Source: a virus | Lineage: Duplodnaviria > Heunggongvirae > Uroviricota > Caudoviricetes | IMG/VR virus record: IMGVR_UViG_2579778631_000016 | Length of the DNA stretch: 9,750 bases | Reading direction: 5' to 3' (one strand) | Shown here: positions 1 through 9,750 of the stretch, piece after piece | Layout: each line of letters begins with the position of its first letter | How positions within the stretch are numbered: the stretch's first letter is position 1 | Translations under genes and position numbers: made by a program | The notes under the pieces: model-generated | Databases searched by the model: none | The model's input: the letters and a program-made list of their open reading frames with translations, nothing else | What the model was told of the DNA's origin: nothing

Positions 1-282
1 TTACCGCCGCAACCGCTCCGGCTTCTTCCAGTGGTACGTTATTTTTTCTTTCTCCCGATACAGTTCAACGCGGCGATTGTAGGCCAGCATTTCCAGAACG
101 CGGATCCGTATGTCGCGCATATCAACATCATTAAGCTGGATACCATCACGGCGCATCACCTCAGCAACAATACGCACATAATTTTCAGCGGTCACGCTGT
201 CCGGCTGTGTGGCCTGTTCGTCATGCTGCTGGCTGATTCCGGTAACGCGGCGGATTAATCCCAGTAGTTCGGCTTCTGTCAT
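1..282 (-). CDS. hypothetical protein, 93 aa (MTEAELLGLIRRVTG...)
   Basis: The 1..480(-) ORF was trimmed to the internal ATG at 280-282, which is preceded by a GGGGG Shine-Dalgarno; stop TAA at 1-3. The longer N-terminal extension runs through the cos-like sequence and does not look protein-like. No family recognised. Confidence 0.45.
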   Translation of the reverse strand: MTEAELLGLIRRVTGISQQHDEQATQPDSVTAENYVRIVAEVMRRDGIQLNDVDMRDIRIRVLEMLAYNRRVELYREKEKITYHWKKPERLRR

Positions 283-312
283 TGTGCCCCCATCGCTCTG
301 ATAGTCTGGTGT

Positions 313-392
313 CGTCGGGTCCTTCCTGGAATTATGGCCCGTTACGGGGCGGCGACCTCGCGCGTTTTCACTATTTATGAAAATTTTTCGGG
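313..392 (+). other. lambda-type cohesive-end site, copy A (cosQ-like + cosN)
   Basis: The + strand reads cgtcgggtccttcctggaattatggcccgttacg / GGGCGGCGACCT / cgcgcgttttcactatttatgaaaatttttcgg. The 12-mer at 347-358 and its flanks match the lambda genome left end and concatemer junction as I recall them (...cgacgggtcctttccggtgatccgacaggttacg|GGGCGGCGACCTCGCGGGTTTTCGCTATTTATGAAAATTTTCCGG) at nearly every position. Confidence 0.7.
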
Positions 393-395
393 ATC

Positions 396-494
396 CATGT
401 CCGGTTTCTCTGCAAGTTAACCATATGAAAAATATAAAAACATGCTTTCCATGAACCGGACATGCGCAAAAAACAGACACTAAAACCGGACATC
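396..494 (+). repeat. three copies of GAAACCGGACAT(G/C), one inverted; candidate cosB-type small-terminase binding sites
   Basis: catgtccggtttc at 396-408 (inverted), tgaaccggacatg at 452-464, aaaccggacatc at 483-494. Spacing is about 60 and 30 bp, close to whole helical turns, and the array sits immediately downstream of cosN copy A where lambda has the R3/R2/R1 sites of cosB. Confidence 0.4.
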
Positions 495-561
495 GAACCA
501 GTTAACCGAAAGTGTGCACAAATCACATGCATTGCTGCGAGTGATTAACAAGTTATCGGCT

Positions 562-996
562 TTACTGTTCTGTATCGGCTGATTGCTCCATGCTGGCACG
601 GCGAACGCTTACGGCATGACGCCACCCAGCCAGAAAGCCAGCCATTTTATTTCGTGCCTTGCTCACATCTTCCGGTGAATAGCCGTAAATCTGCAAACCT
701 TCATCAAATCGATGTTCTGTTTCTTCACTGGAGTACTCGTCACGCTCAGATGAAAGCAGCCTGGCAAACATAATTTTTTCCAGCGCACTGGTTTCTACGT
801 GATATCTGATGGCCTCAAGACGGCTTTTACCTGAAGACCAAAGCAATGTATGCCCGATGTGATAACCGCCAGACTTTCCGCGATCCGCATTAAGATACGG
901 CATCCCCTGTTTGGTCCATGCGCGAATAGTGGTTCTGTTAACCTTGAAATGTTCAGCTATTTCCTGCTGACTTACAAAACAAGCTTTATCAATCAT
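562..996 (-). CDS. Nu1-like terminase small subunit / packaging-specificity protein, 144 aa
   Basis: N-terminus VSQQEIAEHFKVNRTTIRAWTKQGMPYL aligns with the lambda Nu1 winged-HTH region KKQLADIFGASIRTIQNWQEQGMPVL. ATG at 994-996 has an AAGGTAA Shine-Dalgarno and lies 89 nt downstream of cosN copy B on the same strand. No terminase large subunit gene follows. Confidence 0.75.
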   Translation of the reverse strand: MIDKACFVSQQEIAEHFKVNRTTIRAWTKQGMPYLNADRGKSGGYHIGHTLLWSSGKSRLEAIRYHVETSALEKIMFARLLSSERDEYSSEETEHRFDEGLQIYGYSPEDVSKARNKMAGFLAGWRHAVSVRRASMEQSADTEQ

Positions 997-1057
997 AATG
1001 TTACCTTAACTGCATGGTTAAATATTAATCAAGTGGTGGTGGTGTCACCTTCACGGA

Positions 1058-1133
1058 AAAACGTCATAAATAGCGAAAACCCGCGAGGTCGCCGCCCCGT
1101 AACGGGTCCATATGCCGGAAAGGACCCGTAAAA
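1058..1133 (-). other. lambda-type cohesive-end site, copy B (cosQ-like + cosN + one R3-like element)
   Basis: The minus strand reads tttacgggtcctttccggcatatggacccgttacg / GGGCGGCGACCT / cgcgggttttcgctatttatgacgtttttccgtgaagg; the cohesive-end 12-mer is at 1086-1097. This matches the recalled lambda cosQ/cosN almost exactly, and ACGTTTTTCCG resembles the lambda R-site core CGTTTCC. Confidence 0.7.
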
Positions 1134-1152
1134 AAAGCCGGATTTCTCCGGC
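1130..1152 (-). terminator. rho-independent terminator ending the capsid operon
   Basis: Hairpin gccgga-tttc-tccggc (1137-1152) is followed on the minus strand by a 7-nt U tract (A tract 1130-1136 on +), 7 nt after the stop of the 137-aa gene. Confidence 0.6.
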
Positions 1153-1158
1153 CTTGTC

Positions 1159-1572
1159 TCAGATGGTTTTCAGTATGCGCTCGATGTCGCCATCATCGCC
1201 CGGGTTTCTGCCGTCGTATGCCATGCCAGCTGAAACGGCTTGCGGGCTGTGCATGTCCATAAAGTTTTCAAAGGCTGCGGTAAGCTCCGGCGCAACCTTC
1301 TGGCGTTCCTGCTCTATGGTCATGCTAAGGATGCTTTTAGCCGTACCAACATCGATACAAGGCACGTTTGCCATTGCACGTAACAGCGGCTGATAGTCGT
1401 TATGCTCATGAAGCGCCATAATCGCATCAGCGCGCGGCTTGTCCTGCTCTTCCAGTTTGTTGAGTTGATATACGGCCTCGTAGGTTGATAAACCTCTGTC
1501 AGCCATTGCCCGCGCTTCGGCTTTAAATTTACTCGCCAGCGGTAGCGTCATGATGCTTTCATTCGTTGCCAT
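1159..1572 (-). CDS. hypothetical head-module protein, 137 aa
   Basis: ATG at 1570-1572 with an AGGGGGAA Shine-Dalgarno, 12 nt after the stop of the gpD-like gene and followed by a terminator. Function unknown; its position suggests an accessory head, scaffold or size-determination protein. Confidence 0.6.
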   Translation of the reverse strand: MATNESIMTLPLASKFKAEARAMADRGLSTYEAVYQLNKLEEQDKPRADAIMALHEHNDYQPLLRAMANVPCIDVGTAKSILSMTIEQERQKVAPELTAAFENFMDMHSPQAVSAGMAYDGRNPGDDGDIERILKTI

Positions 1573-1584
1573 CGTTCCCCCTGC

Positions 1585-1920
1585 TTATCGGGCCAGCGGC
1601 TGAACGGATACGCCAGAACCCGCAAAGGCGGCGCATTTTTTCGCATCGGTGTCGACGCTCTCGGGCCAGTTCACGGCGGCGATATTAAAGATCCCCGTCT
1701 TGTAGCACTGTGCTGATTTCTGCTTTGACGTGTCCACGGGGTACGAAGTCAGATAAACAGCCTTTCCGGACGCCTGACCATCCCACGGCTTAAACTCGCC
1801 ATTGTCCGCCAGCATCAGCGGGGTAAATTCCTGAATGACGCCAGCATCAGCGGCAAAATGTACCAGCGTCGTGGATACCTGCTGACTGCCTGCAAATAAC
1901 TCAATGTATGGAGTGTTCAT
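1585..1920 (-). CDS. head decoration protein, lambda gpD-like, 111 aa
   Basis: TPLMLADNGEFKPWDG and YKTGIFNIAAVNWPES...KKCAAFAGSGVSV match lambda gpD (TPLMLDTSSRKLVAWDG; YKSGTFRYEDVLWPEA...KKRTAFAGTAISIV). GGGGGA Shine-Dalgarno; directly follows the capsid gene. Confidence 0.8.
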   Translation of the reverse strand: MNTPYIELFAGSQQVSTTLVHFAADAGVIQEFTPLMLADNGEFKPWDGQASGKAVYLTSYPVDTSKQKSAQCYKTGIFNIAAVNWPESVDTDAKKCAAFAGSGVSVQPLAR

Positions 1921-1931
1921 AGAATCCCCCG

Positions 1932-2987
1932 TTAACCAATTTTGACGGTAACAAATTTGCGAATGTCTGCCGGCACCGGCTGCGGTGCGCTGTGCGTCTG
2001 CACGTACTCAATCGCCGGATCGCCGTCCTCAATCCAGTTTTTCGGGTAGTACATGTTTTGCGTTGCGCCCGTTCTTACCGCTTCCTGATCCATAATCGCA
2101 CCATAAGCAACCAGCCCTTTATTGTTGGTGTTGCCCAAGACCAGCAAATCAGGCTCAAGGAAATGTTTTTCGGTGCCGTCGCTGTCGGCGTATTTGCCGG
2201 AATAGACGATAAGGGCAATATCGCCCAGATAGCCTTTAAAGCTCACCACTTCGCCCAGGTTTTTACAGGCCAGTTCTGCGGCGGATTCTGAACCACGGGA
2301 AAGATCGTACAGTTCGCGGAATTTTTTAAAGCTGCGTAACGTGCGCCATACCTCAGCGCCCATAATCATGACGTTTGCGGGGCAATTGCCCTGATCCGCA
2401 TAAAGCTCGATATCATAGATTGGATCGTGGGTTTCTTTGTCCTGCTCGGACCATTTACGGCCTTTGGCCTGCTCTATGATGTTGTTTTCCGGCATCTTCC
2501 AGTCGATTTCATAGCGTTCTATGCCTTCGCCCTCAATGATGTTTTTTCCGGTCGTTACCGCATTTACCGCCAGCCATTCAACACGCGCTTTAATAGCGTT
2601 TACCTGGCGGCGCATGTTGCCAGTAATCAGGCGCATACGGCGATAGGTTGGGTCGTTAAGCTGTGCCGGATCTTCTCCAGCCATGCGCATGATGGTTTTT
2701 GTTGGATCGATTTCGTGCTTTGGCTTCATGTAGCCAGGTTTAATCGTGCTGGTTTCGTACCCTTTATCGCGCTGTACCTGGCTACCAACCATAGGCGAGC
2801 AAAACGCTGACATAGTGACTTCTTCGGTGTCCAGGTTATCCAGCATGATGTTTTGGGTGTTGAATGTCGCTACTTTCTGGAAAAACAGCGTGGTAAACAG
2901 CGGACTAAATTTAAATTCCGCAATATCCCCGCGATTCAGGTACGCAAAAAGCTGGTGAGTGTTAAGTGCCGTTGCTTTGCCTGCCAT
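1932..2987 (-). CDS. major capsid protein, lambda gpE family, 351 aa
   Basis: Several blocks match lambda gpE: EFKFSPLFTTLFF / KFKFDPLFLRLFF; PGYMKPKHEIDP / PGYVKPKHEVNP; EDPAQLNDPTYRRMRLITGNMR / EDPQNLADPAYRRRRIIMQNMR; GDIALIVYSGKY / GDVAIVVYSGQY; YPKNWIEDGDPA / YPKNWVTTGDPA. Start overlaps the upstream stop (TAATG). Confidence 0.9.
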   Translation of the reverse strand: MAGKATALNTHQLFAYLNRGDIAEFKFSPLFTTLFFQKVATFNTQNIMLDNLDTEEVTMSAFCSPMVGSQVQRDKGYETSTIKPGYMKPKHEIDPTKTIMRMAGEDPAQLNDPTYRRMRLITGNMRRQVNAIKARVEWLAVNAVTTGKNIIEGEGIERYEIDWKMPENNIIEQAKGRKWSEQDKETHDPIYDIELYADQGNCPANVMIMGAEVWRTLRSFKKFRELYDLSRGSESAAELACKNLGEVVSFKGYLGDIALIVYSGKYADSDGTEKHFLEPDLLVLGNTNNKGLVAYGAIMDQEAVRTGATQNMYYPKNWIEDGDPAIEYVQTHSAPQPVPADIRKFVTVKIG

Positions 2988-3193
2988 TATTCACCCCCAT
3001 AATTTTTATGCATCCCAAGCGCCGCAAGTAAATAAGAGCGTACAAGTGAACCTATCGACGGCTCCGGCGTCATCAGCGGATCCAGTCCAGCCGCCACGCC
3101 AGCCTCATAGTTTTTTTTGTGGCGCTGCTTGAGCACCTCCACGATTTCGGGGCTTATGTACACCGAAACACCGCCTTTTTTCTCTTCAGCCAT
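2987..3193 (-). CDS. hypothetical protein, 68 aa, first gene of capsid operon
   Basis: ATG at 3191-3193 with a GAGGAA Shine-Dalgarno; its stop overlaps the capsid ATG, indicating translational coupling. No family recognised. Confidence 0.55.
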   Translation of the reverse strand: MAEEKKGGVSVYISPEIVEVLKQRHKKNYEAGVAAGLDPLMTPEPSIGSLVRSYLLAALGMHKNYGGE

Positions 3194-3249
3194 AGTAAGA
3201 AATTCCTCTTCGACTTAAAAAATCATAACTGGATGTTCATCCAGCTCTG

Positions 3250-3277
3250 ATTATAATCATGATTGCATTTTGTGCAA
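3250..3277 (-). promoter_or_regulatory. sigma70-like promoter for the capsid operon (TTGCAC, 16 bp spacer, TATAAT)
   Basis: On the minus strand: -35 TTGCAC (3272-3277), 16-nt spacer, -10 TATAAT (3250-3255), about 55 nt upstream of the ATG at 3193. The -10 lies inside the perfect palindrome GATTATAATC and is flanked by TTGCA/TGCAA dyads. Confidence 0.45.
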
Positions 3278-3357
3278 TGATATTGAGTTGTGTTGCAAAT
3301 TGTGAAATGATTATCCCGATCATGTGTGTCAGTGCACCAAAAAGCCTCATATGCAAA

Positions 3358-3395
3358 AGCCCGATAAGCCACCTCTGACCTTATCGGGCTTTTTT
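3358..3395 (+). terminator. rho-independent terminator on the + strand
   Basis: agcccgataag-(11 nt loop)-cttatcgggct followed by TTTTT (3391-3395). No annotated + strand gene ends here, so it would terminate a short + strand transcript starting near the capsid promoter. Confidence 0.45.
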
Positions 3396-3519
3396 ATCTG
3401 CCTGCAAAGATGTCGAACAAAAATTAACCATAACCATCATCTTTTTTGCATCAAAACAATTAAAAACAATAAATTACGCTCATGATGATGATGACGATAA
3501 AATCACAAAAATGCGCTTT

Positions 3520-3570
3520 TTTCCGCGCCTCCCGCCCCGTGTTCAGGCCCACCCCGCCAGGAGGACCCGT
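3520..3570 (-). other. degenerate cos-like relic, copy C
   Basis: The minus strand reads acgggtcctcctggcggggtgggcctgaacacggggcgggaggcgcgg: a cosQ-like ACGGGTCCT followed by a decayed version of ttacgGGGCGGCGACCTcgcgg. Confidence 0.4.
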
Positions 3571-3592
3571 AAAAAAGCCGGATTGCTCCGGC
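3571..3592 (-). terminator. rho-independent terminator after the SSB gene
   Basis: Hairpin gccgga-ttgc-tccggc with an adjacent 6-nt U tract on the minus strand (A tract 3571-3576 on +). It is nearly identical to the terminator at 1130-1152. Confidence 0.55.
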
Positions 3593-3608
3593 TTCTGTCA
3601 CTCGTCGC

Positions 3609-4031
3609 TTAAAACGGTATGTTATCCCCGTACGGATCATCATTCCCCGCCTGTTGTTTTGCCCTGTTCAGCGCGTCAGTAGCCTGCCCCTGTTGACCTT
3701 TTTTGCTGCCCGGTCGCGCCGTTCTGGCACTGATTACACTGTCTGCGATAACCTGCCAGCCCTGCCGCGTTTCGCCGTTCTGGCCTGTCCACTGGCTCAC
3801 CTGCATATTACCCGCCACGCTCAGGAGTTCGCCTTTGTGGTGTTTTGCCAGTGCGTCGGCCTGTCTGCCAAACGCCAGGACAGATAACCACATCGTCGCC
3901 GTTCCGTCATCTGCCTGGCTGCATGGCAGGGGAACCGCCATACTCGCCATCGCCATTTGTGTCCCTTTGCTGGTGGTCTTTAACTGCGGGTCAGCCACCA
4001 GCCGCCCGCAAGCCGCTATCTGTGCTGTCAT
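3609..4031 (-). CDS. ssb: single-stranded DNA-binding protein (SSB), 140 aa
   Basis: OB-fold-like core (WLSVLAFGRQADALAKHHKGELLSVAGNMQVSQWTGQNGETRQGWQVIA) and an acidic C-terminal tail ending ...DDPYGDNIPF, as in E. coli SSB (...DFDDDIPF). Start overlaps the upstream stop (ATGA). Confidence 0.8.
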   Translation of the reverse strand: MTAQIAACGRLVADPQLKTTSKGTQMAMASMAVPLPCSQADDGTATMWLSVLAFGRQADALAKHHKGELLSVAGNMQVSQWTGQNGETRQGWQVIADSVISARTARPGSKKGQQGQATDALNRAKQQAGNDDPYGDNIPF

Positions 4032-4285
4032 GCTGTCTGCTCTCCGGTTTTAACGTTGATGGTTGTCACCTGTTCCGCTTCGGCAATCTCCCGTTCTGTC
4101 AGCGTGGCAAAGTTTGCTGCCGCCGTGGTCATGAATGCGCTTATCAGGTCGGGATGTGCTTTCGCGTATCCTTCCCCCGTGTTGCGGTCGATGATTTTTA
4201 TCGCCACTCTCAGCCAGTGCTCTGTAAGGTCAATGGCGCGGTTATGCTGCTTCTTCTGATTATTAAGTTTTCCTGATGTGCGCAT
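4028..4285 (-). CDS. hypothetical protein, 85 aa, first gene after the origin
   Basis: ATG at 4283-4285 with a GAGGGGG Shine-Dalgarno (spacer slightly long); translationally coupled to ssb. No family recognised. Confidence 0.5.
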   Translation of the reverse strand: MRTSGKLNNQKKQHNRAIDLTEHWLRVAIKIIDRNTGEGYAKAHPDLISAFMTTAAANFATLTEREIAEAEQVTTINVKTGEQTA

Positions 4286-4332
4286 TTTTATTTTTACCCC
4301 CTCGTTTAAAAAGTTTTGAGTTGTGCCTCCCC

Positions 4333-4560
4333 TTGTCTACCTTATCTACCTTACTGGCTCTCATGCCAGTAATGGCGCGGCTTTCAGCGGGGTAGAGTGC
4401 TTTTATCCACTATCTACCCCGTATCTACCTCCCTGTCTGATTCAGGTAAAATCAGGTAGAGAGGGTAGATAGTAGGTAGACAGTGAAAAAAGGCTGTCTA
4501 CCTAAGTTAATATACTGAATTGAATGTATTTTTCTTTACTCAGGTAGACAGGGTAGACAG
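4333..4560. repeat. iteron array (about 11 copies of GGTAGA(CAG) / (CTG)TCTACC) with an AT-rich spacer; putative replication origin
   Basis: GGTAGA at 4391, 4455, 4464, 4475, 4543, 4552 and TCTACC at 4336, 4345, 4413, 4424, 4497; the full 9-mer GGTAGACAG occurs three times. An AT-rich stretch at 4500-4540 could be an unwinding element. Lies immediately downstream of the primase/helicase gene, as in SaPI/PICI origins and P4 ori/crr. Confidence 0.7.
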
Positions 4561-4573
4561 CCATTGCAAAAAA

Positions 4574-6322
4574 TTATAAAAACGCGTCGCAATCGTCTGT
4601 TGTTATTGCGTTAGTCTGCGTTACTCCCTTAACTTTCCGCGTAATATATTCATGTCCGTAAACTTTCGCGGCTGGCTTCATAGCCTTGCCAAAGTCATTT
4701 ACGTTTAGCGGTTTGCTCCTGCCTGCGTATGCCATAAACGCCAGATAGACGCGGTAAAGGCTGTTCCTGGTCGTGTACTTCACTGAATCGCCACCGCCCC
4801 CCATCATCAGGCCGCGCGCTTCCTCCAGAAAATTCAGGAACTGGCAAAACTCAATAACCGGATCCGTTTGCTGCTTTATCGCCAGTGCTTCATCACCGTC
4901 ACGCTGTTCAATGAGTAAAGCCCGTGCCTTTTCAGGGGCGGAAAAGTTCGCCAGTAATCGGCGGATAATCACAGGGATTTCAGCCGCAATCTTTTCCGGT
5001 AGCTCCCTGTCTTTGTCGGCCTCACTGACGATATTGTCGAAACGGAAAATCACGCGACGACGTGCCACACCTCCGGCCCGTTCGGTGAATATCATCGGGT
5101 TGTTGTTGGTCGCCAGCACCACCGCCCTGATTACCGCCGTGAAACGCTTTTCATATTTCGGGTTAACTTCCACGGGGTCGCCGCCTGTGATTTTCTTGAT
5201 GCCCGTTCCTTCGCCTGTATATTTCGGCTGGTCAGCCAGGACGATAAGACGACTCCCGACAACCTGCGCACGTCCACCAGCATCATCAAGCGATGTCATT
5301 TCAGCGCTTACCGTGTTCTGTTTCCCTGCCAGAAGGCTGGCTATGTGTGTGAATGTACTTTTACCGCTCCCGCCGTCTCCGGTGGCCTCAATAAACATCT
5401 GCCAGTCGTACCGGTTCGCCATAATCATGTACAGCGCGGCACATATACGCATCATCTTGCTCGGGTCTTTTCCGGCTGCGTGCTCAAGCCATTTATGAAA
5501 GTTTGGCGCGTTATCGCGGATGTTCTCCCCGGGTGCTGGTGGCGTGTACTCAATGCCGTTGTGCGTGGTGATCCAGTTCTCCGGCGTGTGCGGGGAAAAT
5601 TCCCCCGTTTTCAGGTCAAGCGCACCATTGGCGAACGGCAGCAAATCGCCGGACGGCTCGCCCATTGGTTCGGCAATAACTTTTAACGCTTCCACGGCGT
5701 TATTGATTACGCGCTTGCTGAAAGTGGCCCTGTGCTCTGAATAGATCGCCACCATTTCGCGGCTCAGCTCCATTGTGCTGACCGGACACCATACCCCGCC
5801 GCGCCATACGTGAACGATTTCACTTTCAGGATGCACACAAACGCCATCAAAGCGCTCGGCAAGCAGCTGCGCGCGCTCACTGTCTGCCATTTGTGCCAGT
5901 TGCGTATTTTTCTGCTCCGGCATGGTAAGCCCTGCGGCAATATTTTCACGCTCAGCATTCAGATAGCGCCGCCAGTTTTCACACTTCTGGGCGTGCATTC
6001 CTTCGGGGTAAAAATTTGCGTCCTGAATATCTGCCGCCGCCAGCTTCTGACCAATCTTTTTGGTCTCCACCAAATCCAGTTCTCCGGCCTGGTACAGCCT
6101 TACGCGTTTTTTTCCATCAGGAACAATTTGCAGTGCATCAAGTTCGGCAAGCTGATTTGGCCCAAGCCACACAGGAGGCACATTATCGCCGGATGCGGGG
6201 CCGTCCTGCTCCTGCCACTGTTTTGCATGTGCCCACGCATCACTACCCGCGAAAATAATCACCTCTGTGTCTTTGTGTTTTATTCCGCGTGGCTGTTTTT
6301 TTACGTTCGGTGCCAGTTTCAT
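4574..6322 (-). CDS. P4-family primase / SF3 helicase replication initiator, 582 aa
   Basis: Walker A motif GDGGSGKST, a downstream LIVLADQP Walker B-like segment and a C-terminal region typical of phage/plasmid primase P4-family (D5_N-like) proteins. Start overlaps the stop of the upstream small ORF (ATGA). Confidence 0.9.
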   Translation of the reverse strand: MKLAPNVKKQPRGIKHKDTEVIIFAGSDAWAHAKQWQEQDGPASGDNVPPVWLGPNQLAELDALQIVPDGKKRVRLYQAGELDLVETKKIGQKLAAADIQDANFYPEGMHAQKCENWRRYLNAERENIAAGLTMPEQKNTQLAQMADSERAQLLAERFDGVCVHPESEIVHVWRGGVWCPVSTMELSREMVAIYSEHRATFSKRVINNAVEALKVIAEPMGEPSGDLLPFANGALDLKTGEFSPHTPENWITTHNGIEYTPPAPGENIRDNAPNFHKWLEHAAGKDPSKMMRICAALYMIMANRYDWQMFIEATGDGGSGKSTFTHIASLLAGKQNTVSAEMTSLDDAGGRAQVVGSRLIVLADQPKYTGEGTGIKKITGGDPVEVNPKYEKRFTAVIRAVVLATNNNPMIFTERAGGVARRRVIFRFDNIVSEADKDRELPEKIAAEIPVIIRRLLANFSAPEKARALLIEQRDGDEALAIKQQTDPVIEFCQFLNFLEEARGLMMGGGGDSVKYTTRNSLYRVYLAFMAYAGRSKPLNVNDFGKAMKPAAKVYGHEYITRKVKGVTQTNAITTDDCDAFL

Positions 6323-6618
6323 TTTTTACCCCTGAATACGTTAAGCATCTTTTTTATTTCCTGAATATTGGCGCGTGCTTTCTCCCTGCTGGTTGGAACG
6401 TTACGCGGTACAGCCTGCACCAGAGAAAAATCACGGTCGAACTGATAAACAGGCATCACGCAATCATATTCGTAGCCTTCACGACGGTAGGTTACGCGCC
6501 GTTCCTCCACGCCCTTAATCATTACCGTGCCGCCGTACTGGTCGCGGTAAATATCACCGCGCATGAATTTAGTGCGAGTTTTGCCACTGGCAGTTAAGCC
6601 AGAATATTTAAGTTTCAT
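6319..6618 (-). CDS. hypothetical protein, 99 aa
   Basis: Translationally coupled to the primase gene; family not recognised. Confidence 0.6.
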   Translation of the reverse strand: MKLKYSGLTASGKTRTKFMRGDIYRDQYGGTVMIKGVEERRVTYRREGYEYDCVMPVYQFDRDFSLVQAVPRNVPTSREKARANIQEIKKMLNVFRGKK

Positions 6619-6623
6619 TATTT

Positions 6624-6851
6624 TTATTCTCCGGTATGGGGCGAGTTATTATTCTCGTGAATTGCCATCACTGTATTTAATTCATTAATAACAGGCGTTA
6701 ATAGCGTACGCACGGCAGAAAACATCATTGAATCAGATTCATCGCCACTTTCCGGCACATCAATTAACTTAAGTAGTAATGCGTCCATTTCCTTTGCGCG
6801 GATTAATGCGTTTTCAGAATGAACAAGAACATCAAAGGGTATTTTATGCAT
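6624..6851 (-). CDS. hypothetical protein, 75 aa
   Basis: ATG at 6849-6851 overlaps the stop of the upstream 67-aa ORF (ATGCATAA); acidic, no family recognised. Confidence 0.55.
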   Translation of the reverse strand: MHKIPFDVLVHSENALIRAKEMDALLLKLIDVPESGDESDSMMFSAVRTLLTPVINELNTVMAIHENNNSPHTGE

Positions 6852-7047
6852 GACTCACCCCCTGGCGAATACGGGCAGCGAATACCATCACGCAGCCATC
6901 AGGAGATTGCTGACGCGCTTCCTGTTCGCTGGTGGCCTCAATGGTAATCACGCGCGGTTGTGCCGTGCTCAGGGCGATAAAACGCCAGATGTATTTATTC
7001 AGGTTGTGCGAGTCCCGCCCTTTCGGGTGTGTGGTATGATTTAACAT
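6844..7047 (-). CDS. hypothetical protein, 67 aa, first gene of leftward replication operon
   Basis: Internal ATG at 7045-7047 of the long 6844..7791(-) ORF, preceded by GAGGTAG at good spacing. The remainder of the 315-aa ORF is judged spurious. Confidence 0.5.
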   Translation of the reverse strand: MLNHTTHPKGRDSHNLNKYIWRFIALSTAQPRVITIEATSEQEARQQSPDGCVMVFAARIRQGVSHA

Positions 7048-7141
7048 AGCTACCTCGATACTCTTTCTATCGTTGGTGGTTAGAAGCCCGTTGGTGTTGG
7101 TAGCACCTGCGGGCTTTGTCTTTTCATCGATTACCTCAACA

Positions 7142-7225
7142 AAGGTGTCAGCCACTATACTAGTAACAGGTGTCAGCCACGTCAATAGTGTTTTTCCATT
7201 TTCTTGTGTGTATACTGTCAGCCAC
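7142..7225 (+). promoter_or_regulatory. three direct repeats of TGTCAGCCAC in the divergent promoter region (putative operator)
   Basis: aaaggtgtcagccac (7142-7155), acaggtgtcagccac (7166-7180) and tactgtcagccac (7213-7225). TATACT hexamers at 7156-7161 and 7211-7216 abut the repeats. Located just upstream of the RHH gene start at 7247. Confidence 0.5.
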
Positions 7226-7246
7226 CTAATAACAAGGAAATCAGAT

Positions 7247-7426
7247 ATGGCAACGAAAGCAGTTAATGGAAAATCCAAAAAACTTGAGGCACGAGTCCCC
7301 CATGCAATAGCTGACGCTGTAGAAAATTTAAAGGAAGAAGGCGAAAGCACTGGGCAATTTATCGTTTCGGCACTTGAAGGCGAGATCAAACGCCGCCAGC
7401 GCCGCAAGGCCAAAGAACCAGAGTAA
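7247..7426 (+). CDS. ribbon-helix-helix (Arc/CopG-like) DNA-binding protein, 59 aa
   Basis: ATG at 7247 with an AAGGAAA Shine-Dalgarno. KKLEARVPHAIADAVENLKEEGESTGQFIVSALEGEI fits a beta-strand / helix / loop / helix RHH pattern, and the basic tail is RRQRRKAK. The long N-terminal extension in the ORF track was rejected. Confidence 0.65.
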   Translation: MATKAVNGKSKKLEARVPHAIADAVENLKEEGESTGQFIVSALEGEIKRRQRRKAKEPE

Positions 7427-7483
7427 TCACCATCAGCGCCGTGGTGTAAGGTATTACGGCGCATTGCTATGCAGGACAACACA

Positions 7484-7657
7484 ATGACCGATAAAGAATT
7501 GACCAAAACATTATCACCGGCACGGAAAAGACGGCGCAGAAAGATAGAGCATGAATCAGAAAGATTCGCGCCATGTGCTTTTGCCCTTGAGCAATTCCTT
7601 AAAGAGTACAGGGAAAAGCGCTCATTGCAGGTATGGCAACGAACTGAACCAGACTGA
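7484..7657 (+). CDS. hypothetical small basic protein, about 57 aa
   Basis: Second ATG (7484) has an AGGA Shine-Dalgarno whereas the first (7469) does not. Contains ARKRRRRK. Followed by a terminator. Start is uncertain. Confidence 0.4.
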   Translation: MTDKELTKTLSPARKRRRRKIEHESERFAPCAFALEQFLKEYREKRSLQVWQRTEPD

Positions 7658-7752
7658 TTGCATTGCCCACCAGCCTGATAGCGGCTATCATCCCCGTGCT
7701 TATGTTTGGGATCATATACACATAAGGCGCAGCGGGTTAATTGTTCAGAAAG

Positions 7753-7779
7753 GCGGCTCCATATCGGGGCCGCTTTTTT
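7753..7779 (+). terminator. rho-independent terminator
   Basis: gcggctcc-atatc-ggggccgc followed by TTTTTT (7774-7779); lies between the convergent RHH operon and alpA. Confidence 0.55.
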
Positions 7780-7805
7780 CGTGTTTGTCATATCTGTGAT
7801 ACCCG

Positions 7806-8012
7806 TTAAGCAGCCGTTCCGCGTGCTTCCTGTTCGCGTTCTTTCTGCCAGGCCAACACATCATCCTCATACCATCCGCGACGGCGTAAACCAACGCGAA
7901 AACCCTGCGGAAATTCTCCGGCGTTGATCATGCTTTGCAGCGTGCTGTCTGCCTTGATGTGGATAATTTTTTTTACTTCCTGGCGAAAGATAATTTTTCT
8001 GATTGCTTCCAT
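7806..8012 (-). CDS. alpA: AlpA-family phage transcriptional regulator / excisionase-like protein, 68 aa
   Basis: KADSTLQSMINAGEFPQGFRVGLRRRGWYEDDVLAWQ matches the AlpA-family HTH pattern (...TIYRLIxxGxFPKPxKLGxRxxxWxExEVxxW). AAGGTAA Shine-Dalgarno; sits beside a P4-type integrase as in CP4-57. Confidence 0.8.
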   Translation of the reverse strand: MEAIRKIIFRQEVKKIIHIKADSTLQSMINAGEFPQGFRVGLRRRGWYEDDVLAWQKEREQEARGTAA

Positions 8013-8088
8013 CGTGATTTACCTTGTGAATCCGGTGTATTCCGGTGACAAATACGGTAAATCATCGGATATGGGTAAAAACAGTTCC

Positions 8089-8119
8089 CACCGTTTTTAA
8101 ACGGTATACACCGTTTTTT
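8089..8119. promoter_or_regulatory. dyad ACCGTTT-tt-AAACGGT plus a second ACCGTTTTTT copy upstream of alpA
   Basis: caccgttttt at 8089-8098 and 8109-8118, with the palindrome ACCGTTTTTAAACGGT at 8090-8105, in the alpA 5' region. Candidate regulator binding site. Confidence 0.3.
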
Positions 8120-8145
8120 ATATTGATGATTTGAAATGGAATTAT

Positions 8146-8168
8146 AAAAAAAGCGGCATTTCTGCCGC
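8146..8168 (-). terminator. rho-independent terminator after the 83-aa ORF
   Basis: gcggca-tttc-tgccgc followed on the minus strand by a 7-nt U tract (A tract 8146-8152 on +). Confidence 0.5.
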
Positions 8169-8179
8169 TTCCAGGATTG

Positions 8180-8431
8180 TTACCGCCATTTTTTGGGCCT
8201 GCCTCCGATCTTCATAGATGCCGGACGTACGACCTTATCAATACTTACCGCCAGATTTCTGGAAGCGCCACGGGATACCAGAAAATCTACTACCTGTTTT
8301 TTTGATGGGGCCGTCGTTCTGTCCTCCGGATCGTAGGTTGACCAAAATTCATGCTGAACCATCAGGGCCAGTTGCAGCCCGTCGCAATTGCATCTGATAT
8401 TTTTTTGCATCTTAACGGTTTCATGTTTCAC
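8180..8431 (-). CDS. hypothetical protein, about 76-83 aa, between int and alpA
   Basis: ORF with a GTG at 8429-8431 or an ATG at 8408-8410; both have weak ribosome-binding sites. Followed by a terminator. No family recognised. Confidence 0.4.
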   Translation of the reverse strand: MKHETVKMQKNIRCNCDGLQLALMVQHEFWSTYDPEDRTTAPSKKQVVDFLVSRGASRNLAVSIDKVVRPASMKIGGRPKKWR

Positions 8432-8508
8432 GGCCTTGTCGTTAAATTTGATGCAATTATACGACGGTTTTACATGGTTTTCGTAGTTTTTACTGGTTTT
8501 CTGTACAG

Positions 8509-9750
8509 CTACACGGCTCGGATACCCCTTTTACCACTGGCGAGGGTTACGCCCGTCGCCGCAGCCTCGACAAATTCGCCCCACCAGCGCATCAGCACGA
8601 TGCGTTTTTCTATGTAGTTGCTCCGGTTGTATGCCCGTCTAACTTCGTTGGTGTCGACGTGGGCAAGTGCCGCCTCTATTACGTCCGGCTCGAATCCTTC
8701 CTCGTTCGCTGCTGTGCTGAATATGGCGCGTAATCCATGAGACACCAGCACGCCAGCGAATCCCATACGCCGCAATGCTGCGTTAGCTGTCTGGCTGTTC
8801 ATCGGCTGCTGTGGGTCTTTCAGACTTGGGAAAACGTAATTGCGGTGGTGGCTGATTGGTTTCATGGCCTCCAGCACCGCCATAGCCTGACCGGAAAGCG
8901 GGATAACGTGATCCCTGCGCATCTTCATGCGTCCGGCAGGTATCGTCCATTGCTTCGCGTCCAGGTTGATTTCATCCCACCGCGTTGATGACGCTTCGGC
9001 GGGACGGGTTACGGTCAGTAACTGCCATTCAATCAGTAATCTGGTCTGCCGTTCTGTTGCCGATACTGATAAAGCCTGCATAAGCTCCGGCAGCTGTTCG
9101 GGGCGGATTGTTGGCATATGTTTTTTTACAGGTGAGGGAAACGCCTTACGCACATTCATAGCCGGATTGGCATCAATCAGCCCACTGTTGGCGGCGTAAT
9201 CCATTACCTCATTAACGCGCTGTAAAACCCGCTTGAGTGTTTCCAGGTTGCCGCGCTCCTTGATGGGGGTAAGCACTTCAACGAACCTTCGGGCGGTGAG
9301 GGTATCTATTGGCGTGTTGCCGATGAACGGGAATACATATTTATCCAGCGAACGCCAGATGTCTTTAATCGTGTTGGGGGCCAGATTCTGGCTGATTTTC
9401 ACCTGGTACCATGCCGCCGCCACATTTTCGAACGTGTTCCCTTGTCTTCGGGCCTCTGTCTCTCTTTTTTGCCTCTCGTGGTCCTGCGGGTCAGTTCCGG
9501 CACTGATTAACGTCCTGTACTCGCTACGGCGTTTTCTGGCATCAGCCAGGGAAACATCTTCAAGCGATCCAAAACTCAGCAATATTCTTTTTTTGTCCGA
9601 TGGTCGGTAGTAGGAAAATCTCCAGAGTTTTGATCCAGACGGTTTGACCAGGAGAAAAAGCCCTCCGCCGTCCTGCAGGGTGTACTCCTTTTGCGCTGGT
9701 CTGGCTGCTTTGATCTGCACTGTGGTTAATGGGTGTGTTTTTCTCGCCAT
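8509..9750 (-). CDS. int: tyrosine integrase, P4 / CP4-57 IntA type, 413 aa
   Basis: N-terminus MARKTHPLTTVQIKAARP...GGGLFLLVKPSGSKLWRFSYYRP is typical of P4-like integrases. The C-terminal catalytic region has HGLRAIFST and AYNRSNYIEKR, the tyrosine motif. ATG sits at the window edge (9748-9750). Confidence 0.95.
   Translation of the reverse strand: MARKTHPLTTVQIKAARPAQKEYTLQDGGGLFLLVKPSGSKLWRFSYYRPSDKKRILLSFGSLEDVSLADARKRRSEYRTLISAGTDPQDHERQKRETEARRQGNTFENVAAAWYQVKISQNLAPNTIKDIWRSLDKYVFPFIGNTPIDTLTARRFVEVLTPIKERGNLETLKRVLQRVNEVMDYAANSGLIDANPAMNVRKAFPSPVKKHMPTIRPEQLPELMQALSVSATERQTRLLIEWQLLTVTRPAEASSTRWDEINLDAKQWTIPAGRMKMRRDHVIPLSGQAMAVLEAMKPISHHRNYVFPSLKDPQQPMNSQTANAALRRMGFAGVLVSHGLRAIFSTAANEEGFEPDVIEAALAHVDTNEVRRAYNRSNYIEKRIVLMRWWGEFVEAAATGVTLASGKRGIRAV

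Follow-up and report, generated by a model that had tools for sequence, protein, structure and literature searches.

The window, a stretch of 9,750 nucleotides, runs from the start codon of an integrase gene to the stop codon of its last gene. Nearly all genes are located on the minus strand (the strand of every gene below unless stated otherwise), and the plus strand holds only two small genes. Overlaps or gaps of no more than 12 nt are found at icd/orf75, DUF4222/pri, orf85/ssb, orf68/capsid, capsid/decoration and decoration/orf137, in line with the compact, coupled, mostly one-strand organisation described in the first-pass annotation; the modules listed there are all present at sensible coordinates by domain, PHROG, iteron and cos evidence. 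All genes are intact, with dN/dS of 0.08-0.3 where computable. The main point of comparison is EcCICFT073 of E. coli CFT073, the model phage-inducible chromosomal island (PICI) of Gram-negative bacteria (Fillol-Salom et al. 2018, 2019).

The tyrosine integrase (8509-9750) has the Pfam domains Arm-DNA-bind_3, Phage_int_M and Phage_integrase, belongs to the P4 family and shows 34% identity to P4 Int over the full length. Its target is the tRNA-Pro(ggg)/yejM site; in island locus L006 of E. coli, int is located 218 bp from tRNA-Pro. Between int and alpA lies a 76-aa ORF (8180-8410), annotated as a gene in L006, which has no match in Pfam, PHROG, NCBIfam or PADLOC and is followed by a terminator-like hairpin (8149-8172). 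The alpA-type wHTH regulator/excisionase (7806-8012) matches PHROG 66 (5.5e-7) and PHROG 2790 (3e-6), both described as 'excisionase and transcriptional regulator'; with Pfam AlpA it scores 17.6 bits, under the 21-bit cut-off. The protein is 31% identical to P4 ORF88. In the EcCICFT073 family, alpA is the activator turned on by the helper phage (PMC6092414).

The two plus-strand genes (7247-7657, with matches to PHROG 949 and 21027) encode a small DNA-binding-like protein of the YlcI/YnfO family (7247-7426; NCBIfam YlcI_YnfO_N, 4e-17) and a 62-aa ORF (7469-7657). The sign of the AT skew flips at this unit, which ends in a strong terminator with a 14-bp stem (7747-7779). The structure model of the first product (pLDDT 86) consists of an extended segment followed by two helices. 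A small regulator on the opposite strand, proposed earlier as an RHH switch, is present; the RHH fold itself is plausible rather than proven, because comparison of the model with PDB folds gave no significant match. The unit and the icd-pri operon are separated by a divergent control region (7048-7246), which contains a tandem 22-nt repeat (7143-7164 and 7168-7189; repeat family D17) and a promoter-like site (7185-7157, minus strand), and probably has an operator role. Gram-negative PICIs have been described as strictly unidirectional. The plus-strand unit departs from that description, and an equivalent opposite-strand two-gene unit is shared by EcCICFT073.

The replication operon opens with an Icd-like small protein (6844-7047; NCBIfam phage_ICD_like, 1.4e-18; PHROG 6196, 4e-44), 92.5% identical to its EcCICFT073 homologue. 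The icd stop is overlapped by 8 nt by a 75-aa ORF (6624-6851; PHROG 2196), which occupies a variable slot and is unrelated to the ORF in the equivalent EcCICFT073 slot. A DUF4222 protein follows (6319-6618; Pfam DUF4222, 5e-24; 86% identity to EcCICFT073). Pri-rep (4574-6322), an SF3-helicase/origin-binding replication initiator with D5_N, DUF5906 and Pox_D5 domains, is 41% identical to residues 326-756 of P4 alpha and 91% identical to pri-rep of EcCICFT073, which together with its ori has been demonstrated by experiment to function (PMC6092414). The earlier label of primase/SF3 helicase holds for the helicase part; the primase part is unverified, because the N-terminal primase domain of P4 alpha is absent and Pri-rep has no recognisable primase domain. 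The predicted origin (4286-4573) consists of two GGTAGAYA iteron sets, in both orientations, around an AT-rich stretch. It contains nine exact copies of the motif where 0.29 are expected (at least nine in 0 of 200 shuffles), which bears out the iteron origin proposed earlier, and has about 98% identity to the ori of EcCICFT073. An 85-aa conserved PICI protein (4028-4285; PHROG 1231, 1e-47; 95% identity to EcCICFT073) and an SSB (3609-4031; Pfam SSB, 7e-16) are encoded next. After ssb comes the hairpin GCCGGAGCAATCCGGCTTTTTT and a T-run (3571-3592; repeat family D1). The AT-rich non-coding gap beyond (3194-3608; GC 0.42) is an accessory-gene slot that is empty here and holds perC in EcCICFT073 (locus L004).

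The next block resembles the lambda head genes. A 68-aa conserved ORF (2987-3193; PHROG 3255, 8.5e-46) has a stop that overlaps the capsid start. The major capsid homologue (1932-2987; Phage_cap_E, 1e-49; c1499 in EcCICFT073) belongs to the lambda gpE family and is 43% identical to gpE end to end; the top of its 407 matches among 50,697 phage records has 47% identity. The head decoration homologue (1585-1920; Pfam HDPD, 6e-18; c1500) is of the gpD family, with 36% identity to lambda gpD. The adjacent 137-aa protein (1159-1572; c1501) matches PHROG 1999 (6e-65), as do residues 117-200 of lambda Nu3 (2.7e-26). Direct BLASTP against Nu3 is weak (E=0.05), but the common family match indicates homology of the protein with the C-terminal portion of the Nu3 scaffold. 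A terminator-like hairpin (1131-1152) follows the gene. The E/D pair and the Nu3-like gene are under strong purifying selection (dN/dS 0.14 for the capsid gene and 0.08 for the decoration gene); the published literature holds no phenotype for this set.

The exact lambda cosN 12-mer, GGGCGGCGACCT, occurs twice, at 1086-1097 (minus strand) and 347-358 (plus strand), inside a 78-nt inverted repeat (I1). The corresponding sites, cos1 (1051-1128, minus strand; lambda-type cosQ/cosN) and cos2 (316-393, plus strand), are inverted with respect to each other. An alignment of cos1 with its counterparts in lambda and EcCICFT073 shows an identical cosN region and a cosB side that differs from lambda. The site shares cosQ/cosN with lambda, not cosB, and differs from EcCICFT073 cos1 by one flanking base. 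A PICI-specific cosB is predicted between cosN and the start of rppA. The function of cos1 has been demonstrated for EcCICFT073 (PMC6092414, PMC6739421), in which the second of the two cos sites is dispensable (PMC6092414). The gene rppA (562-996) encodes the redirecting-phage-packaging protein and is 100% identical to that of EcCICFT073 in amino acids and nucleotides. The 'Nu1-like' protein of the first-pass annotation is thus RppA; it matches RppC (PDB 6hlk) at 5e-31, and lambda Nu1 weakly. As a wHTH protein, RppA mimics the DNA-binding domain of TerS. It binds helper TerS and redirects terminase to the island cos1, the Rpp-TerS heterocomplex being specific for the cosB of cos1 (PMC6739421). 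The terminal gene is a conserved 93-aa ORF (1-282; PHROG 1561, 2.5e-56; 88% identity to EcCICFT073).

At full length the element measures about 10.6 kb, and in E. coli it occupies the tRNA-Pro(ggg)/yejM site. In E. coli GCA_001265925.1 the same island, at 99.99% identity, fills the interval from tRNA-Pro to yejO, and its far boundary is recognisable from the tRNA 3' end, which recurs there in degenerate form. Coverage of at least 80% of the window is reached in 66 of 5426 complete E. coli genomes, and the same architecture of about 10-11 kb is found repeatedly, at several att sites.

Very probably the window is the coding core of an E. coli satellite, a classical PICI of the type that EcCICFT073 represents in Gram-negative bacteria; no sequence feature contradicts this assignment, and the earlier proposal of a phage satellite stands. 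Gene order is the same as in EcCICFT073 from the icd-like gene through the last ORF, as are the sequence and inverted arrangement of cos1 and cos2. The DNA is 94.5% identical over 1-3395 and 90.5% over 3708-6649, with no similarity to EcCICFT073 found for 3396-3707, and the capsid, decoration and c1501 proteins are 94-96% identical. The two differ in integrase and AlpA (24% identity), in the att site (ycfD-phoQ in CFT073, tRNA-Pro/yejM here), in perC, in the four small ORFs that EcCICFT073 has between icd and DUF4222 in place of the single 75-aa ORF, and in the more diverged SSB (69% identity).

At the integrase end the resemblance is to another island. Int and AlpA show 100% amino acid identity to their counterparts in the Nissle 1917 island. 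This island and that of ATCC 25922 match the window with equal coverage, identity and bit score, and the ATCC 25922 match falls within the published interval of EcCIATCC25922, a PICI at yejM-luxR catalogued in 2018 (Table S1 of PMC6092414). Both share with the window the integration site adjoining tRNA-Pro, and their capsid, decoration and replication modules come in an unchanged order, with DNA that is about 92% identical. They differ from it in additional small ORFs after icd and in a 180-aa 'terminase small subunit' gene in the rppA position; the product of the Nissle-type gene is 14.5% identical, and unrelated, to RppA. The present island is a recombinant that combines an int-alpA end as in EcCIATCC25922 and Nissle with the replication, capsid and rppA-cos modules of EcCICFT073-type islands.

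The first-pass annotation described P4-type integration and replication genes joined to a lambda-type head and cos module, and suggested that the combination may represent a poorly characterised lineage; on that reading a new lineage would have fused the two modules independently. The halves do differ in affinity: Int, AlpA and the helicase have homologues in P4, and E, D and cos are of the lambda type. This mix is, however, the usual architecture of the EcCICFT073-type family, not peculiar to this element. The PICI model of SatelliteFinder already has a capsid-morphogenesis component, and E. coli is reported to account for 97% of the PICIs with the full set of five components, 'Type A' (PMC10085698); a capsid gene is present in 21 of 29 reference Gram-negative PICIs (PMC10111431). 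With gene-for-gene synteny to EcCICFT073, identical RppA, essentially identical cos1 and ori, and an att site and integrase type already catalogued, a new lineage is refuted and we regard it as very unlikely. The element is an ordinary member of a described family with identical gene content, and the lineage is one already characterised; the claim fails for that reason.

The P4 homologies and the Icd-like gene would also suit a P4-like satellite needing a P2-like helper, and tRNA-site integration, a size of about 10-11 kb and a short-iteron origin are further features in common with P4. P4, however, has sid, psu, delta, epsilon and the alpha primase domain; the window lacks the primase domain, and homologues of the four genes were not found in domain and family scans of its ORFs. 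The cos sites have the lambda cosN 12-mer and lambda cosQ where P4 has P2/P4-type cos, and RppA targets lambda-type TerS (PMC6739421). The helper is exploited here through a retargeted TerS, and the element is not known to reduce capsid size. We consider P4 membership extremely improbable. A cf-PICI, which builds its own small, island-sized capsids and depends on the helper for tails only, is scarcely more probable. The window does encode capsid, decoration and scaffold-like proteins, all under purifying selection, cf-PICIs are known to agree with classical PICIs in their left halves, and the cf-PICI EcCIEDL933 shares the type of int-alpA-rep left half, alpA-dependent induction and its own capsid gene. 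But cf-PICIs additionally encode portal, maturation protease, head-tail connectors or adaptors, HNH, TerS and TerL, absent from the window, in which all ORFs of the 9.75 kb are accounted for. Judged by defining genes, membership in both groups fails.

Lambda-like E, D, Nu3-like and cos elements without the remaining head and tail genes might instead be the remnant of a decayed lambdoid prophage, and in a related copy, from strain AST198, both int and the capsid gene are interrupted by internal stops. Here the genes are intact and constrained, the architecture recurs at several att sites, and the archetype EcCICFT073 is experimentally mobile (PMC6092414). Scans of the window ORFs turned up no remnants of cI/cro, N/Q, lysis or tail genes. 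With at most 47% identity to any of the phage records, the capsid gene is not a recent capture from a phage; a cryptic prophage has almost no probability. The combination of the helper's cos type and a helper major capsid homologue (Ccm) in one satellite is known from the cos-packaged SaPI SaPIbov5, an analogy drawn in PMC6092414. SaPIbov5 differs in that its sequences are unrelated, its host is Gram-positive, and Ccm makes small capsids and blocks the phage. The EcCICFT073 capsid homologue is dispensable for interference and transfer, and small-capsid DNA was not seen (PMC6092414).

PICIs of the EcCICFT073 type spread by diverting the packaging of a lambda-like helper to island DNA (PMC6092414, PMC6739421). 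Work on EcCICFT073 has described induction through alpA, a pair of cos sites, mobilisation by the helpers lambda and phi80, and packaged DNA of phage size (PMC6092414), and this literature supports the lambdoid rather than P2-like helper proposed in the first-pass annotation. Given parts that are identical or almost identical, we take induction, excision, replication and transfer of the present island to proceed as in EcCICFT073, as a working model. Infection by or induction of a lambdoid helper would turn on alpA, and AlpA would drive unidirectional transcription of the island and Int-mediated excision. Pri-rep and the island SSB would then act on the iteron origin just 3' of the pri-rep gene to give concatemers. 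RppA would form a heterodimer with the helper small terminase (Nu1-type TerS), and the hybrid DNA-binding domain would lose phage cosB and recognise the island cosB beside the lambda-type cosN of cos1. Helper TerL would therefore cut island concatemers and package them into full-size heads that, like the tails, come from the helper, and the packaging of the phage would be blocked. By simple arithmetic, about four copies of the 10.6-kb unit (42 kb) would fit the lambda packaging window. The island retains its diverged lambda-like shell set of E, D and the Nu3-like scaffold.

By sequence, the element in the window is a member of a known, experimentally dissected PICI family with standard gene content. 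Its gene order is the same as that of the annotated EcCICFT073 region of strain CFT073, the model Gram-negative PICI, and the DNA is 94.5% identical to EcCICFT073 over 1–3395 (the 68-aa ORF to the last ORF) and 90.5% identical over 3708–6649 (SSB to DUF4222). Int and AlpA are unrelated to their EcCICFT073 counterparts (24% identity) and are 100% identical to their homologues in the Nissle 1917 island. A megablast search of 5426 complete E. coli genomes places 80% or more of the window in 66 of them. Among these are Nissle 1917 and ATCC 25922, whose alignments to it do not differ in coverage, identity, or bit score; that of ATCC 25922 (CP009072.1 106836–117525) lies inside the published interval of EcCIATCC25922 (106749–118031), a PICI catalogued at the yejM site. 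With an EcCIATCC25922-type int–alpA end joined to an EcCICFT073-type rppA–cos end, the element is a recombinant between two PICI types already in the catalogue. Its practical value lies partly in showing that PICI modules recombine. The first-pass annotation had described a chimeric satellite, perhaps of a poorly characterised lineage. The satellite assignment holds; the lineage claim falls, as the gene content is routine for a described PICI family, the finding that the annotation itself had named as decisive against it.

E. coli GCA_001265925.1 (locus L006) and other E. coli contigs carry the window at 99.99% identity, and in them the island sits between yejM–tRNA-Pro(ggg) and the yejO autotransporter/narP. 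The window ends are exactly the start codon of int and the last stop codon, so the att sites fall outside it, with the target tRNA-Pro located just beyond; ARAGORN finds no tRNA inside the window. In L006, tRNA-Pro is 218 bp from the start of int and a degenerate copy of its 3' end is located about 570 bp past the last ORF (CTCTCGTGCGACCAAA vs CTCTCGTGCCGACCAAA). Between these two points the whole element measures about 10.6 kb, within the PICI range of about 8–15 kb; on contig JHSK01000002.1 of this assembly it spans roughly L006 6330–16905. A 26-nt direct repeat containing TAGTTATACG flanks the element and corresponds to the 'att core' of the yejM–luxR PICIs in Table S1 of Fillol-Salom et al. 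2018 (PMC6092414), which share the yejM site and TAGTTATACG repeats. In L006, one base has been lost from the tRNA-Pro 3' end copied at attR, consistent with the damage to tRNA fragments reported at PICI attR (PMC10111431). Three TAACCCGTTGAT(A/T)TTTTC-like repeats are located between the last ORF and attR (L006 16320–16490 and 16886–16905 for the repeats and the attR copy).

Apart from two small ORFs at 7247–7657, the genes share the minus-strand orientation of int, and most neighbours are joined by start/stop overlaps or gaps of at most 12 nt (ORF listing and family scans). This agrees with the compact, nearly single-stranded layout described earlier, and the components listed then (int–alpA, helicase, iteron origin, SSB, capsid, decoration, and cos) are all found by ORF listing, family scans, and alignments. 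The P4-family tyrosine integrase gene (8509–9750, minus) occupies one end and is 34% identical in product to P4 Int. Downstream of it, past a 76-aa ORF (8180–8410, minus), lies the gene for the AlpA-type wHTH protein (7806–8012, minus), which matches PHROGs 66 and 2790 and is 31% identical to P4 ORF88; its Pfam AlpA score is sub-threshold (17.6 vs 21 bits). No accessory, virulence, or defence genes were recognised across the window, and none of the small ORFs matched a known defence system in PADLOC. The perC slot, filled in EcCICFT073 and in the island of strain AST198, is empty in the window, where it is an AT-rich gap of 415 bp (3194–3608). Consensus scans for promoters and terminators gave no enrichment over shuffles and are given little weight.

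The replication module follows on the same strand, with a 75-aa ORF (6624–6851), the DUF4222 gene (6319–6618), and pri-rep (4574–6322; D5_N, DUF5906, and Pox_D5). The replication protein is 41% identical to residues 326–756 of P4 alpha, the helicase and C-terminal part, and has no counterpart of the alpha primase domain (residues 1–325). Of the primase/SF3 helicase announced in the first-pass annotation, the helicase part stands and the primase is a putative label; priming by this protein is not evident from its sequence. The N-terminal ~140 residues of this 'DNA primase family protein' carry no Pfam domain, and their sole match is PHROG 2850, a family with no annotated function. Directly 3' of pri-rep is the 288-bp iteron region (4286–4573), with two iteron sets around an AT-rich stretch. 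It contains nine exact copies of GGTAGAYA against 0.29 expected, a number reached in 0 of 200 shuffles. The adjoining arrangement of pri-rep and iteron origin is a PICI-defining layout (PMC6092414). The origin is ~98% identical to the EcCICFT073 ori, which was shown experimentally to function with its pri-rep gene (PMC6092414). Rfam, scanned over the whole window at E ≤ 0.1, gave no P4-type CI/C4 RNA; its sole match, mir-3927 at 4398–4495, scores 28.7 bits where the gathering score is 90 and is rejected as a product of the inverted iterons of the origin. An 85-aa ORF (4028–4285) and the SSB gene (3609–4031), both on the minus strand, complete this part of the element.

The packaging module is located at the other end. 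The 144-aa wHTH protein encoded at 562–996 (minus) shares 100% identity, at both the amino-acid and the nucleotide level, with RppA, the redirecting-phage-packaging protein of EcCICFT073, for which a length of 144 residues is published (PMC6739421). Its match to the PDB entry 6hlk (RppC) has an E-value of 5e-31, compared with just ~0.1 for Nu1. The gene previously called Nu1-like is, on these matches, rppA and no terminase subunit; a wHTH protein is indeed present, but of the Rpp type. The gene is surrounded by cos1 (1051–1128, minus; cosN at 1086–1097) and cos2 (316–393, plus; cosN at 347–358), each with the exact lambda cosN 12-mer. The two sites form a 78-nt inverted repeat with 82% complementarity, and cos2 is likewise opposed to cos1 in EcCICFT073. 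About 40 nt of cosQ/cosN context at both sites are common to lambda, and the divergence of cos1 from lambda lies exactly on the cosB side of the alignment; against the EcCICFT073 cos1, one flanking base differs. The island thus combines an Rpp protein with a cos of helper-type cosN and island-specific cosB, the arrangement of a packaging hijack. A 93-aa ORF (1–282, minus) lies beyond cos2. In the Nissle 1917 island, the rppA slot (L001 6539–7081) holds an unrelated 180-aa gene annotated as 'terminase small subunit'. This sibling has the same att site and identical Int and AlpA; packaging modules are evidently swapped between PICIs that are alike elsewhere.

Three other classes of element share parts of this gene content. 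Homology of Int, the AlpA-like protein, and the helicase to P4 would suit a P4-like satellite, but no ORF matches the psu–delta–sid operon or epsilon in Pfam, PHROGs, or NCBIfam, and the cos is of the lambda type; this reading is rejected. A cf-PICI would bring its own portal, maturation protease, head-tail adaptor/connector, TerL, and HNH genes, none of which was detected with Pfam or PHROGs, and it is likewise rejected. The lambda-like genes could also be relics of a decayed lambdoid prophage. Against this, family scans detected no trace of immunity (cI/cro), N/Q antitermination, lysis, or tail genes, and purifying selection acts on genes that are all intact. Among 50,697 phage records, none exceeds 47% identity to the capsid gene, and a decayed prophage is rejected too.

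What is present fits a PICI of the EcCICFT073 type. The PICI model of SatelliteFinder has as its core an integrase, a regulator, a primase-replicase, a capsid morphogenesis gene, and a small terminase (PMC10085698); the capsid morphogenesis homologue is present in the window, as is the case in 21 of the 29 reference Gram-negative PICIs (PMC10111431). The components forbidden in a PICI (tail, holin, portal, and head-tail connector) have no ORF match in Pfam, PHROGs, or NCBIfam. According to SatelliteFinder, E. coli hosts 97% of the complete 'Type A' PICIs (PMC10085698). The architecture, helper type, Rpp–TerS packaging on cos1, origin, and integration site are all published for EcCICFT073-type PICIs, and automated tools already class such elements as PICIs; as a discovery the assignment carries little weight. 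Its further practical use is a corrected annotation of the locus, in which the 'Nu1-like' gene becomes rppA.

Helper induction, high-frequency transfer, and helper interference were shown only for EcCICFT073 (PMC6092414, PMC6739421). There, the helper activates expression of alpA, which is needed for induction and transfer, and the island replicates from pri-rep/ori (PMC6092414). Lambda, phi80, and a resident lambdoid prophage serve as its helpers, with transfer via a cos mechanism, which bears out the lambdoid helper that the first-pass annotation had proposed; cos1 is the important site, cos2 is dispensable, and the packaged DNA is phage-sized (PMC6092414). Rpp–TerS acting on cos1 promotes packaging of the island and blocks that of the phage (PMC6739421). 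Since RppA, cos1, and the origin are identical or nearly so, we infer the same mechanism for the island of the window, which by analogy would be induced by a helper and packaged under the direction of RppA and cos1. Simple arithmetic suggests that a lambda head would be filled by about four units of 10.6 kb each (42 kb), while three of them (32 kb) would stay under the lower packaging limit of lambda.

The plus-strand exception consists of a YlcI/YnfO-family gene (7247–7426) and a 62-aa ORF (7469–7657) that belongs to a separate PHROG family, ended by a strong predicted terminator with a 14-bp stem (7747–7779, plus). The AT skew flips sign across this unit, and EcCICFT073 carries the same opposite-strand two-ORF exception. 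The AlphaFold model of the YlcI/YnfO protein shows an extended segment followed by two helices (pLDDT 86), and UniRef gives one of its homologues the name CopG-like RHH. Foldseek gave no significant match of the model in the PDB (best E = 6), and a PDB sequence search with the protein found nothing. The RHH switch proposed earlier is therefore plausible as a label for the protein, but it is not established. On the minus strand, a 67-aa Icd-like gene (6844–7047) matches the Icd model. A 315-aa ORF (6844–7791, minus) was considered as a long 'Icd-like' gene, as in the old CFT073 annotation, where the equivalent c1487 is a 428-aa 'icd-like' gene. It was rejected in favour of the 67-aa gene, because the model matches only its last ~48 residues, the rest is antisense to the two plus-strand ORFs, each in a PHROG family and followed by a terminator of their own, and the AT skew flips there. 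Gram-negative PICIs are described as unidirectional, so this opposite-strand unit may represent a control element not described before. The divergent region (7048–7246) contains tandem repeats at 7143–7189, and together with the YlcI/YnfO unit these might form a control switch.

The only part with residual interest, which the first-pass annotation did not raise, is a set of lambda-like shell genes on the minus strand. Next to a 68-aa ORF (2987–3193) are the genes for the gpE-family capsid protein (1932–2987) and the gpD-family decoration protein (1585–1920), followed by a 137-aa ORF (1159–1572), c1501 in EcCICFT073, to which the 2018 supplement assigned no function. The 137-aa protein belongs to PHROG 1999 (6e-65), which the C-terminal 84 residues of lambda Nu3 match at 2.7e-26. 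Through this family it is identified as homologous to the C-terminal portion of the Nu3 scaffolding protein, a fragment without the protease domain; a PDB sequence search with it gave a chance-level match only. E, D, and the Nu3-like gene give the island a homologue of each of the three proteins that form the lambda shell, arranged in the opposite order to lambda; portal, protease, and connector genes are absent from the island. The three genes are intact and tightly linked and form a clade well apart from phage genes. Comparison of island copies shows strong purifying selection on them, with dN/dS of 0.14–0.15 (E), 0.08 (D), and 0.23 (Nu3-like).

The sharper question is why these islands conserve a private shell trio that has so far shown no laboratory phenotype. 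In the only published tests, E and D were each deleted singly, the helper being lambda or the resident prophages, and interference and transfer stayed unchanged (PMC6092414); the literature searched contained no later functional study of PICI capsid genes. We regard it as unlikely, though worth stating, that the set is non-vestigial and co-assembles with, or replaces, helper shell proteins on the portal and protease of the natural helper. Were this so, the island would have its own capsids, possibly of altered size, and 'classical' PICIs would be a functional intermediate towards cf-PICIs. In the closely related AST198 island, internal stops are annotated in the capsid gene (L002 7930–8985) and the integrase gene (L002 15410–16651), so some copies of the island are decaying.

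Follow-up and report, generated by a model that had tools for sequence, protein, structure and literature searches.

The two facing cos sites of an EcCICFT073-family PICI: a satellite-specific cos1 and a phage-type cos2 on either side of rppA

The packaging module of EcCICFT073 and its counterpart in the window

The closest described system is the island EcCICFT073 of E. coli CFT073, which has a pair of cos sites, named cos1 and cos2, together with RppA (redirecting phage packaging protein A). RppA and the helper TerS form a hybrid DNA-binding domain that recognizes the cosB of cos1 and not the phage cosB, and in this way RppA redirects packaging to the island and blocks that of the phage (PMC6739421). 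In cosmid assays both cos sites let lambda and phi80 transfer a plasmid, and cos1, which is read by the RppA-phage TerS complex, is essential (PMC6092414, PMC6739421); RppA raises the transfer only of constructs with the cos1 cosB (PMC6739421). Deletion of cos1 lowers island transfer, the residual transfer being lost when both cos sites are deleted, and deletion of cos2 raises it, significantly with both helpers and more strongly with lambda (PMC6092414). On comparison with lambda and phi80, the phage cosB was found in neither site, and the cosB of cos2 was compared there only with lambda, phi80 and phage 4 (PMC6092414, PMC6739421). The authors asked why some islands have two different cos sites and left the question open (Fillol-Salom et al. 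2018/2019; PMC6092414, PMC6739421). In their main texts, PMC6092414 and PMC6739421 never speak of "orientation," "inverted" or "inversion," and we found no later literature explaining the two sites or their orientation. Helper-dependent induction and transfer have been published for EcCICFT073 only (PMC6092414).

The window, by which we mean the whole 9,750-nt stretch of DNA that was analyzed (IMGVR_UViG_2579778631_000016), is a complete cos-type PICI (phage-inducible chromosomal island) of the Gram-negative kind, ~10 kb long, as judged from gene content, Pfam searches and relatives bounded by chromosomal genes. It has an integrase at one end, a primase-type replication gene and cos, and neither the ORF list nor Pfam revealed a large terminase, portal or tail gene in the window. 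Pfam searches assigned a tyrosine integrase (8509-9750, -), a D5-type primase (4574-6322, -), an SSB (-), a capsid E-like gene (1932-2987, -; E 1e-49) and a decoration D-like gene (1585-1920, -; E 6e-18). A capsid-forming PICI is not supported, as genes for a portal, a protease and a terminase are lacking and the capsid E-like and decoration D-like genes stand alone; these two genes have already been noted as c1499 and c1500, and only phage-sized packaged DNA was found for EcCICFT073 (PMC6092414). The 315-aa ORF at 6844-7791 (-) has no Pfam family and is the least conserved part of the window, and relatives have several small hypothetical genes there. An Rfam scan returned no family in the window. 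In E. coli AST198 and Nissle 1917, which have the closest full-length relatives, the island is inserted between tRNA-Pro/yejM and yejO. EcCICFT073, in contrast, sits between roxA/pepT and phoQ, and its backbone differs from that of the window island, with flanking genes 87-96% identical.

The part of the window that concerns us is much closer to EcCICFT073. Positions 283-1158 are 99.8% identical to E. coli CFT073, only one of the 813 bases of 316-1128 differs, and from the capsid-like gene through the last island gene the two share their gene order. In Fig. S1A of PMC6739421, the printed cos1 is our copy B (minus strand, running into the start of the gene) and the printed cos2 is our copy A (plus strand). 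The gene between them, at 562-996 (-), encodes a 144-aa protein that is 100% identical to CFT073 c1503, that is, RppA. Its N-terminus is the one printed in Fig. S1 of PMC6739421, it matches the RppC structure PDB 6hlk with an E value of 5e-31, and it contains R21, T22, L51 and F121, the residues mutated by the authors, among which L51 and F121 are contact residues (PMC6739421). The earlier note had taken this gene for an orphan Nu1-like one. The likeness to lambda Nu1 stands for the N-terminal winged-helix DNA-binding domain (30% over 64 aa, E 3e-6) and fails for the remainder; RppA also lacks the C-terminal TerL-binding domain of TerS, its last ~40 residues being absent in comparison with the Nissle island TerS and the PhiR12 TerS. 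An orphan or degenerate terminase gene is ruled out by the identity to c1503, the 6hlk match and Fig. S1. A promoter scan around rppA gave three weak sites against 1.3 expected, and a search for RppA relatives with one genome per species confirmed none. On the cos1 side, the module is flanked by a 137-aa hypothetical gene at the end of the capsid-like operon (1159-1572, -; 95.9% identical to CFT073), and on the cos2 side by the last island gene, a 93-aa hypothetical one for which Pfam has no family (1-282, -; 91.5% identical to CFT073); both are annotated in relatives.

Because the sequences are identical to those of EcCICFT073, the published mechanism can be carried over to the window, and 316-1128 is very probably the cos1-rppA-cos2 packaging module of an EcCICFT073-family PICI, expected to work as published. 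Once a lambdoid helper is induced, the island would replicate and RppA would bind the helper small terminase (lambda/phi80 Nu1 class); the resulting hybrid DNA-binding domain would no longer recognize the phage cosB and would recognize that of cos1. The helper large terminase would then nick the cosN of cos1 and package island DNA, with phage packaging blocked. From the geometry of the sites, packaging from cos1 would proceed toward lower window coordinates, through rppA, and packaging from cos2 would run in the opposite direction, so that packaging in either direction, one of three meanings that the earlier note had offered, would follow from the layout. The note had also regarded two inverted cos sites as unusual; they are no unrecognized oddity, since EcCICFT073 has been published with these very sequences under the names cos1 and cos2 (PMC6092414, PMC6739421), and the two facing sites with the intervening gene are real but already known from the 2018 and 2019 papers. 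What goes beyond those papers is that cos2 is of phage type, that the layout is common to relatives, and that the inter-cos segment is inverted in two lineages and is far more conserved than its flanks.

The two cos sites compared with lambda cos

A motif search of the window found the exact 12-mer GGGCGGCGACCT twice, as the cosN of cos2 at 347-358 (+) and as the cosN of cos1 at 1086-1097 (-), each identical to lambda cosN in 12/12 positions (NC_001416). The two cosN are 727 nt apart, and both copies, read from cosQ through cosN to cosB, face inward to the 144-codon ORF at 562-996 (-); the lambda cohesive end in both copies and their convergent arrangement at a distance of about 730 bp had thus been described correctly. 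Both sites are embedded in an inverted repeat, whose 78-nt arms (316-393 and 1051-1128) are 82% complementary and separated by 657 nt. When up to two mismatches to GGGCGGCGACCT were allowed, four matches were obtained against 0.77 expected, a number reached in 0 of 200 shuffles. The other two cosN-like 12-mers, with two mismatches each, lie in the primase gene (5175-5186, -) and in the integrase gene (9245-9256, -), where they lack a cosQ/cosB context and are probably due to chance.

The flanks were compared with the lambda concatemer junction (ends of NC_001416) by ungapped alignment in register on cosN. Over the 35 nt of the cosQ side, 22/35 positions in copy A and 27/35 in copy B agree with the lambda right end, and the core CGGGTCCTT stands at the lambda spacing and register in both copies; this defines the cosQ-side arms of cos2 (316-346, +), which also agrees with the published cos2 sequence, and of cos1 (1098-1128, -), both within the inverted repeat. 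At positions +13 to +50, the agreement is 31/38 and 29/38 for copies A and B, respectively. Over the lambda cosB span, +51 to +190, it falls to 32/140 and 42/140, which is chance level (23-30%), and the in-register alignment over this span shows none of the lambda R3, R2 and R1 boxes in either copy; the lack of a lambda-type cosB has likewise been stated in PMC6739421. The alignment to the lambda ends therefore matched cosN and the cosQ register in both copies, and the view that the flanks follow lambda almost base for base is right for about -31 to +45 around the nick sites and wrong for cosB. In sum, lambda cos and the window share cosN, the cosQ core in the same register and the cosN-proximal 40 nt, whereas the window has two inverted copies in which R3/R2/R1 are replaced by other boxes, three in cos2 and ACACCACCACCAC in cos1. 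Lambda has the Nu1/A terminase, whereas the window element has no terminase genes and carries RppA in place of Nu1.

The two cosB sides differ from each other as well. That of cos2 (359-493, +) contains three boxes identified by repeat search, CATGTCCGGTT at 396-406, AACCGGACATG at 454-464 and AACCGGACAT at 484-493; the boxes at 454-464 and 484-493 (AACCGGACAT(G)) are the complement of the CATGTCCGGTT box. The cosB side of cos1 (997-1085, -), assigned from the published cos1 sequence and the cosB-swap primers, is satellite-specific and carries the box GGTGACACCACCACCAC, and the functional cosB of cos1 reaches into rppA to about position 917 (PMC6739421). The GGTGACACCACCACCAC box, located at 1033-1049 on the plus strand and belonging to the minus-strand cosB of cos1, recurs in all the Rpp loci examined, including those with as little as 70% protein identity, and is a candidate recognition element for the Rpp-TerS complex. 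On the other side of cos1, a terminator-like hairpin at 1133-1153 (-) follows the upstream 137-aa gene (RNA fold of -19.1 kcal/mol, z -4.1), and its U-run abuts the cosQ of cos1. This hairpin was missed by a simple consensus terminator scan and was detected on folding.

Phage counterparts of cos2 and layout in related islands

Over 135 nt, cos2 matches on its cosB side (359-493) the cos region of phages PhiR12_1/2/4/5 with 97% identity; in these phages the region has Rz on one side and a Nu1-type gene on the other. Among 5426 complete E. coli genomes, 226 contain this cosB, and about 53 of these represent the island. The remaining matches end where the PhiR12 match does, and the two that were inspected are both lambdoid prophage cos sites, ~48 nt upstream of a 169-aa TerS and TerL. 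As to whether cos2-bearing islands co-occur with prophages of the matching class, a second match to the cos2-type cosB was counted in 4 of 14 sampled island-bearing genomes, which are not independent of one another. For the cosB of cos1, the phage collection held no matching phage at blastn sensitivity. By these comparisons, cos1 is specific to the satellite and cos2 faithfully reproduces an actual phage site. The distinction between a helper-type and a satellite-specific cos is the best supported of the three meanings offered earlier, since the cos1 cosB is read only by RppA-TerS according to the published work and the cos2 cosB is 97% identical to a phage cosB.

In lambda and phage 21, packaging specificity is defined by a matched pair of cosB and TerS DNA-binding domain. 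The C-terminal half of the 169-aa TerS shares 46% identity with Nu1, whereas no similarity to Nu1 is detectable in its N-terminal domain, a pattern that would be expected for a different cosB specificity class, as for lambda versus phage 21. The logic of the lambda and phage 21 classes is the same, with cosN shared and with cosB and the TerS N-terminal domain varying together; the difference is that in the window two specificity classes appear on one small replicon. With the PhiR12-type phages and the prophages encoding the 169-aa TerS, cos2 shares cosQ, cosN, the 135-nt three-box cosB and its position relative to cosN. In those phages, however, the site lies ~48 nt upstream of their own terS and terL, whereas cos2 of the island is followed by no such terS and faces the 3' end of rppA. 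A comparable case is 11capE, a helper-embedded PICI that shares a 258-bp, 90% identical cos segment with its helper, in which respect we liken it to cos2, although one shared cos is reported there as against two in the window (PMC10111431). SaPIbov4 is another satellite for which a pair of putative cos sites has been reported (cited in PMC6092414); it is Gram-positive and unrelated in sequence, and the likeness is one of description. As cos2 reproduces almost exactly the cos of another E. coli prophage class, and a common one, the open question of the two cos sites becomes experimentally simple.

The layout is widespread among relatives. Two convergent cosN flank the central gene in all five related chromosomal PICIs checked (AST198, Nissle, CFT073, WP4-S17-ESBL-08 and GmF052) and in 20 of the 25 IMG/VR loci encoding RppA relatives; a distant locus, L030, has a single cos. 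The cosB of the distal site is variable, being of PhiR12 type, of the GGTTGTTG-box type or of phage 21 type, and in the Nissle-type island the distal cos is of phage 21 type with its boxes. The GGTTGTTG-type distal cosB had no match in the phage collection. The cosB type with GGTTGTTG and CAACAACC (L016 2940-3158; L006 4065-4290; L002 7082-7214) is the proximal site before the 180-aa island TerS in Nissle and the distal site in many RppA islands without terS. In three RppB-like loci (L027, L028 and L029; 83-86% protein identity), a lambda-type cosN with at most one mismatch is absent from both copies, and the cosN position reads GGGGGTA...ACGCGC in five of six copies, a possible sign of helpers whose cohesive ends are different. 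Around 2370-2420 and 3130-3200 of these loci, two convergent sites, the cosQ core and the TATTTATGA motif are kept.

Exchange and inversion at the arms and the role of a second cos

By comparing the window with CFT073 (window 1-3395 versus L003 11719-15113), we found that the cassette is almost identical and that the flanks are 91.5%, 95.9%, 94.9% and 93.1% identical, from which it follows that the cassette was recently exchanged between islands with boundaries at the cos arms. The arms also exchange sequence with each other: the window and CFT073 have two different cosQ, whereas the cos2-type cosQ is found on both copies in AST198 (L001 6315-6346 and 7097-7128) and in an inverted variant (L005), and the shared cosQ of the two copies is due to gene conversion between the arms. 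The cassette is present in 53 genomes, and in 15 of them the match is confined to 316-1128. In both of the 15 that were inspected (WP4-S17-ESBL-08 and MSB1_7A), the inter-cosN segment, cosB2-rppA-cosB1, is flipped with respect to both the capsid-like operon and the last gene (window 316-1128; L005 4001-4813; L038 1501-2313). A synthetic junction query for an inverted TerS-type (Nissle-type) cassette retrieved two genomes, PM4-5 and LZHX12, in which terS is flipped (L033 3001-4400 and L039 2501-3900; compare L002 6283-7286); their islands occupy another attachment site, near mdtJ/tqsA. According to these alignments, the inversion has happened at least twice, in PICI lineages independent of each other. 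Both exchange between islands and flipping take place at the shared cosQ-cosN arms, which thus serve as recombination points, and homologous recombination between them is the simple explanation for the inversions. A second possible route is that terminase could cut both cosN and the 739-bp middle piece rejoin either way, because the same 5' overhang would be at both of its ends and the complement on both outer ends. A recombination or duplication scar, the remaining meaning proposed earlier, is therefore supported in part, by the gene conversion, the cassette exchange and the natural inversions at the arms.

For the role of cos2 itself, we give about even odds to a complete phage-type cos by way of which helpers of the class with the 169-aa TerS could package the island directly, with no need for Rpp. 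This class comprises the PhiR12-like phages and many E. coli prophages, and the island would carry one satellite-specific and one helper-cognate entry site. That cos2 is costly with lambda and has nevertheless been retained argues for a benefit, and service to the 169-aa TerS helpers would explain why a costly site has persisted and why its 135-nt cosB, which lies outside the repeat, is intact. Two observations fit less well. CFT073 carries no prophage bearing this cosB, which has a single place in that genome, and phage 4, the helper resident there, has a cos of phage 21 type, so that cos2 is not matched to a co-resident helper there. In addition, many RppA islands have a distal cos of a type without phage match, which misfits a simple helper-cognate rule. 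If Rpp-independent packaging via cos2 is true, the helper range of these islands, and of the virulence or resistance cargo on them, would be wider than the lambda/phi80 model suggests, and swapping the cassette could adapt engineered PICI delivery vehicles to chosen helpers. More tentatively, the whole segment may be a portable dual-specificity cassette, in which cos1 would be used through RppA and a TerS of the lambda/phi80 class, cos2 through a TerS of the other class (PhiR12-like phages and many STEC/O55:H7-type prophages), and the shared cosQ-cosN arms as points of swapping and flipping. One small satellite could then exploit two helper families.

It is rather unlikely, though a serious alternative, that cos2 has no role of its own and was left behind when the island once recombined with a lambdoid phage or with another island, being neutral or mildly harmful and kept intact by conversion from cos1 and by hitchhiking with rppA. 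Such an origin would agree with the increase of lambda-mediated transfer on cos2 deletion (PMC6092414), with the arms exchanging sequence, as the cos2-type cosQ on both copies of AST198 and the inverted variant indicates, with the movement of the cassette as a block, with the Rpp locus that has a single cos (L030) and with the mixture of distal cosB types. Gene conversion between the arms could keep even a useless copy looking intact around cosN. However, the 135-nt cosB of cos2 lies outside the repeat, where conversion from cos1 cannot maintain it, and yet it is 97% identical to a working phage cosB with all three boxes. The two-cos layout also persists across different cassettes and in lineages with different cosN, and cos2 works in cosmid assays, the residual transfer of the cos1-deleted island being lost in the double mutant (PMC6092414).

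That cos2 might act against the helper, as a decoy or interference site that draws the unmodified helper terminase or causes unproductive cuts and so harms phage packaging, we consider improbable. A good copy of a phage cos would suit such a purpose, and islands of the EcCICFT073 family do interfere with helper packaging, but the published interference is fully explained by RppA-TerS binding (PMC6739421), and a terminase drawn to cos2 would not be lost, as it would go on to package island DNA. Still less credit goes to a programmed invertible switch, in which the convergent cos pair would flip rppA or terS relative to the late operon or set the polarity of packaging. Both orientations occur in nature in two independent island lineages, with breakpoints inside the inverted arms. 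On the other hand, Hin/Gin/Fim-type invertons have a dedicated invertase beside the repeats, and the cos cassette has none: no recombinase is annotated near the cassette in five relatives, and the only one in the window is the island tyrosine integrase at 8509-9750. The orientation is moreover fixed within a lineage (15 genomes of one island type and two of another), which fits rare events, and the terminator already separates rppA from the upstream operon, so that orientation may matter little. Chance similarity or an assembly artifact, in favor of which there is only the small size of the repeat, is excluded by the exact 12-mers within a 78-nt repeat, by the recurrence of the layout in IMG/VR and in over 50 complete genomes that many laboratories produced, and by the published assays.

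Follow-up and report, generated by a model that had tools for sequence, protein, structure and literature searches.

The window, as we call the whole 9,750 bp stretch of DNA analysed here, is a phage satellite of about 10 kb in which every gene lies on the minus strand. Pfam matches identify an integrase (8509-9750, -), a D5-type primase (4574-6322, -), a lambda E-like major capsid protein (1932-2987, -; E=1e-49) and a lambda D-like decoration protein (1585-1920, -; E=6e-18), and an SSB gene is found at 3609-4031 (-). The gene rppA (562..996, -) encodes a 144 aa redirecting-phage-packaging protein that matches RppC in the PDB (6hlk, E=5e-31) and, over residues 7-46, the profile phrog_57; its N-terminus is that of the printed RppA (Fig S1 of PMC6739421). 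The window thus holds the features of an EcCICFT073-type island, namely int, a D5-type primase, rpp and two convergent lambda-type cos sites within ~10 kb, in the gene order of the CFT073 island, and positions 385-505 are 100% identical to CFT073 1388150-1388270. On sequence grounds, the window is an EcCICFT073-type cos PICI. Work later than 2018 has found capsid genes to be common in Gram-negative PICIs and unneeded for transfer. In 2018, EcCICFT073 was described as having no capsid morphogenesis genes (PMC6092414).

Elsewhere in the island, GGTAGACAG repeats of either orientation are clustered at 4464-4560, directly downstream of the primase gene, and are probably the island's ori iterons. 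The sequence GTGGCTGACA occurs three times within 80 bp (7146-7225, -), inside a 315 aa ORF (6844-7791) for which the Pfam search returned no match.

The two lambda-type cos sites, each with the GGGCGGCGACCT cohesive end, flank rppA, converge on each other and form an inverted repeat of 78 nt with 82% complementarity. Copy A comprises a cosQ-like flank left of the nick (GGGTCCTTCC...GTTACG; 311..346, +), which forms one arm of that inverted repeat, the cosN itself (GGGCGGCGACCT; 347..358, +), identical to lambda bp 1-12 with position 347 as base 1, and a cosN-to-R3 spacer (359..394, +) that corresponds to lambda bp 13-48 when aligned with lambda and with the TerS169 phages described below. This copy is the published 'EcCICFT073 cos2', whose printed sequence corresponds to window 314-530. 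The cosN of copy B, the reverse complement of GGGCGGCGACCT, lies at 1086..1097 (-) and belongs to the published 'EcCICFT073 cos1', which runs into the start of rppA; both sites are identical to the published sequences (Fig S1A of PMC6739421). The gene rppA turns its 5′ end towards cos1 and its 3′ end towards cos2.

Directly to the right of the cos2 cosN, there are three exact copies of the 10-mer AACCGGACAT (397-406, -; 454-463, +; 484-493, +), and allowing one mismatch we found no further copy elsewhere in the 9,750 bp window. An earlier note on this DNA had reported three repeats, one of them inverted, and these are real: across 3000 random windows generated with a first-order Markov model, no 10-mer came up three times in a stretch of 120 bp. 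Oriented alike, the copies read GAAACCGGACATGG, TGAACCGGACATGC and AAAACCGGACATCG, and their strictly common core is 10 nt; the 12-13-mer GAAACCGGACAT(G/C) proposed in that note is inexact in some copies, while its 10-nt core is exact in all three. Across relatives, the core is reduced to (A/G)CCGGACAT.

Counted from base 1 of the cohesive end, the cores occupy bp 51-60, 108-117 and 138-147, and the centre-to-centre distances of 57 and 30 bp are close to the ~60 and ~30 bp first estimated. The R3-equivalent repeat (R3′, CCATGTCCGGTTTC; 395..408, -) and the R2-equivalent repeat (R2′, TGAACCGGACATGC; 452..465, +) form an inverted pair of the R3/R2 type, and the third repeat (AAACCGGACATC; 482..494, +) has the same orientation as the second. 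In lambda, computed likewise from the nick, the R cores are R3 53-59, R2 114-120 and R1 155-161, and terS starts at 191. The statement that the triplet sits exactly at lambda's R3/R2/R1 places therefore holds for R3 and approximately for R2, but the third copy is off the R1 position and is oriented like R2, whereas lambda R1 is oriented like R3.

Between R3′ and R2′ lies an A/T-rich spacer with A-tracts (409..451, no strand), at the position of the lambda IHF site I1; it is partly conserved and may be a bend or an IHF site. A scan with the IHF consensus WATCAANNNNTTR found no good match in this spacer, only 2-mismatch matches at bp 72-90, against a 1-mismatch match at bp 79-91 for lambda I1 on the same scan. 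The motif GTTAAC(C) recurs at 415-421 in the spacer, at 501-507 in the PICI-specific DNA after the third repeat, and at ~940-1030 in the cos1 cosB and the start of rppA, which could be chance or a site for a common protein.

The same block proved to be widespread outside satellites. A BLAST search with window 385-505 gave 1910 matching places, spread over 1185 of 5426 complete E. coli genomes, and the cosN plus the triplet block is also carried, at 98% identity, by five isolated phages, namely PhiR12_1 (PV340549), which grows on K-12 and E. coli C, and its relatives; a literature search on 'PhiR12' returned nothing relevant. Nearly all matches break off exactly where the third repeat ends (window 493, query position 109). 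In every phage or prophage copy inspected (RM13322, PhiR12_1, EDL933, clone D i2, THO-008, U1, F3113 and CFT073), the block lies ~49 bp upstream of a gene for an identical 169 aa TerS (WP_000235436.1), followed by TerL, W and portal genes, and it occupies the lambda cos position between the lysis and head genes. The block is present in each of the 78 IMG/VR contigs that encode WP_000235436.1 and for which the fetched stretch reaches upstream of the gene. We refer to this class as TerS169. Its phages thus show the layout of a lambda-like cosB: the array adjoins cosN, the first R element falls within ~50-65 bp of the nick, and a co-varying terS, starting at bp 196 from the nick, follows directly. 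In the window itself, no terS follows the array. The phage copies also contain an inverted half-site, ATGACCGGTT (bp 146-155), which overlaps the third repeat and is missing from the PICI copy.

Among 23 unique cos regions, 3 of 30 core columns vary compared with 24 of 69 non-core columns (Fisher p=0.013); R3′ is invariant, and the variation is concentrated just before R2′ and in the R2′-R1′ spacer. As the compared sequences are closely related, this footprint lends modest support to the repeats being the recognized elements. In the O157:H7 prophage of F3113 (L012) and in a second contig (L090), a 30-bp deletion fuses repeats 2 and 3, leaving R3′ and one hybrid repeat; the F3113 TerL gene is frameshifted as well.

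The triplet is very probably the cosB of the TerS169 class. Of the earlier proposal of a satellite cos with altered specificity, what stands is a non-lambda cosB-type array beside a lambda-type cosN in a packaging-redirecting satellite. The array is not specific to satellites, however, being the cosB of a common lambdoid phage family.

TerS169 matches the Pfam profile Phage_Nu1 over residues 49-150 only, whereas its match to phrog_57 spans the whole protein; residues 7-46 of RppA fall on the same N-terminal positions of the latter profile. With the isolated N-terminal 65 aa, Pfam gave no HTH match, so that phrog_57 alone ties this part to the Nu1/Rpp N-terminal region, and a PDB sequence search with TerS169 gave nothing meaningful. 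The matches fit a homologous but divergent DNA-binding domain of the winged-HTH type, and we infer that TerS169 binds the triplet.

A natural domain swap bears on this pairing. A genome contig search with TerS169 returned four loci, including a TerS chimera in an E. albertii prophage (L008, 1201-1935). Compared with TerS169 (L001, 4007-4708), the chimera is unalignable before about residue 26, aligns weakly to about residue 67 and is nearly identical from there on (71% over residues 26-169). In its cosB, the CCGGACAT repeats are replaced by GGTTGTTGT at bp 48, ACAACAACC at bp 110 and GGTTGTTGT at bp 188, in the lambda pattern of orientations. A different N-terminal DNA-binding domain thus goes with a different R motif, GGTTGTTG instead of CCGGACAT. 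Such pairs, with the same TerS C-terminus and another DNA-binding domain and R motif, could be used in studies of DNA recognition by terminases.

The earlier note had named the adjacent Nu1-like protein, RppA, as the obvious candidate binder of the repeats. The distribution of the triplet speaks against this. RppA- or RppB-type proteins are encoded by 26 IMG/VR loci; in 20 of these, an RppA-type gene is intact and the two cos sites fall within range. Across these 20, the first 60 residues of RppA are essentially identical and the cos1 cosB (...GTGACACCACCACCACTTGATTAA...) is constant, while the cos2 cassette is of the CCGGACAT type in 11 (the window included) and of the GGTTGTTG type in 9. In the GGTTGTTG islands, the cassette holds all three repeats and stops ~12 nt after R1. 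Three RppB-type islands (L114-L116) have another cosN class in both copies, but their cos1 retains CACCACCACCAC and their cos2 holds a GGTTGTTG cassette. The triplet is therefore not co-inherited with rpp, and it lies 3′ of rpp, not between cosN and the rpp start. Absence of the repeats from homologous elements that still package had been named as a result that would count against the proposal; as far as sequence goes, 9 of 20 islands with a near-identical RppA N-terminus lack them.

Published genetics point the same way. Deletion of cos1 reduced lambda- and phi80-mediated transfer of EcCICFT073, deletion of cos2 raised lambda-mediated transfer and left phi80-mediated transfer unharmed, and deletion of both abolished transfer (PMC6092414); because it took the deletion of both sites to abolish transfer, cos2 can be cut. 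RppA boosts the transfer of cos1 plasmids, cosB-swap chimeras show RppA-dependent transfer only with the cos1 cosB (the swapped segment begins, by its primers, at CGTGAAGGTGACACC, bp 44 onward), and a phi80 chimera with the cos1 cosB becomes RppA-dependent (PMC6739421). On cos2 plasmids, the effect of RppA was weakly significant (p=0.04), and the text gives no direction (PMC6739421). The cos2 cosB thus confers no RppA-dependent packaging in the published chimeras (PMC6739421), and cos2 is dispensable (PMC6092414). The roles first assigned to the two copies have to be exchanged, since it is cos1, copy B, that is required and RppA-responsive. The 'lambda-like R3' formerly seen in copy B, ACGTTTTTCCG at 1054-1064, corresponds to bp 34-44 and aligns with the lambda cosN-R3 spacer AAAATTTTCCG; the Rpp site proposed for this copy is instead the CACCACCACCAC element at bp 48-65 of cos1, the R3-PICI of Murialdo & Feiss (2022; AGGTGACACCACCACCAC, window 1033-1050, -; PMC9026076).

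The CACCACCACCAC element does track rpp. It is kept at bp 48-65 of cos1 in every Rpp locus (L094-L118), including a 59.8-kb contig whose Rpp is 71% identical (L117) and the RppB islands with their different cosN, which fits the R3-PICI proposal.

Several related islands show rearrangement around the cos sites. Two that have no intact rpp (B771, L010 2420-3040; and L119) carry one CCGGACAT and one GGTTGTTG cassette, their inter-cos segment is inverted relative to the window, and rpp is cut down to a 3′ fragment; these flips are evidence of recombination or inversion between the convergent cos sites. An inter-cos inversion was also considered as the reason why the repeats lie 3′ of rpp, and was rejected because a flip leaves the relation between R sites and gene unchanged. 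The cosN variant GGGCGTCGACCT is present in both cos copies of L010 and of L113, and in a TerS169 contig (L025), with GGGCGACGACCT in the others, and cosN variation is also seen at cos2 of L096 and L098 and in L117; the two cosN copies of one island seem to change together. In sister PICIs (EH41, L002 4040-4800; Nissle 1917; ATCC 25922), a 180 aa Nu1-family TerS replaces rpp. The EH41 island, the only sister whose sequence was inspected, has a third, lambda-style cosB with the R core CAGATCC (GTCAGATCCGTTCTTC / AAAGGATCTGAC / ATCAGATCCTTTCTC) at the cos2 position, and at the cos1 position GGTGGTGGTGG, the inverse of the CACCACCACCAC of the Rpp islands.

Island and phage copies of the block occur together. 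At least two copies were found in 44 of the 60 best PICI-type records, compared with about 22% of genomes carrying any, these counts being uncorrected for clonality. CFT073 itself has a potC prophage (L123, 1339000-1356000) with TerS169 and a cosB of the class found in cos2 of the island, its R3 perfect and its R2 and R1 with one mismatch each; an IS200 adjoins the antiterminator gene of this prophage. In CFT073, deletion of phage 4 abolished island transfer and deletion of the other prophages changed nothing (PMC6092414). As the phage 4 deletion alone matters, island transfer in this strain neither requires the resident TerS169 prophage nor can be sustained by it, and this prophage may be defective or may fail to induce the island.

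Four other accounts of the triplet have to be weighed. That it is the satellite's own altered cosB, read by RppA alone or by an RppA-TerS heterodimer to redirect packaging, would suit the Nu1-like wHTH domain of a protein whose gene adjoins the repeats, the R-site positions that the repeats fill and the weakly significant effect of RppA on cos2 plasmids. Yet cos2 is dispensable, the RppA dependence of the chimeras comes from the cos1 cosB, the block is found letter for letter in phages that lack rpp and encode a TerS themselves, it is missing from 9 of 20 loci with an identical RppA DNA-binding domain, and the repeats face the 3′ end of rppA, not its 5′ end. The cassette split and the published genetics largely refute RppA as the reader for lambda and phi80, and we regard this account as very improbable. 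Least probable of all is that the repeats are operators or promoter elements of the 93 aa gene that starts at 282 (-): they do fall within the 279-bp intergenic region upstream of it, but the phage copies precede another gene, terS, on the other strand, and the inversion in B771 detaches the block from the 93 aa gene.

A third possibility is that cos2 serves prophage 4, the island's natural helper in CFT073. This phage-21-like prophage has R cores, CATGTCGG / CCGACATG, that resemble CATGTCCGG / CCGGACATG and are set apart from the triplet core by a single added base (Fig S5 of PMC6092414). The cos1 and cos2 deletions were assayed with lambda and phi80 only (PMC6092414), which leaves room for a role with phage 4. 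Against this, a 1-bp insertion within a wHTH recognition core normally destroys recognition, the exact block goes with TerS169, not with the 21-type TerS (WP_000867568), and an interaction between Rpp and the phage 4 TerS-21 has been reported (PMC9026076), so that cos1 already serves this phage; the account is improbable. A relic, that is, a recombination scar of exchange with a TerS169 phage at the common cosN, with no selected function, deserves more weight and is nevertheless unlikely. The 98% identity to PhiR12-type phages suggests recent exchange, cos2 cassettes differ among near-identical islands, the inversions and rpp truncations of B771 and L119 indicate frequent cos-cos recombination, and loss of cos2 is harmless to lambda- and phi80-mediated transfer. 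Against a relic, both cassette classes retain the full R3-R2-R1 set and stop just after R1, none of the three cores shows a mismatch in the PICI copies although certain prophage copies are degenerate, and the two-cos layout persists across RppA and RppB islands and through a change of cosN class. Transfer is abolished only by the double cos deletion, which shows that cos2 is still cuttable.

We consider it likely that the triplet is a native TerS169-class cosB, carried in cos2 for Rpp-independent packaging by TerS169-type helpers; that it serves productive packaging of the island by this route is somewhat better than an even bet. In the proposed mechanism, TerS169 would bind the inverted R3/R2 pair across the A/T-rich, probably bent, spacer and position TerL on the adjoining cosN, so that the DNA is nicked and packaged towards the terS side. 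The island encodes no TerS169. Its cos2 would be a copy of this cosB that stops precisely behind the third repeat, and it converges on rppA opposite the Rpp-dependent cos1. A TerS169-type helper could then initiate on cos2 as on its own DNA, without Rpp, and cos1 with RppA would hijack the Nu1-type TerS of lambda, phi80 and the 21-like phage 4. A cos2 that is non-cognate for lambda and phi80 is in keeping with the low activity of this site and with the rise in transfer once it is deleted.

The likely use of such a site to the island follows from the reach of Rpp. Single substitutions in residues 3-70 of lambda TerS (V3I, Y50N, A55V and E65K) escape Rpp, and HK97, which has an unrelated TerS, is insensitive to it. 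TerS169 differs from lambda TerS throughout residues 1-65; because it differs across the escape region, and given the insensitivity of HK97, Rpp probably cannot hijack TerS169, and a native cosB would then be useful to the island. More tentatively, with a chance that we put slightly below even, Rpp-type PICIs in general may be two-channel elements, in which cos1 and Rpp address helpers with a Nu1-type TerS, and a swappable cos2 cassette supplies the native cosB of whichever Rpp-resistant TerS class circulates locally (CCGGACAT or GGTTGTTG), traded with phages at the common cosN.

The authors who described EcCICFT073 found no phage cosB in the island and left open the question 'why two cos sites?' (Fillol-Salom et al. 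2018, 2019; PMC6092414, PMC6739421). Reading cos2 as an intact native cosB suggests an answer and makes the question directly testable. About one in five complete E. coli genomes, those of O157:H7 and CFT073 among them, contain the TerS169 class. The reading also predicts a wider helper range for these virulence-associated islands. In the searchable literature, outside which paywalled papers lie, we found no report that the cos2 cosB is that of a phage TerS class, of the CCGGACAT and GGTTGTTG R motifs or of cos2 cassette polymorphism, nor any discussion of the cos2 cosB beyond the two Penades papers (PMC6092414, PMC6739421). No new kind of mechanism is revealed: cos2 itself is published, and the carriage of a helper cos by a satellite is a known strategy.

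Among known systems, the closest in architecture is the lambda cosB (R3-I1-R2-R1, bound by gpNu1). The two are alike in the identical adjoining cosN, a first repeat at bp 51-60, an inverted second repeat ~57-61 bp away across an A/T-rich spacer, a terS that in TerS169 phages begins ~195 bp from the nick, and the Nu1-family C-terminal part of TerS. They differ in the core (CGTTTCC in lambda, CCGGACAT in the TerS169 class), in the third repeat, which in the TerS169 class follows the second at 30 bp with unchanged orientation and, in the phage copies, overlaps an inverted half-site, in the weak IHF consensus, in an N-terminal TerS domain that has no match to the Pfam Nu1 profile, and in that no terS follows cos2 in the window. 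Phage 21 has a cosB of similar overall layout, and its R core CATGTCGG resembles CATGTCCGG, but with one extra core base and another TerS DNA-binding domain.

The published EcCICFT073 cos2 has the same sequence as the array of the window, and cloning, deletion and swap experiments on it have been published (Fillol-Salom et al. 2018, 2019); unlike in those papers, its cosB is assigned here to a third TerS class, present also in a CFT073 prophage. The Rpp-dependent cos1 with its R3-PICI shares with cos2 the island, the cosN and an element at the R3 position, but consists of a single CACCACCACCAC without repeats, 5′ of rpp and tracking rpp, whereas the triplet, on the 3′ side of rpp, is made up of three repeats and varies independently of that gene. 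Lastly, P4 with its helper P2, SaPIbov5 and HE-PICI 11capE are likewise satellites without terS that carry a helper-type cos including its specificity part, HE-PICI 11capE having 258 bp of cos in common with its helper (PMC10111431). In contrast to these, an EcCICFT073-type island adds a second, redirecting cos/Rpp system aimed at other helpers.

Follow-up and report, generated by a model that had tools for sequence, protein, structure and literature searches.

The locus

The window, that is, the whole stretch of 9,750 nucleotides analysed here, carries on its minus strand, at positions 562–996, an open reading frame (ORF) that runs from ATG to TAA and encodes 144 amino acids; by the ORF listing of the window it is intact and real. 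Its product is identical at 144 of 144 positions (100%) to c1503 of E. coli CFT073 (C_RS07025, WP_000565609.1), which was named RppA, for "redirecting phage packaging", in the island EcCICFT073 (Fillol-Salom 2019, Mol Cell, PMC6739421). Bases 1–1600 of the window share 97.3% DNA identity with E. coli CFT073. Taken jointly with the explanation as a whole, it is nearly certain that this ORF is the rppA of a phage satellite of the EcCICFT073 type. The features of the locus and of the island around it are as follows.

1–282, minus strand: 93-aa gene, the last of the island; full-length match to phrog_1561 (unknown function), no Pfam or NCBIfam match; hypothetical in CFT073, AST198 and Nissle 1917
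312–493, plus strand: cos2, inverted with respect to rppA and cos1; cosQ-like box 312–327, cohesive end 347–358, cosB zone 391–493
562–996, minus strand: rppA; predicted N-terminal winged helix-turn-helix (wHTH) akin to the λ Nu1 DNA-binding domain, and C-terminal helical dimerisation region; matches 6HLK, and phrog_57 at residues 7–47; function from PMC6739421
997–1132, minus strand: cos1; cosQ-like box 1117–1132, 12-nt cohesive end 1086–1097, island-specific cosB zone 997–1053
1159–1572, minus strand: 137-aa protein; phrog_1999 (unknown function) at E = 6e-65 and, more weakly, phrog_53 (head maturation protease) at E = 5.5e-8 over positions 495–567 of 583
1585–1920, minus strand: homologue of the head decoration protein (λ gpD family), c1500 in EcCICFT073; Pfam HDPD, E = 5.6e-18
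1932–2987, minus strand: homologue of the major capsid protein (λ gpE family), c1499 in EcCICFT073; Pfam Phage_cap_E, E = 1.2e-49
4286–4573, no strand: candidate replication origin; GGTAGAC/GTCTACC iterons in both orientations, as tandem and inverted repeats at 4331–4565; GC about 0.42–0.50
4574–6322, minus strand: primase/replication initiator; Pfam D5_N, DUF5906 and Pox_D5
8509–9750, minus strand: tyrosine integrase; Pfam Arm-DNA-bind_3, Phage_int_M and Phage_integrase; adjoins tRNA-Pro/yejM in the genome

Two cos sites of λ type bracket rppA and are inverted relative to each other: the upstream neighbour of the gene, cos1, is co-oriented with it, and the downstream neighbour, cos2, is inverted. 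The λ cohesive-end sequence GGGCGGCGACCT occurs exactly, once in each cos, at 347–358 on the plus strand and at 1097–1086 on the minus strand, and the pair forms a 78-nt inverted repeat, 82% complementary, at 316–393 and 1051–1128. An earlier note on this DNA, made from the raw sequence, had placed a Nu1-like gene at exactly 562–996, and had described it as followed by an inverted cos and by a 93-aa gene. The opposite-strand cos does lie at lower coordinates, with the 93-aa gene beyond it; it follows from the ORF listing, the inverted repeat and the positions of the cohesive ends that these coordinates and this description were correct, and the inference drawn there was sound. Two other 93-aa ORFs, at 850–1131 and 1112–1393 on the plus strand, lie opposite minus-strand features with which they overlap, namely rppA, cos1 and the 137-aa gene; they were taken as spurious.

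RppA and the small terminase of λ

In a PDB sequence search, residues 2–125 of RppA match the RppC sequence of 6HLK and 6HN7 at E = 5.3e-31, and the next matches, at E of about 0.1, are λ TerS DNA-binding domains, namely 1J9I and chain B of 6HN7, the latter being the λ TerS DNA-binding domain in the RppC–TerS complex. Residues 72–125 align with RppC alone. The alignments point to an N-terminal wHTH joined to a C-terminal dimerisation region that is not of TerS origin, the same combination of wHTH and helical dimerisation region that is found in RppC (6HLK; 6HN7 with λ TerS residues 1–98). RppA and RppC are 43.65% identical and do not cross-dimerise; RppC, with 153 aa, binds λ TerS more tightly, and escape from it needs two TerS mutations (PMC6739421). 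Besides homology to RppA and RppC, other marks of the Rpp group are present: the gene lies directly 3′ of a cos that has phage-like cosQ and cosN and a non-phage cosB, and it is carried by a PICI, with int, a regulator, pri-rep and ori, a size of about 10 kb and a specific att site, and without terminase or tail genes. The group's trait of binding helper TerS, blocking recognition of the phage cos and promoting packaging from cos1 has been published for the identical protein (PMC6739421).

The likeness of RppA to Nu1, on the other hand, is limited to residues ~7–71, as judged by BLASTP, PDB, PHROGs and Pfam. A single pairwise BLASTP comparison with λ Nu1 aligns 64 aa at 30% identity (E = 3e-6) and finds no match further on, and phrog_57 (terminase small subunit) matches residues 7–47 at E = 3.9e-8. 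The Pfam profile Phage_Nu1 (PF07471) scores 14.7 bits, where the cut-off is 30, and the aligned part extends over residues 8–40 and profile positions 3–36 of 164; a genuine prophage TerS, in contrast, matches profile positions 62–163. NCBIfam returns nothing meaningful for RppA, and what Pfam and NCBIfam yield besides are generic HTH matches below threshold. Therefore RppA, which is 37 aa shorter than Nu1, falls short of the full-length gpNu1 profile; no Nu1 similarity is detected past residue ~71, in the region that would correspond to C-terminal oligomerisation and TerL binding; and there is no cognate large-terminase gene immediately 3′ of rppA, where cos2 and the 93-aa gene are found and then the chromosome. 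Murialdo & Feiss (PMC9026076) put the TerL-binding domain within the final ~40 residues of TerS.

On sequence evidence, RppA belongs with the Rpp proteins by every criterion that can be tested and lies outside the gpNu1 family. Because its likeness to Nu1 is N-terminal only, with no C-terminal counterpart and a sub-threshold Phage_Nu1 score, RppA is a TerS-derived adaptor and not a small terminase. The comparison with λ gpNu1 (TerS; PDB 1J9I; PF07471) is instructive in both directions. The Nu1 gene, like rppA, stands immediately 3′ of cosQ–cosN–cosB. RppA differs in having no detectable oligomerisation/TerL-binding half and no adjacent gpA, in falling below the Pfam threshold and in recognising another cosB; it poisons and redirects Nu1 and does not replace it. 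The description "Nu1-like" used in the earlier note is thus apt for the N-terminal DNA-binding domain, by the BLASTP and phrog_57 matches, and inapt for the rest of the protein. Its term "small terminase" has to be given up, since the C-terminal half of Nu1 has no counterpart here and the published action of the protein is only as a heterocomplex with helper TerS. The similarity to TerS on which that note made its reading depend is detectable and restricted to the DNA-binding domain; by HMM, it shows as the domain-limited match to phrog_57, with Pfam Phage_Nu1 remaining sub-threshold.

Large terminase and genomic context

The absence of an adjacent large terminase, which the earlier note had stressed, is borne out. 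In tblastn searches with λ gpA, the PhiR12_1 TerL and the TerL of the APEC O18 prophage as queries, the best E in the window was 0.57, and nothing at E ≤ 1 was obtained in the 21.7-kb genomic context. The idea of a large terminase hidden in or near the window was accordingly rejected, and none was found within the island or up to 5 kb to either side of it. Just two ORFs of the window exceed 400 aa, those of the integrase and of the D5-type primase, and neither terminase nor portal nor tail genes are found in the island gene content by Pfam annotation and the TerL queries.

An exact look-up of the primase sequence led to contigs in which the genes follow one another as they do here. One contig, L011 (GCA_001265925.1), contains the window at positions 6573–16322 in reverse complement, with 1 mismatch in 9750 bases. 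In this contig the island is flanked by tRNA-Pro/yejM at the integrase side, and by a fragment of yejO (pertactin-type autotransporter), narP and ccm genes at the other. Related islands end alike, the one in CFT073 abutting phoQ and the one in AST198 abutting yejO. From these flanks and these island ends it follows that no large terminase lies just beyond position 1, the place where the earlier note had suggested that one be sought. That the window is a complete satellite island, from the integrase to the 93-aa gene, is a conclusion about which, together with the rest of the explanation, we have very little doubt.

A 16-bp exact direct repeat, TTTTAGTTATACGTTT, occurs at L011:6485–6500, between tRNA-Pro and int, and at L011:16804–16819, 482 bp beyond the 93-aa gene. 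These repeats may be the att cores bounding an island of about 10.3 kb.

cos1 as the partner of rppA

Alignment in register shows that the two coses of the window are close to λ, and to each other, over the first 44 bp and unlike one another thereafter. In bp 1–44 the identity is 93% for cos1 against λ, 93% for cos2 against λ and 86% for cos1 against cos2; in bp 45–120, the cosB zone, the values drop to 24%, 28% and 29%, respectively. The minus-strand site and the plus-strand site correspond to the "EcCICFT073 cos1" and "cos2" of Fig S1A of PMC6739421, the sequences of which were compared as machine-read text with small errors. The ATG of rppA is at bp 102 from the cos1 cohesive end, and the start codon of PICI-C has likewise been given as bp 102 (PMC9026076).

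The cosB zone of cos1 was absent from 50,697 phage records, in which the matches stop at about bp 52. In this zone the proposed, not proven, R3-PICI of bp 48–65 (PMC9026076) falls at window positions 1033–1050, and ACCACCACC, at bp 55–63 of cos1 (1035–1043), lies inside it. It has been published that cos1 is needed for transfer and stimulated by RppA, and that deletion of cos2 raises transfer (PMC6739421/PMC6092414). From the need for cos1, its stimulation by RppA and the effect of the cos2 deletion, it follows that the functional partner of rppA is the upstream, co-oriented cos1. The emphasis that had been laid on the inverted downstream cos was therefore right in that such a site exists, and misplaced in that the functional one is upstream.

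Proposed mechanism and alternative explanations

The evidence on RppA itself is as follows. Expression of c1503 blocks plaque formation by λ and φ80, and the mutations that allow escape lie in TerS; binding of TerS by RppA is seen in two-hybrid assays; deletion of rppA lowers island transfer; RppA decreases the transfer of phage-cos plasmids and increases that of cos1 plasmids; the specificity was confirmed by cosB swaps and a φ80 chimera; and for the homologue RppC there are pull-down data and crystal structures (PMC6739421). Moreover, a φ80 terS deletion abolishes EcCICFT073 transfer, and the TerS escape mutants reduce it, as has also been published.

According to the mechanism proposed for this protein, upon induction of a λ-, φ80- or 21-type helper the island would excise and replicate. 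The RppA homodimer would give way to a heterodimer with the small terminase of the helper (TerS/Nu1), formed through mimicry of the interface of the TerS DNA-binding domain and a coiled-coil with the long TerS helix. The hybrid DNA-binding module would no longer recognise the phage cosB, and because of this loss packaging of the phage would be blocked; it would instead recognise the island-specific cosB of cos1, directly 5′ of rppA. TerL of the helper would be recruited by the ~40 residues at the C terminus of the TerS in the heterodimer, as proposed in PMC9026076, and would nick the λ-identical cosN and package island concatemers into phage-sized heads. Since helper TerS would bring TerL and the hybrid module would find cos1, the island needs neither a TerL nor a complete TerS of its own. 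This mechanism was published for the identical protein and is carried over to the present island by identity; what was observed here is the protein identity, the layout of the coses and the absence of terminase genes. As part of the explanation as a whole, we are confident, to the point of near certainty, that it would apply to the present island, and no feature of the sequence contradicts the explanation by RppA and a PICI. The packaging-redirection role assigned to the gene in the earlier note is thus upheld, by the 100% identity to a protein whose role was demonstrated in PMC6739421. Its further statement that the element must borrow the helper enzyme is right as to borrowing, and too narrow as to what is borrowed, which is TerS plus TerL and not just the ATPase/nuclease.

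The pac-type SaPIs offer a different model, in which the gene would encode an autonomous satellite small terminase that binds island DNA and pairs with helper TerL, so that helper TerS would be unneeded. The homology of the N-terminal wHTH to the DNA-binding domain of Nu1 agrees with this, and in the sibling island of Nissle 1917 the corresponding slot is filled by a TerS of full length (180 aa) that resembles Nu1 and N15 gp1; given this full-length protein, a strategy based on an autonomous TerS may well exist in the island family. RppA, being much shorter than Nu1, without similarity past residue ~70 and confined to the first 36 positions or so of the Phage_Nu1 profile, shows no counterpart of the ~40 C-terminal aa by which TerS binds TerL (PMC9026076), and the effects of the φ80 terS deletion and of the escape mutants contradict an action independent of helper TerS. 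We consider such a function for RppA very improbable. The outcome in the SaPI system, in which TerS and Ppi act, is the same, in that helper packaging is turned to satellite DNA and packaging of the helper is blocked. The SaPIs, however, use two proteins, a complete satellite TerS that works with phage TerL and Ppi that blocks phage TerS, while Rpp does both jobs alone and keeps helper TerS in the complex (PMC6739421).

If the gene encoded a common HTH regulator of island transcription, with no relation to packaging, this would account for the top Pfam and NCBIfam matches (HTH_28, HTH_36, MerR_1 and BldC), all of which are sub-threshold. The identity to RppA, whose packaging phenotype is demonstrated, and the position of the gene directly 3′ of a cos, in the layout of cos–Nu1, make this explanation exceedingly unlikely. 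It could also be argued that the locus is the functionless remnant of a decaying lambdoid prophage terminase, with a truncated Nu1 pseudogene, as there are λ-like coses on both sides and homologues of the gpE and gpD families nearby. But the reading frame is unbroken, and islands whose DNA differs by ~3% here encode the identical protein; the C-terminal half is not derived from Nu1 and matches the folded dimerisation domain of RppC; and the surroundings have the full organisation of a PICI and specific att sites. Decay of this kind deserves hardly any credence.

Rpp hijacking explains the high-frequency spread of pathogenicity-type islands of E. coli by λ-like phages, with the phages suppressed meanwhile. 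Because the mechanism was established in 2018–2019 with the same protein, the present finding adds no new biology; the rppA/cos1/cos2 module is published and already known, and is of low interest as a discovery.

Related islands

EcCICFT073 of CFT073 has the same order of cos1, rppA, inverted cos2 and 93-aa gene, and the capsid-homologue genes too. The backbones are mosaic: there is no match over 7676–9750 of the window, and the identity is 84–94% elsewhere. The integrase/regulatory module (~7071–9750) is unrelated to that of EcCICFT073 and is 97.7% identical to that of the islands at tRNA-Pro/yejM in AST198 and Nissle 1917. Likewise, the integration site is tRNA-Pro/yejM here and the roxA–phoQ interval in EcCICFT073. 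The segment 3396–3707 has no match in CFT073 or AST198, both of which have a PerC-family regulator gene there.

Nissle 1917 and ATCC 25922 have an island that shares integrase and att site with the present one and encodes a TerS-like protein, WP_000835278.1, in the rppA slot (L009:2840–3760). Its gene, like rppA, is bracketed by two inverted λ-type cos sites and is without TerL. WP_000835278.1 is a full-length small terminase of 180 aa unrelated to RppA; its identity is 35% to λ Nu1, along the entire protein, and 46% to N15 gp1. Since the slot holds rppA in one island of this family and the gene of a full-length TerS in another, the cos-bracketed segment appears to behave as an exchangeable cassette of packaging specificity. 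In the upstream cos of Nissle 1917, GTGGTGGTGGT at about bp 49–59 is the reverse complement of CACCACCACCAC, which occupies bp 54–65 of the cos1 of the window.

The cosB of cos2 and a possible second helper lineage

Positions 315–493 of the window are 93.3% identical to phages PhiR12_1 to PhiR12_5. The differences between cos2 and the PhiR12-type sequence are almost entirely in cosQ–cosN, and the cosB zone (391–493) is ~99% identical. PhiR12_1 has the cos2-like sequence between its lysis genes and Nu1/A, and in prophages of APEC O18 and of strain 2000-3039 a cos2-like cosB is found ~50 bp 5′ of a 169-aa TerS (WP_000235436.1) and TerL. The loci with a cos2-type cosB are L005:4077–4179 and positions 3501–3605 of L006 and L007. 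Among 5426 complete E. coli genomes, about 226 have a cosB of the cos2 type, versus 94 for that of cos1.

The cosB zone of cos2 contains three copies of ATGTCCGGTT, at 397–406 on the plus strand and at 454–463 and 484–493 on the minus strand. In the register of cos2, by motif scan, these are bp 51–60 forward, bp 108–117 reverse and bp 138–147 reverse. In the λ sequence R3 is at bp 49–64 and R2 at bp 109–124, and the first two copies share position and orientation with λ R3 and R2. All three are invariant in an alignment of four sequences, in which the ~10 substitutions of the most diverged prophage fall elsewhere. The TerS of PhiR12 type is related to Nu1 in the C-terminal half only (46% identity; Pfam profile positions 62–163), and its DNA-binding domain is unrelated to that of λ Nu1.

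The papers of 2018 and 2019 stated that EcCICFT073 had no identifiable phage cosB, and asked for the reason for two cos sites (PMC6092414, PMC6739421). In the literature searched we found no later discussion of the origin of the cos2 cosB, nor relevant work on PhiR12 phages, and the review of Murialdo & Feiss (PMC9026076) makes no mention of cos2. We tentatively suggest that cos2 could be the complete native cos (cosQ–cosN–cosB) of a second lambdoid helper lineage and not a degenerate duplicate, a proposal that we regard as somewhat more apt to fail than to hold. That cos2 carries the cosB of another phage lineage is possibly the only new point of this analysis. If the proposal were true, there would be two packaging routes, one Rpp-dependent, via cos1, for helpers of the λ, φ80 and 21 types, and another Rpp-independent, via cos2, for helpers of PhiR12 type, which RppA probably cannot bind. 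The published question of why some PICIs carry two cos sites would thereby be answered, and the inverted pair would also serve to bracket the exchangeable specificity cassette, which holds RppA in the present island and a full-length TerS in that of Nissle 1917. A functional cos2 would mean a wider helper range for such islands.

Other genes and features of the island

The gene set of the island comprises int, pri-rep, a predicted origin and SSB. The origin is probably the iteron cluster in the AT-richer gap just 3′ of the primase gene, judging from its repeats and composition; a position of PICI origins after pri-rep is described in PMC6092414. The 137-aa gene and the gpE- and gpD-like genes make up a partial head module in the island, and the 137-aa protein may have a scaffold (Nu3)-like domain. 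Deletion of c1499 or c1500 did not relieve interference (PMC6092414).

An Rfam scan of the window gave no family at gathering score. A low-GC stretch separates the SSB gene from the capsid module; in it, at 3348–3400, there is a 21-nt hairpin, 86% complementary and with an 11-nt loop, followed by a T run (CTTATCGGGCTTTTTTATC), which looks like an intrinsic terminator. A 315-aa ORF at 6844–7791 on the minus strand has no Pfam match and overlaps a gene of YlcI/YnfO type at 7073–7426 on the plus strand; its N-terminal part is, in RefSeq, a truncated Icd-like pseudogene in AST198 and Nissle 1917, and it is probably not a real gene. The AT skew changes sign at 7000–7750.

Follow-up and report, generated by a model that had tools for sequence, protein, structure and literature searches.

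The closest described relative of the element analysed here is EcCICFT073, the prototype E. coli cos-type phage-inducible chromosomal island (PICI), in which the genes follow the order integrase, AlpA-like regulator, primase, SSB, a 68-aa protein, a 351-aa capsid protein, a 111-aa decoration protein, a 137-aa protein, cos and the 144-aa RppA. Islands of this type are the reference Gram-negative PICIs and are under engineering as delivery vehicles. In the supplement of Fillol-Salom et al. (2018), c1498 is given as 68 aa, c1499 as a 351-aa capsid protein, c1500 as 111 aa and c1501 as 137 aa. The coat and decoration homologues have remained without a phenotype or an explanation since 2018, and the genes that flank them have been described merely as "hypothetical": the literature contains no function for c1498 or c1501, and RefSeq complete genomes list both as "hypothetical protein".

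Several published experiments bear on these genes. Deletion of c1499 or c1500 from EcCICFT073 left transfer and interference with lambda unchanged, and the DNA packaged with a lambda helper was phage-sized (PMC6092414). Among those post-ori genes of EcCICFT073 that were expressed singly, only c1503 (RppA) blocked lambda (PMC6739421). The c1498-c1501 region has been assigned to an "adaptable module", and an island in which it was replaced by cas9 was still transferred by phi80 (PMC10530653). For the routes of transfer examined to date, a role of the cassette can be ruled out. Earlier publications already describe the element, the cassette and the fact that it is dispensable in the laboratory; what we add is the reading of c1501 as a probable scaffold and a tentative pair of regulator and operator.

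The island and its capsid operon

The window, by which we mean the whole 9,750-nucleotide stretch of DNA that was analysed, is an EcCICFT073-type PICI, an E. coli phage satellite. It shows the features of a cos PICI of this type, namely an integrase, an AlpA-type regulator, a primase-replicase, a helper-type cos and Rpp, and the island measures ~11 kb. The gene order is the same as that in EcCICFT073, and the gene sizes agree with those of c1498, c1499, c1500, c1501 and c1503, the last of which encodes RppA (144 aa). The island is a sequence variant of the EcCICFT073 type. In a comparison with the related copy in Nissle 1917, identity was ~94% over most of the island and just 69% for the 68-aa protein. 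The features of the window are as follows.

8509-9750, minus strand: integrase
7806-8012, minus strand: AlpA-like regulator
4574-6322, minus strand: D5-type primase
3609-4031, minus strand: SSB
3250-3308, minus strand: promoter and candidate operator region of the capsid operon (alignment across E. coli, Salmonella, Edwardsiella and Pluralibacter islands)
2987-3193, minus strand: 68-aa gene, c1498 orthologue, first in the operon; possible ribbon-helix-helix (RHH) DNA-binding protein
1932-2987, minus strand: lambda gpE-like major capsid protein, 351 aa, c1499 orthologue (Pfam Phage_cap_E, E 1.2e-49)
1585-1920, minus strand: lambda gpD-like head decoration protein, 111 aa, c1500 orthologue (Pfam HDPD, E 5.6e-18)
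1159-1572, minus strand: putative stand-alone Nu3-type scaffolding protein, 137 aa, c1501 orthologue
1131-1155, minus strand: intrinsic terminator (hairpin and U7), directly 3' of the stop codon of the 137-aa ORF
1054-1132, minus strand: lambda-type cos site (cos1), adjoining the operon downstream (alignment to the joined lambda ends)
562-996, minus strand: 144-aa HTH protein with weak Nu1 similarity
316-391, inverted: second copy of cos

The alignment to the joined lambda ends also revealed that cos1 contains the exact cohesive-end 12-mer GGGCGGCGACCT at 1086-1097. Searches with Pfam and PHROG found no portal, maturation protease, head-tail connector, or small or large terminase family among the ORFs of the window. 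In addition, no S49 protease was found in the window, and there are no tail or lysis genes in the island. Capsid-forming PICIs (cf-PICIs, e.g. EcCIEDL933) likewise combine their own major capsid protein with a helper that provides the other parts of the virion. However, cf-PICIs also encode a portal, a protease, head-tail connectors and terminase, all of which are missing here, and the window island is not a capsid-forming PICI.

The operon runs from the promoter and candidate operators through the 68-aa gene, the gpE-like gene, the gpD-like gene and the 137-aa gene to the terminator and cos. An initial annotation of this DNA had described the 137-aa and 68-aa ORFs as bracketing E and D and as tightly coupled to them, and this holds: base 2987 is common to the TAA stop codon of the 68-aa ORF and the ATG of the gpE-like gene (a TAATG overlap), with 11 nt separating D from E and 12 nt separating the 137-aa ORF from D. 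Its proposal that the 68-aa ORF leads the operon and the 137-aa ORF ends it agrees with the conserved promoter region upstream and with the terminator after the 137-aa stop codon. The terminator hairpin with its U7 tract has a dG of -19.1 kcal/mol (z -4.1), and none of 200 shuffled sequences folded as well. The GGGGG-type Shine-Dalgarno sequences that had been ascribed to these genes were present upstream of E, D and the 137-aa ORF, but not upstream of the 68-aa ORF, which has AAGAGGAA at 3203-3210 in that place. A terminator-like hairpin also occurs in the operon leader; because it is not kept in all cassette types, antitermination control was left out of our interpretation.

Of 5,426 complete E. 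coli genomes, 590 (~11%) contain the four-gene block over >=80% of its length. Its order, that is, the 68-aa gene, E, D and a gene for a protein of 134 to 141 aa, is kept across islands that differ in their replicase (D5 primase or AAA_25 helicase) and in their Rpp type. In comparisons with orthologues, dN/dS was 0.23 in the 137-aa gene and 0.21-0.38 in the 68-aa gene; E and D gave 0.08-0.15 when the orthologues were close, and as much as 0.28 with the most divergent type. The cassette is under purifying selection. Given these dN/dS values, the number of genomes that carry the block and the order that they keep, the 137-aa and 68-aa ORFs are real genes rather than chance ORFs. The gene for the putative scaffold is absent from the Salmonella and Edwardsiella cassettes, in which D is directly followed by the terminator and cos, and its product in a Pluralibacter island is just 84 aa, illustrating that E and D can persist without it.

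With regard to the two capsid genes themselves, the gpE-like protein shares 43% identity with lambda E along the entire length, and the gpD-like protein matched lambda D with a BLASTP E value of 2e-13. In a search of 50,697 phage records, the best phage match to the island E reached just 46-47% identity. To judge from its sequence, the island E is an old, separate lineage.

Relationship of the 137-aa protein to the gpC/Nu3 tail

The initial annotation recognized no family for the 137-aa protein. We also obtained no significant Pfam or NCBIfam match, even at E values of up to 10, and searches of the PDB with single sequences and profiles yielded only chance-level matches. The empty Pfam result is accounted for by the lambda protein itself, since the 142 aa of gpC that lie beyond its S49 protease domain have no gathering-level Pfam model. 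A family was nevertheless revealed by phrog_53, BLASTP and hhalign, which identified the 137-aa protein as a homologue of the C-terminal tail of gpC/Nu3. In the PHROG collection, the protein matched phrog_1999 (function unknown) over its full length with an E value of 6e-65, and phrog_53, the lambda gpC-type head maturation protease, with an E value of 5.5e-8 at positions 495-567 of the 583 in the profile. A tblastn search of the 50,697 phage records returned a single match, which was the extreme C-terminus of gpC/Nu3 of Escherichia phage PhiR12_2_star. In BLASTP, residues 49-134 aligned with residues 416-498 of the 501 in the gpC of this phage (33% identity, E 4e-9), with the C-termini in register. 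The BLASTP E value against lambda Nu3 itself was 0.05, and an hhalign comparison of the 137-aa family with a small Nu3 alignment gave a probability of 96.9% and an E value of 1.6e-10 over a region spanning lambda Nu3 residues 119-189.

An exhaustive HMMER search over 1.84 billion representative proteins found just 12 at E<1e-3. The distant matches P0067 and P0069 consist of repeated "RIMxL..EA.GRE.LA..LA..PGMT.EQAK.LL" modules followed by "FEQFMQQHSPAPV", and we read them as Nu3-like from the repeated modules together with FEQFMQQHSP. A further protein, P0070 (141 aa), is encoded at the corresponding position behind D in a different type of island and appears to link these proteins with the one in the window. 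It contains two Nu3-type modules, and its internal repeat was not matched in any of 2000 shuffles; its score against P0067 was 101 vs. 35.7 +/- 6.3. The repeated module of P0070 is further matched by the first 44 residues of the 137-aa protein (0/2000 shuffles). Within the 137-aa protein alone, a duplication is not significant (174/2000 shuffles) and is supported only via P0070 as the bridging homologue. The two helical, Nu3-type modules of the 137-aa protein lie at about aa 5-37 and about aa 48-83. They are followed at aa 100-115 by the motif FENFMDMHSPQAVSAG, of the FxxFMxxHSPxAV type, and by a C-terminal tail, DIERILKTI, which is invariant, as is the N-terminus.

These comparisons make it very likely that the 137-aa protein is a homologue of Nu3, that is, of the non-protease C-terminal tail of roughly 140 residues that is common to gpC and gpNu3. 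On the same sequence grounds, it is best described as a stand-alone, satellite-borne, protease-less member of the gpC/Nu3-tail family. Homology to the head-completion proteins of lambda had been named in the initial annotation as a result that would speak against its proposals. Homology to a lambda head protein was indeed found, but Nu3 is a head-assembly protein and not a head-completion protein. With this assignment, the gpC/Nu3 scaffold tail gains small stand-alone relatives that can help to define its coat-binding motif.

The AF2 model of the 137-aa protein, built from a shallow alignment, was all-helical, and its mean pLDDT of 53.7 and pTM of 0.30 were too poor for a fold search. The gpNu3 protein is flexible and largely helical or disordered; a low-confidence helical model is compatible with a flexible scaffold and is not diagnostic of one.

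The 137-aa protein is the fastest-evolving member of the cassette, with 40% and 30% identity to its counterparts in two other cassette types vs. 83% and 62% for E. The tail is its most conserved part and appears to vary together with E, RILKTI being invariant where E is >=83% identical and replaced by …EKLLLSVK where E is 62% identical, a weak pattern that covers three types only.

The 68-aa protein and its upstream region

The 68-aa family is limited to islands of Enterobacterales (E. coli, Salmonella, Edwardsiella and Pluralibacter), and all of its members are annotated as hypothetical. Nothing significant was found for the 68-aa protein in Pfam and NCBIfam at E values of up to 10, and sequence and profile searches of the PDB gave only chance-level matches. 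In 50,697 phage genomes, the 68-aa protein had no match, though E, D and Nu3 did. Lambda gpW, which has the same length, was considered and rejected, as the two proteins show no similarity. In the AF2 model (pLDDT 70), an extended segment at residues 8-13 is followed by helices at 15-34 and 47-58, and a Foldseek search with this model against the PDB and BFVD returned no match at E<=0.001. Two orthologues gave sub-threshold matches to Pfam BrnA (E 0.017) and RHH_1 (E 0.15), both of them RHH families, and these matches fall exactly on the predicted strand and the first helix. Residues Y12, I13, S14 and P15 of the predicted strand are invariant in the family, and a GLDPL..PS loop is strongly conserved.

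The region upstream of the 68-aa gene contains a perfect TATAAT at 3250-3255 and a promoter-like site at 3306-3277. A pattern search revealed ATTGCA-N5-TGCAAT as a perfect palindrome at 3262-3278 and, 30 bp away at 3292-3308, once more with 2 mismatches. These tandem palindromes are kept upstream of the 68-aa gene across four genera.

We tentatively suggest that the 68-aa protein is an RHH regulator, a possibility to which we give somewhat less than even weight. An RHH-type protein of this kind would autoregulate the operon through the two ATTGCA-N5-TGCAAT candidate operators over the promoter. Against the known RHH regulators (Arc/CopG/MetJ type, the N-terminal domain of TraM and the BrnA antitoxin), all scores of the 68-aa protein are below significance; it differs from them in a conserved 13-residue loop between the helices. 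The RHH matches being sub-threshold, the protein might instead be a small assembly partner of the coat protein (a chaperone, nucleator or size factor); in the initial annotation, it had been put forward as a candidate scaffold, size-determination or helper-interference factor. Such a partnership would fit the conserved TAATG overlap with E, the persistence of the trio of 68-aa gene, E and D in islands without the scaffold gene, and the strong conservation of the GLDPL..PS loop. We hold it to be rather unlikely, because the protein shows no similarity to known capsid factors and has no match in the phage genomes, operator-like palindromes lie directly upstream of its gene, and the best indications from fold and profile comparisons are all for RHH. 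On this weak evidence, the 68-aa protein resembles a small RHH DNA-binding regulator more than a capsid factor.

Possible roles of the cassette and comparison with known systems

Internal scaffolds bind coat protein via their C-terminal end. By analogy with Nu3 and other internal scaffolds, the C-terminal part of the 137-aa protein would bind the island's own gpE-like coat on its inner side, and the protein would chaperone assembly of the shell and then leave or be degraded. Degradation would most likely be carried out by the gpC protease of the helper, which we invoke because the island has no protease and no portal. Together with E and D, the 137-aa protein would constitute a self-contained shell-forming module, although any island-made shell would need gpB and gpC from the helper, as the island lacks a portal, a protease and a large terminase. 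That the protein could be the cognate chaperone of the island coat is suggested by its conserved tail, the co-variation of this tail with E, and the separate lineage of E. We therefore favour, with moderate confidence, the view that the 137-aa protein serves the island's own coat protein as a scaffold, and among the roles listed for it in the initial annotation, that of a scaffold candidate is the best reading. For the cassette as a whole, the interpretation that we find reasonably probable is a late operon that encodes a shell-forming set with a Nu3-type scaffold, along with a putative RHH-type regulator of the operon. The relationship to Nu3 is well founded at the level of sequence. No experiment so far points to an action of the cassette in capsid assembly. 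Also against this reading stand the persistence of E and D in islands without the scaffold gene and the position of that gene, which unlike Nu3 lies after D and outside any protease gene.

The relationship to Nu3 could also be read as directed at the helper. A competing scaffold of the SaPI1 CpmB type, with the coat-binding tail of helper Nu3 on a shorter body, would act on helper gpE or on mixed shells, leading to small, satellite-sized capsids and interference with the helper. The 137-aa protein has its C-terminal region in common with helper gpC/Nu3 and is shorter than Nu3 (137 vs. 201 aa), the island is about 11 kb vs. about 48 kb for lambda, and an analogous competing-scaffold mechanism is known in SaPIs (PMC6893505; 10.1101/2022.09.08.507074). 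We nonetheless regard this explanation as improbable. With lambda, an island with intact c1501 gave phage-sized DNA throughout (PMC6092414). We had suspected that the "c1501::tetA" island used there carries a disrupted scaffold gene, which would undermine the phage-sized result, but dropped this suspicion because the primer sequences place the tetA marker right after the c1501 stop codon and leave c1501 intact. Moreover, lambda plaques were reduced by c1503 only among the post-ori genes expressed singly (PMC6739421), and the strong divergence of the island coat (<=47% to any phage E) argues for a cognate pair rather than an attack on the helper. Of the other functions put forward in the initial annotation, size determination was thus not seen with the lambda helper, and helper interference is contradicted for lambda and phi80. 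Lambda plaques were also unaffected by deletion of c1499 or c1500 and by single expression of cassette genes, and this weighs against a decoy or anti-phage module, a defence cargo whose coat, decoration and scaffold proteins would enter the capsids of lambdoid phages other than the helper during assembly and so poison them. The cassette would suit such a purpose in that it is dispensable for transfer and belongs to the "adaptable module" (PMC10530653), is under purifying selection and kept in 11% of complete E. coli genomes, and lies in a region where satellites carry interference genes (PMC6739421). However, PADLOC matched none of the four cassette proteins, and we judge this explanation to be less probable still.

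Two further explanations concern the 137-aa ORF alone. It might come from a captured gpC/Nu3 gene of which just a decaying 3' end without a function of its own remains, given that the protein corresponds only to the gpC tail, the gene is absent from some islands, a 93-aa variant with an internal deletion exists (P0027) and the cassette has no laboratory phenotype. This is very unlikely for a gene that starts 12 nt after D with an ATG and a GGGGG ribosome-binding site of its own, shows a dN/dS of 0.23, and holds a length of 134-141 aa in three types that are just 30-40% identical, with an invariant N-terminus and C-terminal tail; in addition, the order E-D-scaffold differs from the C/Nu3-D-E order of phages, which argues against a simple leftover. 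The 137-aa protein has also been taken for a head-tail connector (adaptor), since several members of its cluster bear the name "phage head-tail connector protein" in NCBI records. We consider this name almost certainly misleading: no connector family in Pfam, NCBIfam or PHROG was matched at E values of up to 10, RefSeq complete genomes call the protein hypothetical, and its only significant similarities are to gpC/Nu3 tails.

The four genes could conceivably serve as a portable shell kit, of which the Nu3-like scaffold is the previously unrecognized piece, in the presence of the right natural helper, which would be neither lambda nor phi80 in laboratory strains. The shells would then consist of island coat, decoration and scaffold proteins built around a stolen helper portal and protease, perhaps with a smaller T number suited to holding the 11-kb genome once or twice. 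We regard both the kit and this composition of its shells as speculative and unlikely. Were the idea true, this very common E. coli island would stand, in evolutionary terms, between the classical PICIs that take over entire capsids and the capsid-forming PICIs that take tails alone. Whatever its use, c1501 as a Nu3-type scaffold would turn two stray head genes into a coherent set of coat, decoration and scaffold, a set found in roughly one of every nine complete E. coli genomes. The puzzle thereby becomes testable, in terms of whether the three proteins assemble a shell, whose portal and protease they employ, and which helper is involved.

Among the satellites, SaPI1 CpmB and SaPIbov5 Ccm resemble the island set in being satellite-borne homologues of helper head-assembly proteins encoded in a packaging module. 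However, CpmB and Ccm redirect capsid size, while no small capsids have been seen for EcCICFT073 with lambda. The island also differs in carrying coat, decoration and scaffold homologues together, and its proteins have no sequence relationship to CpmB or Ccm.

The nearest counterpart of the 137-aa protein is the lambda gpNu3/gpC tail. Identity between the 137-aa protein and phage proteins is just about 21-33%, and homology extends over the last 75-85 residues directly and over the whole length via the P0070 bridge. In lambda, gpNu3 arises in frame from gene C as its C-terminal product, whereas the 137-aa protein is encoded by a stand-alone ORF with its own ribosome-binding site, and the 137-aa gene follows D in the island (E-D-scaffold), in contrast to the phage order C/Nu3-D-E. 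Lambda possesses protease and portal genes, and the satellite with the 137-aa gene has neither. On the other hand, the length of the island protein (137 aa) is close to that of the non-protease tail of lambda gpC (142 aa), and both gpNu3 and the 137-aa protein are encoded beside gpE-type and gpD-type genes. Finally, the two proteins have in common a repeated helical module, an FxxFMxxHSPxAV-like motif and an acidic-hydrophobic C-terminal tail.

Putative regulatory sequences upstream of the 68-aa gene

The two elements upstream of the 68-aa gene (2987-3193, minus strand), which leads the capsid operon, were as follows.

3250-3308, minus strand: non-coding, putative promoter/operator region 5' of the 68-aa gene, with cross-genus conservation
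3227-3246, minus strand: terminator-like hairpin (CUGGAU..AUCCAG followed by a U-run; dG -13 kcal/mol, z -3.7)

The first of these is kept in islands of E. coli, Salmonella, Edwardsiella and Pluralibacter, and contains a perfect TATAAT together with two ATTGCA-N5-TGCAAT palindromes that are spaced 30 bp apart. The hairpin sits in the leader, downstream of the promoter and ahead of the start codon of the 68-aa gene. It recurs at the Salmonella and Pluralibacter loci and is absent from the E. coli island of the L006 type, which a further locus, L008, resembles by alignment. Speculatively, the leader hairpin could serve antitermination control by a helper.

Divergence and possible rearrangement around the capsid genes

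We compared the capsid operon with the Nissle 1917 copy and found that the 68-aa protein (L002 6115-6321 in that copy) shared only 69% identity with its counterpart in the window, whereas the identity of the adjoining E, D and 137-aa proteins was 94-97%. This difference in protein identity suggests a recombination breakpoint at the junction of the 68-aa gene and E.

As a separate observation, some islands carry a gene for a PerC-family regulator between SSB and the 68-aa gene, for example at L003 6446-6694 in E. coli AST198, and one database protein (P0062) joins a PerC N-terminus to the C-terminal half of the 68-aa protein.

The block of the 68-aa gene, E and D was found without the scaffold gene in Salmonella (L012 8600-14200) and Edwardsiella (L011 8600-14200), in both cases with lambda-like prophage remnants downstream. 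In the Salmonella locus, cos follows the block, and the remnants comprise a Nu1-like gene, a phage-type E with a truncated N-terminus, and FI, FII, Z, U and V; those of the Edwardsiella locus are a portal fragment, C, D and E. These arrangements may represent island-prophage cointegrates or deletion products.

A doubtful reading frame and the inverted cos copies

6844-7791, minus strand: 315-aa ORF of doubtful gene status
316-391, plus strand: lambda-type cos copy with the exact cohesive-end 12-mer
1054-1132, minus strand: lambda-type cos copy (cos1) with the exact cohesive-end 12-mer

The 315-aa ORF is unlikely to be a genuine gene. Related islands with annotation have several small genes there (Icd-like and hypothetical), together with a YlcI/YnfO-family gene in divergent orientation, which corresponds to 7073-7426 on the plus strand of the window.

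The two cos copies are mutually inverted, with 78-nt arms showing 82% complementarity, and they bracket the RppA-like gene (562-996). Because a "cos1" site is named in a 2019 paper in Mol Cell, this inverted pair is probably already known.

Follow-up and report, generated by a model that had tools for sequence, protein, structure and literature searches.

A putative LexA-type SOS box at the capsid and packaging operon promoter of an Escherichia coli phage satellite

Introduction

In the Escherichia coli phage satellite described here, the capsid and packaging operon is likely to be repressed by the host LexA protein, by means of a putative SOS box located at the promoter of the operon. The window, that is the whole stretch of 9,750 nucleotides analysed, is a Gram-negative PICI of the EcCICFT073 type, and the intergenic region under study, placed between the SSB gene and the genes for capsid, decoration and Rpp, is best explained, on the basis of its sequence, as the dedicated sigma-70 promoter of that operon. 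A good promoter in front of genes that are due to stay silent is a puzzle, which the putative SOS box would resolve.

PICIs disseminate genes of virulence and resistance and also block phages, and the timing of packaging and interference in the Gram-negative members represents a gap. The PICI literature stresses that regulation differs between Gram-negative and Gram-positive PICIs, and the papers on Gram-negative PICIs describe the AlpA induction step, not the regulation of the packaging module. LexA or SOS control of Gram-negative PICIs is not reported in the searchable literature, in which only citations concerning SaPIs were found.

Identity of the Island and Gene Layout

All the real genes of the window are on the minus strand, in the following order:

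8509-9750, minus strand: integrase gene
8180-8431, minus strand: ORF of 83 aa
7806-8012, minus strand: AlpA-like gene
between the AlpA-like and the primase genes in the listed order, minus strand: DUF4222 gene
4574-6322, minus strand: D5-type primase gene
3609-4031, minus strand: SSB gene, followed by the intergenic region studied
2987-3193, minus strand: first gene of the operon (68 aa, phrog_3255, homolog of EcCICFT073 c1498)
1932-2987, minus strand: lambda gpE-like capsid gene
1585-1920, minus strand: gpD-like decoration gene
1159-1572, minus strand: ORF of 137 aa
562-996, minus strand: Rpp-like wHTH gene (144 aa)

The gpE-like, gpD-like and Rpp-like assignments derive from Pfam and PHROG. 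The gene order of the window matches that of the Gram-negative PICIs reported by Fillol-Salom et al., where the homologs of the capsid and decoration proteins are c1499 and c1500, respectively, and Rpp corresponds to c1503; the layout of the prototype EcCICFT073 is identical. Exact cosN 12-mers are found at 347-358 and 1086-1097, on either side of the Rpp-like gene, and the published cos1 and cos2 likewise flank the Rpp gene. The promoter region is present, without annotation, in 601 of 5,426 complete E. coli genomes, O157:H7, CFT073 and ATCC 25922 being among the carriers. A BLAST search of phage records (n = 50,697) in distant mode with the 3194-3400 region gave no match.

Capsid, decoration and Rpp are encoded in a transcription unit of their own, since the operon is bounded by terminators (see below) and since c1498-c1500 respond apart from c1497: in RNA-seq of CFT073 shifted from 23 to 37°C, the former change by 1.5-2.2 log2 and the latter, which is the adjacent SSB gene, by 0.24. 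In this dataset, the sole expression dataset found, the operon goes up roughly 4-fold without induction of sulA, which implies at least one further input besides LexA.

The Promoter of the Capsid Operon

The elements of the promoter and of the leader, all read on the operon strand, are the following:

3277-3272, minus strand: -35 hexamer TTGCAC (3/6 to the consensus TTGACA, TTG conserved), with a 16-bp spacer
3255-3250, minus strand: -10 hexamer TATAAT, inside the palindrome GATTATAATC (3249-3258)
3277-3306, minus strand: second promoter-like match, TTCACA-18-TATCAT (10/12, listed by the promoter scan)
3203-3222, minus strand: mRNA leader, with a conserved T6 run (3217-3222) and the Shine-Dalgarno sequence AGAGGAA (3203-3209)

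An earlier note on this DNA had described a near-consensus and unusually strong promoter. TTGCAC-16-TATAAT is found at the positions then given, and the -10 does lie within a perfect palindrome, GATTATAATC, which also puts a TATAAT on the plus strand, at 3252-3257; the strength, however, was overstated, the -35 matching the consensus at 3/6 positions and the spacer being 16 bp. For these same two reasons the consensus promoter scan does not list the site. As a statistical anomaly the match has to be rejected, because at least one TTGNNN-N16-18-TATAAT occurs in 25% of random composition-matched windows of 9.75 kb, and the promoter is credible through its position and its conservation, not through statistics. 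Five of the six positions of the -10 are invariant in 50 distinct homologous sequences that include Salmonella, and the 16-bp spacing is unchanged in homologs whose -35 reads TTGCAT, TTGCGC, TTGCTC or TTGCGA. The upstream match TTCACA-18-TATCAT reads TTCATA at the -35 in most homologs and is variable at the -10 (CATCAT, TATTAT, TTTTAT) and, since it is not conserved, it is probably not functional. Transcription of the operon is predicted to start near 3243 (3242-3245), and the Shine-Dalgarno sequence is followed by the ATG of the first gene at 3193-3191 of the minus strand.

A Putative LexA-Type SOS Box at the Predicted Transcription Start

Between the -10 and the leader lies the element to which repression of the operon is here attributed:

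3227-3246, either strand: putative LexA-type SOS box, AACTGGATGTTCATCCAGCT on the plus strand and AGCTGGATGAACATCCAGTT on the operon strand

With its start 4 bp downstream of the -10, the box spans the predicted transcription start; in SOS genes, a box placed over the start site and near the ATG is typical (PMC8072944). Inside it there is a perfect 16-bp palindrome of the form CTG-N10-CAG, CTGGATGTTCATCCAG (3229-3244), with CTG at 3229-3231 and CAG at 3242-3244, which the earlier note had not singled out. In Gammaproteobacteria the consensus of the LexA site is the 20-bp sequence TACTG(TA)5CAGTA (PMC6590174), and AACTGGATGTTCATCCAGCT has the form of a LexA operator, namely a CTG-N10-CAG core with dyad symmetry within a 20-bp site. 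The repressor operator that had been suggested for this region is supported as to its kind, but the element in question is neither the -10 palindrome nor one of the TTGCA dyads: it is the putative SOS box at 3227-3246.

Sites were scored by the Berg-von Hippel heterology index (HI), with a matrix made of 19 established LexA boxes confirmed in the K-12 DNA and drawn from 17 SOS promoter regions of E. coli K-12 MG1655. The box has an HI of 7.56 (7.62 with the symmetrised matrix), to be compared with a leave-one-out range of 0.3-12.6 for the proven K-12 boxes (n = 19), with 7.1 for ssb/uvrA, 7.3 for uvrD, 8.2 for cho and 9.0 for ruvAB. No site scoring as well was found in 2 Mb of random sequence (composition-matched, Markov-1) and, the second box at 8491-8510 excepted (see below), the next best LexA site of the window has an HI of 13 or worse. 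From its intermediate HI, repression through the box is predicted to be leaky.

Perfect 16-bp palindromes are typical of the operators of many repressors, and a G as fourth base of each half-site (CTGG/CCAG) is in the minority among LexA sites, as would be expected if the palindrome served a different dimeric repressor, a product of the satellite or of a helper phage, and only resembled an SOS box. We consider this improbable. The ruvAB box (CGCTGGATATCTATCCAGCA; CTGGAT...ATCCAG) and the cho box (CACTGGATAGATAACCAGCA) are proven LexA sites with CTGG...CCAG arms identical to those of the window, and they share with it the CTG-N10-CAG dyad core, the AT-rich centre, a comparable HI and the location beside a promoter core; the difference is that the putative box of the window is carried by a mobile satellite and that the genes it precedes serve the capsid and packaging, not repair. 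Moreover, variants of the box drift toward the LexA consensus (ACAG), the same island has another, independent box that is conserved and has CTGT/CCAG or CTGT/ACAG arms, and the box at the capsid promoter is kept despite different int, alpA and replication modules, with no co-varying island repressor evident.

Conservation and Variants of the SOS Box

A protein-anchored scan of IMG/VR retrieved 80 related loci belonging to two clades, in which the first gene of the operon is either about 100% or about 69% identical. A box with an HI of 5.3-9.2 is found at the fixed position -53/-54 from the ATG in 79 of them, the exception being a locus (L039) with a 1-nt insertion and a damaged terminator. 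Within E. coli the entire 135-nt region is strongly conserved (mean majority fraction 0.85-1.0), and for this reason conservation is discriminating only in the comparison with Salmonella. In the Salmonella islands, where the first gene is 53-55% identical and both spacers and flanks are different, the box reads GACTGGATGAAAATCCAGTA (HI 6.84), its position is unchanged and it is the sole site under HI 15 in each 6.2-kb locus. The box of EcCICFT073, AACTGGATGAACATCCAGTT (HI 6.36), is the top site in 52 kb of CFT073 DNA that includes a lambdoid prophage. In the footprint alignment, R1, R2 with the -35, TGATTATAATCA, the SOS box and the T-run stand out as discrete conserved blocks separated by diverged spacers. 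On the other hand, no LexA box is present in three distant satellites that have the same capsid module (Kluyvera, Cedecea and Superficieibacter; best HI 13.5-17.4), which suggests that the LexA-box design is lineage-specific; these were the only three loci retrieved by a GTDB scan based on capsid alignment, and represent a thin survey of genera.

The variation inside the box bears on a different role of the palindrome, as RNA. It could form a 5' stem-loop followed by a U-run and either terminate or attenuate transcription in the leader or stabilise the mRNA; as an attenuator, it would keep the operon off until an antiterminator, for instance a Q-like factor of the helper, lets RNA polymerase through. 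Consistently with this, the terminator scan lists AGCTGGATGAACATCCAGTT followed by ATGATTTTTT as terminator-like, the T-run is conserved and the full palindrome, if transcribed, forms a hairpin of about -8 kcal/mol. A start at 3243, the most probable one, would however truncate the 5' arm and leave a leader that folds no better than shuffled sequences (z 0.24), and between the stem and the U-run there is a distance of 4-5 nt. Furthermore, in five loci, representing at least two backgrounds, ATCCAG is replaced by ATACAG: the HI improves to 5.5, while the RNA hairpin falls from -8.3 to -2.8 kcal/mol and the stem is disrupted without compensation. The 1-nt insertion of L039 does keep the hairpin, but in a single and otherwise degenerate copy. 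We thus give little credit to a role as RNA. The variation of the box, whose central 4 nt vary or flip among loci, fits a protein operator and not an RNA structure, since the ATACAG change betters the LexA score and yet breaks the hairpin.

Terminators and Plus-Strand Transcription

The region between the promoter and the SSB gene contains two terminators and, on the plus strand, a small ORF:

3355-3395, plus strand: intrinsic terminator T2, with arms GCCCGATAAG (3359-3368) and CTTATCGGGC (3380-3389) and a T6 tail (3390-3395)
3571-3593, minus strand: sense terminator T1, AGCCGGAGCAATCCGGC followed by T6, located after the SSB gene, where it closes the replication module
3259-3378, plus strand: ORF of 39 codons

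T2 has a 10-bp GC-rich stem and an 11-nt loop, and on the operon strand its tail is only T4. Among 82 loci, 80 have an unchanged stem, in combination with at least 10 versions of the loop; the stem is bordered by A5-7 on one flank and by T4 on the opposite one, so that T2 is strongest in the plus direction. The plus-strand terminator that the earlier note had placed at 3358-3395 is thus borne out, with its hairpin, T6 tail and conserved stem, and judging from these features T2 is a real and conserved Rho-independent terminator. It also marks the mosaic boundary of the promoter module, many E. coli matches stopping exactly at 3395. The 26 nt adjoining T2 come in unrelated versions among loci, and in the Salmonella islands another hairpin occupies its place. 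In EcCICFT073 the T1 hairpin directly adjoins T2, which probably insulates the replication module from transcription running backward out of the promoter region.

A short divergent transcript of the plus strand is possible. The earlier note had gone further, proposing a convergent plus-strand RNA of roughly 100-130 nt, ending at this terminator, perhaps coding for a peptide and exerting antisense control on the late genes. T2, being real, conserved and strongest in the plus direction, is in keeping with such an RNA, as are its back-to-back arrangement with the sense terminator in EcCICFT073, as though the plus strand needed stopping, the perfect plus-strand TATAAT supplied by the palindromic -10, and the folding of a 142-nt plus-strand RNA, which is better than that of shuffled sequences (z -3.1), mainly because of the terminator. 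Nevertheless, no plus-strand promoter reaches the threshold of the scan, the best candidates being TGGATG-16-TATAAT (9/12) and TTGAGT-17-AATGAT (8/12). An RNA starting at about 3264 and an operon mRNA starting at about 3243 would run in opposite directions, which makes the two divergent rather than convergent, and the former would miss the latter; an overlap would need read-through or P1 transcripts. Antisense control is not upheld on this geometry, nor by any RNA family, as an Rfam scan of the whole window with E up to 1 found nothing in 3194-3400, and the sequence next to the terminator is replaced among loci, as said above. The 39-codon ORF encodes exactly the cysteine-rich peptide that had been quoted, and it has indeed no Shine-Dalgarno sequence upstream, but its conservation in related islands, which had been put forward as a check, is absent: the ATG is missing in 35 of 84 related loci, the length ranges from 4 to 65 codons and the C-terminal half is unrelated between variants. 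It is therefore not a gene; to judge from these alignments, the peptide ORF is an accident of conserved DNA repeats. Taken as a whole, the antisense proposal appears very unlikely.

The Repeats R1 and R2

Two repeats are located upstream of the -10:

3263-3281, either strand: repeat R2, TTGCATTTTGTGCAATGAT, overlapping the -35 and the spacer
3293-3311, either strand: repeat R1, TTGCAAATTGTGAAATGAT, 30 bp from R2 and centred at about -57

R1 and R2 are one 19-nt unit that occurs twice (direct repeat family D1). The TTGCA/TGCAA dyads that had been noticed around the -10 are there, perfect at 3263-3277 and with one mismatch at 3293-3307, and R2 contains the perfect dyad ATTGCA-N5-TGCAAT (3262-3278). 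They are also conserved in related islands, with 10 of 17 positions invariant in R2, which forms a conserved block of the footprint alignment, and 14 of 17 in R1, Salmonella included, which makes R1 the most conserved piece of the region. R1 and R2 are candidate sites for a second regulator. Elsewhere in the window, for example near alpA, similar dyads occur at chance level only, and the region upstream of alpA carries a different repeat.

Known factors were compared with R1 and R2 and rejected. For CytR, the pattern tested was TGCAA-N2-3-TTGCA, or GTTGCATT octamers, between two CRP sites: only the TTGCA core is common, the half-sites are arranged the opposite way and conserved CRP sites are missing, the TGTGA of the window reading TATGA in most homologs. 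The repeats are not cosB, which is ruled out by the exact cosN 12-mers at the positions given above. Judged by eye, the patterns of sigma-54 -24/-12 elements, Fur boxes, IHF, MarA and CRP either do not fit or are not conserved.

The box of the lambda CII type is TTGC-N6-TTGC. R1 and R2 have an N5 spacing, no exact TTGC-N6-TTGC is found in the window and matches with one mismatch are at chance level, so that CII boxes were rejected too. Both lambda CII boxes and tandem sites of the Xis/AlpA type resemble R1 and R2 in having TTGC(A) repeats around or upstream of the -35; by comparison, the lineage of the window has N5 same-strand spacing, dyad-symmetric units and a perfect -10. The three distant satellites have exact TTGC-N6-TTGC-N6-TTGC arrays upstream of their capsid genes, and because of these arrays, control of these operons by a TTGC-binding regulator may be older and more general.

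It is conceivable, although we regard it as doubtful, that a factor bound at R1 and R2 is the main switch of the operon and LexA an auxiliary one, an arrangement that is compatible with LexA repression as proposed here. Such a factor would either repress from a site over the -35 or activate from -57, and it might be encoded by the helper or the satellite or be a nucleoid protein such as H-NS. The degree of conservation of R1, the overlap of R2 with the -35, the persistence of three TTGC repeats upstream of the capsid gene in distant satellites that lack a LexA box, and the temperature induction of the operon in CFT073 without an SOS signal all speak for it. Against it are the chance-level occurrence of the motif in the rest of the window, the lack of fit with the known factors (CytR without CRP sites, and a spacing unlike TTGC-N6-TTGC) and the perfect -10, which does not obviously need an activator.

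The Second LexA-Type Box and the AlpA Circuit

The island carries another site of the same type:

8491-8510, minus strand: second putative LexA-type box, AGCTGTACAGAAAACCAGTA (HI 6.96/9.1)

This box overlaps the stop codon of int; a TATAAT (8461-8456), located ahead of the 83-aa ORF and the alpA-like gene, follows it at a distance of 29 nt. The box is found in all 30 related loci examined and, in the most diverged one, it reads AACTGTACAAAAAAACAGTA (HI 6.12) with the same spacing. According to papers on Gram-negative PICIs, it is the helper, not DNA damage, that induces alpA, whose expression is SOS-independent. This shows that the islands are not simply SOS-driven; it does not bear on the capsid promoter.

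Comparison with Known Systems

A close analogue is found in SaPIs, for whose operon I, the packaging module, LexA control is reported (Ubeda et al., 2007, as cited in PMC5052747). As far as that citation describes operon I, the likeness consists of a packaging and interference module placed after the ori and endowed with its own promoter, LexA control being in our case a prediction; also in SaPIs, the induction of the island itself needs a helper-specific signal. The gene content is not homologous, gpE-like, gpD-like and Rpp genes being found here and terS, cpmAB and pti in SaPIs (PMC5052747). In addition, the LexA motif of the window is the Gram-negative one, and the master regulator is the activator AlpA rather than the repressor Stl of SaPIs. 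On these comparisons the likeness to SaPI operon I would be convergent rather than inherited, and the window holds an analogue, not a family member.

Phage GIL01 offers another example of a mobile element with SOS boxes on a promoter of its own, P1, which reads the damage signal of the host directly through host LexA (PMC4551915). There, LexA runs a lysis-lysogeny switch with the phage co-factor gp7, whereas here it would gate the late module of a satellite.

Proposed Mechanism and Biological Meaning

In the undamaged cell, a LexA dimer on 3227-3246 would block initiation or promoter escape. Upon DNA damage, RecA would be activated and LexA would cleave itself, the same signal inducing lambdoid helper prophages, and the derepressed operon would then supply the packaging and interference proteins of the satellite as the heads and the terminase of the helper appear. 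LexA binding to the box and the SOS inducibility of the operon are both predicted from sequence, as are the functions assigned to the terminators. Excision and replication would stay under the separate, helper-specific AlpA circuit. The back-to-back terminators would insulate the operon, T1 by stopping read-through from the replication module and T2 by stopping transcription that leaves the promoter region backwards, and R1 and R2 probably bind a second regulator.

Extended to the E. coli and Salmonella PICIs of the EcCICFT073 and EcCIEDL933 type, this amounts to a two-key design, in which AlpA unlocks excision and replication and LexA acts as the direct gate of the operon that encodes capsid, decoration and Rpp; we lean towards such a design, with reservations. 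A second conserved box of the SOS type stands, in the same islands, at the int-alpA junction.

If LexA control is true, Gram-negative PICIs would have converged independently on regulation of the SaPI operon I type. In about 600 of the 5,426 complete E. coli genomes, antibiotic-induced SOS would be tied directly to the packaging of satellites and to phage interference, so that SOS-inducing antibiotics would prime about 11% of E. coli strains to block helpers and package islands, and this priming would precede any helper signal. For engineered PICI "drones" and diagnostics, the promoter would be one that is predicted to be silent without DNA damage.

The int-alpA junction

A second LexA-type box lies at the junction between int and alpA, where it overlaps the int stop codon and is followed, 29 nt downstream, by a perfect TATAAT that precedes an 83-aa ORF and the alpA-like gene:

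8491-8510: second LexA-type box, reading AGCTGTACAGAAAACCAGTA on the minus strand, heterology index (HI; lower values are closer to the LexA consensus) 6.96/9.1, conserved
8456-8461: perfect TATAAT

The box is kept in 30 of 30 related loci and, in the most diverged of them, the flanks have changed, the box is nearer to the consensus (AACTGTACAAAAAAACAGTA, HI 6.12) and the spacing is identical. The int-alpA gap of EcCICFT073, the prototype satellite of E. coli CFT073, contains a weaker LexA-like site (TACTGTTTTTTTATACACTG, HI 8.55). The second box, at about -42 to -61, does not sit where occlusion classically occurs, and according to published work alpA is not SOS-induced. Ahead of the alpA-like gene (8085-8125, minus strand), two copies of the direct repeat AAAAACGGTG, separated by the spacer TATACCGTTT and unrelated to the TTGCA repeats of the capsid operon promoter, could be a site of AlpA autoregulation.

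Mosaic organization and cos sites

In EcCICFT073 the terminator following the SSB gene (T1) and the + strand terminator upstream of the operon promoter (T2) are adjacent, whereas in the window they are set apart by a block of about 170 nt (3400-3560), in which no convincing ORF is found. This segment acts as a mosaic module of its own, since some E. coli genomes match only 3406-3581 of the window. CFT073 also carries, between the SSB gene and the terminators, an additional PerC-family regulator gene that the window lacks:

Locus L102, 1-208 and 463-669: PerC-family observation in EcCICFT073

P0023, a database relative of the 68-aa product of the first gene of the operon (58% identity across 78% of its length), carries a PerC family annotation; Pfam returned no match in the 68-aa protein itself.

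Downstream of the primase gene, in the gap where replication origins of these satellites have been reported, one microRNA-precursor model (RF04068) matched 4398-4495 weakly on both strands (28.7 and 25.6 bits, far under the gathering score of that model); the match to both strands indicates a long hairpin or palindrome. The Rpp-like gene (562-996) is flanked by two exact copies, in inverted orientation, of the lambda cohesive-end 12-mer GGGCGGCGACCT, corresponding to the cos1 and cos2 published for EcCICFT073:

347-358, + strand: GGGCGGCGACCT
1086-1097, minus strand: GGGCGGCGACCT

Variation in control of the capsid operon

When CFT073 is shifted from 23 to 37 C, c1498-c1501 rise about 3-4.7-fold, whereas neither the adjacent SSB gene nor sulA changes (supplement of PMC12890032); H-NS-type silencing, acting on the AT-rich promoter region, is one possible explanation. 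The sole related locus with a broken SOS box is L039 (IMGVR_UViG_2529293138_000005, about 1280-1500), in which a 1-nt insertion disrupts it (CTGGATGAACAATCCAG, HI 21); as its T2 also carries a deletion, this is possibly a decaying copy.

Three satellites that are more distantly related but have the same capsid-decoration module lack the LexA box. Each has instead a set of three direct TTGC(A)/TTGT repeats, spaced at exactly 10 bp (TTGC-N6-TTGC-N6-TTGC), which precedes the capsid ATG by about 50-100 nt:

L134, 2338-2365: TTGC repeat array, Kluyvera (GTDB genome)
L135, 2372-2399: TTGC repeat array, Cedecea (GTDB genome)
L136, 2381-2408: TTGC repeat array, Superficieibacter (GTDB genome)

This arrangement resembles an activator array, with a possible relationship to R1 and R2, the conserved TTGCA repeats at the operon promoter of the window.

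Follow-up and report, generated by a model that had tools for sequence, protein, structure and literature searches.

The intergenic region at 4286-4573 of the 9,750-nt stretch of DNA analyzed here (the window) is very probably the vegetative replication origin of a cos-type phage-inducible chromosomal island (PICI) of the EcCICFT073 family. The region belongs to the minus strand, extends from the gene for a helicase and initiator protein to the next gene, and was delimited by the map of open reading frames and by its identity to the corresponding part of EcCICFT073. The functional evidence for this assignment comes from that 97%-identical relative. Because the region is a near-identical allele of an origin that has been published and tested, the origin reading is supported and also already known. 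The finding is thus correct, but it is in the literature.

The island and its repeats

The window is an Escherichia coli PICI of the EcCICFT073 type. Its genes lie on one strand in the order integrase, AlpA-like protein, DUF4222 protein, helicase, origin, single-strand DNA-binding protein (SSB), cos-like region, and capsid and decoration proteins. This is the gene context of a PICI, in which integrase, alpA, pri-rep and origin are followed by packaging and interference genes in a single direction. The series begins on the minus strand with a tyrosine integrase (8509-9750), an AlpA-like protein (7806-8012), a 315-aa ORF that ends in an Icd-like or "transcriptional repressor" domain (6844-7791) and a DUF4222 protein (6319-6618). 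These are followed by the 582-aa initiator/helicase Pri-Rep (4574-6322), which carries D5_N, DUF5906 P-loop and Pox_D5 domains. The first gene past the origin encodes an 85-aa protein of phrog_1231 (4028-4285), whose ribosome-binding site GAGGGGG lies at 4297-4303, and the SSB of the same replication module follows (3609-4031). A lambda-type major capsid protein (1932-2987) and its neighbor (1585-1920), the counterpart of the head decoration protein gene in the Nissle and CFT073 islands, are found farther along the same strand.

Islands with this origin are common. Of 5426 complete E. coli genomes, 508-565 contain the origin region, in every case on the chromosome, and the origin of the window is 99.7% identical to that of many E. 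coli genomes. The best match to the window as a whole in a complete E. coli genome covers at most 92% of it at 93.5% identity. The island is a mosaic, and the 99.7%-identical origin is also found where the packaging module is quite unlike that of the window, for example in the capsid-forming island of IAI39. Where the window has a single ORF (6844-7791), EcCICFT073, Nissle and IAI39 have a number of small genes along with Icd-like fragments, and judging from this comparison the module appears to have been replaced or fused in the window. Finally, the segment at 3406-3575, which is overlapped by a 40-mer of 82% AT (3437-3476), shares 87-91% identity with a region of Stx-converting phages that carries no annotation. 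It sits where EcCICFT073 has a cos site and is probably one of the cos sites of this island as well.

The proposed origin is filled by eleven exact copies of the hexamer GGTAGA, counted on both strands, all of which are located at 4336-4557. Together with their 3-nt tails, these copies span exactly 4333-4560. The number and extent of the repeats in the original prediction are therefore upheld, as is its statement that they are unrelated to cos, since GGTAGA is absent from the remainder of the window, including the cos-like region. The prediction had named a 9-mer as the repeat unit and had placed the copies in two orientation blocks, and both descriptions need minor correction. The 9-mer GGTAGACAG is exact in only 4 of the 11 copies, with one mismatch in another 4 and two mismatches in the other 3, and the conserved core is the hexamer. 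When the sequence is simply read, the consensus is RGGTAGAYAG, in which the common unit RGGTAGA is followed by a variable tail. The orientations are interleaved, in the order -,-,+,-,-,+,+,+,-,+,+ along the plus strand, and neighboring iterons of the same orientation are spaced 9 or 11 nt apart. Overall, the repeats fill a gap of 288 nt between the stop of the 582-aa gene at 4574 and the start of the next minus-strand ORF at 4285.

Iteron 1 (4336-4341, minus strand) reads TCTACC on the plus strand and is an exact hexamer retained in 12 of 12 related origins, and iteron 2 (4345-4350, minus) lies 9 nt from it. Iteron 3 (4391-4396, plus) stands 4 nt past an invariant box that is described below, and is followed by iterons 4 (4413-4418) and 5 (4424-4429), both on the minus strand and 11 nt apart. 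The plus-strand iterons 6 (4455-4460), 7 (4464-4469) and 8 (4475-4480) come next, the last of which forms the palindrome TAGGTAGACAG-N10-CTGTCTACCTA with iteron 9 (4497-4502, minus). Two further plus-strand copies, iterons 10 (4543-4548) and 11 (4552-4557), are 9 nt apart, and iteron 11 is the copy closest to the helicase gene. Iterons 2 through 7, 10 and 11 were placed by the hexamer scan together with a 12-way alignment of related origins, whereas iterons 8 and 9 were placed by a repeat scan together with the hexamer scan.

The AT-rich tract at 4503-4542, which has iteron 9 at its border, is 80% AT compared with 50% for the whole window. It is the presumed site of duplex unwinding, a role assigned by analogy to the model for SaPI and PICI origins, and its placement reflects calculated stability. 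The 40-mer at 4499-4538, which overlaps the tract, is the second least stable in the window. The AT-rich separator that had been predicted does exist, but it is off-center and does not divide the repeats into equal halves: iterons 1 to 9 lie on one side and iterons 10 and 11 on the other. Across it, iterons 10 and 11 (GGTAGA on the plus strand) face iteron 9 (TCTACC on the plus strand).

Some additional elements of the region are confined to close relatives. A hairpin-forming inverted repeat, TTACTGGC-N6-GCCAGTAA (4351-4372), was detected by the repeat scan and overlaps the start of the invariant box. It is lineage-specific and is lost from the more distant origin variants in the 12-way alignment. 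Similarly, a DnaA-box-like motif, TTATCCACT (4403-4411, plus strand), which matches at 8 of 9 positions and lies between the inverted iterons 3 and 4, is found only in the lineage of the window and EcCICFT073 among the 12 variants. It is the single DnaA-box match of this quality in the origin and is not kept among relatives, and the origin contains no match to the IHF consensus.

Several other signals were dismissed as products of the repeats. The only reading frames in the gap are of 20-49 aa and consist of repeat-derived sequence. An Rfam search of the window at E values up to 1 returned only a sub-threshold microRNA match, which was rejected as a product of the inverted repeats. A folding z-score of -5.6 likewise was not accepted as a sign of structured RNA, because it is a trivial result of inverted iterons.

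A tested relative and the conservation of the iterons

The EcCICFT073 island (AE014075, 1377749-1389210, with coordinates from the supplement of PMC6092414) provides the most informative comparison. Its origin has the same position, the same length (288 nt) and the same gene order and neighborhood as that of the window, and the two are approximately 97% identical. Nine of the 288 positions differ, none of them inside a hexamer, and thus all eleven hexamers, the AT-rich tract and the invariant box are shared. The whole EcCICFT073 island carries these 11 clustered copies of GGTAGA and one stray copy elsewhere. Its Pri protein is 91% identical overall to the protein of the window, and identity rises from 68% in residues 1-140 to 98% across the D5_N and helicase parts and 100% across residues 481-582. 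The two islands are unlike in other modules.

Experiments with this relative have been published (Fillol-Salom et al. 2018, ISME J, PMC6092414). A temperature-sensitive plasmid into which the EcCICFT073 pri-ori had been cloned gave colonies at 44 C, a derivative deleted for pri gave none, and colony numbers of a derivative deleted for ori were "significantly reduced" at this temperature. The origin reading of the original prediction is therefore supported by a close relative of the intergenic region whose pri-ori replicates. The arrangement in the window is also that of Gram-negative PICI origins, because the repeats begin at 4557, directly 3' of pri-rep (stop at 4574), and iterons are present on both sides of the AT-rich tract.

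Repeats located between two genes could instead be the operators of a regulator that controls the downstream operon, which comprises the 85-aa gene, the SSB gene and the packaging genes. Inverted repeats are typical of operators, and these immediately precede the next gene with its ribosome-binding site. However, a promoter and terminator scan of 4000-4800 detected no terminator in the gap and a single weak promoter-like site, which is on the non-coding strand. The region is for this reason neither an obvious promoter nor an obvious terminator. With no convincing sigma-70 promoter on the gene strand, with eleven sites spread over 220 nt plus an AT-rich gap, which is not operator-like, and with a neighboring protein that has an origin-binding domain by homology, an operator role for the repeats is extremely unlikely. 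Furthermore, the homologous region of EcCICFT073 is needed for plasmid replication in the experiments described above (PMC6092414).

Conservation of the repeats was assessed with 12 origin variants, namely the window, eight further E. coli islands whose origins are 70-81% identical to that of the window, and the islands of IAI39, Nissle and CFT073. Each of the 12 has 9-11 copies of GGTAGA at homologous positions, and the hexamer columns of these E. coli origins are 93% conserved compared with 75% elsewhere (Mann-Whitney p 1e-11). The pattern extends to a metagenomic relative whose protein is only 45% identical, in which 11 copies of GGTAGA follow directly past the stop codon. A second metagenomic relative, with a protein that is 48% identical and has a different wing sequence, carries six AGTGCC repeats instead. 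The initial protein search had returned only near-identical proteins from E. coli and Shigella.

These observations bear on whether the cluster might be a chance or neutral low-complexity feature without function, for which only the shortness of the repeat unit speaks. In dinucleotide-preserving shuffles of the window, GGTAGA occurred 1.93 times on average and at most 6 times, and 11 copies were reached in 0 of 200 shuffles. Moreover, the same positions are kept in origins that are otherwise approximately 70% identical, and the copies persist beside the 45%-identical protein. Shuffling and conservation together exclude chance as the source of the cluster.

The bases that follow the core offer a hint regarding recognition. 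The three bases after the hexamer differ by lineage, being CAG in that of the window and GGG in another (loci L008-L013). This split matches a change in the predicted binding domain (encoded at 4601-4870) from NVNDFGKA to NVA(E/D)FSKA, which may mark residues that contact the iterons. The covariation is only weak, because it reflects a single evolutionary split.

The initiator protein and other origin systems

The 582-aa protein has the parts expected of an initiator that opens its own origin. Residues 186-430 match PriRep5, the self-loading helicase of SaPI5 (7OLA, E 3e-15), and residues 486-574 match the origin-binding winged-helix domain of the P4 alpha protein (1KA8, E 1e-6). Furthermore, residues 141-571 are 41% identical to residues 326-756 of P4 alpha, which contain its helicase and origin-binding domain. 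The C-terminal winged-helix domain (residues 485-574, encoded at 4601-4870 on the minus strand and matching Pfam Pox_D5 in addition to PDB 1KA8) is thus predicted to recognize the iterons.

The N-terminal part is different. The gene next to the repeats had been described as a primase gene, and the repeats do lie directly 3' of it, but its 582-aa product contains no counterpart of the P4 alpha primase domain. The annotation "DNA primase" stems from TIGR01613, which covers the helicase part only. Residues 1-152 gave no match in Pfam or among PDB sequences, and a confident structural model gives residues 1-140 (5903-6322, minus strand) a Toprim-like fold without catalytic residues. The "DNA primase" annotation is unsupported because this module resembles Toprim only in fold, lacks the catalytic residues and belongs to no known family by sequence. 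From the model, the module is best described as a putative degenerate, non-catalytic Toprim-like adaptor. Because the protein has no recognizable primase active site, a host primase is probably needed for priming.

The N-terminal module is rare, with 78 cluster representatives among 1.84 billion proteins, and is always N-terminal. It has been fused to four ATPase bodies, namely D5_N/DUF5906, DUF927, AAA_25 and VapE. In comparisons of the window with loci L001-L013, identity in the module ranges from 39% to 98%, versus 91-99% in the D5_N and helicase parts. By this pattern, the module looks like a swappable specificity module.

We infer the following course of initiation from sequence features and homologies at every step. 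After induction, the 582-aa protein would use its C-terminal winged-helix domain to bind the eleven RGGTAGA sites, and protomers would then assemble face to face on both sides of 4503-4542. Such a facing assembly is possible because adjacent sites are spaced by roughly one helical turn (9-11 nt) and point in either direction. The superfamily-3 helicase body would next form a hexamer, open the 40-bp tract at 4503-4542 and load itself without a separate loader. The SSB of the island, encoded two genes downstream, would coat the unwound strands, and the host primase would probably carry out priming.

Some of these steps parallel well-characterized systems. SaPI origins contain six to twelve iterons of 5-6 nt downstream of rep, with at least two opposed on each side of an AT-rich tract, and the SaPI Rep helicase, a self-loading SF3-type enzyme, binds these penta- or hexanucleotides through a C-terminal winged-helix domain (Ubeda et al., summarized in PMC9371898). 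The window has eleven hexamers with opposed iterons across its AT-rich tract, and its protein appears by homology to have the same helicase core and C-terminal winged-helix domain. The differences are that the SaPI origins have no nucleotide similarity to the window and use a different iteron sequence, that the tract in the window is off-center, with nine iterons against two, unlike that of SaPIs, and that a genuine primase, as a separate protein or as a fused part, exists in SaPIs but is not recognizable in the protein of the window.

Phage P4 offers the closest protein and a more complicated origin. The cluster in the window occupies a position like that of crr in P4, just 3' of the alpha-type gene. 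The octamer TGTCTACC of the window agrees with the P4 type-1 repeat TGTTCACC at 6 of 8 positions, and pairs of repeats are 9 nt apart in both. Across the cluster the repeat reads (T/C)(G/A)TCTACC, and no copy exceeds these 6 of 8 matches to the P4 repeat. The N-terminal primase domain of P4 alpha, approximately 325 residues, is replaced here by the unrelated module of 140 residues. P4 also lacks the invariant box, its best match having 4 mismatches.

The most serious rival to the origin reading arises from this comparison, because P4 crr occupies exactly that position. The cluster could be an auxiliary cis-acting site of the crr kind, which would bind the initiator and stimulate replication while DNA synthesis began at another origin of the island. 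In favor of this, the protein is homologous to P4 alpha, the cluster is directly 3' of its gene, and crr likewise consists of some ten short sites of both orientations, including pairs at a spacing of 9 nt. P4, however, needs two clusters of type-1 repeats 4.5 kb apart (ori and crr), whereas the window and three islands have one each. No second GGTAGA cluster is present in the window or in the whole EcCICFT073, Nissle and IAI39 islands, where only one stray copy was found in each of two of the three. In addition, pri-ori of EcCICFT073 is by itself sufficient to maintain a plasmid (PMC6092414). A crr-like auxiliary role is therefore very unlikely, and the cluster is best regarded as the origin.

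Other origin types show weaker or no correspondence. The origins bound by SV40 large T antigen and papillomavirus E1 have short inverted initiator sites beside an AT-rich tract, where an SF3 helicase assembles and loads itself. Their likeness to the window is functional only, as there is no sequence relationship, the DNA-binding fold is another one and the hosts are eukaryotic. An iteron plasmid origin of the RepA or pi type, with direct iterons of 17-22 bp, DnaA boxes and a winged-helix Rep protein of the dimer/monomer kind, was rejected because the units here are 6-9 nt long and occur in both orientations. It was rejected also because the initiator is an SF3 helicase and the sole DnaA-like box is neither perfect nor conserved. 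A lambda-type origin, with iterons and an AT-rich tract inside the gene of the O initiator, was rejected because the region is intergenic and no O-like protein is encoded.

The invariant box

The only invariant stretch of the 12-way alignment outside the hexamers is a 20-nt box, CAGTAATGGCGCGGCTTTCA, at 4367-4386 on the plus strand. It is unchanged in all 12 E. coli origin variants, with the rest falling to approximately 70% identity. The box can be extended to about 22 bp, C-CAGTAATGRCGCGGSTTTCA-G, at 4366-4387 of the window. An exact 10-nt repeat, AATGGCGCGG, is located in the center of the box (4371-4380) and again at 4232-4241, inside the 85-aa gene, and may be due to chance.

Searches with CAGTAATGRCGCGGSTTTCA revealed that the box is not confined to these islands. 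The sequence occurs at 36 loci when one genome per species is considered, compared with about 4 expected by chance, and the matches listed include at least 120 viral and at least 120 metagenomic ones. Pooled across genomes, viral contigs and metagenomes, there are at least 265 instances in at least 67 distinct flanking contexts. Similarity around the pooled matches drops to background within two bases on each side; the interior of the box was fixed by the query, so these matches speak for its borders and not for conservation within it. Five of the genome matches were set aside as unrelated, since they lie within a flavoprotein coding sequence. Among the matches listed, the hosts include Firmicutes, Acidobacteriota and several classes of Proteobacteria, and the Bacteroidota among them carry the box without local iterons.

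The surroundings of the box frequently resemble an origin. In at least 19 of the at least 67 contexts, a hexamer particular to that context is present in five or more copies within 150 nt (p <= 0.01). At least seven families of initiators or helicases are encoded near the box, namely the P4-alpha type, lambda O, AAA_25, Prim-Pol with DUF3987, a Toprim-domain protein, VapE and DUF927, and in the VapE context the local repeats are not significant. In at least six families, different iterons follow one layout, in which one to three iterons precede the box, an inverted iteron comes about 4 nt after it, and a gap of 16-22 nt leads to one or two more iterons. A model of the P4-alpha-type helicase had no match among the genome loci with a box, and the box is therefore not bound to this type of helicase. 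Relative to the box, the AT-rich tract varies in both side and distance.

Phages provide a separate setting. In CUS-3-like and JEP4-like phages and in some Stx2a and P22-like phages, the box is inside the O gene, where it is flanked on either side by a set of about four CCGCACA iterons and lies approximately 80 nt from an AT-rich tract. In the O gene of CUS-3 (L104, 1400-1900; L290), the AT-rich tract comes after the second set of four iterons, the box is translated as ASNGAAFS, and the origin is unannotated in the phage records. A paper on the origin of Stx phages describes lambda-type iterons only.

Other occurrences are more varied. Some contexts have no iterons of any kind, and some copies are found 10-170 nt from the 3' ends of tRNA or tmRNA genes, where the ends of islands are expected. 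One metagenomic contig (L210, 5610-5892) has three boxes within 300 nt, among TGACAA repeats. A viral contig of 182 kb (L050, L070 and L095) has three dispersed boxes, each in a larger GTTACAA/TTGTAAC inverted repeat.

Attempts to match the box to something familiar gave negative results. No Rfam family overlaps it in the window or in 20 loci, and neither its sequence nor a description of it was found in the literature searched. A hairpin with a conserved stem at the box was only partly supported, because the 5' arm varies and is often unpaired. To our knowledge, the box does not fit sigma-54 or sigma-32 promoters, boxA, parS, dif, the ends of Mu or the nick sites of HUH enzymes. It is conceivable, though we would not call it probable, that the box of about 22 bp is a widely shared and undescribed origin element. 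Because it occurs irrespective of the initiator family, it may be bound by a conserved replication factor of the host or may serve as an intrinsic signal for loading or priming.

For the island itself, the result supplies the origin annotation of a very common E. coli satellite, of a type found in roughly one in ten complete E. coli genomes. The call is useful because RefSeq records leave the gap unannotated. The origin otherwise changes little, and the invariant box and the missing primase domain are leads worth following that may matter more. A protein routinely called "DNA primase" in PICIs has no recognizable active site, which raises the question of what primes the replication of these elements. 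If the box is functional, it would point to a common and unstudied step in the initiation of mobile-element replication.

Follow-up and report, generated by a model that had tools for sequence, protein, structure and literature searches.

The intergenic gap between the icd-like gene and ylcI in this phage-satellite island probably locks the operon for replication and packaging in two layers. One layer would be the small protein YlcI, which most likely represses both the icd-primase operon and its own gene; the other would be an antisense RNA read across the start of icd. Taken together, repressor and antisense RNA look like the repressor layer of Gram-negative phage satellites. A switch built on an RHH repressor and a cis-antisense RNA are known kinds of regulation, of which those proposed here are uncharacterised examples. 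The evidence lies in the sequence and its comparison with relatives: operator sites and their overlap with promoters, the fold of the protein, the co-variation of protein and sites, the strand-specific structure of the RNA, and the conserved −10 from which it would start.

What surrounds the gap? The window, meaning the whole 9,750-nt stretch of DNA that was analysed (IMG/VR contig UViG_2651869724_000017), is a phage-satellite island of Enterobacteriaceae, and all but two of its listed genes point leftward. These include an integrase gene (9750-8509, − strand), a gene for an AlpA-type HTH protein (8012-7806, −) and a leftward operon that begins with a 67-aa icd-like gene (6844-7047, −; NCBIfam NF033153, 70.4 bits against a cutoff of 25). 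Further leftward genes are orf75, DUF4222, a D5-type primase-helicase (6322-4574, −), SSB, and the lambda-type capsid E and decoration D genes. The gene ylcI, which encodes a 59-aa YlcI/YnfO-family RHH protein, the proposed repressor, runs the other way (7247-7426, +). Because ylcI starts at 7247 on the + strand and the leftward operon has its ATG at 7047, the divergent region that the preliminary description placed at 7048-7246 is exactly the intergenic gap. A long − strand ORF at 6844-7791, which extends the frame of icd across the control region and along the strand opposite ylcI, is spurious; in some genomes RefSeq places an Icd-like CDS, over-extended or marked as pseudo, over the operators (3989-4360 in L098, 3052-3438 in L003), an annotation that hides the putative intergenic switch. 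Downstream of ylcI, a 62-aa + strand ORF (7469-7657) is of ambiguous status; in relatives, RefSeq has a truncated − strand hypothetical gene or a Bro-zone pseudogene there instead. Of 5426 complete E. coli genomes, 1675 contain parts of the query region 6800-7700, with up to six matching places per genome.

Several features elsewhere in the island and its relatives are worth recording. Immediately upstream of the gene for capsid E lies a 68-aa ORF (2987-3193, −; beginning MAEEKKGGVSVYISPEIVEVLKQRHKK) whose pattern of strand and helix hints at a second small protein of the RHH type; it had no match in Pfam or NCBIfam. The stretch 3406-3575, which sits in the sole large non-coding gap of the island (3194-3608), has ~90% identity to unannotated DNA of lambdoid phages, Stx-converting phages among them, and is probably a cos/packaging site that the island has in common with helper phages. 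Near the left end of the contig, 315-493 shares 93% identity with a hypothetical gene found in Escherichia phages PhiR12_1 to PhiR12_5. In E. coli fS58a (L001), the island lies between two partial terminase large-subunit CDS of a Qin-like prophage (1-346 and 11159-12148), so it was inserted within a prophage late gene, a helper-embedded PICI layout that has been described before (PMC10111431). The int-alpA RNA motif (Rfam RF02996) occurs in a Pectobacterium island (L012, 347-413, −; 60.9 bits) and is absent from the window and from the E. coli loci searched with Rfam.

The gap contains a candidate promoter in each direction. PL, the predicted promoter of the icd-primase operon (7157-7185, −), consists of a −35 TTGACG (7185-7180), a 17-nt spacer and a −10 TAGTAT (7162-7157). 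It has 9 of 12 matches in the promoter scan, with an expected start near 7150, and its geometry (TTGAnn-N17/18-TAnnnT on the − strand) recurs in 51 of 58 distinct relatives. An A-rich tract upstream of the PL −35 (7186-7210, −), seen as a T-richness of the + strand that is conserved in the alignment, is a possible UP element. PR, the predicted promoter of ylcI, has the −10 TATACT (7211-7216, +) 30 nt upstream of the ylcI ATG; a TAnnnT stands 25-42 nt upstream of that ATG in 54 of the 58 distinct relatives, as TATACT in 36. PR has no recognisable −35 and was not called by the strict promoter/terminator scan. A Shine-Dalgarno sequence for ylcI, AAGGAA, lies at 7234-7239 (+).

Three direct repeats had been claimed for this region, two of them next to TATACT hexamers, and both observations hold. 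The + strand has exactly three perfect copies of the repeat TGTCAGCCAC (7146-7155, 7171-7180 and 7216-7225), spaced by 25 and 45 bp; one TATACT directly follows the first copy, O1 (7156-7161), and the other overlaps the third, O3, by one base (7211-7216). Of these hexamers, the second alone shows conservation as a −10 on the + strand. The first was considered as a rightward element and rejected, being the mirror of the PL −10 and not conserved on the + strand. With up to one mismatch allowed, the repeat has five matches in the window against 0.55 expected, a number that 0 of 200 shuffles reached; the two 1-mismatch copies (1497 and 3989), considered as extra operators, are both inside coding regions and were treated as chance. 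The repeat is longer than first stated, since O1 and O2 have 13 nt in common (AGGTGTCAGCCAC), and the relatives define its unit as an 11-bp near-palindrome, GTG-N5-CAC. O1 (GTGTCAGCCAC, 7145-7155) lies over the predicted PL start, just downstream of the PL −10. O2 (GTGTCAGCCAC, 7170-7180) lies in the PL spacer and overlaps the −35 by 1 nt. O3 (CTGTCAGCCAC, 7215-7225), which begins with C, overlaps the PR −10 and predicted start. All three are supported by exact repetition and by co-variation of their cores. The sites therefore overlap predicted elements of both promoters, as operators of a repressor would, and with O1 and O2 over PL and O3 on the PR −10, YlcI likely represses both the icd-primase operon and its own gene. 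In the alignment, the O2 junction CAC-GTCAA is kept in nearly all lineages. O1 is inverted in some lineages, with one copy inverted per such locus, and some lineages have a perfectly palindromic site, such as GTGGAATCCAC; both fit a two-fold symmetric binder. Cooperative binding is not evident because the spacings of 25 and 45 bp are off helical phase.

What kind of protein is YlcI? It matches the YlcI/YnfO family NCBIfam NF041551 at 61.9 bits (cutoff 30), with residues 9-50 aligned to positions 1-42 of the 42-position profile, and RefSeq gives its orthologues the same annotation. The AlphaFold2 monomer model (31 homologues, pLDDT 87) has an extended N-terminus, a helix at residues 19-28, a G-E-S-T turn and a helix at 35-56; this is the strand-helix-helix fold of the RHH (Arc/MetJ/CopG) superfamily, which spans ~45 residues. 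The model has no second or sensor domain, and its C-terminal helix is long and basic (EIKRRQRRKAK). Sequence searches gave less. The protein has no match to a Pfam RHH family, or indeed to any Pfam family, at E≤0.1; a profile search against PDB sequences returned nothing at E≤10; and Foldseek of the model against the PDB found no significant match. Alignment with hhalign paired YlcI 9-32, its strand and helix A, with Arc 6-29 in the expected register (E 8e-4, probability 24%). This places K12, E14 and R16 of YlcI on Q9, N11 and R13, the base-contacting residues of Arc. The earlier identification of the 59-aa product as an RHH protein is thus well supported by the predicted fold and weakly by sequence. 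A tblastn search of 50,697 phage records found no phage-encoded YlcI/YnfO homologue at E≤1e-3, and a small ORF beside the Qin-type terminase gene in L001, considered as a helper-encoded partner of YlcI, is unrelated. No functional work on YlcI/YnfO was found in the literature.

Is YlcI the repressor of the operon or only a modulator of it? Among the alternatives to a lock, the one that survives best, although unlikely, is that YlcI binds these sites and only autoregulates or fine-tunes, for example by limiting toxic Icd after induction in the manner of Arc, leaving AlpA as the only switch. RHH proteins such as Arc are turn-off regulators, and the lack of a sensor domain in YlcI would suit such a role. 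Transfer depends on AlpA, which also switches on its own promoter and, if over-expressed, brings about induction of the island (Fillol-Salom et al. 2018, PMC6092414), and its published behaviour is the same in the cf-PICI EcCIEDL933. Nevertheless, O1 and O2 lie over a near-consensus promoter core with an UP-like tract at the head of the replication operon, and the simplest way to read such a promoter is as one under a constitutive repressor. Moreover, ylcI is outside the PL operon, so there would be no Arc-type feedback. The data on AlpA do bear on the preliminary description, which saw in this region the master switch of the island, analogous to stl/str. That proposal is apt in position and is otherwise only partly supported, given the published need for AlpA in the induction of such PICIs and a candidate repressor that is a 59-aa RHH protein with no extra domain. 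Since over-expression of AlpA induces such islands, repression by YlcI, if real, must be bypassable.

The second layer of the proposed lock comes from an imperfect hairpin in the gap. The inverted repeat that had been noted at 7087-7119 exists, a few bases further left, with 13-nt arms at 7084-7096 and 7104-7116 that are 85% complementary. RNAalifold of 27 distinct variants predicts 14 pairs, and compensatory double changes occur in 11. On which strand does it fold? On the same pairs, the + strand has 322 WC pairs, 46 G·U pairs and 9 mismatches, and the − strand has 322, 1 and 54. The + strand fold is the more stable in 25 of the 27 variants (mean −23.2 versus −17.5 kcal/mol). In every lineage the + strand stem runs into a U-rich tract (UUUGUCUUUUC, with interruptions, in the window), and the − strand has no such tract after the hairpin. 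The hairpin is accordingly assigned as SL2, the terminator stem-loop (7084-7116, +) of a predicted antisense RNA of ~80 nt (7047-7127, +), composed of SL1 (7047-7082), SL2 with the terminator (7083-7117) and a U-rich tail to about 7127. This sequence has a minimum at −36.2 kcal/mol (MFE; z −6.0) on the + strand and −22.8 kcal/mol (z −3.8) on the − strand. Across 26 variants, the consensus fold comprises 21 pairs, with 95.6% of cells paired and 14 pairs showing double changes (shuffles, 7.6 ± 1.5; 0 of 500), as compared with 35-47% of cells paired in slid-partner controls. The 5-bp inner stem of SL1 compensates as CGAUA/UAUCG, CGUAA/UUACG, CAUUA/UAAUG and CGUUA/UAACG, and the 7-nt loop of SL1 is the complement of the first gene's Shine-Dalgarno sequence in most lineages. 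In the window, both the icd Shine-Dalgarno sequence GAGGT (7056-7052) and the icd AUG (7047) would lie beneath the RNA, which would end ~20 nt short of the PL start. We predict that 7047-7127 encodes a new cis-antisense RNA over these two elements.

The candidate promoter of this RNA, P_as, is an extended −10, TGgTATGAT (7032-7040, +), that lies within icd codons 3-5, ~45 nt upstream of the hairpin. Its TAnnnT is kept in 39 of 39 distinct variants in the form of seven hexamers (TATGAT, TATAAT, TATGCT, TAGACT, TACACT, TATCAT and TAATAT). The icd codon that it overlaps encodes His, Ser, Cys, Asp, Ile or Tyr, and the third base is always T, corresponding to the −11 A of the antisense hexamer. An amino acid that varies over an invariant TAnnnT points to a constraint at the level of nucleotides rather than protein. 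P_as, like PR, lacks a recognisable −35, and neither it nor the terminator was picked up by the strict promoter/terminator scan. Of the hallmarks of an antisense sRNA, then, a conserved strand-specific structure and overlap with the icd ribosome site are present, together with a −10 that is conserved without a −35 and a terminator whose U-tract is interrupted. A literature search found no antisense RNA at PICI icd genes. The stretch between the SL1 inner stem and the terminator (GTTGGTGGTTAGA, 7072-7084, +) is the best conserved part of the entire region across genera, with an invariant TGGT, and part of it pairs with GCYA at the 5′ end of the RNA; it could be a protein or Hfq contact, or mediate cross-talk between co-resident islands. 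Pairing of the hairpin loop GGTAGC (7100-7105) with GCTACC (7049-7054) near the ribosome-binding site was considered and dropped, as by eye it is not conserved in other lineages.

The same + strand structure could instead act by attenuation within a long leader of ylcI that starts at P_as, in which case the short RNA would be a terminated by-product and ylcI, not icd, would be regulated. The common orientation of P_as, SL1, SL2, the operators and ylcI is what such a leader would need, and PR has no −35. We consider this improbable in view of the conserved TATACT 30 nt upstream of the ylcI ATG and of the SL1 loop, whose complementarity to the Shine-Dalgarno sequence of the first leftward gene in most lineages points to the icd mRNA as the target. 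In addition, the operator/ylcI module recombines apart from the RNA/icd module. In six related loci (L026-L030 and L097), YlcI and the TCAGC operators are of the window type, but the first gene is a different one and the terminator is of the L002 type, indicating that the two modules recombine separately, with the breakpoint between the terminator and O1.

Slightly less probable again is a role for the hairpin in the leader of the leftward mRNA, where it could stabilise the message, attenuate it or serve as a diverged immunity RNA of the C4/CI type, with no separate antisense RNA. The icd context recalls c4-icd-ant of P1, matches to C4/isrK have been reported in some Gram-negative PICIs, and the − strand fold also beats shuffles (the z of −3.8 given above). 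The pairing record speaks against an icd leader structure, with 54 mismatches and a single G·U pair on the − strand against 9 and 46 on the + strand, as does the missing U-tract on that strand. A C4/CI-like RNA upstream of icd was rejected on the same strand test and on Rfam, which gave no family match, C4 (RF01695) and isrK (RF01394) included, at the gathering score or at E≤10 for 6900-7300 of the window, and no C4 or isrK match in 13 related loci. The hairpin thus has neither the position on the icd strand nor the covariance-model match that defines the C4/CI/isrK class, and a separate antisense RNA is the preferred reading.

A link between YlcI and its presumed operators comes from ~95 related loci collected from RefSeq E. 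coli, GTDB (Xenorhabdus, Limnobaculum, Pseudocitrobacter, Pectobacterium, Serratia and Rouxiella) and IMG/VR, all of which share the architecture. Within a locus, the N5 core is identical among the 2-4 copies of the repeat; between lineages it differs, and cores include TCAGC, TGGCC, TTGAA, TCGGA, AATCG, AACAC, TAAGA/TCTTA, TATTT/AAATA, CTTAG, GCACC and GAATC/GATTC. Each of 16 classes of β-strand (YlcI residues 11-18; ~93 loci) goes with one repeated core, for example KSKKLEARVP with TCAGC, KSQALKARVP with TGGCC, and KSQT[IV]AARVP with TTGAA. Residues 9-18 are the only part of YlcI that tracks the core: R16 never changes across the family, and it is positions 11-15 that vary with the operator. 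E. coli and Xenorhabdus YlcI are only ~75% identical, yet both KSKKLEARVP and TCAGC are kept; likewise, E. coli and Pseudocitrobacter keep KSQALKARVP together with TGGCC. These counts are not independent events because the loci share ancestry, a caveat that recombinant, mosaic islands mitigate. In one pair (L002 and L097), AlpA is 94% identical and the operator cores differ. The window and L002 have primases 90% and Icd proteins 93% identical, and their cores differ too. The window and L097, by comparison, share the core and a 95% identical YlcI, while AlpA is 22% and primase 33% identical. Hence the repeats belong to YlcI rather than to AlpA or a replication initiator, and the comparative evidence strongly supports the earlier suggestion that the RHH protein is the likely repressor acting at the repeats.

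It is very improbable that YlcI is a mere neighbour of repeats bound by another factor (primase or another initiator at iterons, AlpA, or a host protein): PICI origins are made of iterons and AlpA is a known regulator (PMC6092414), and direct repeats spaced by 25 and 45 bp could be iterons, but the repeats do not co-vary with the initiator as iterons would (cores differ at 90% primase identity and agree at 33%), the core tracks YlcI and not AlpA or Icd either, the variable protein positions are exactly those of the RHH β-strand, the sites sit on promoter elements, and published PICI origins are downstream of pri (PMC6092414).

How might the lock work? We infer that YlcI binds and represses, that the antisense transcript exists, and that helper phage or AlpA opens the lock. 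An RHH dimer of YlcI would read the 5-bp core of the three GTG-N5-CAC operators through its N-terminal β-strand (residues ~10-16). Bound at O1 and O2, it would turn PL off and silence icd, orf75, DUF4222, primase and the genes beyond; bound at O3, it would exert negative autoregulation through PR. Meanwhile, P_as would fire rightward from within icd, and transcription would stop at the hairpin and U-tract. The resulting RNA, fully complementary to the icd 5′ UTR, Shine-Dalgarno sequence and AUG, would block translation of icd. Through overlapping frames, this block should lower expression of the replication genes downstream, given that the icd stop overlaps the ATG of the next ORF (6851; 8-nt overlap) and that the DUF4222 and primase genes overlap by 4 nt. 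Blocking icd translation by c4 in P1 likewise depresses the operon. P_as and PL converge, so strong leftward transcription should occlude P_as. Its source may be derepressed PL or AlpA-activated read-through from the int/alpA side, antisense to ylcI, and occlusion would make the switch sharp. Read-through driven by AlpA would cross the operators, enter icd and meet P_as head-on, lowering both repressor and antisense RNA and freeing PL. Such read-through would make the published sufficiency of AlpA compatible with a repressor layer.

What would a lock of this kind mean for satellite biology? First, the putative switch sits at an acknowledged gap in the field: the global repressor of Gram-negative PICIs has been called unclear, and the contrast with Gram-positive islands a mystery (Fillol-Salom et al. 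2018, PMC6092414). A 2023 survey divides these islands into Integration, Bro, Replication and Late zones and reports C4/isrK RNAs in some of them, and this module is absent from it; a 2026 survey (PMC13612085) has YlcI/YnfO and Icd only as accessory genes without an assigned role. Second, the YlcI/YnfO family gains a concrete, testable role with mapped operators and promoters, and a new small RNA family is predicted at the entry of the replication operon. Third, at least 12 strand/core pairs form a natural protein-DNA recognition table, of use for RHH specificity and for orthogonal synthetic repressors. Fourth, the YlcI module is also found in a cf-PICI of O157:H7 (L097), whose gene content resembles EcCIEDL933, and in a PICI of strain 83972 (L098), which is UPEC-related, so the predictions can be tested in islands resembling EcCIEDL933 and EcCICFT073. 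PICIs are also being engineered as delivery vehicles (PMC10460865), and this control layer could matter for them. A bolder and rather doubtful extension is that YlcI is the missing Stl-equivalent that keeps classical and capsid-forming islands silent, with at least a dozen operator classes acting as immunity groups, and with ylcI silenced by AlpA-driven convergent transcription or by a helper factor, so that PL is freed and occludes a sar-like RNA promoter, which would make commitment bistable. If so, immunity groups would let several islands coexist in one cell.

Which known systems does this resemble? The best structural matches of the YlcI model are the plasmid and toxin-antitoxin RHH proteins CopG, omega, ParD and CopA_SO. 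Regulators of this type autoregulate via repeated short sites, and omega reads direct or inverted heptads, as the inversions of O1 recall; however, site length and consensus differ, YlcI has its long basic C-terminal helix, and there is no partner toxin or copy-control context. SaPI Stl/Str, and Rpr of Gram-positive PICIs, similarly form a divergent pair between the integrase and replication sides, with the repressor over the replication promoter. Stl, though, is a large HTH repressor with a domain for the helper inducer, whereas YlcI is a 59-aa RHH protein with neither the HTH nor the helper-protein-binding domain of Stl/Rpr master repressors, and no homology between the two was found. Gram-negative PICIs also need activation by AlpA (PMC6092414). 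The analogy with stl/str is therefore valid for position only. The immI region of P1/P7 (c4 RNA-icd-ant) and CI of P4 place an RNA repressor on the icd ribosome site at the head of an operon whose downstream genes are coupled to icd translation, an arrangement that is predicted here. C4 and CI, however, are processed from the strand of their own target and act through short complementary boxes, whereas the RNA here would come from the opposite strand, in keeping with the Rfam null result for C4/isrK.

The immI region of P22 has the RHH repressors Mnt and Arc, the divergent promoters Pant and Pmnt, and the antisense RNA sar. As proposed here, a small RHH repressor gene diverges from the controlled operon, operators overlap back-to-back promoters, and a cis-antisense RNA of ~70-80 nt, with its promoter in the downstream gene, covers the ribosome-binding site, the convergent promoters permitting occlusion. 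There are differences: immI has two RHH genes rather than one; its operators are of 21 bp (Arc) and 17 bp (Mnt) rather than three 11-bp GTG-N5-CAC sites; it controls an antirepressor rather than an icd-like gene leading into replication genes; and neither Pfam nor the PDB profile search found membership of YlcI in the family at the sequence level. P22 immI is nonetheless the nearest analogue in mechanism, and the layout of the region resembles it, with Mnt/Arc and sar, more closely than SaPI stl/str.
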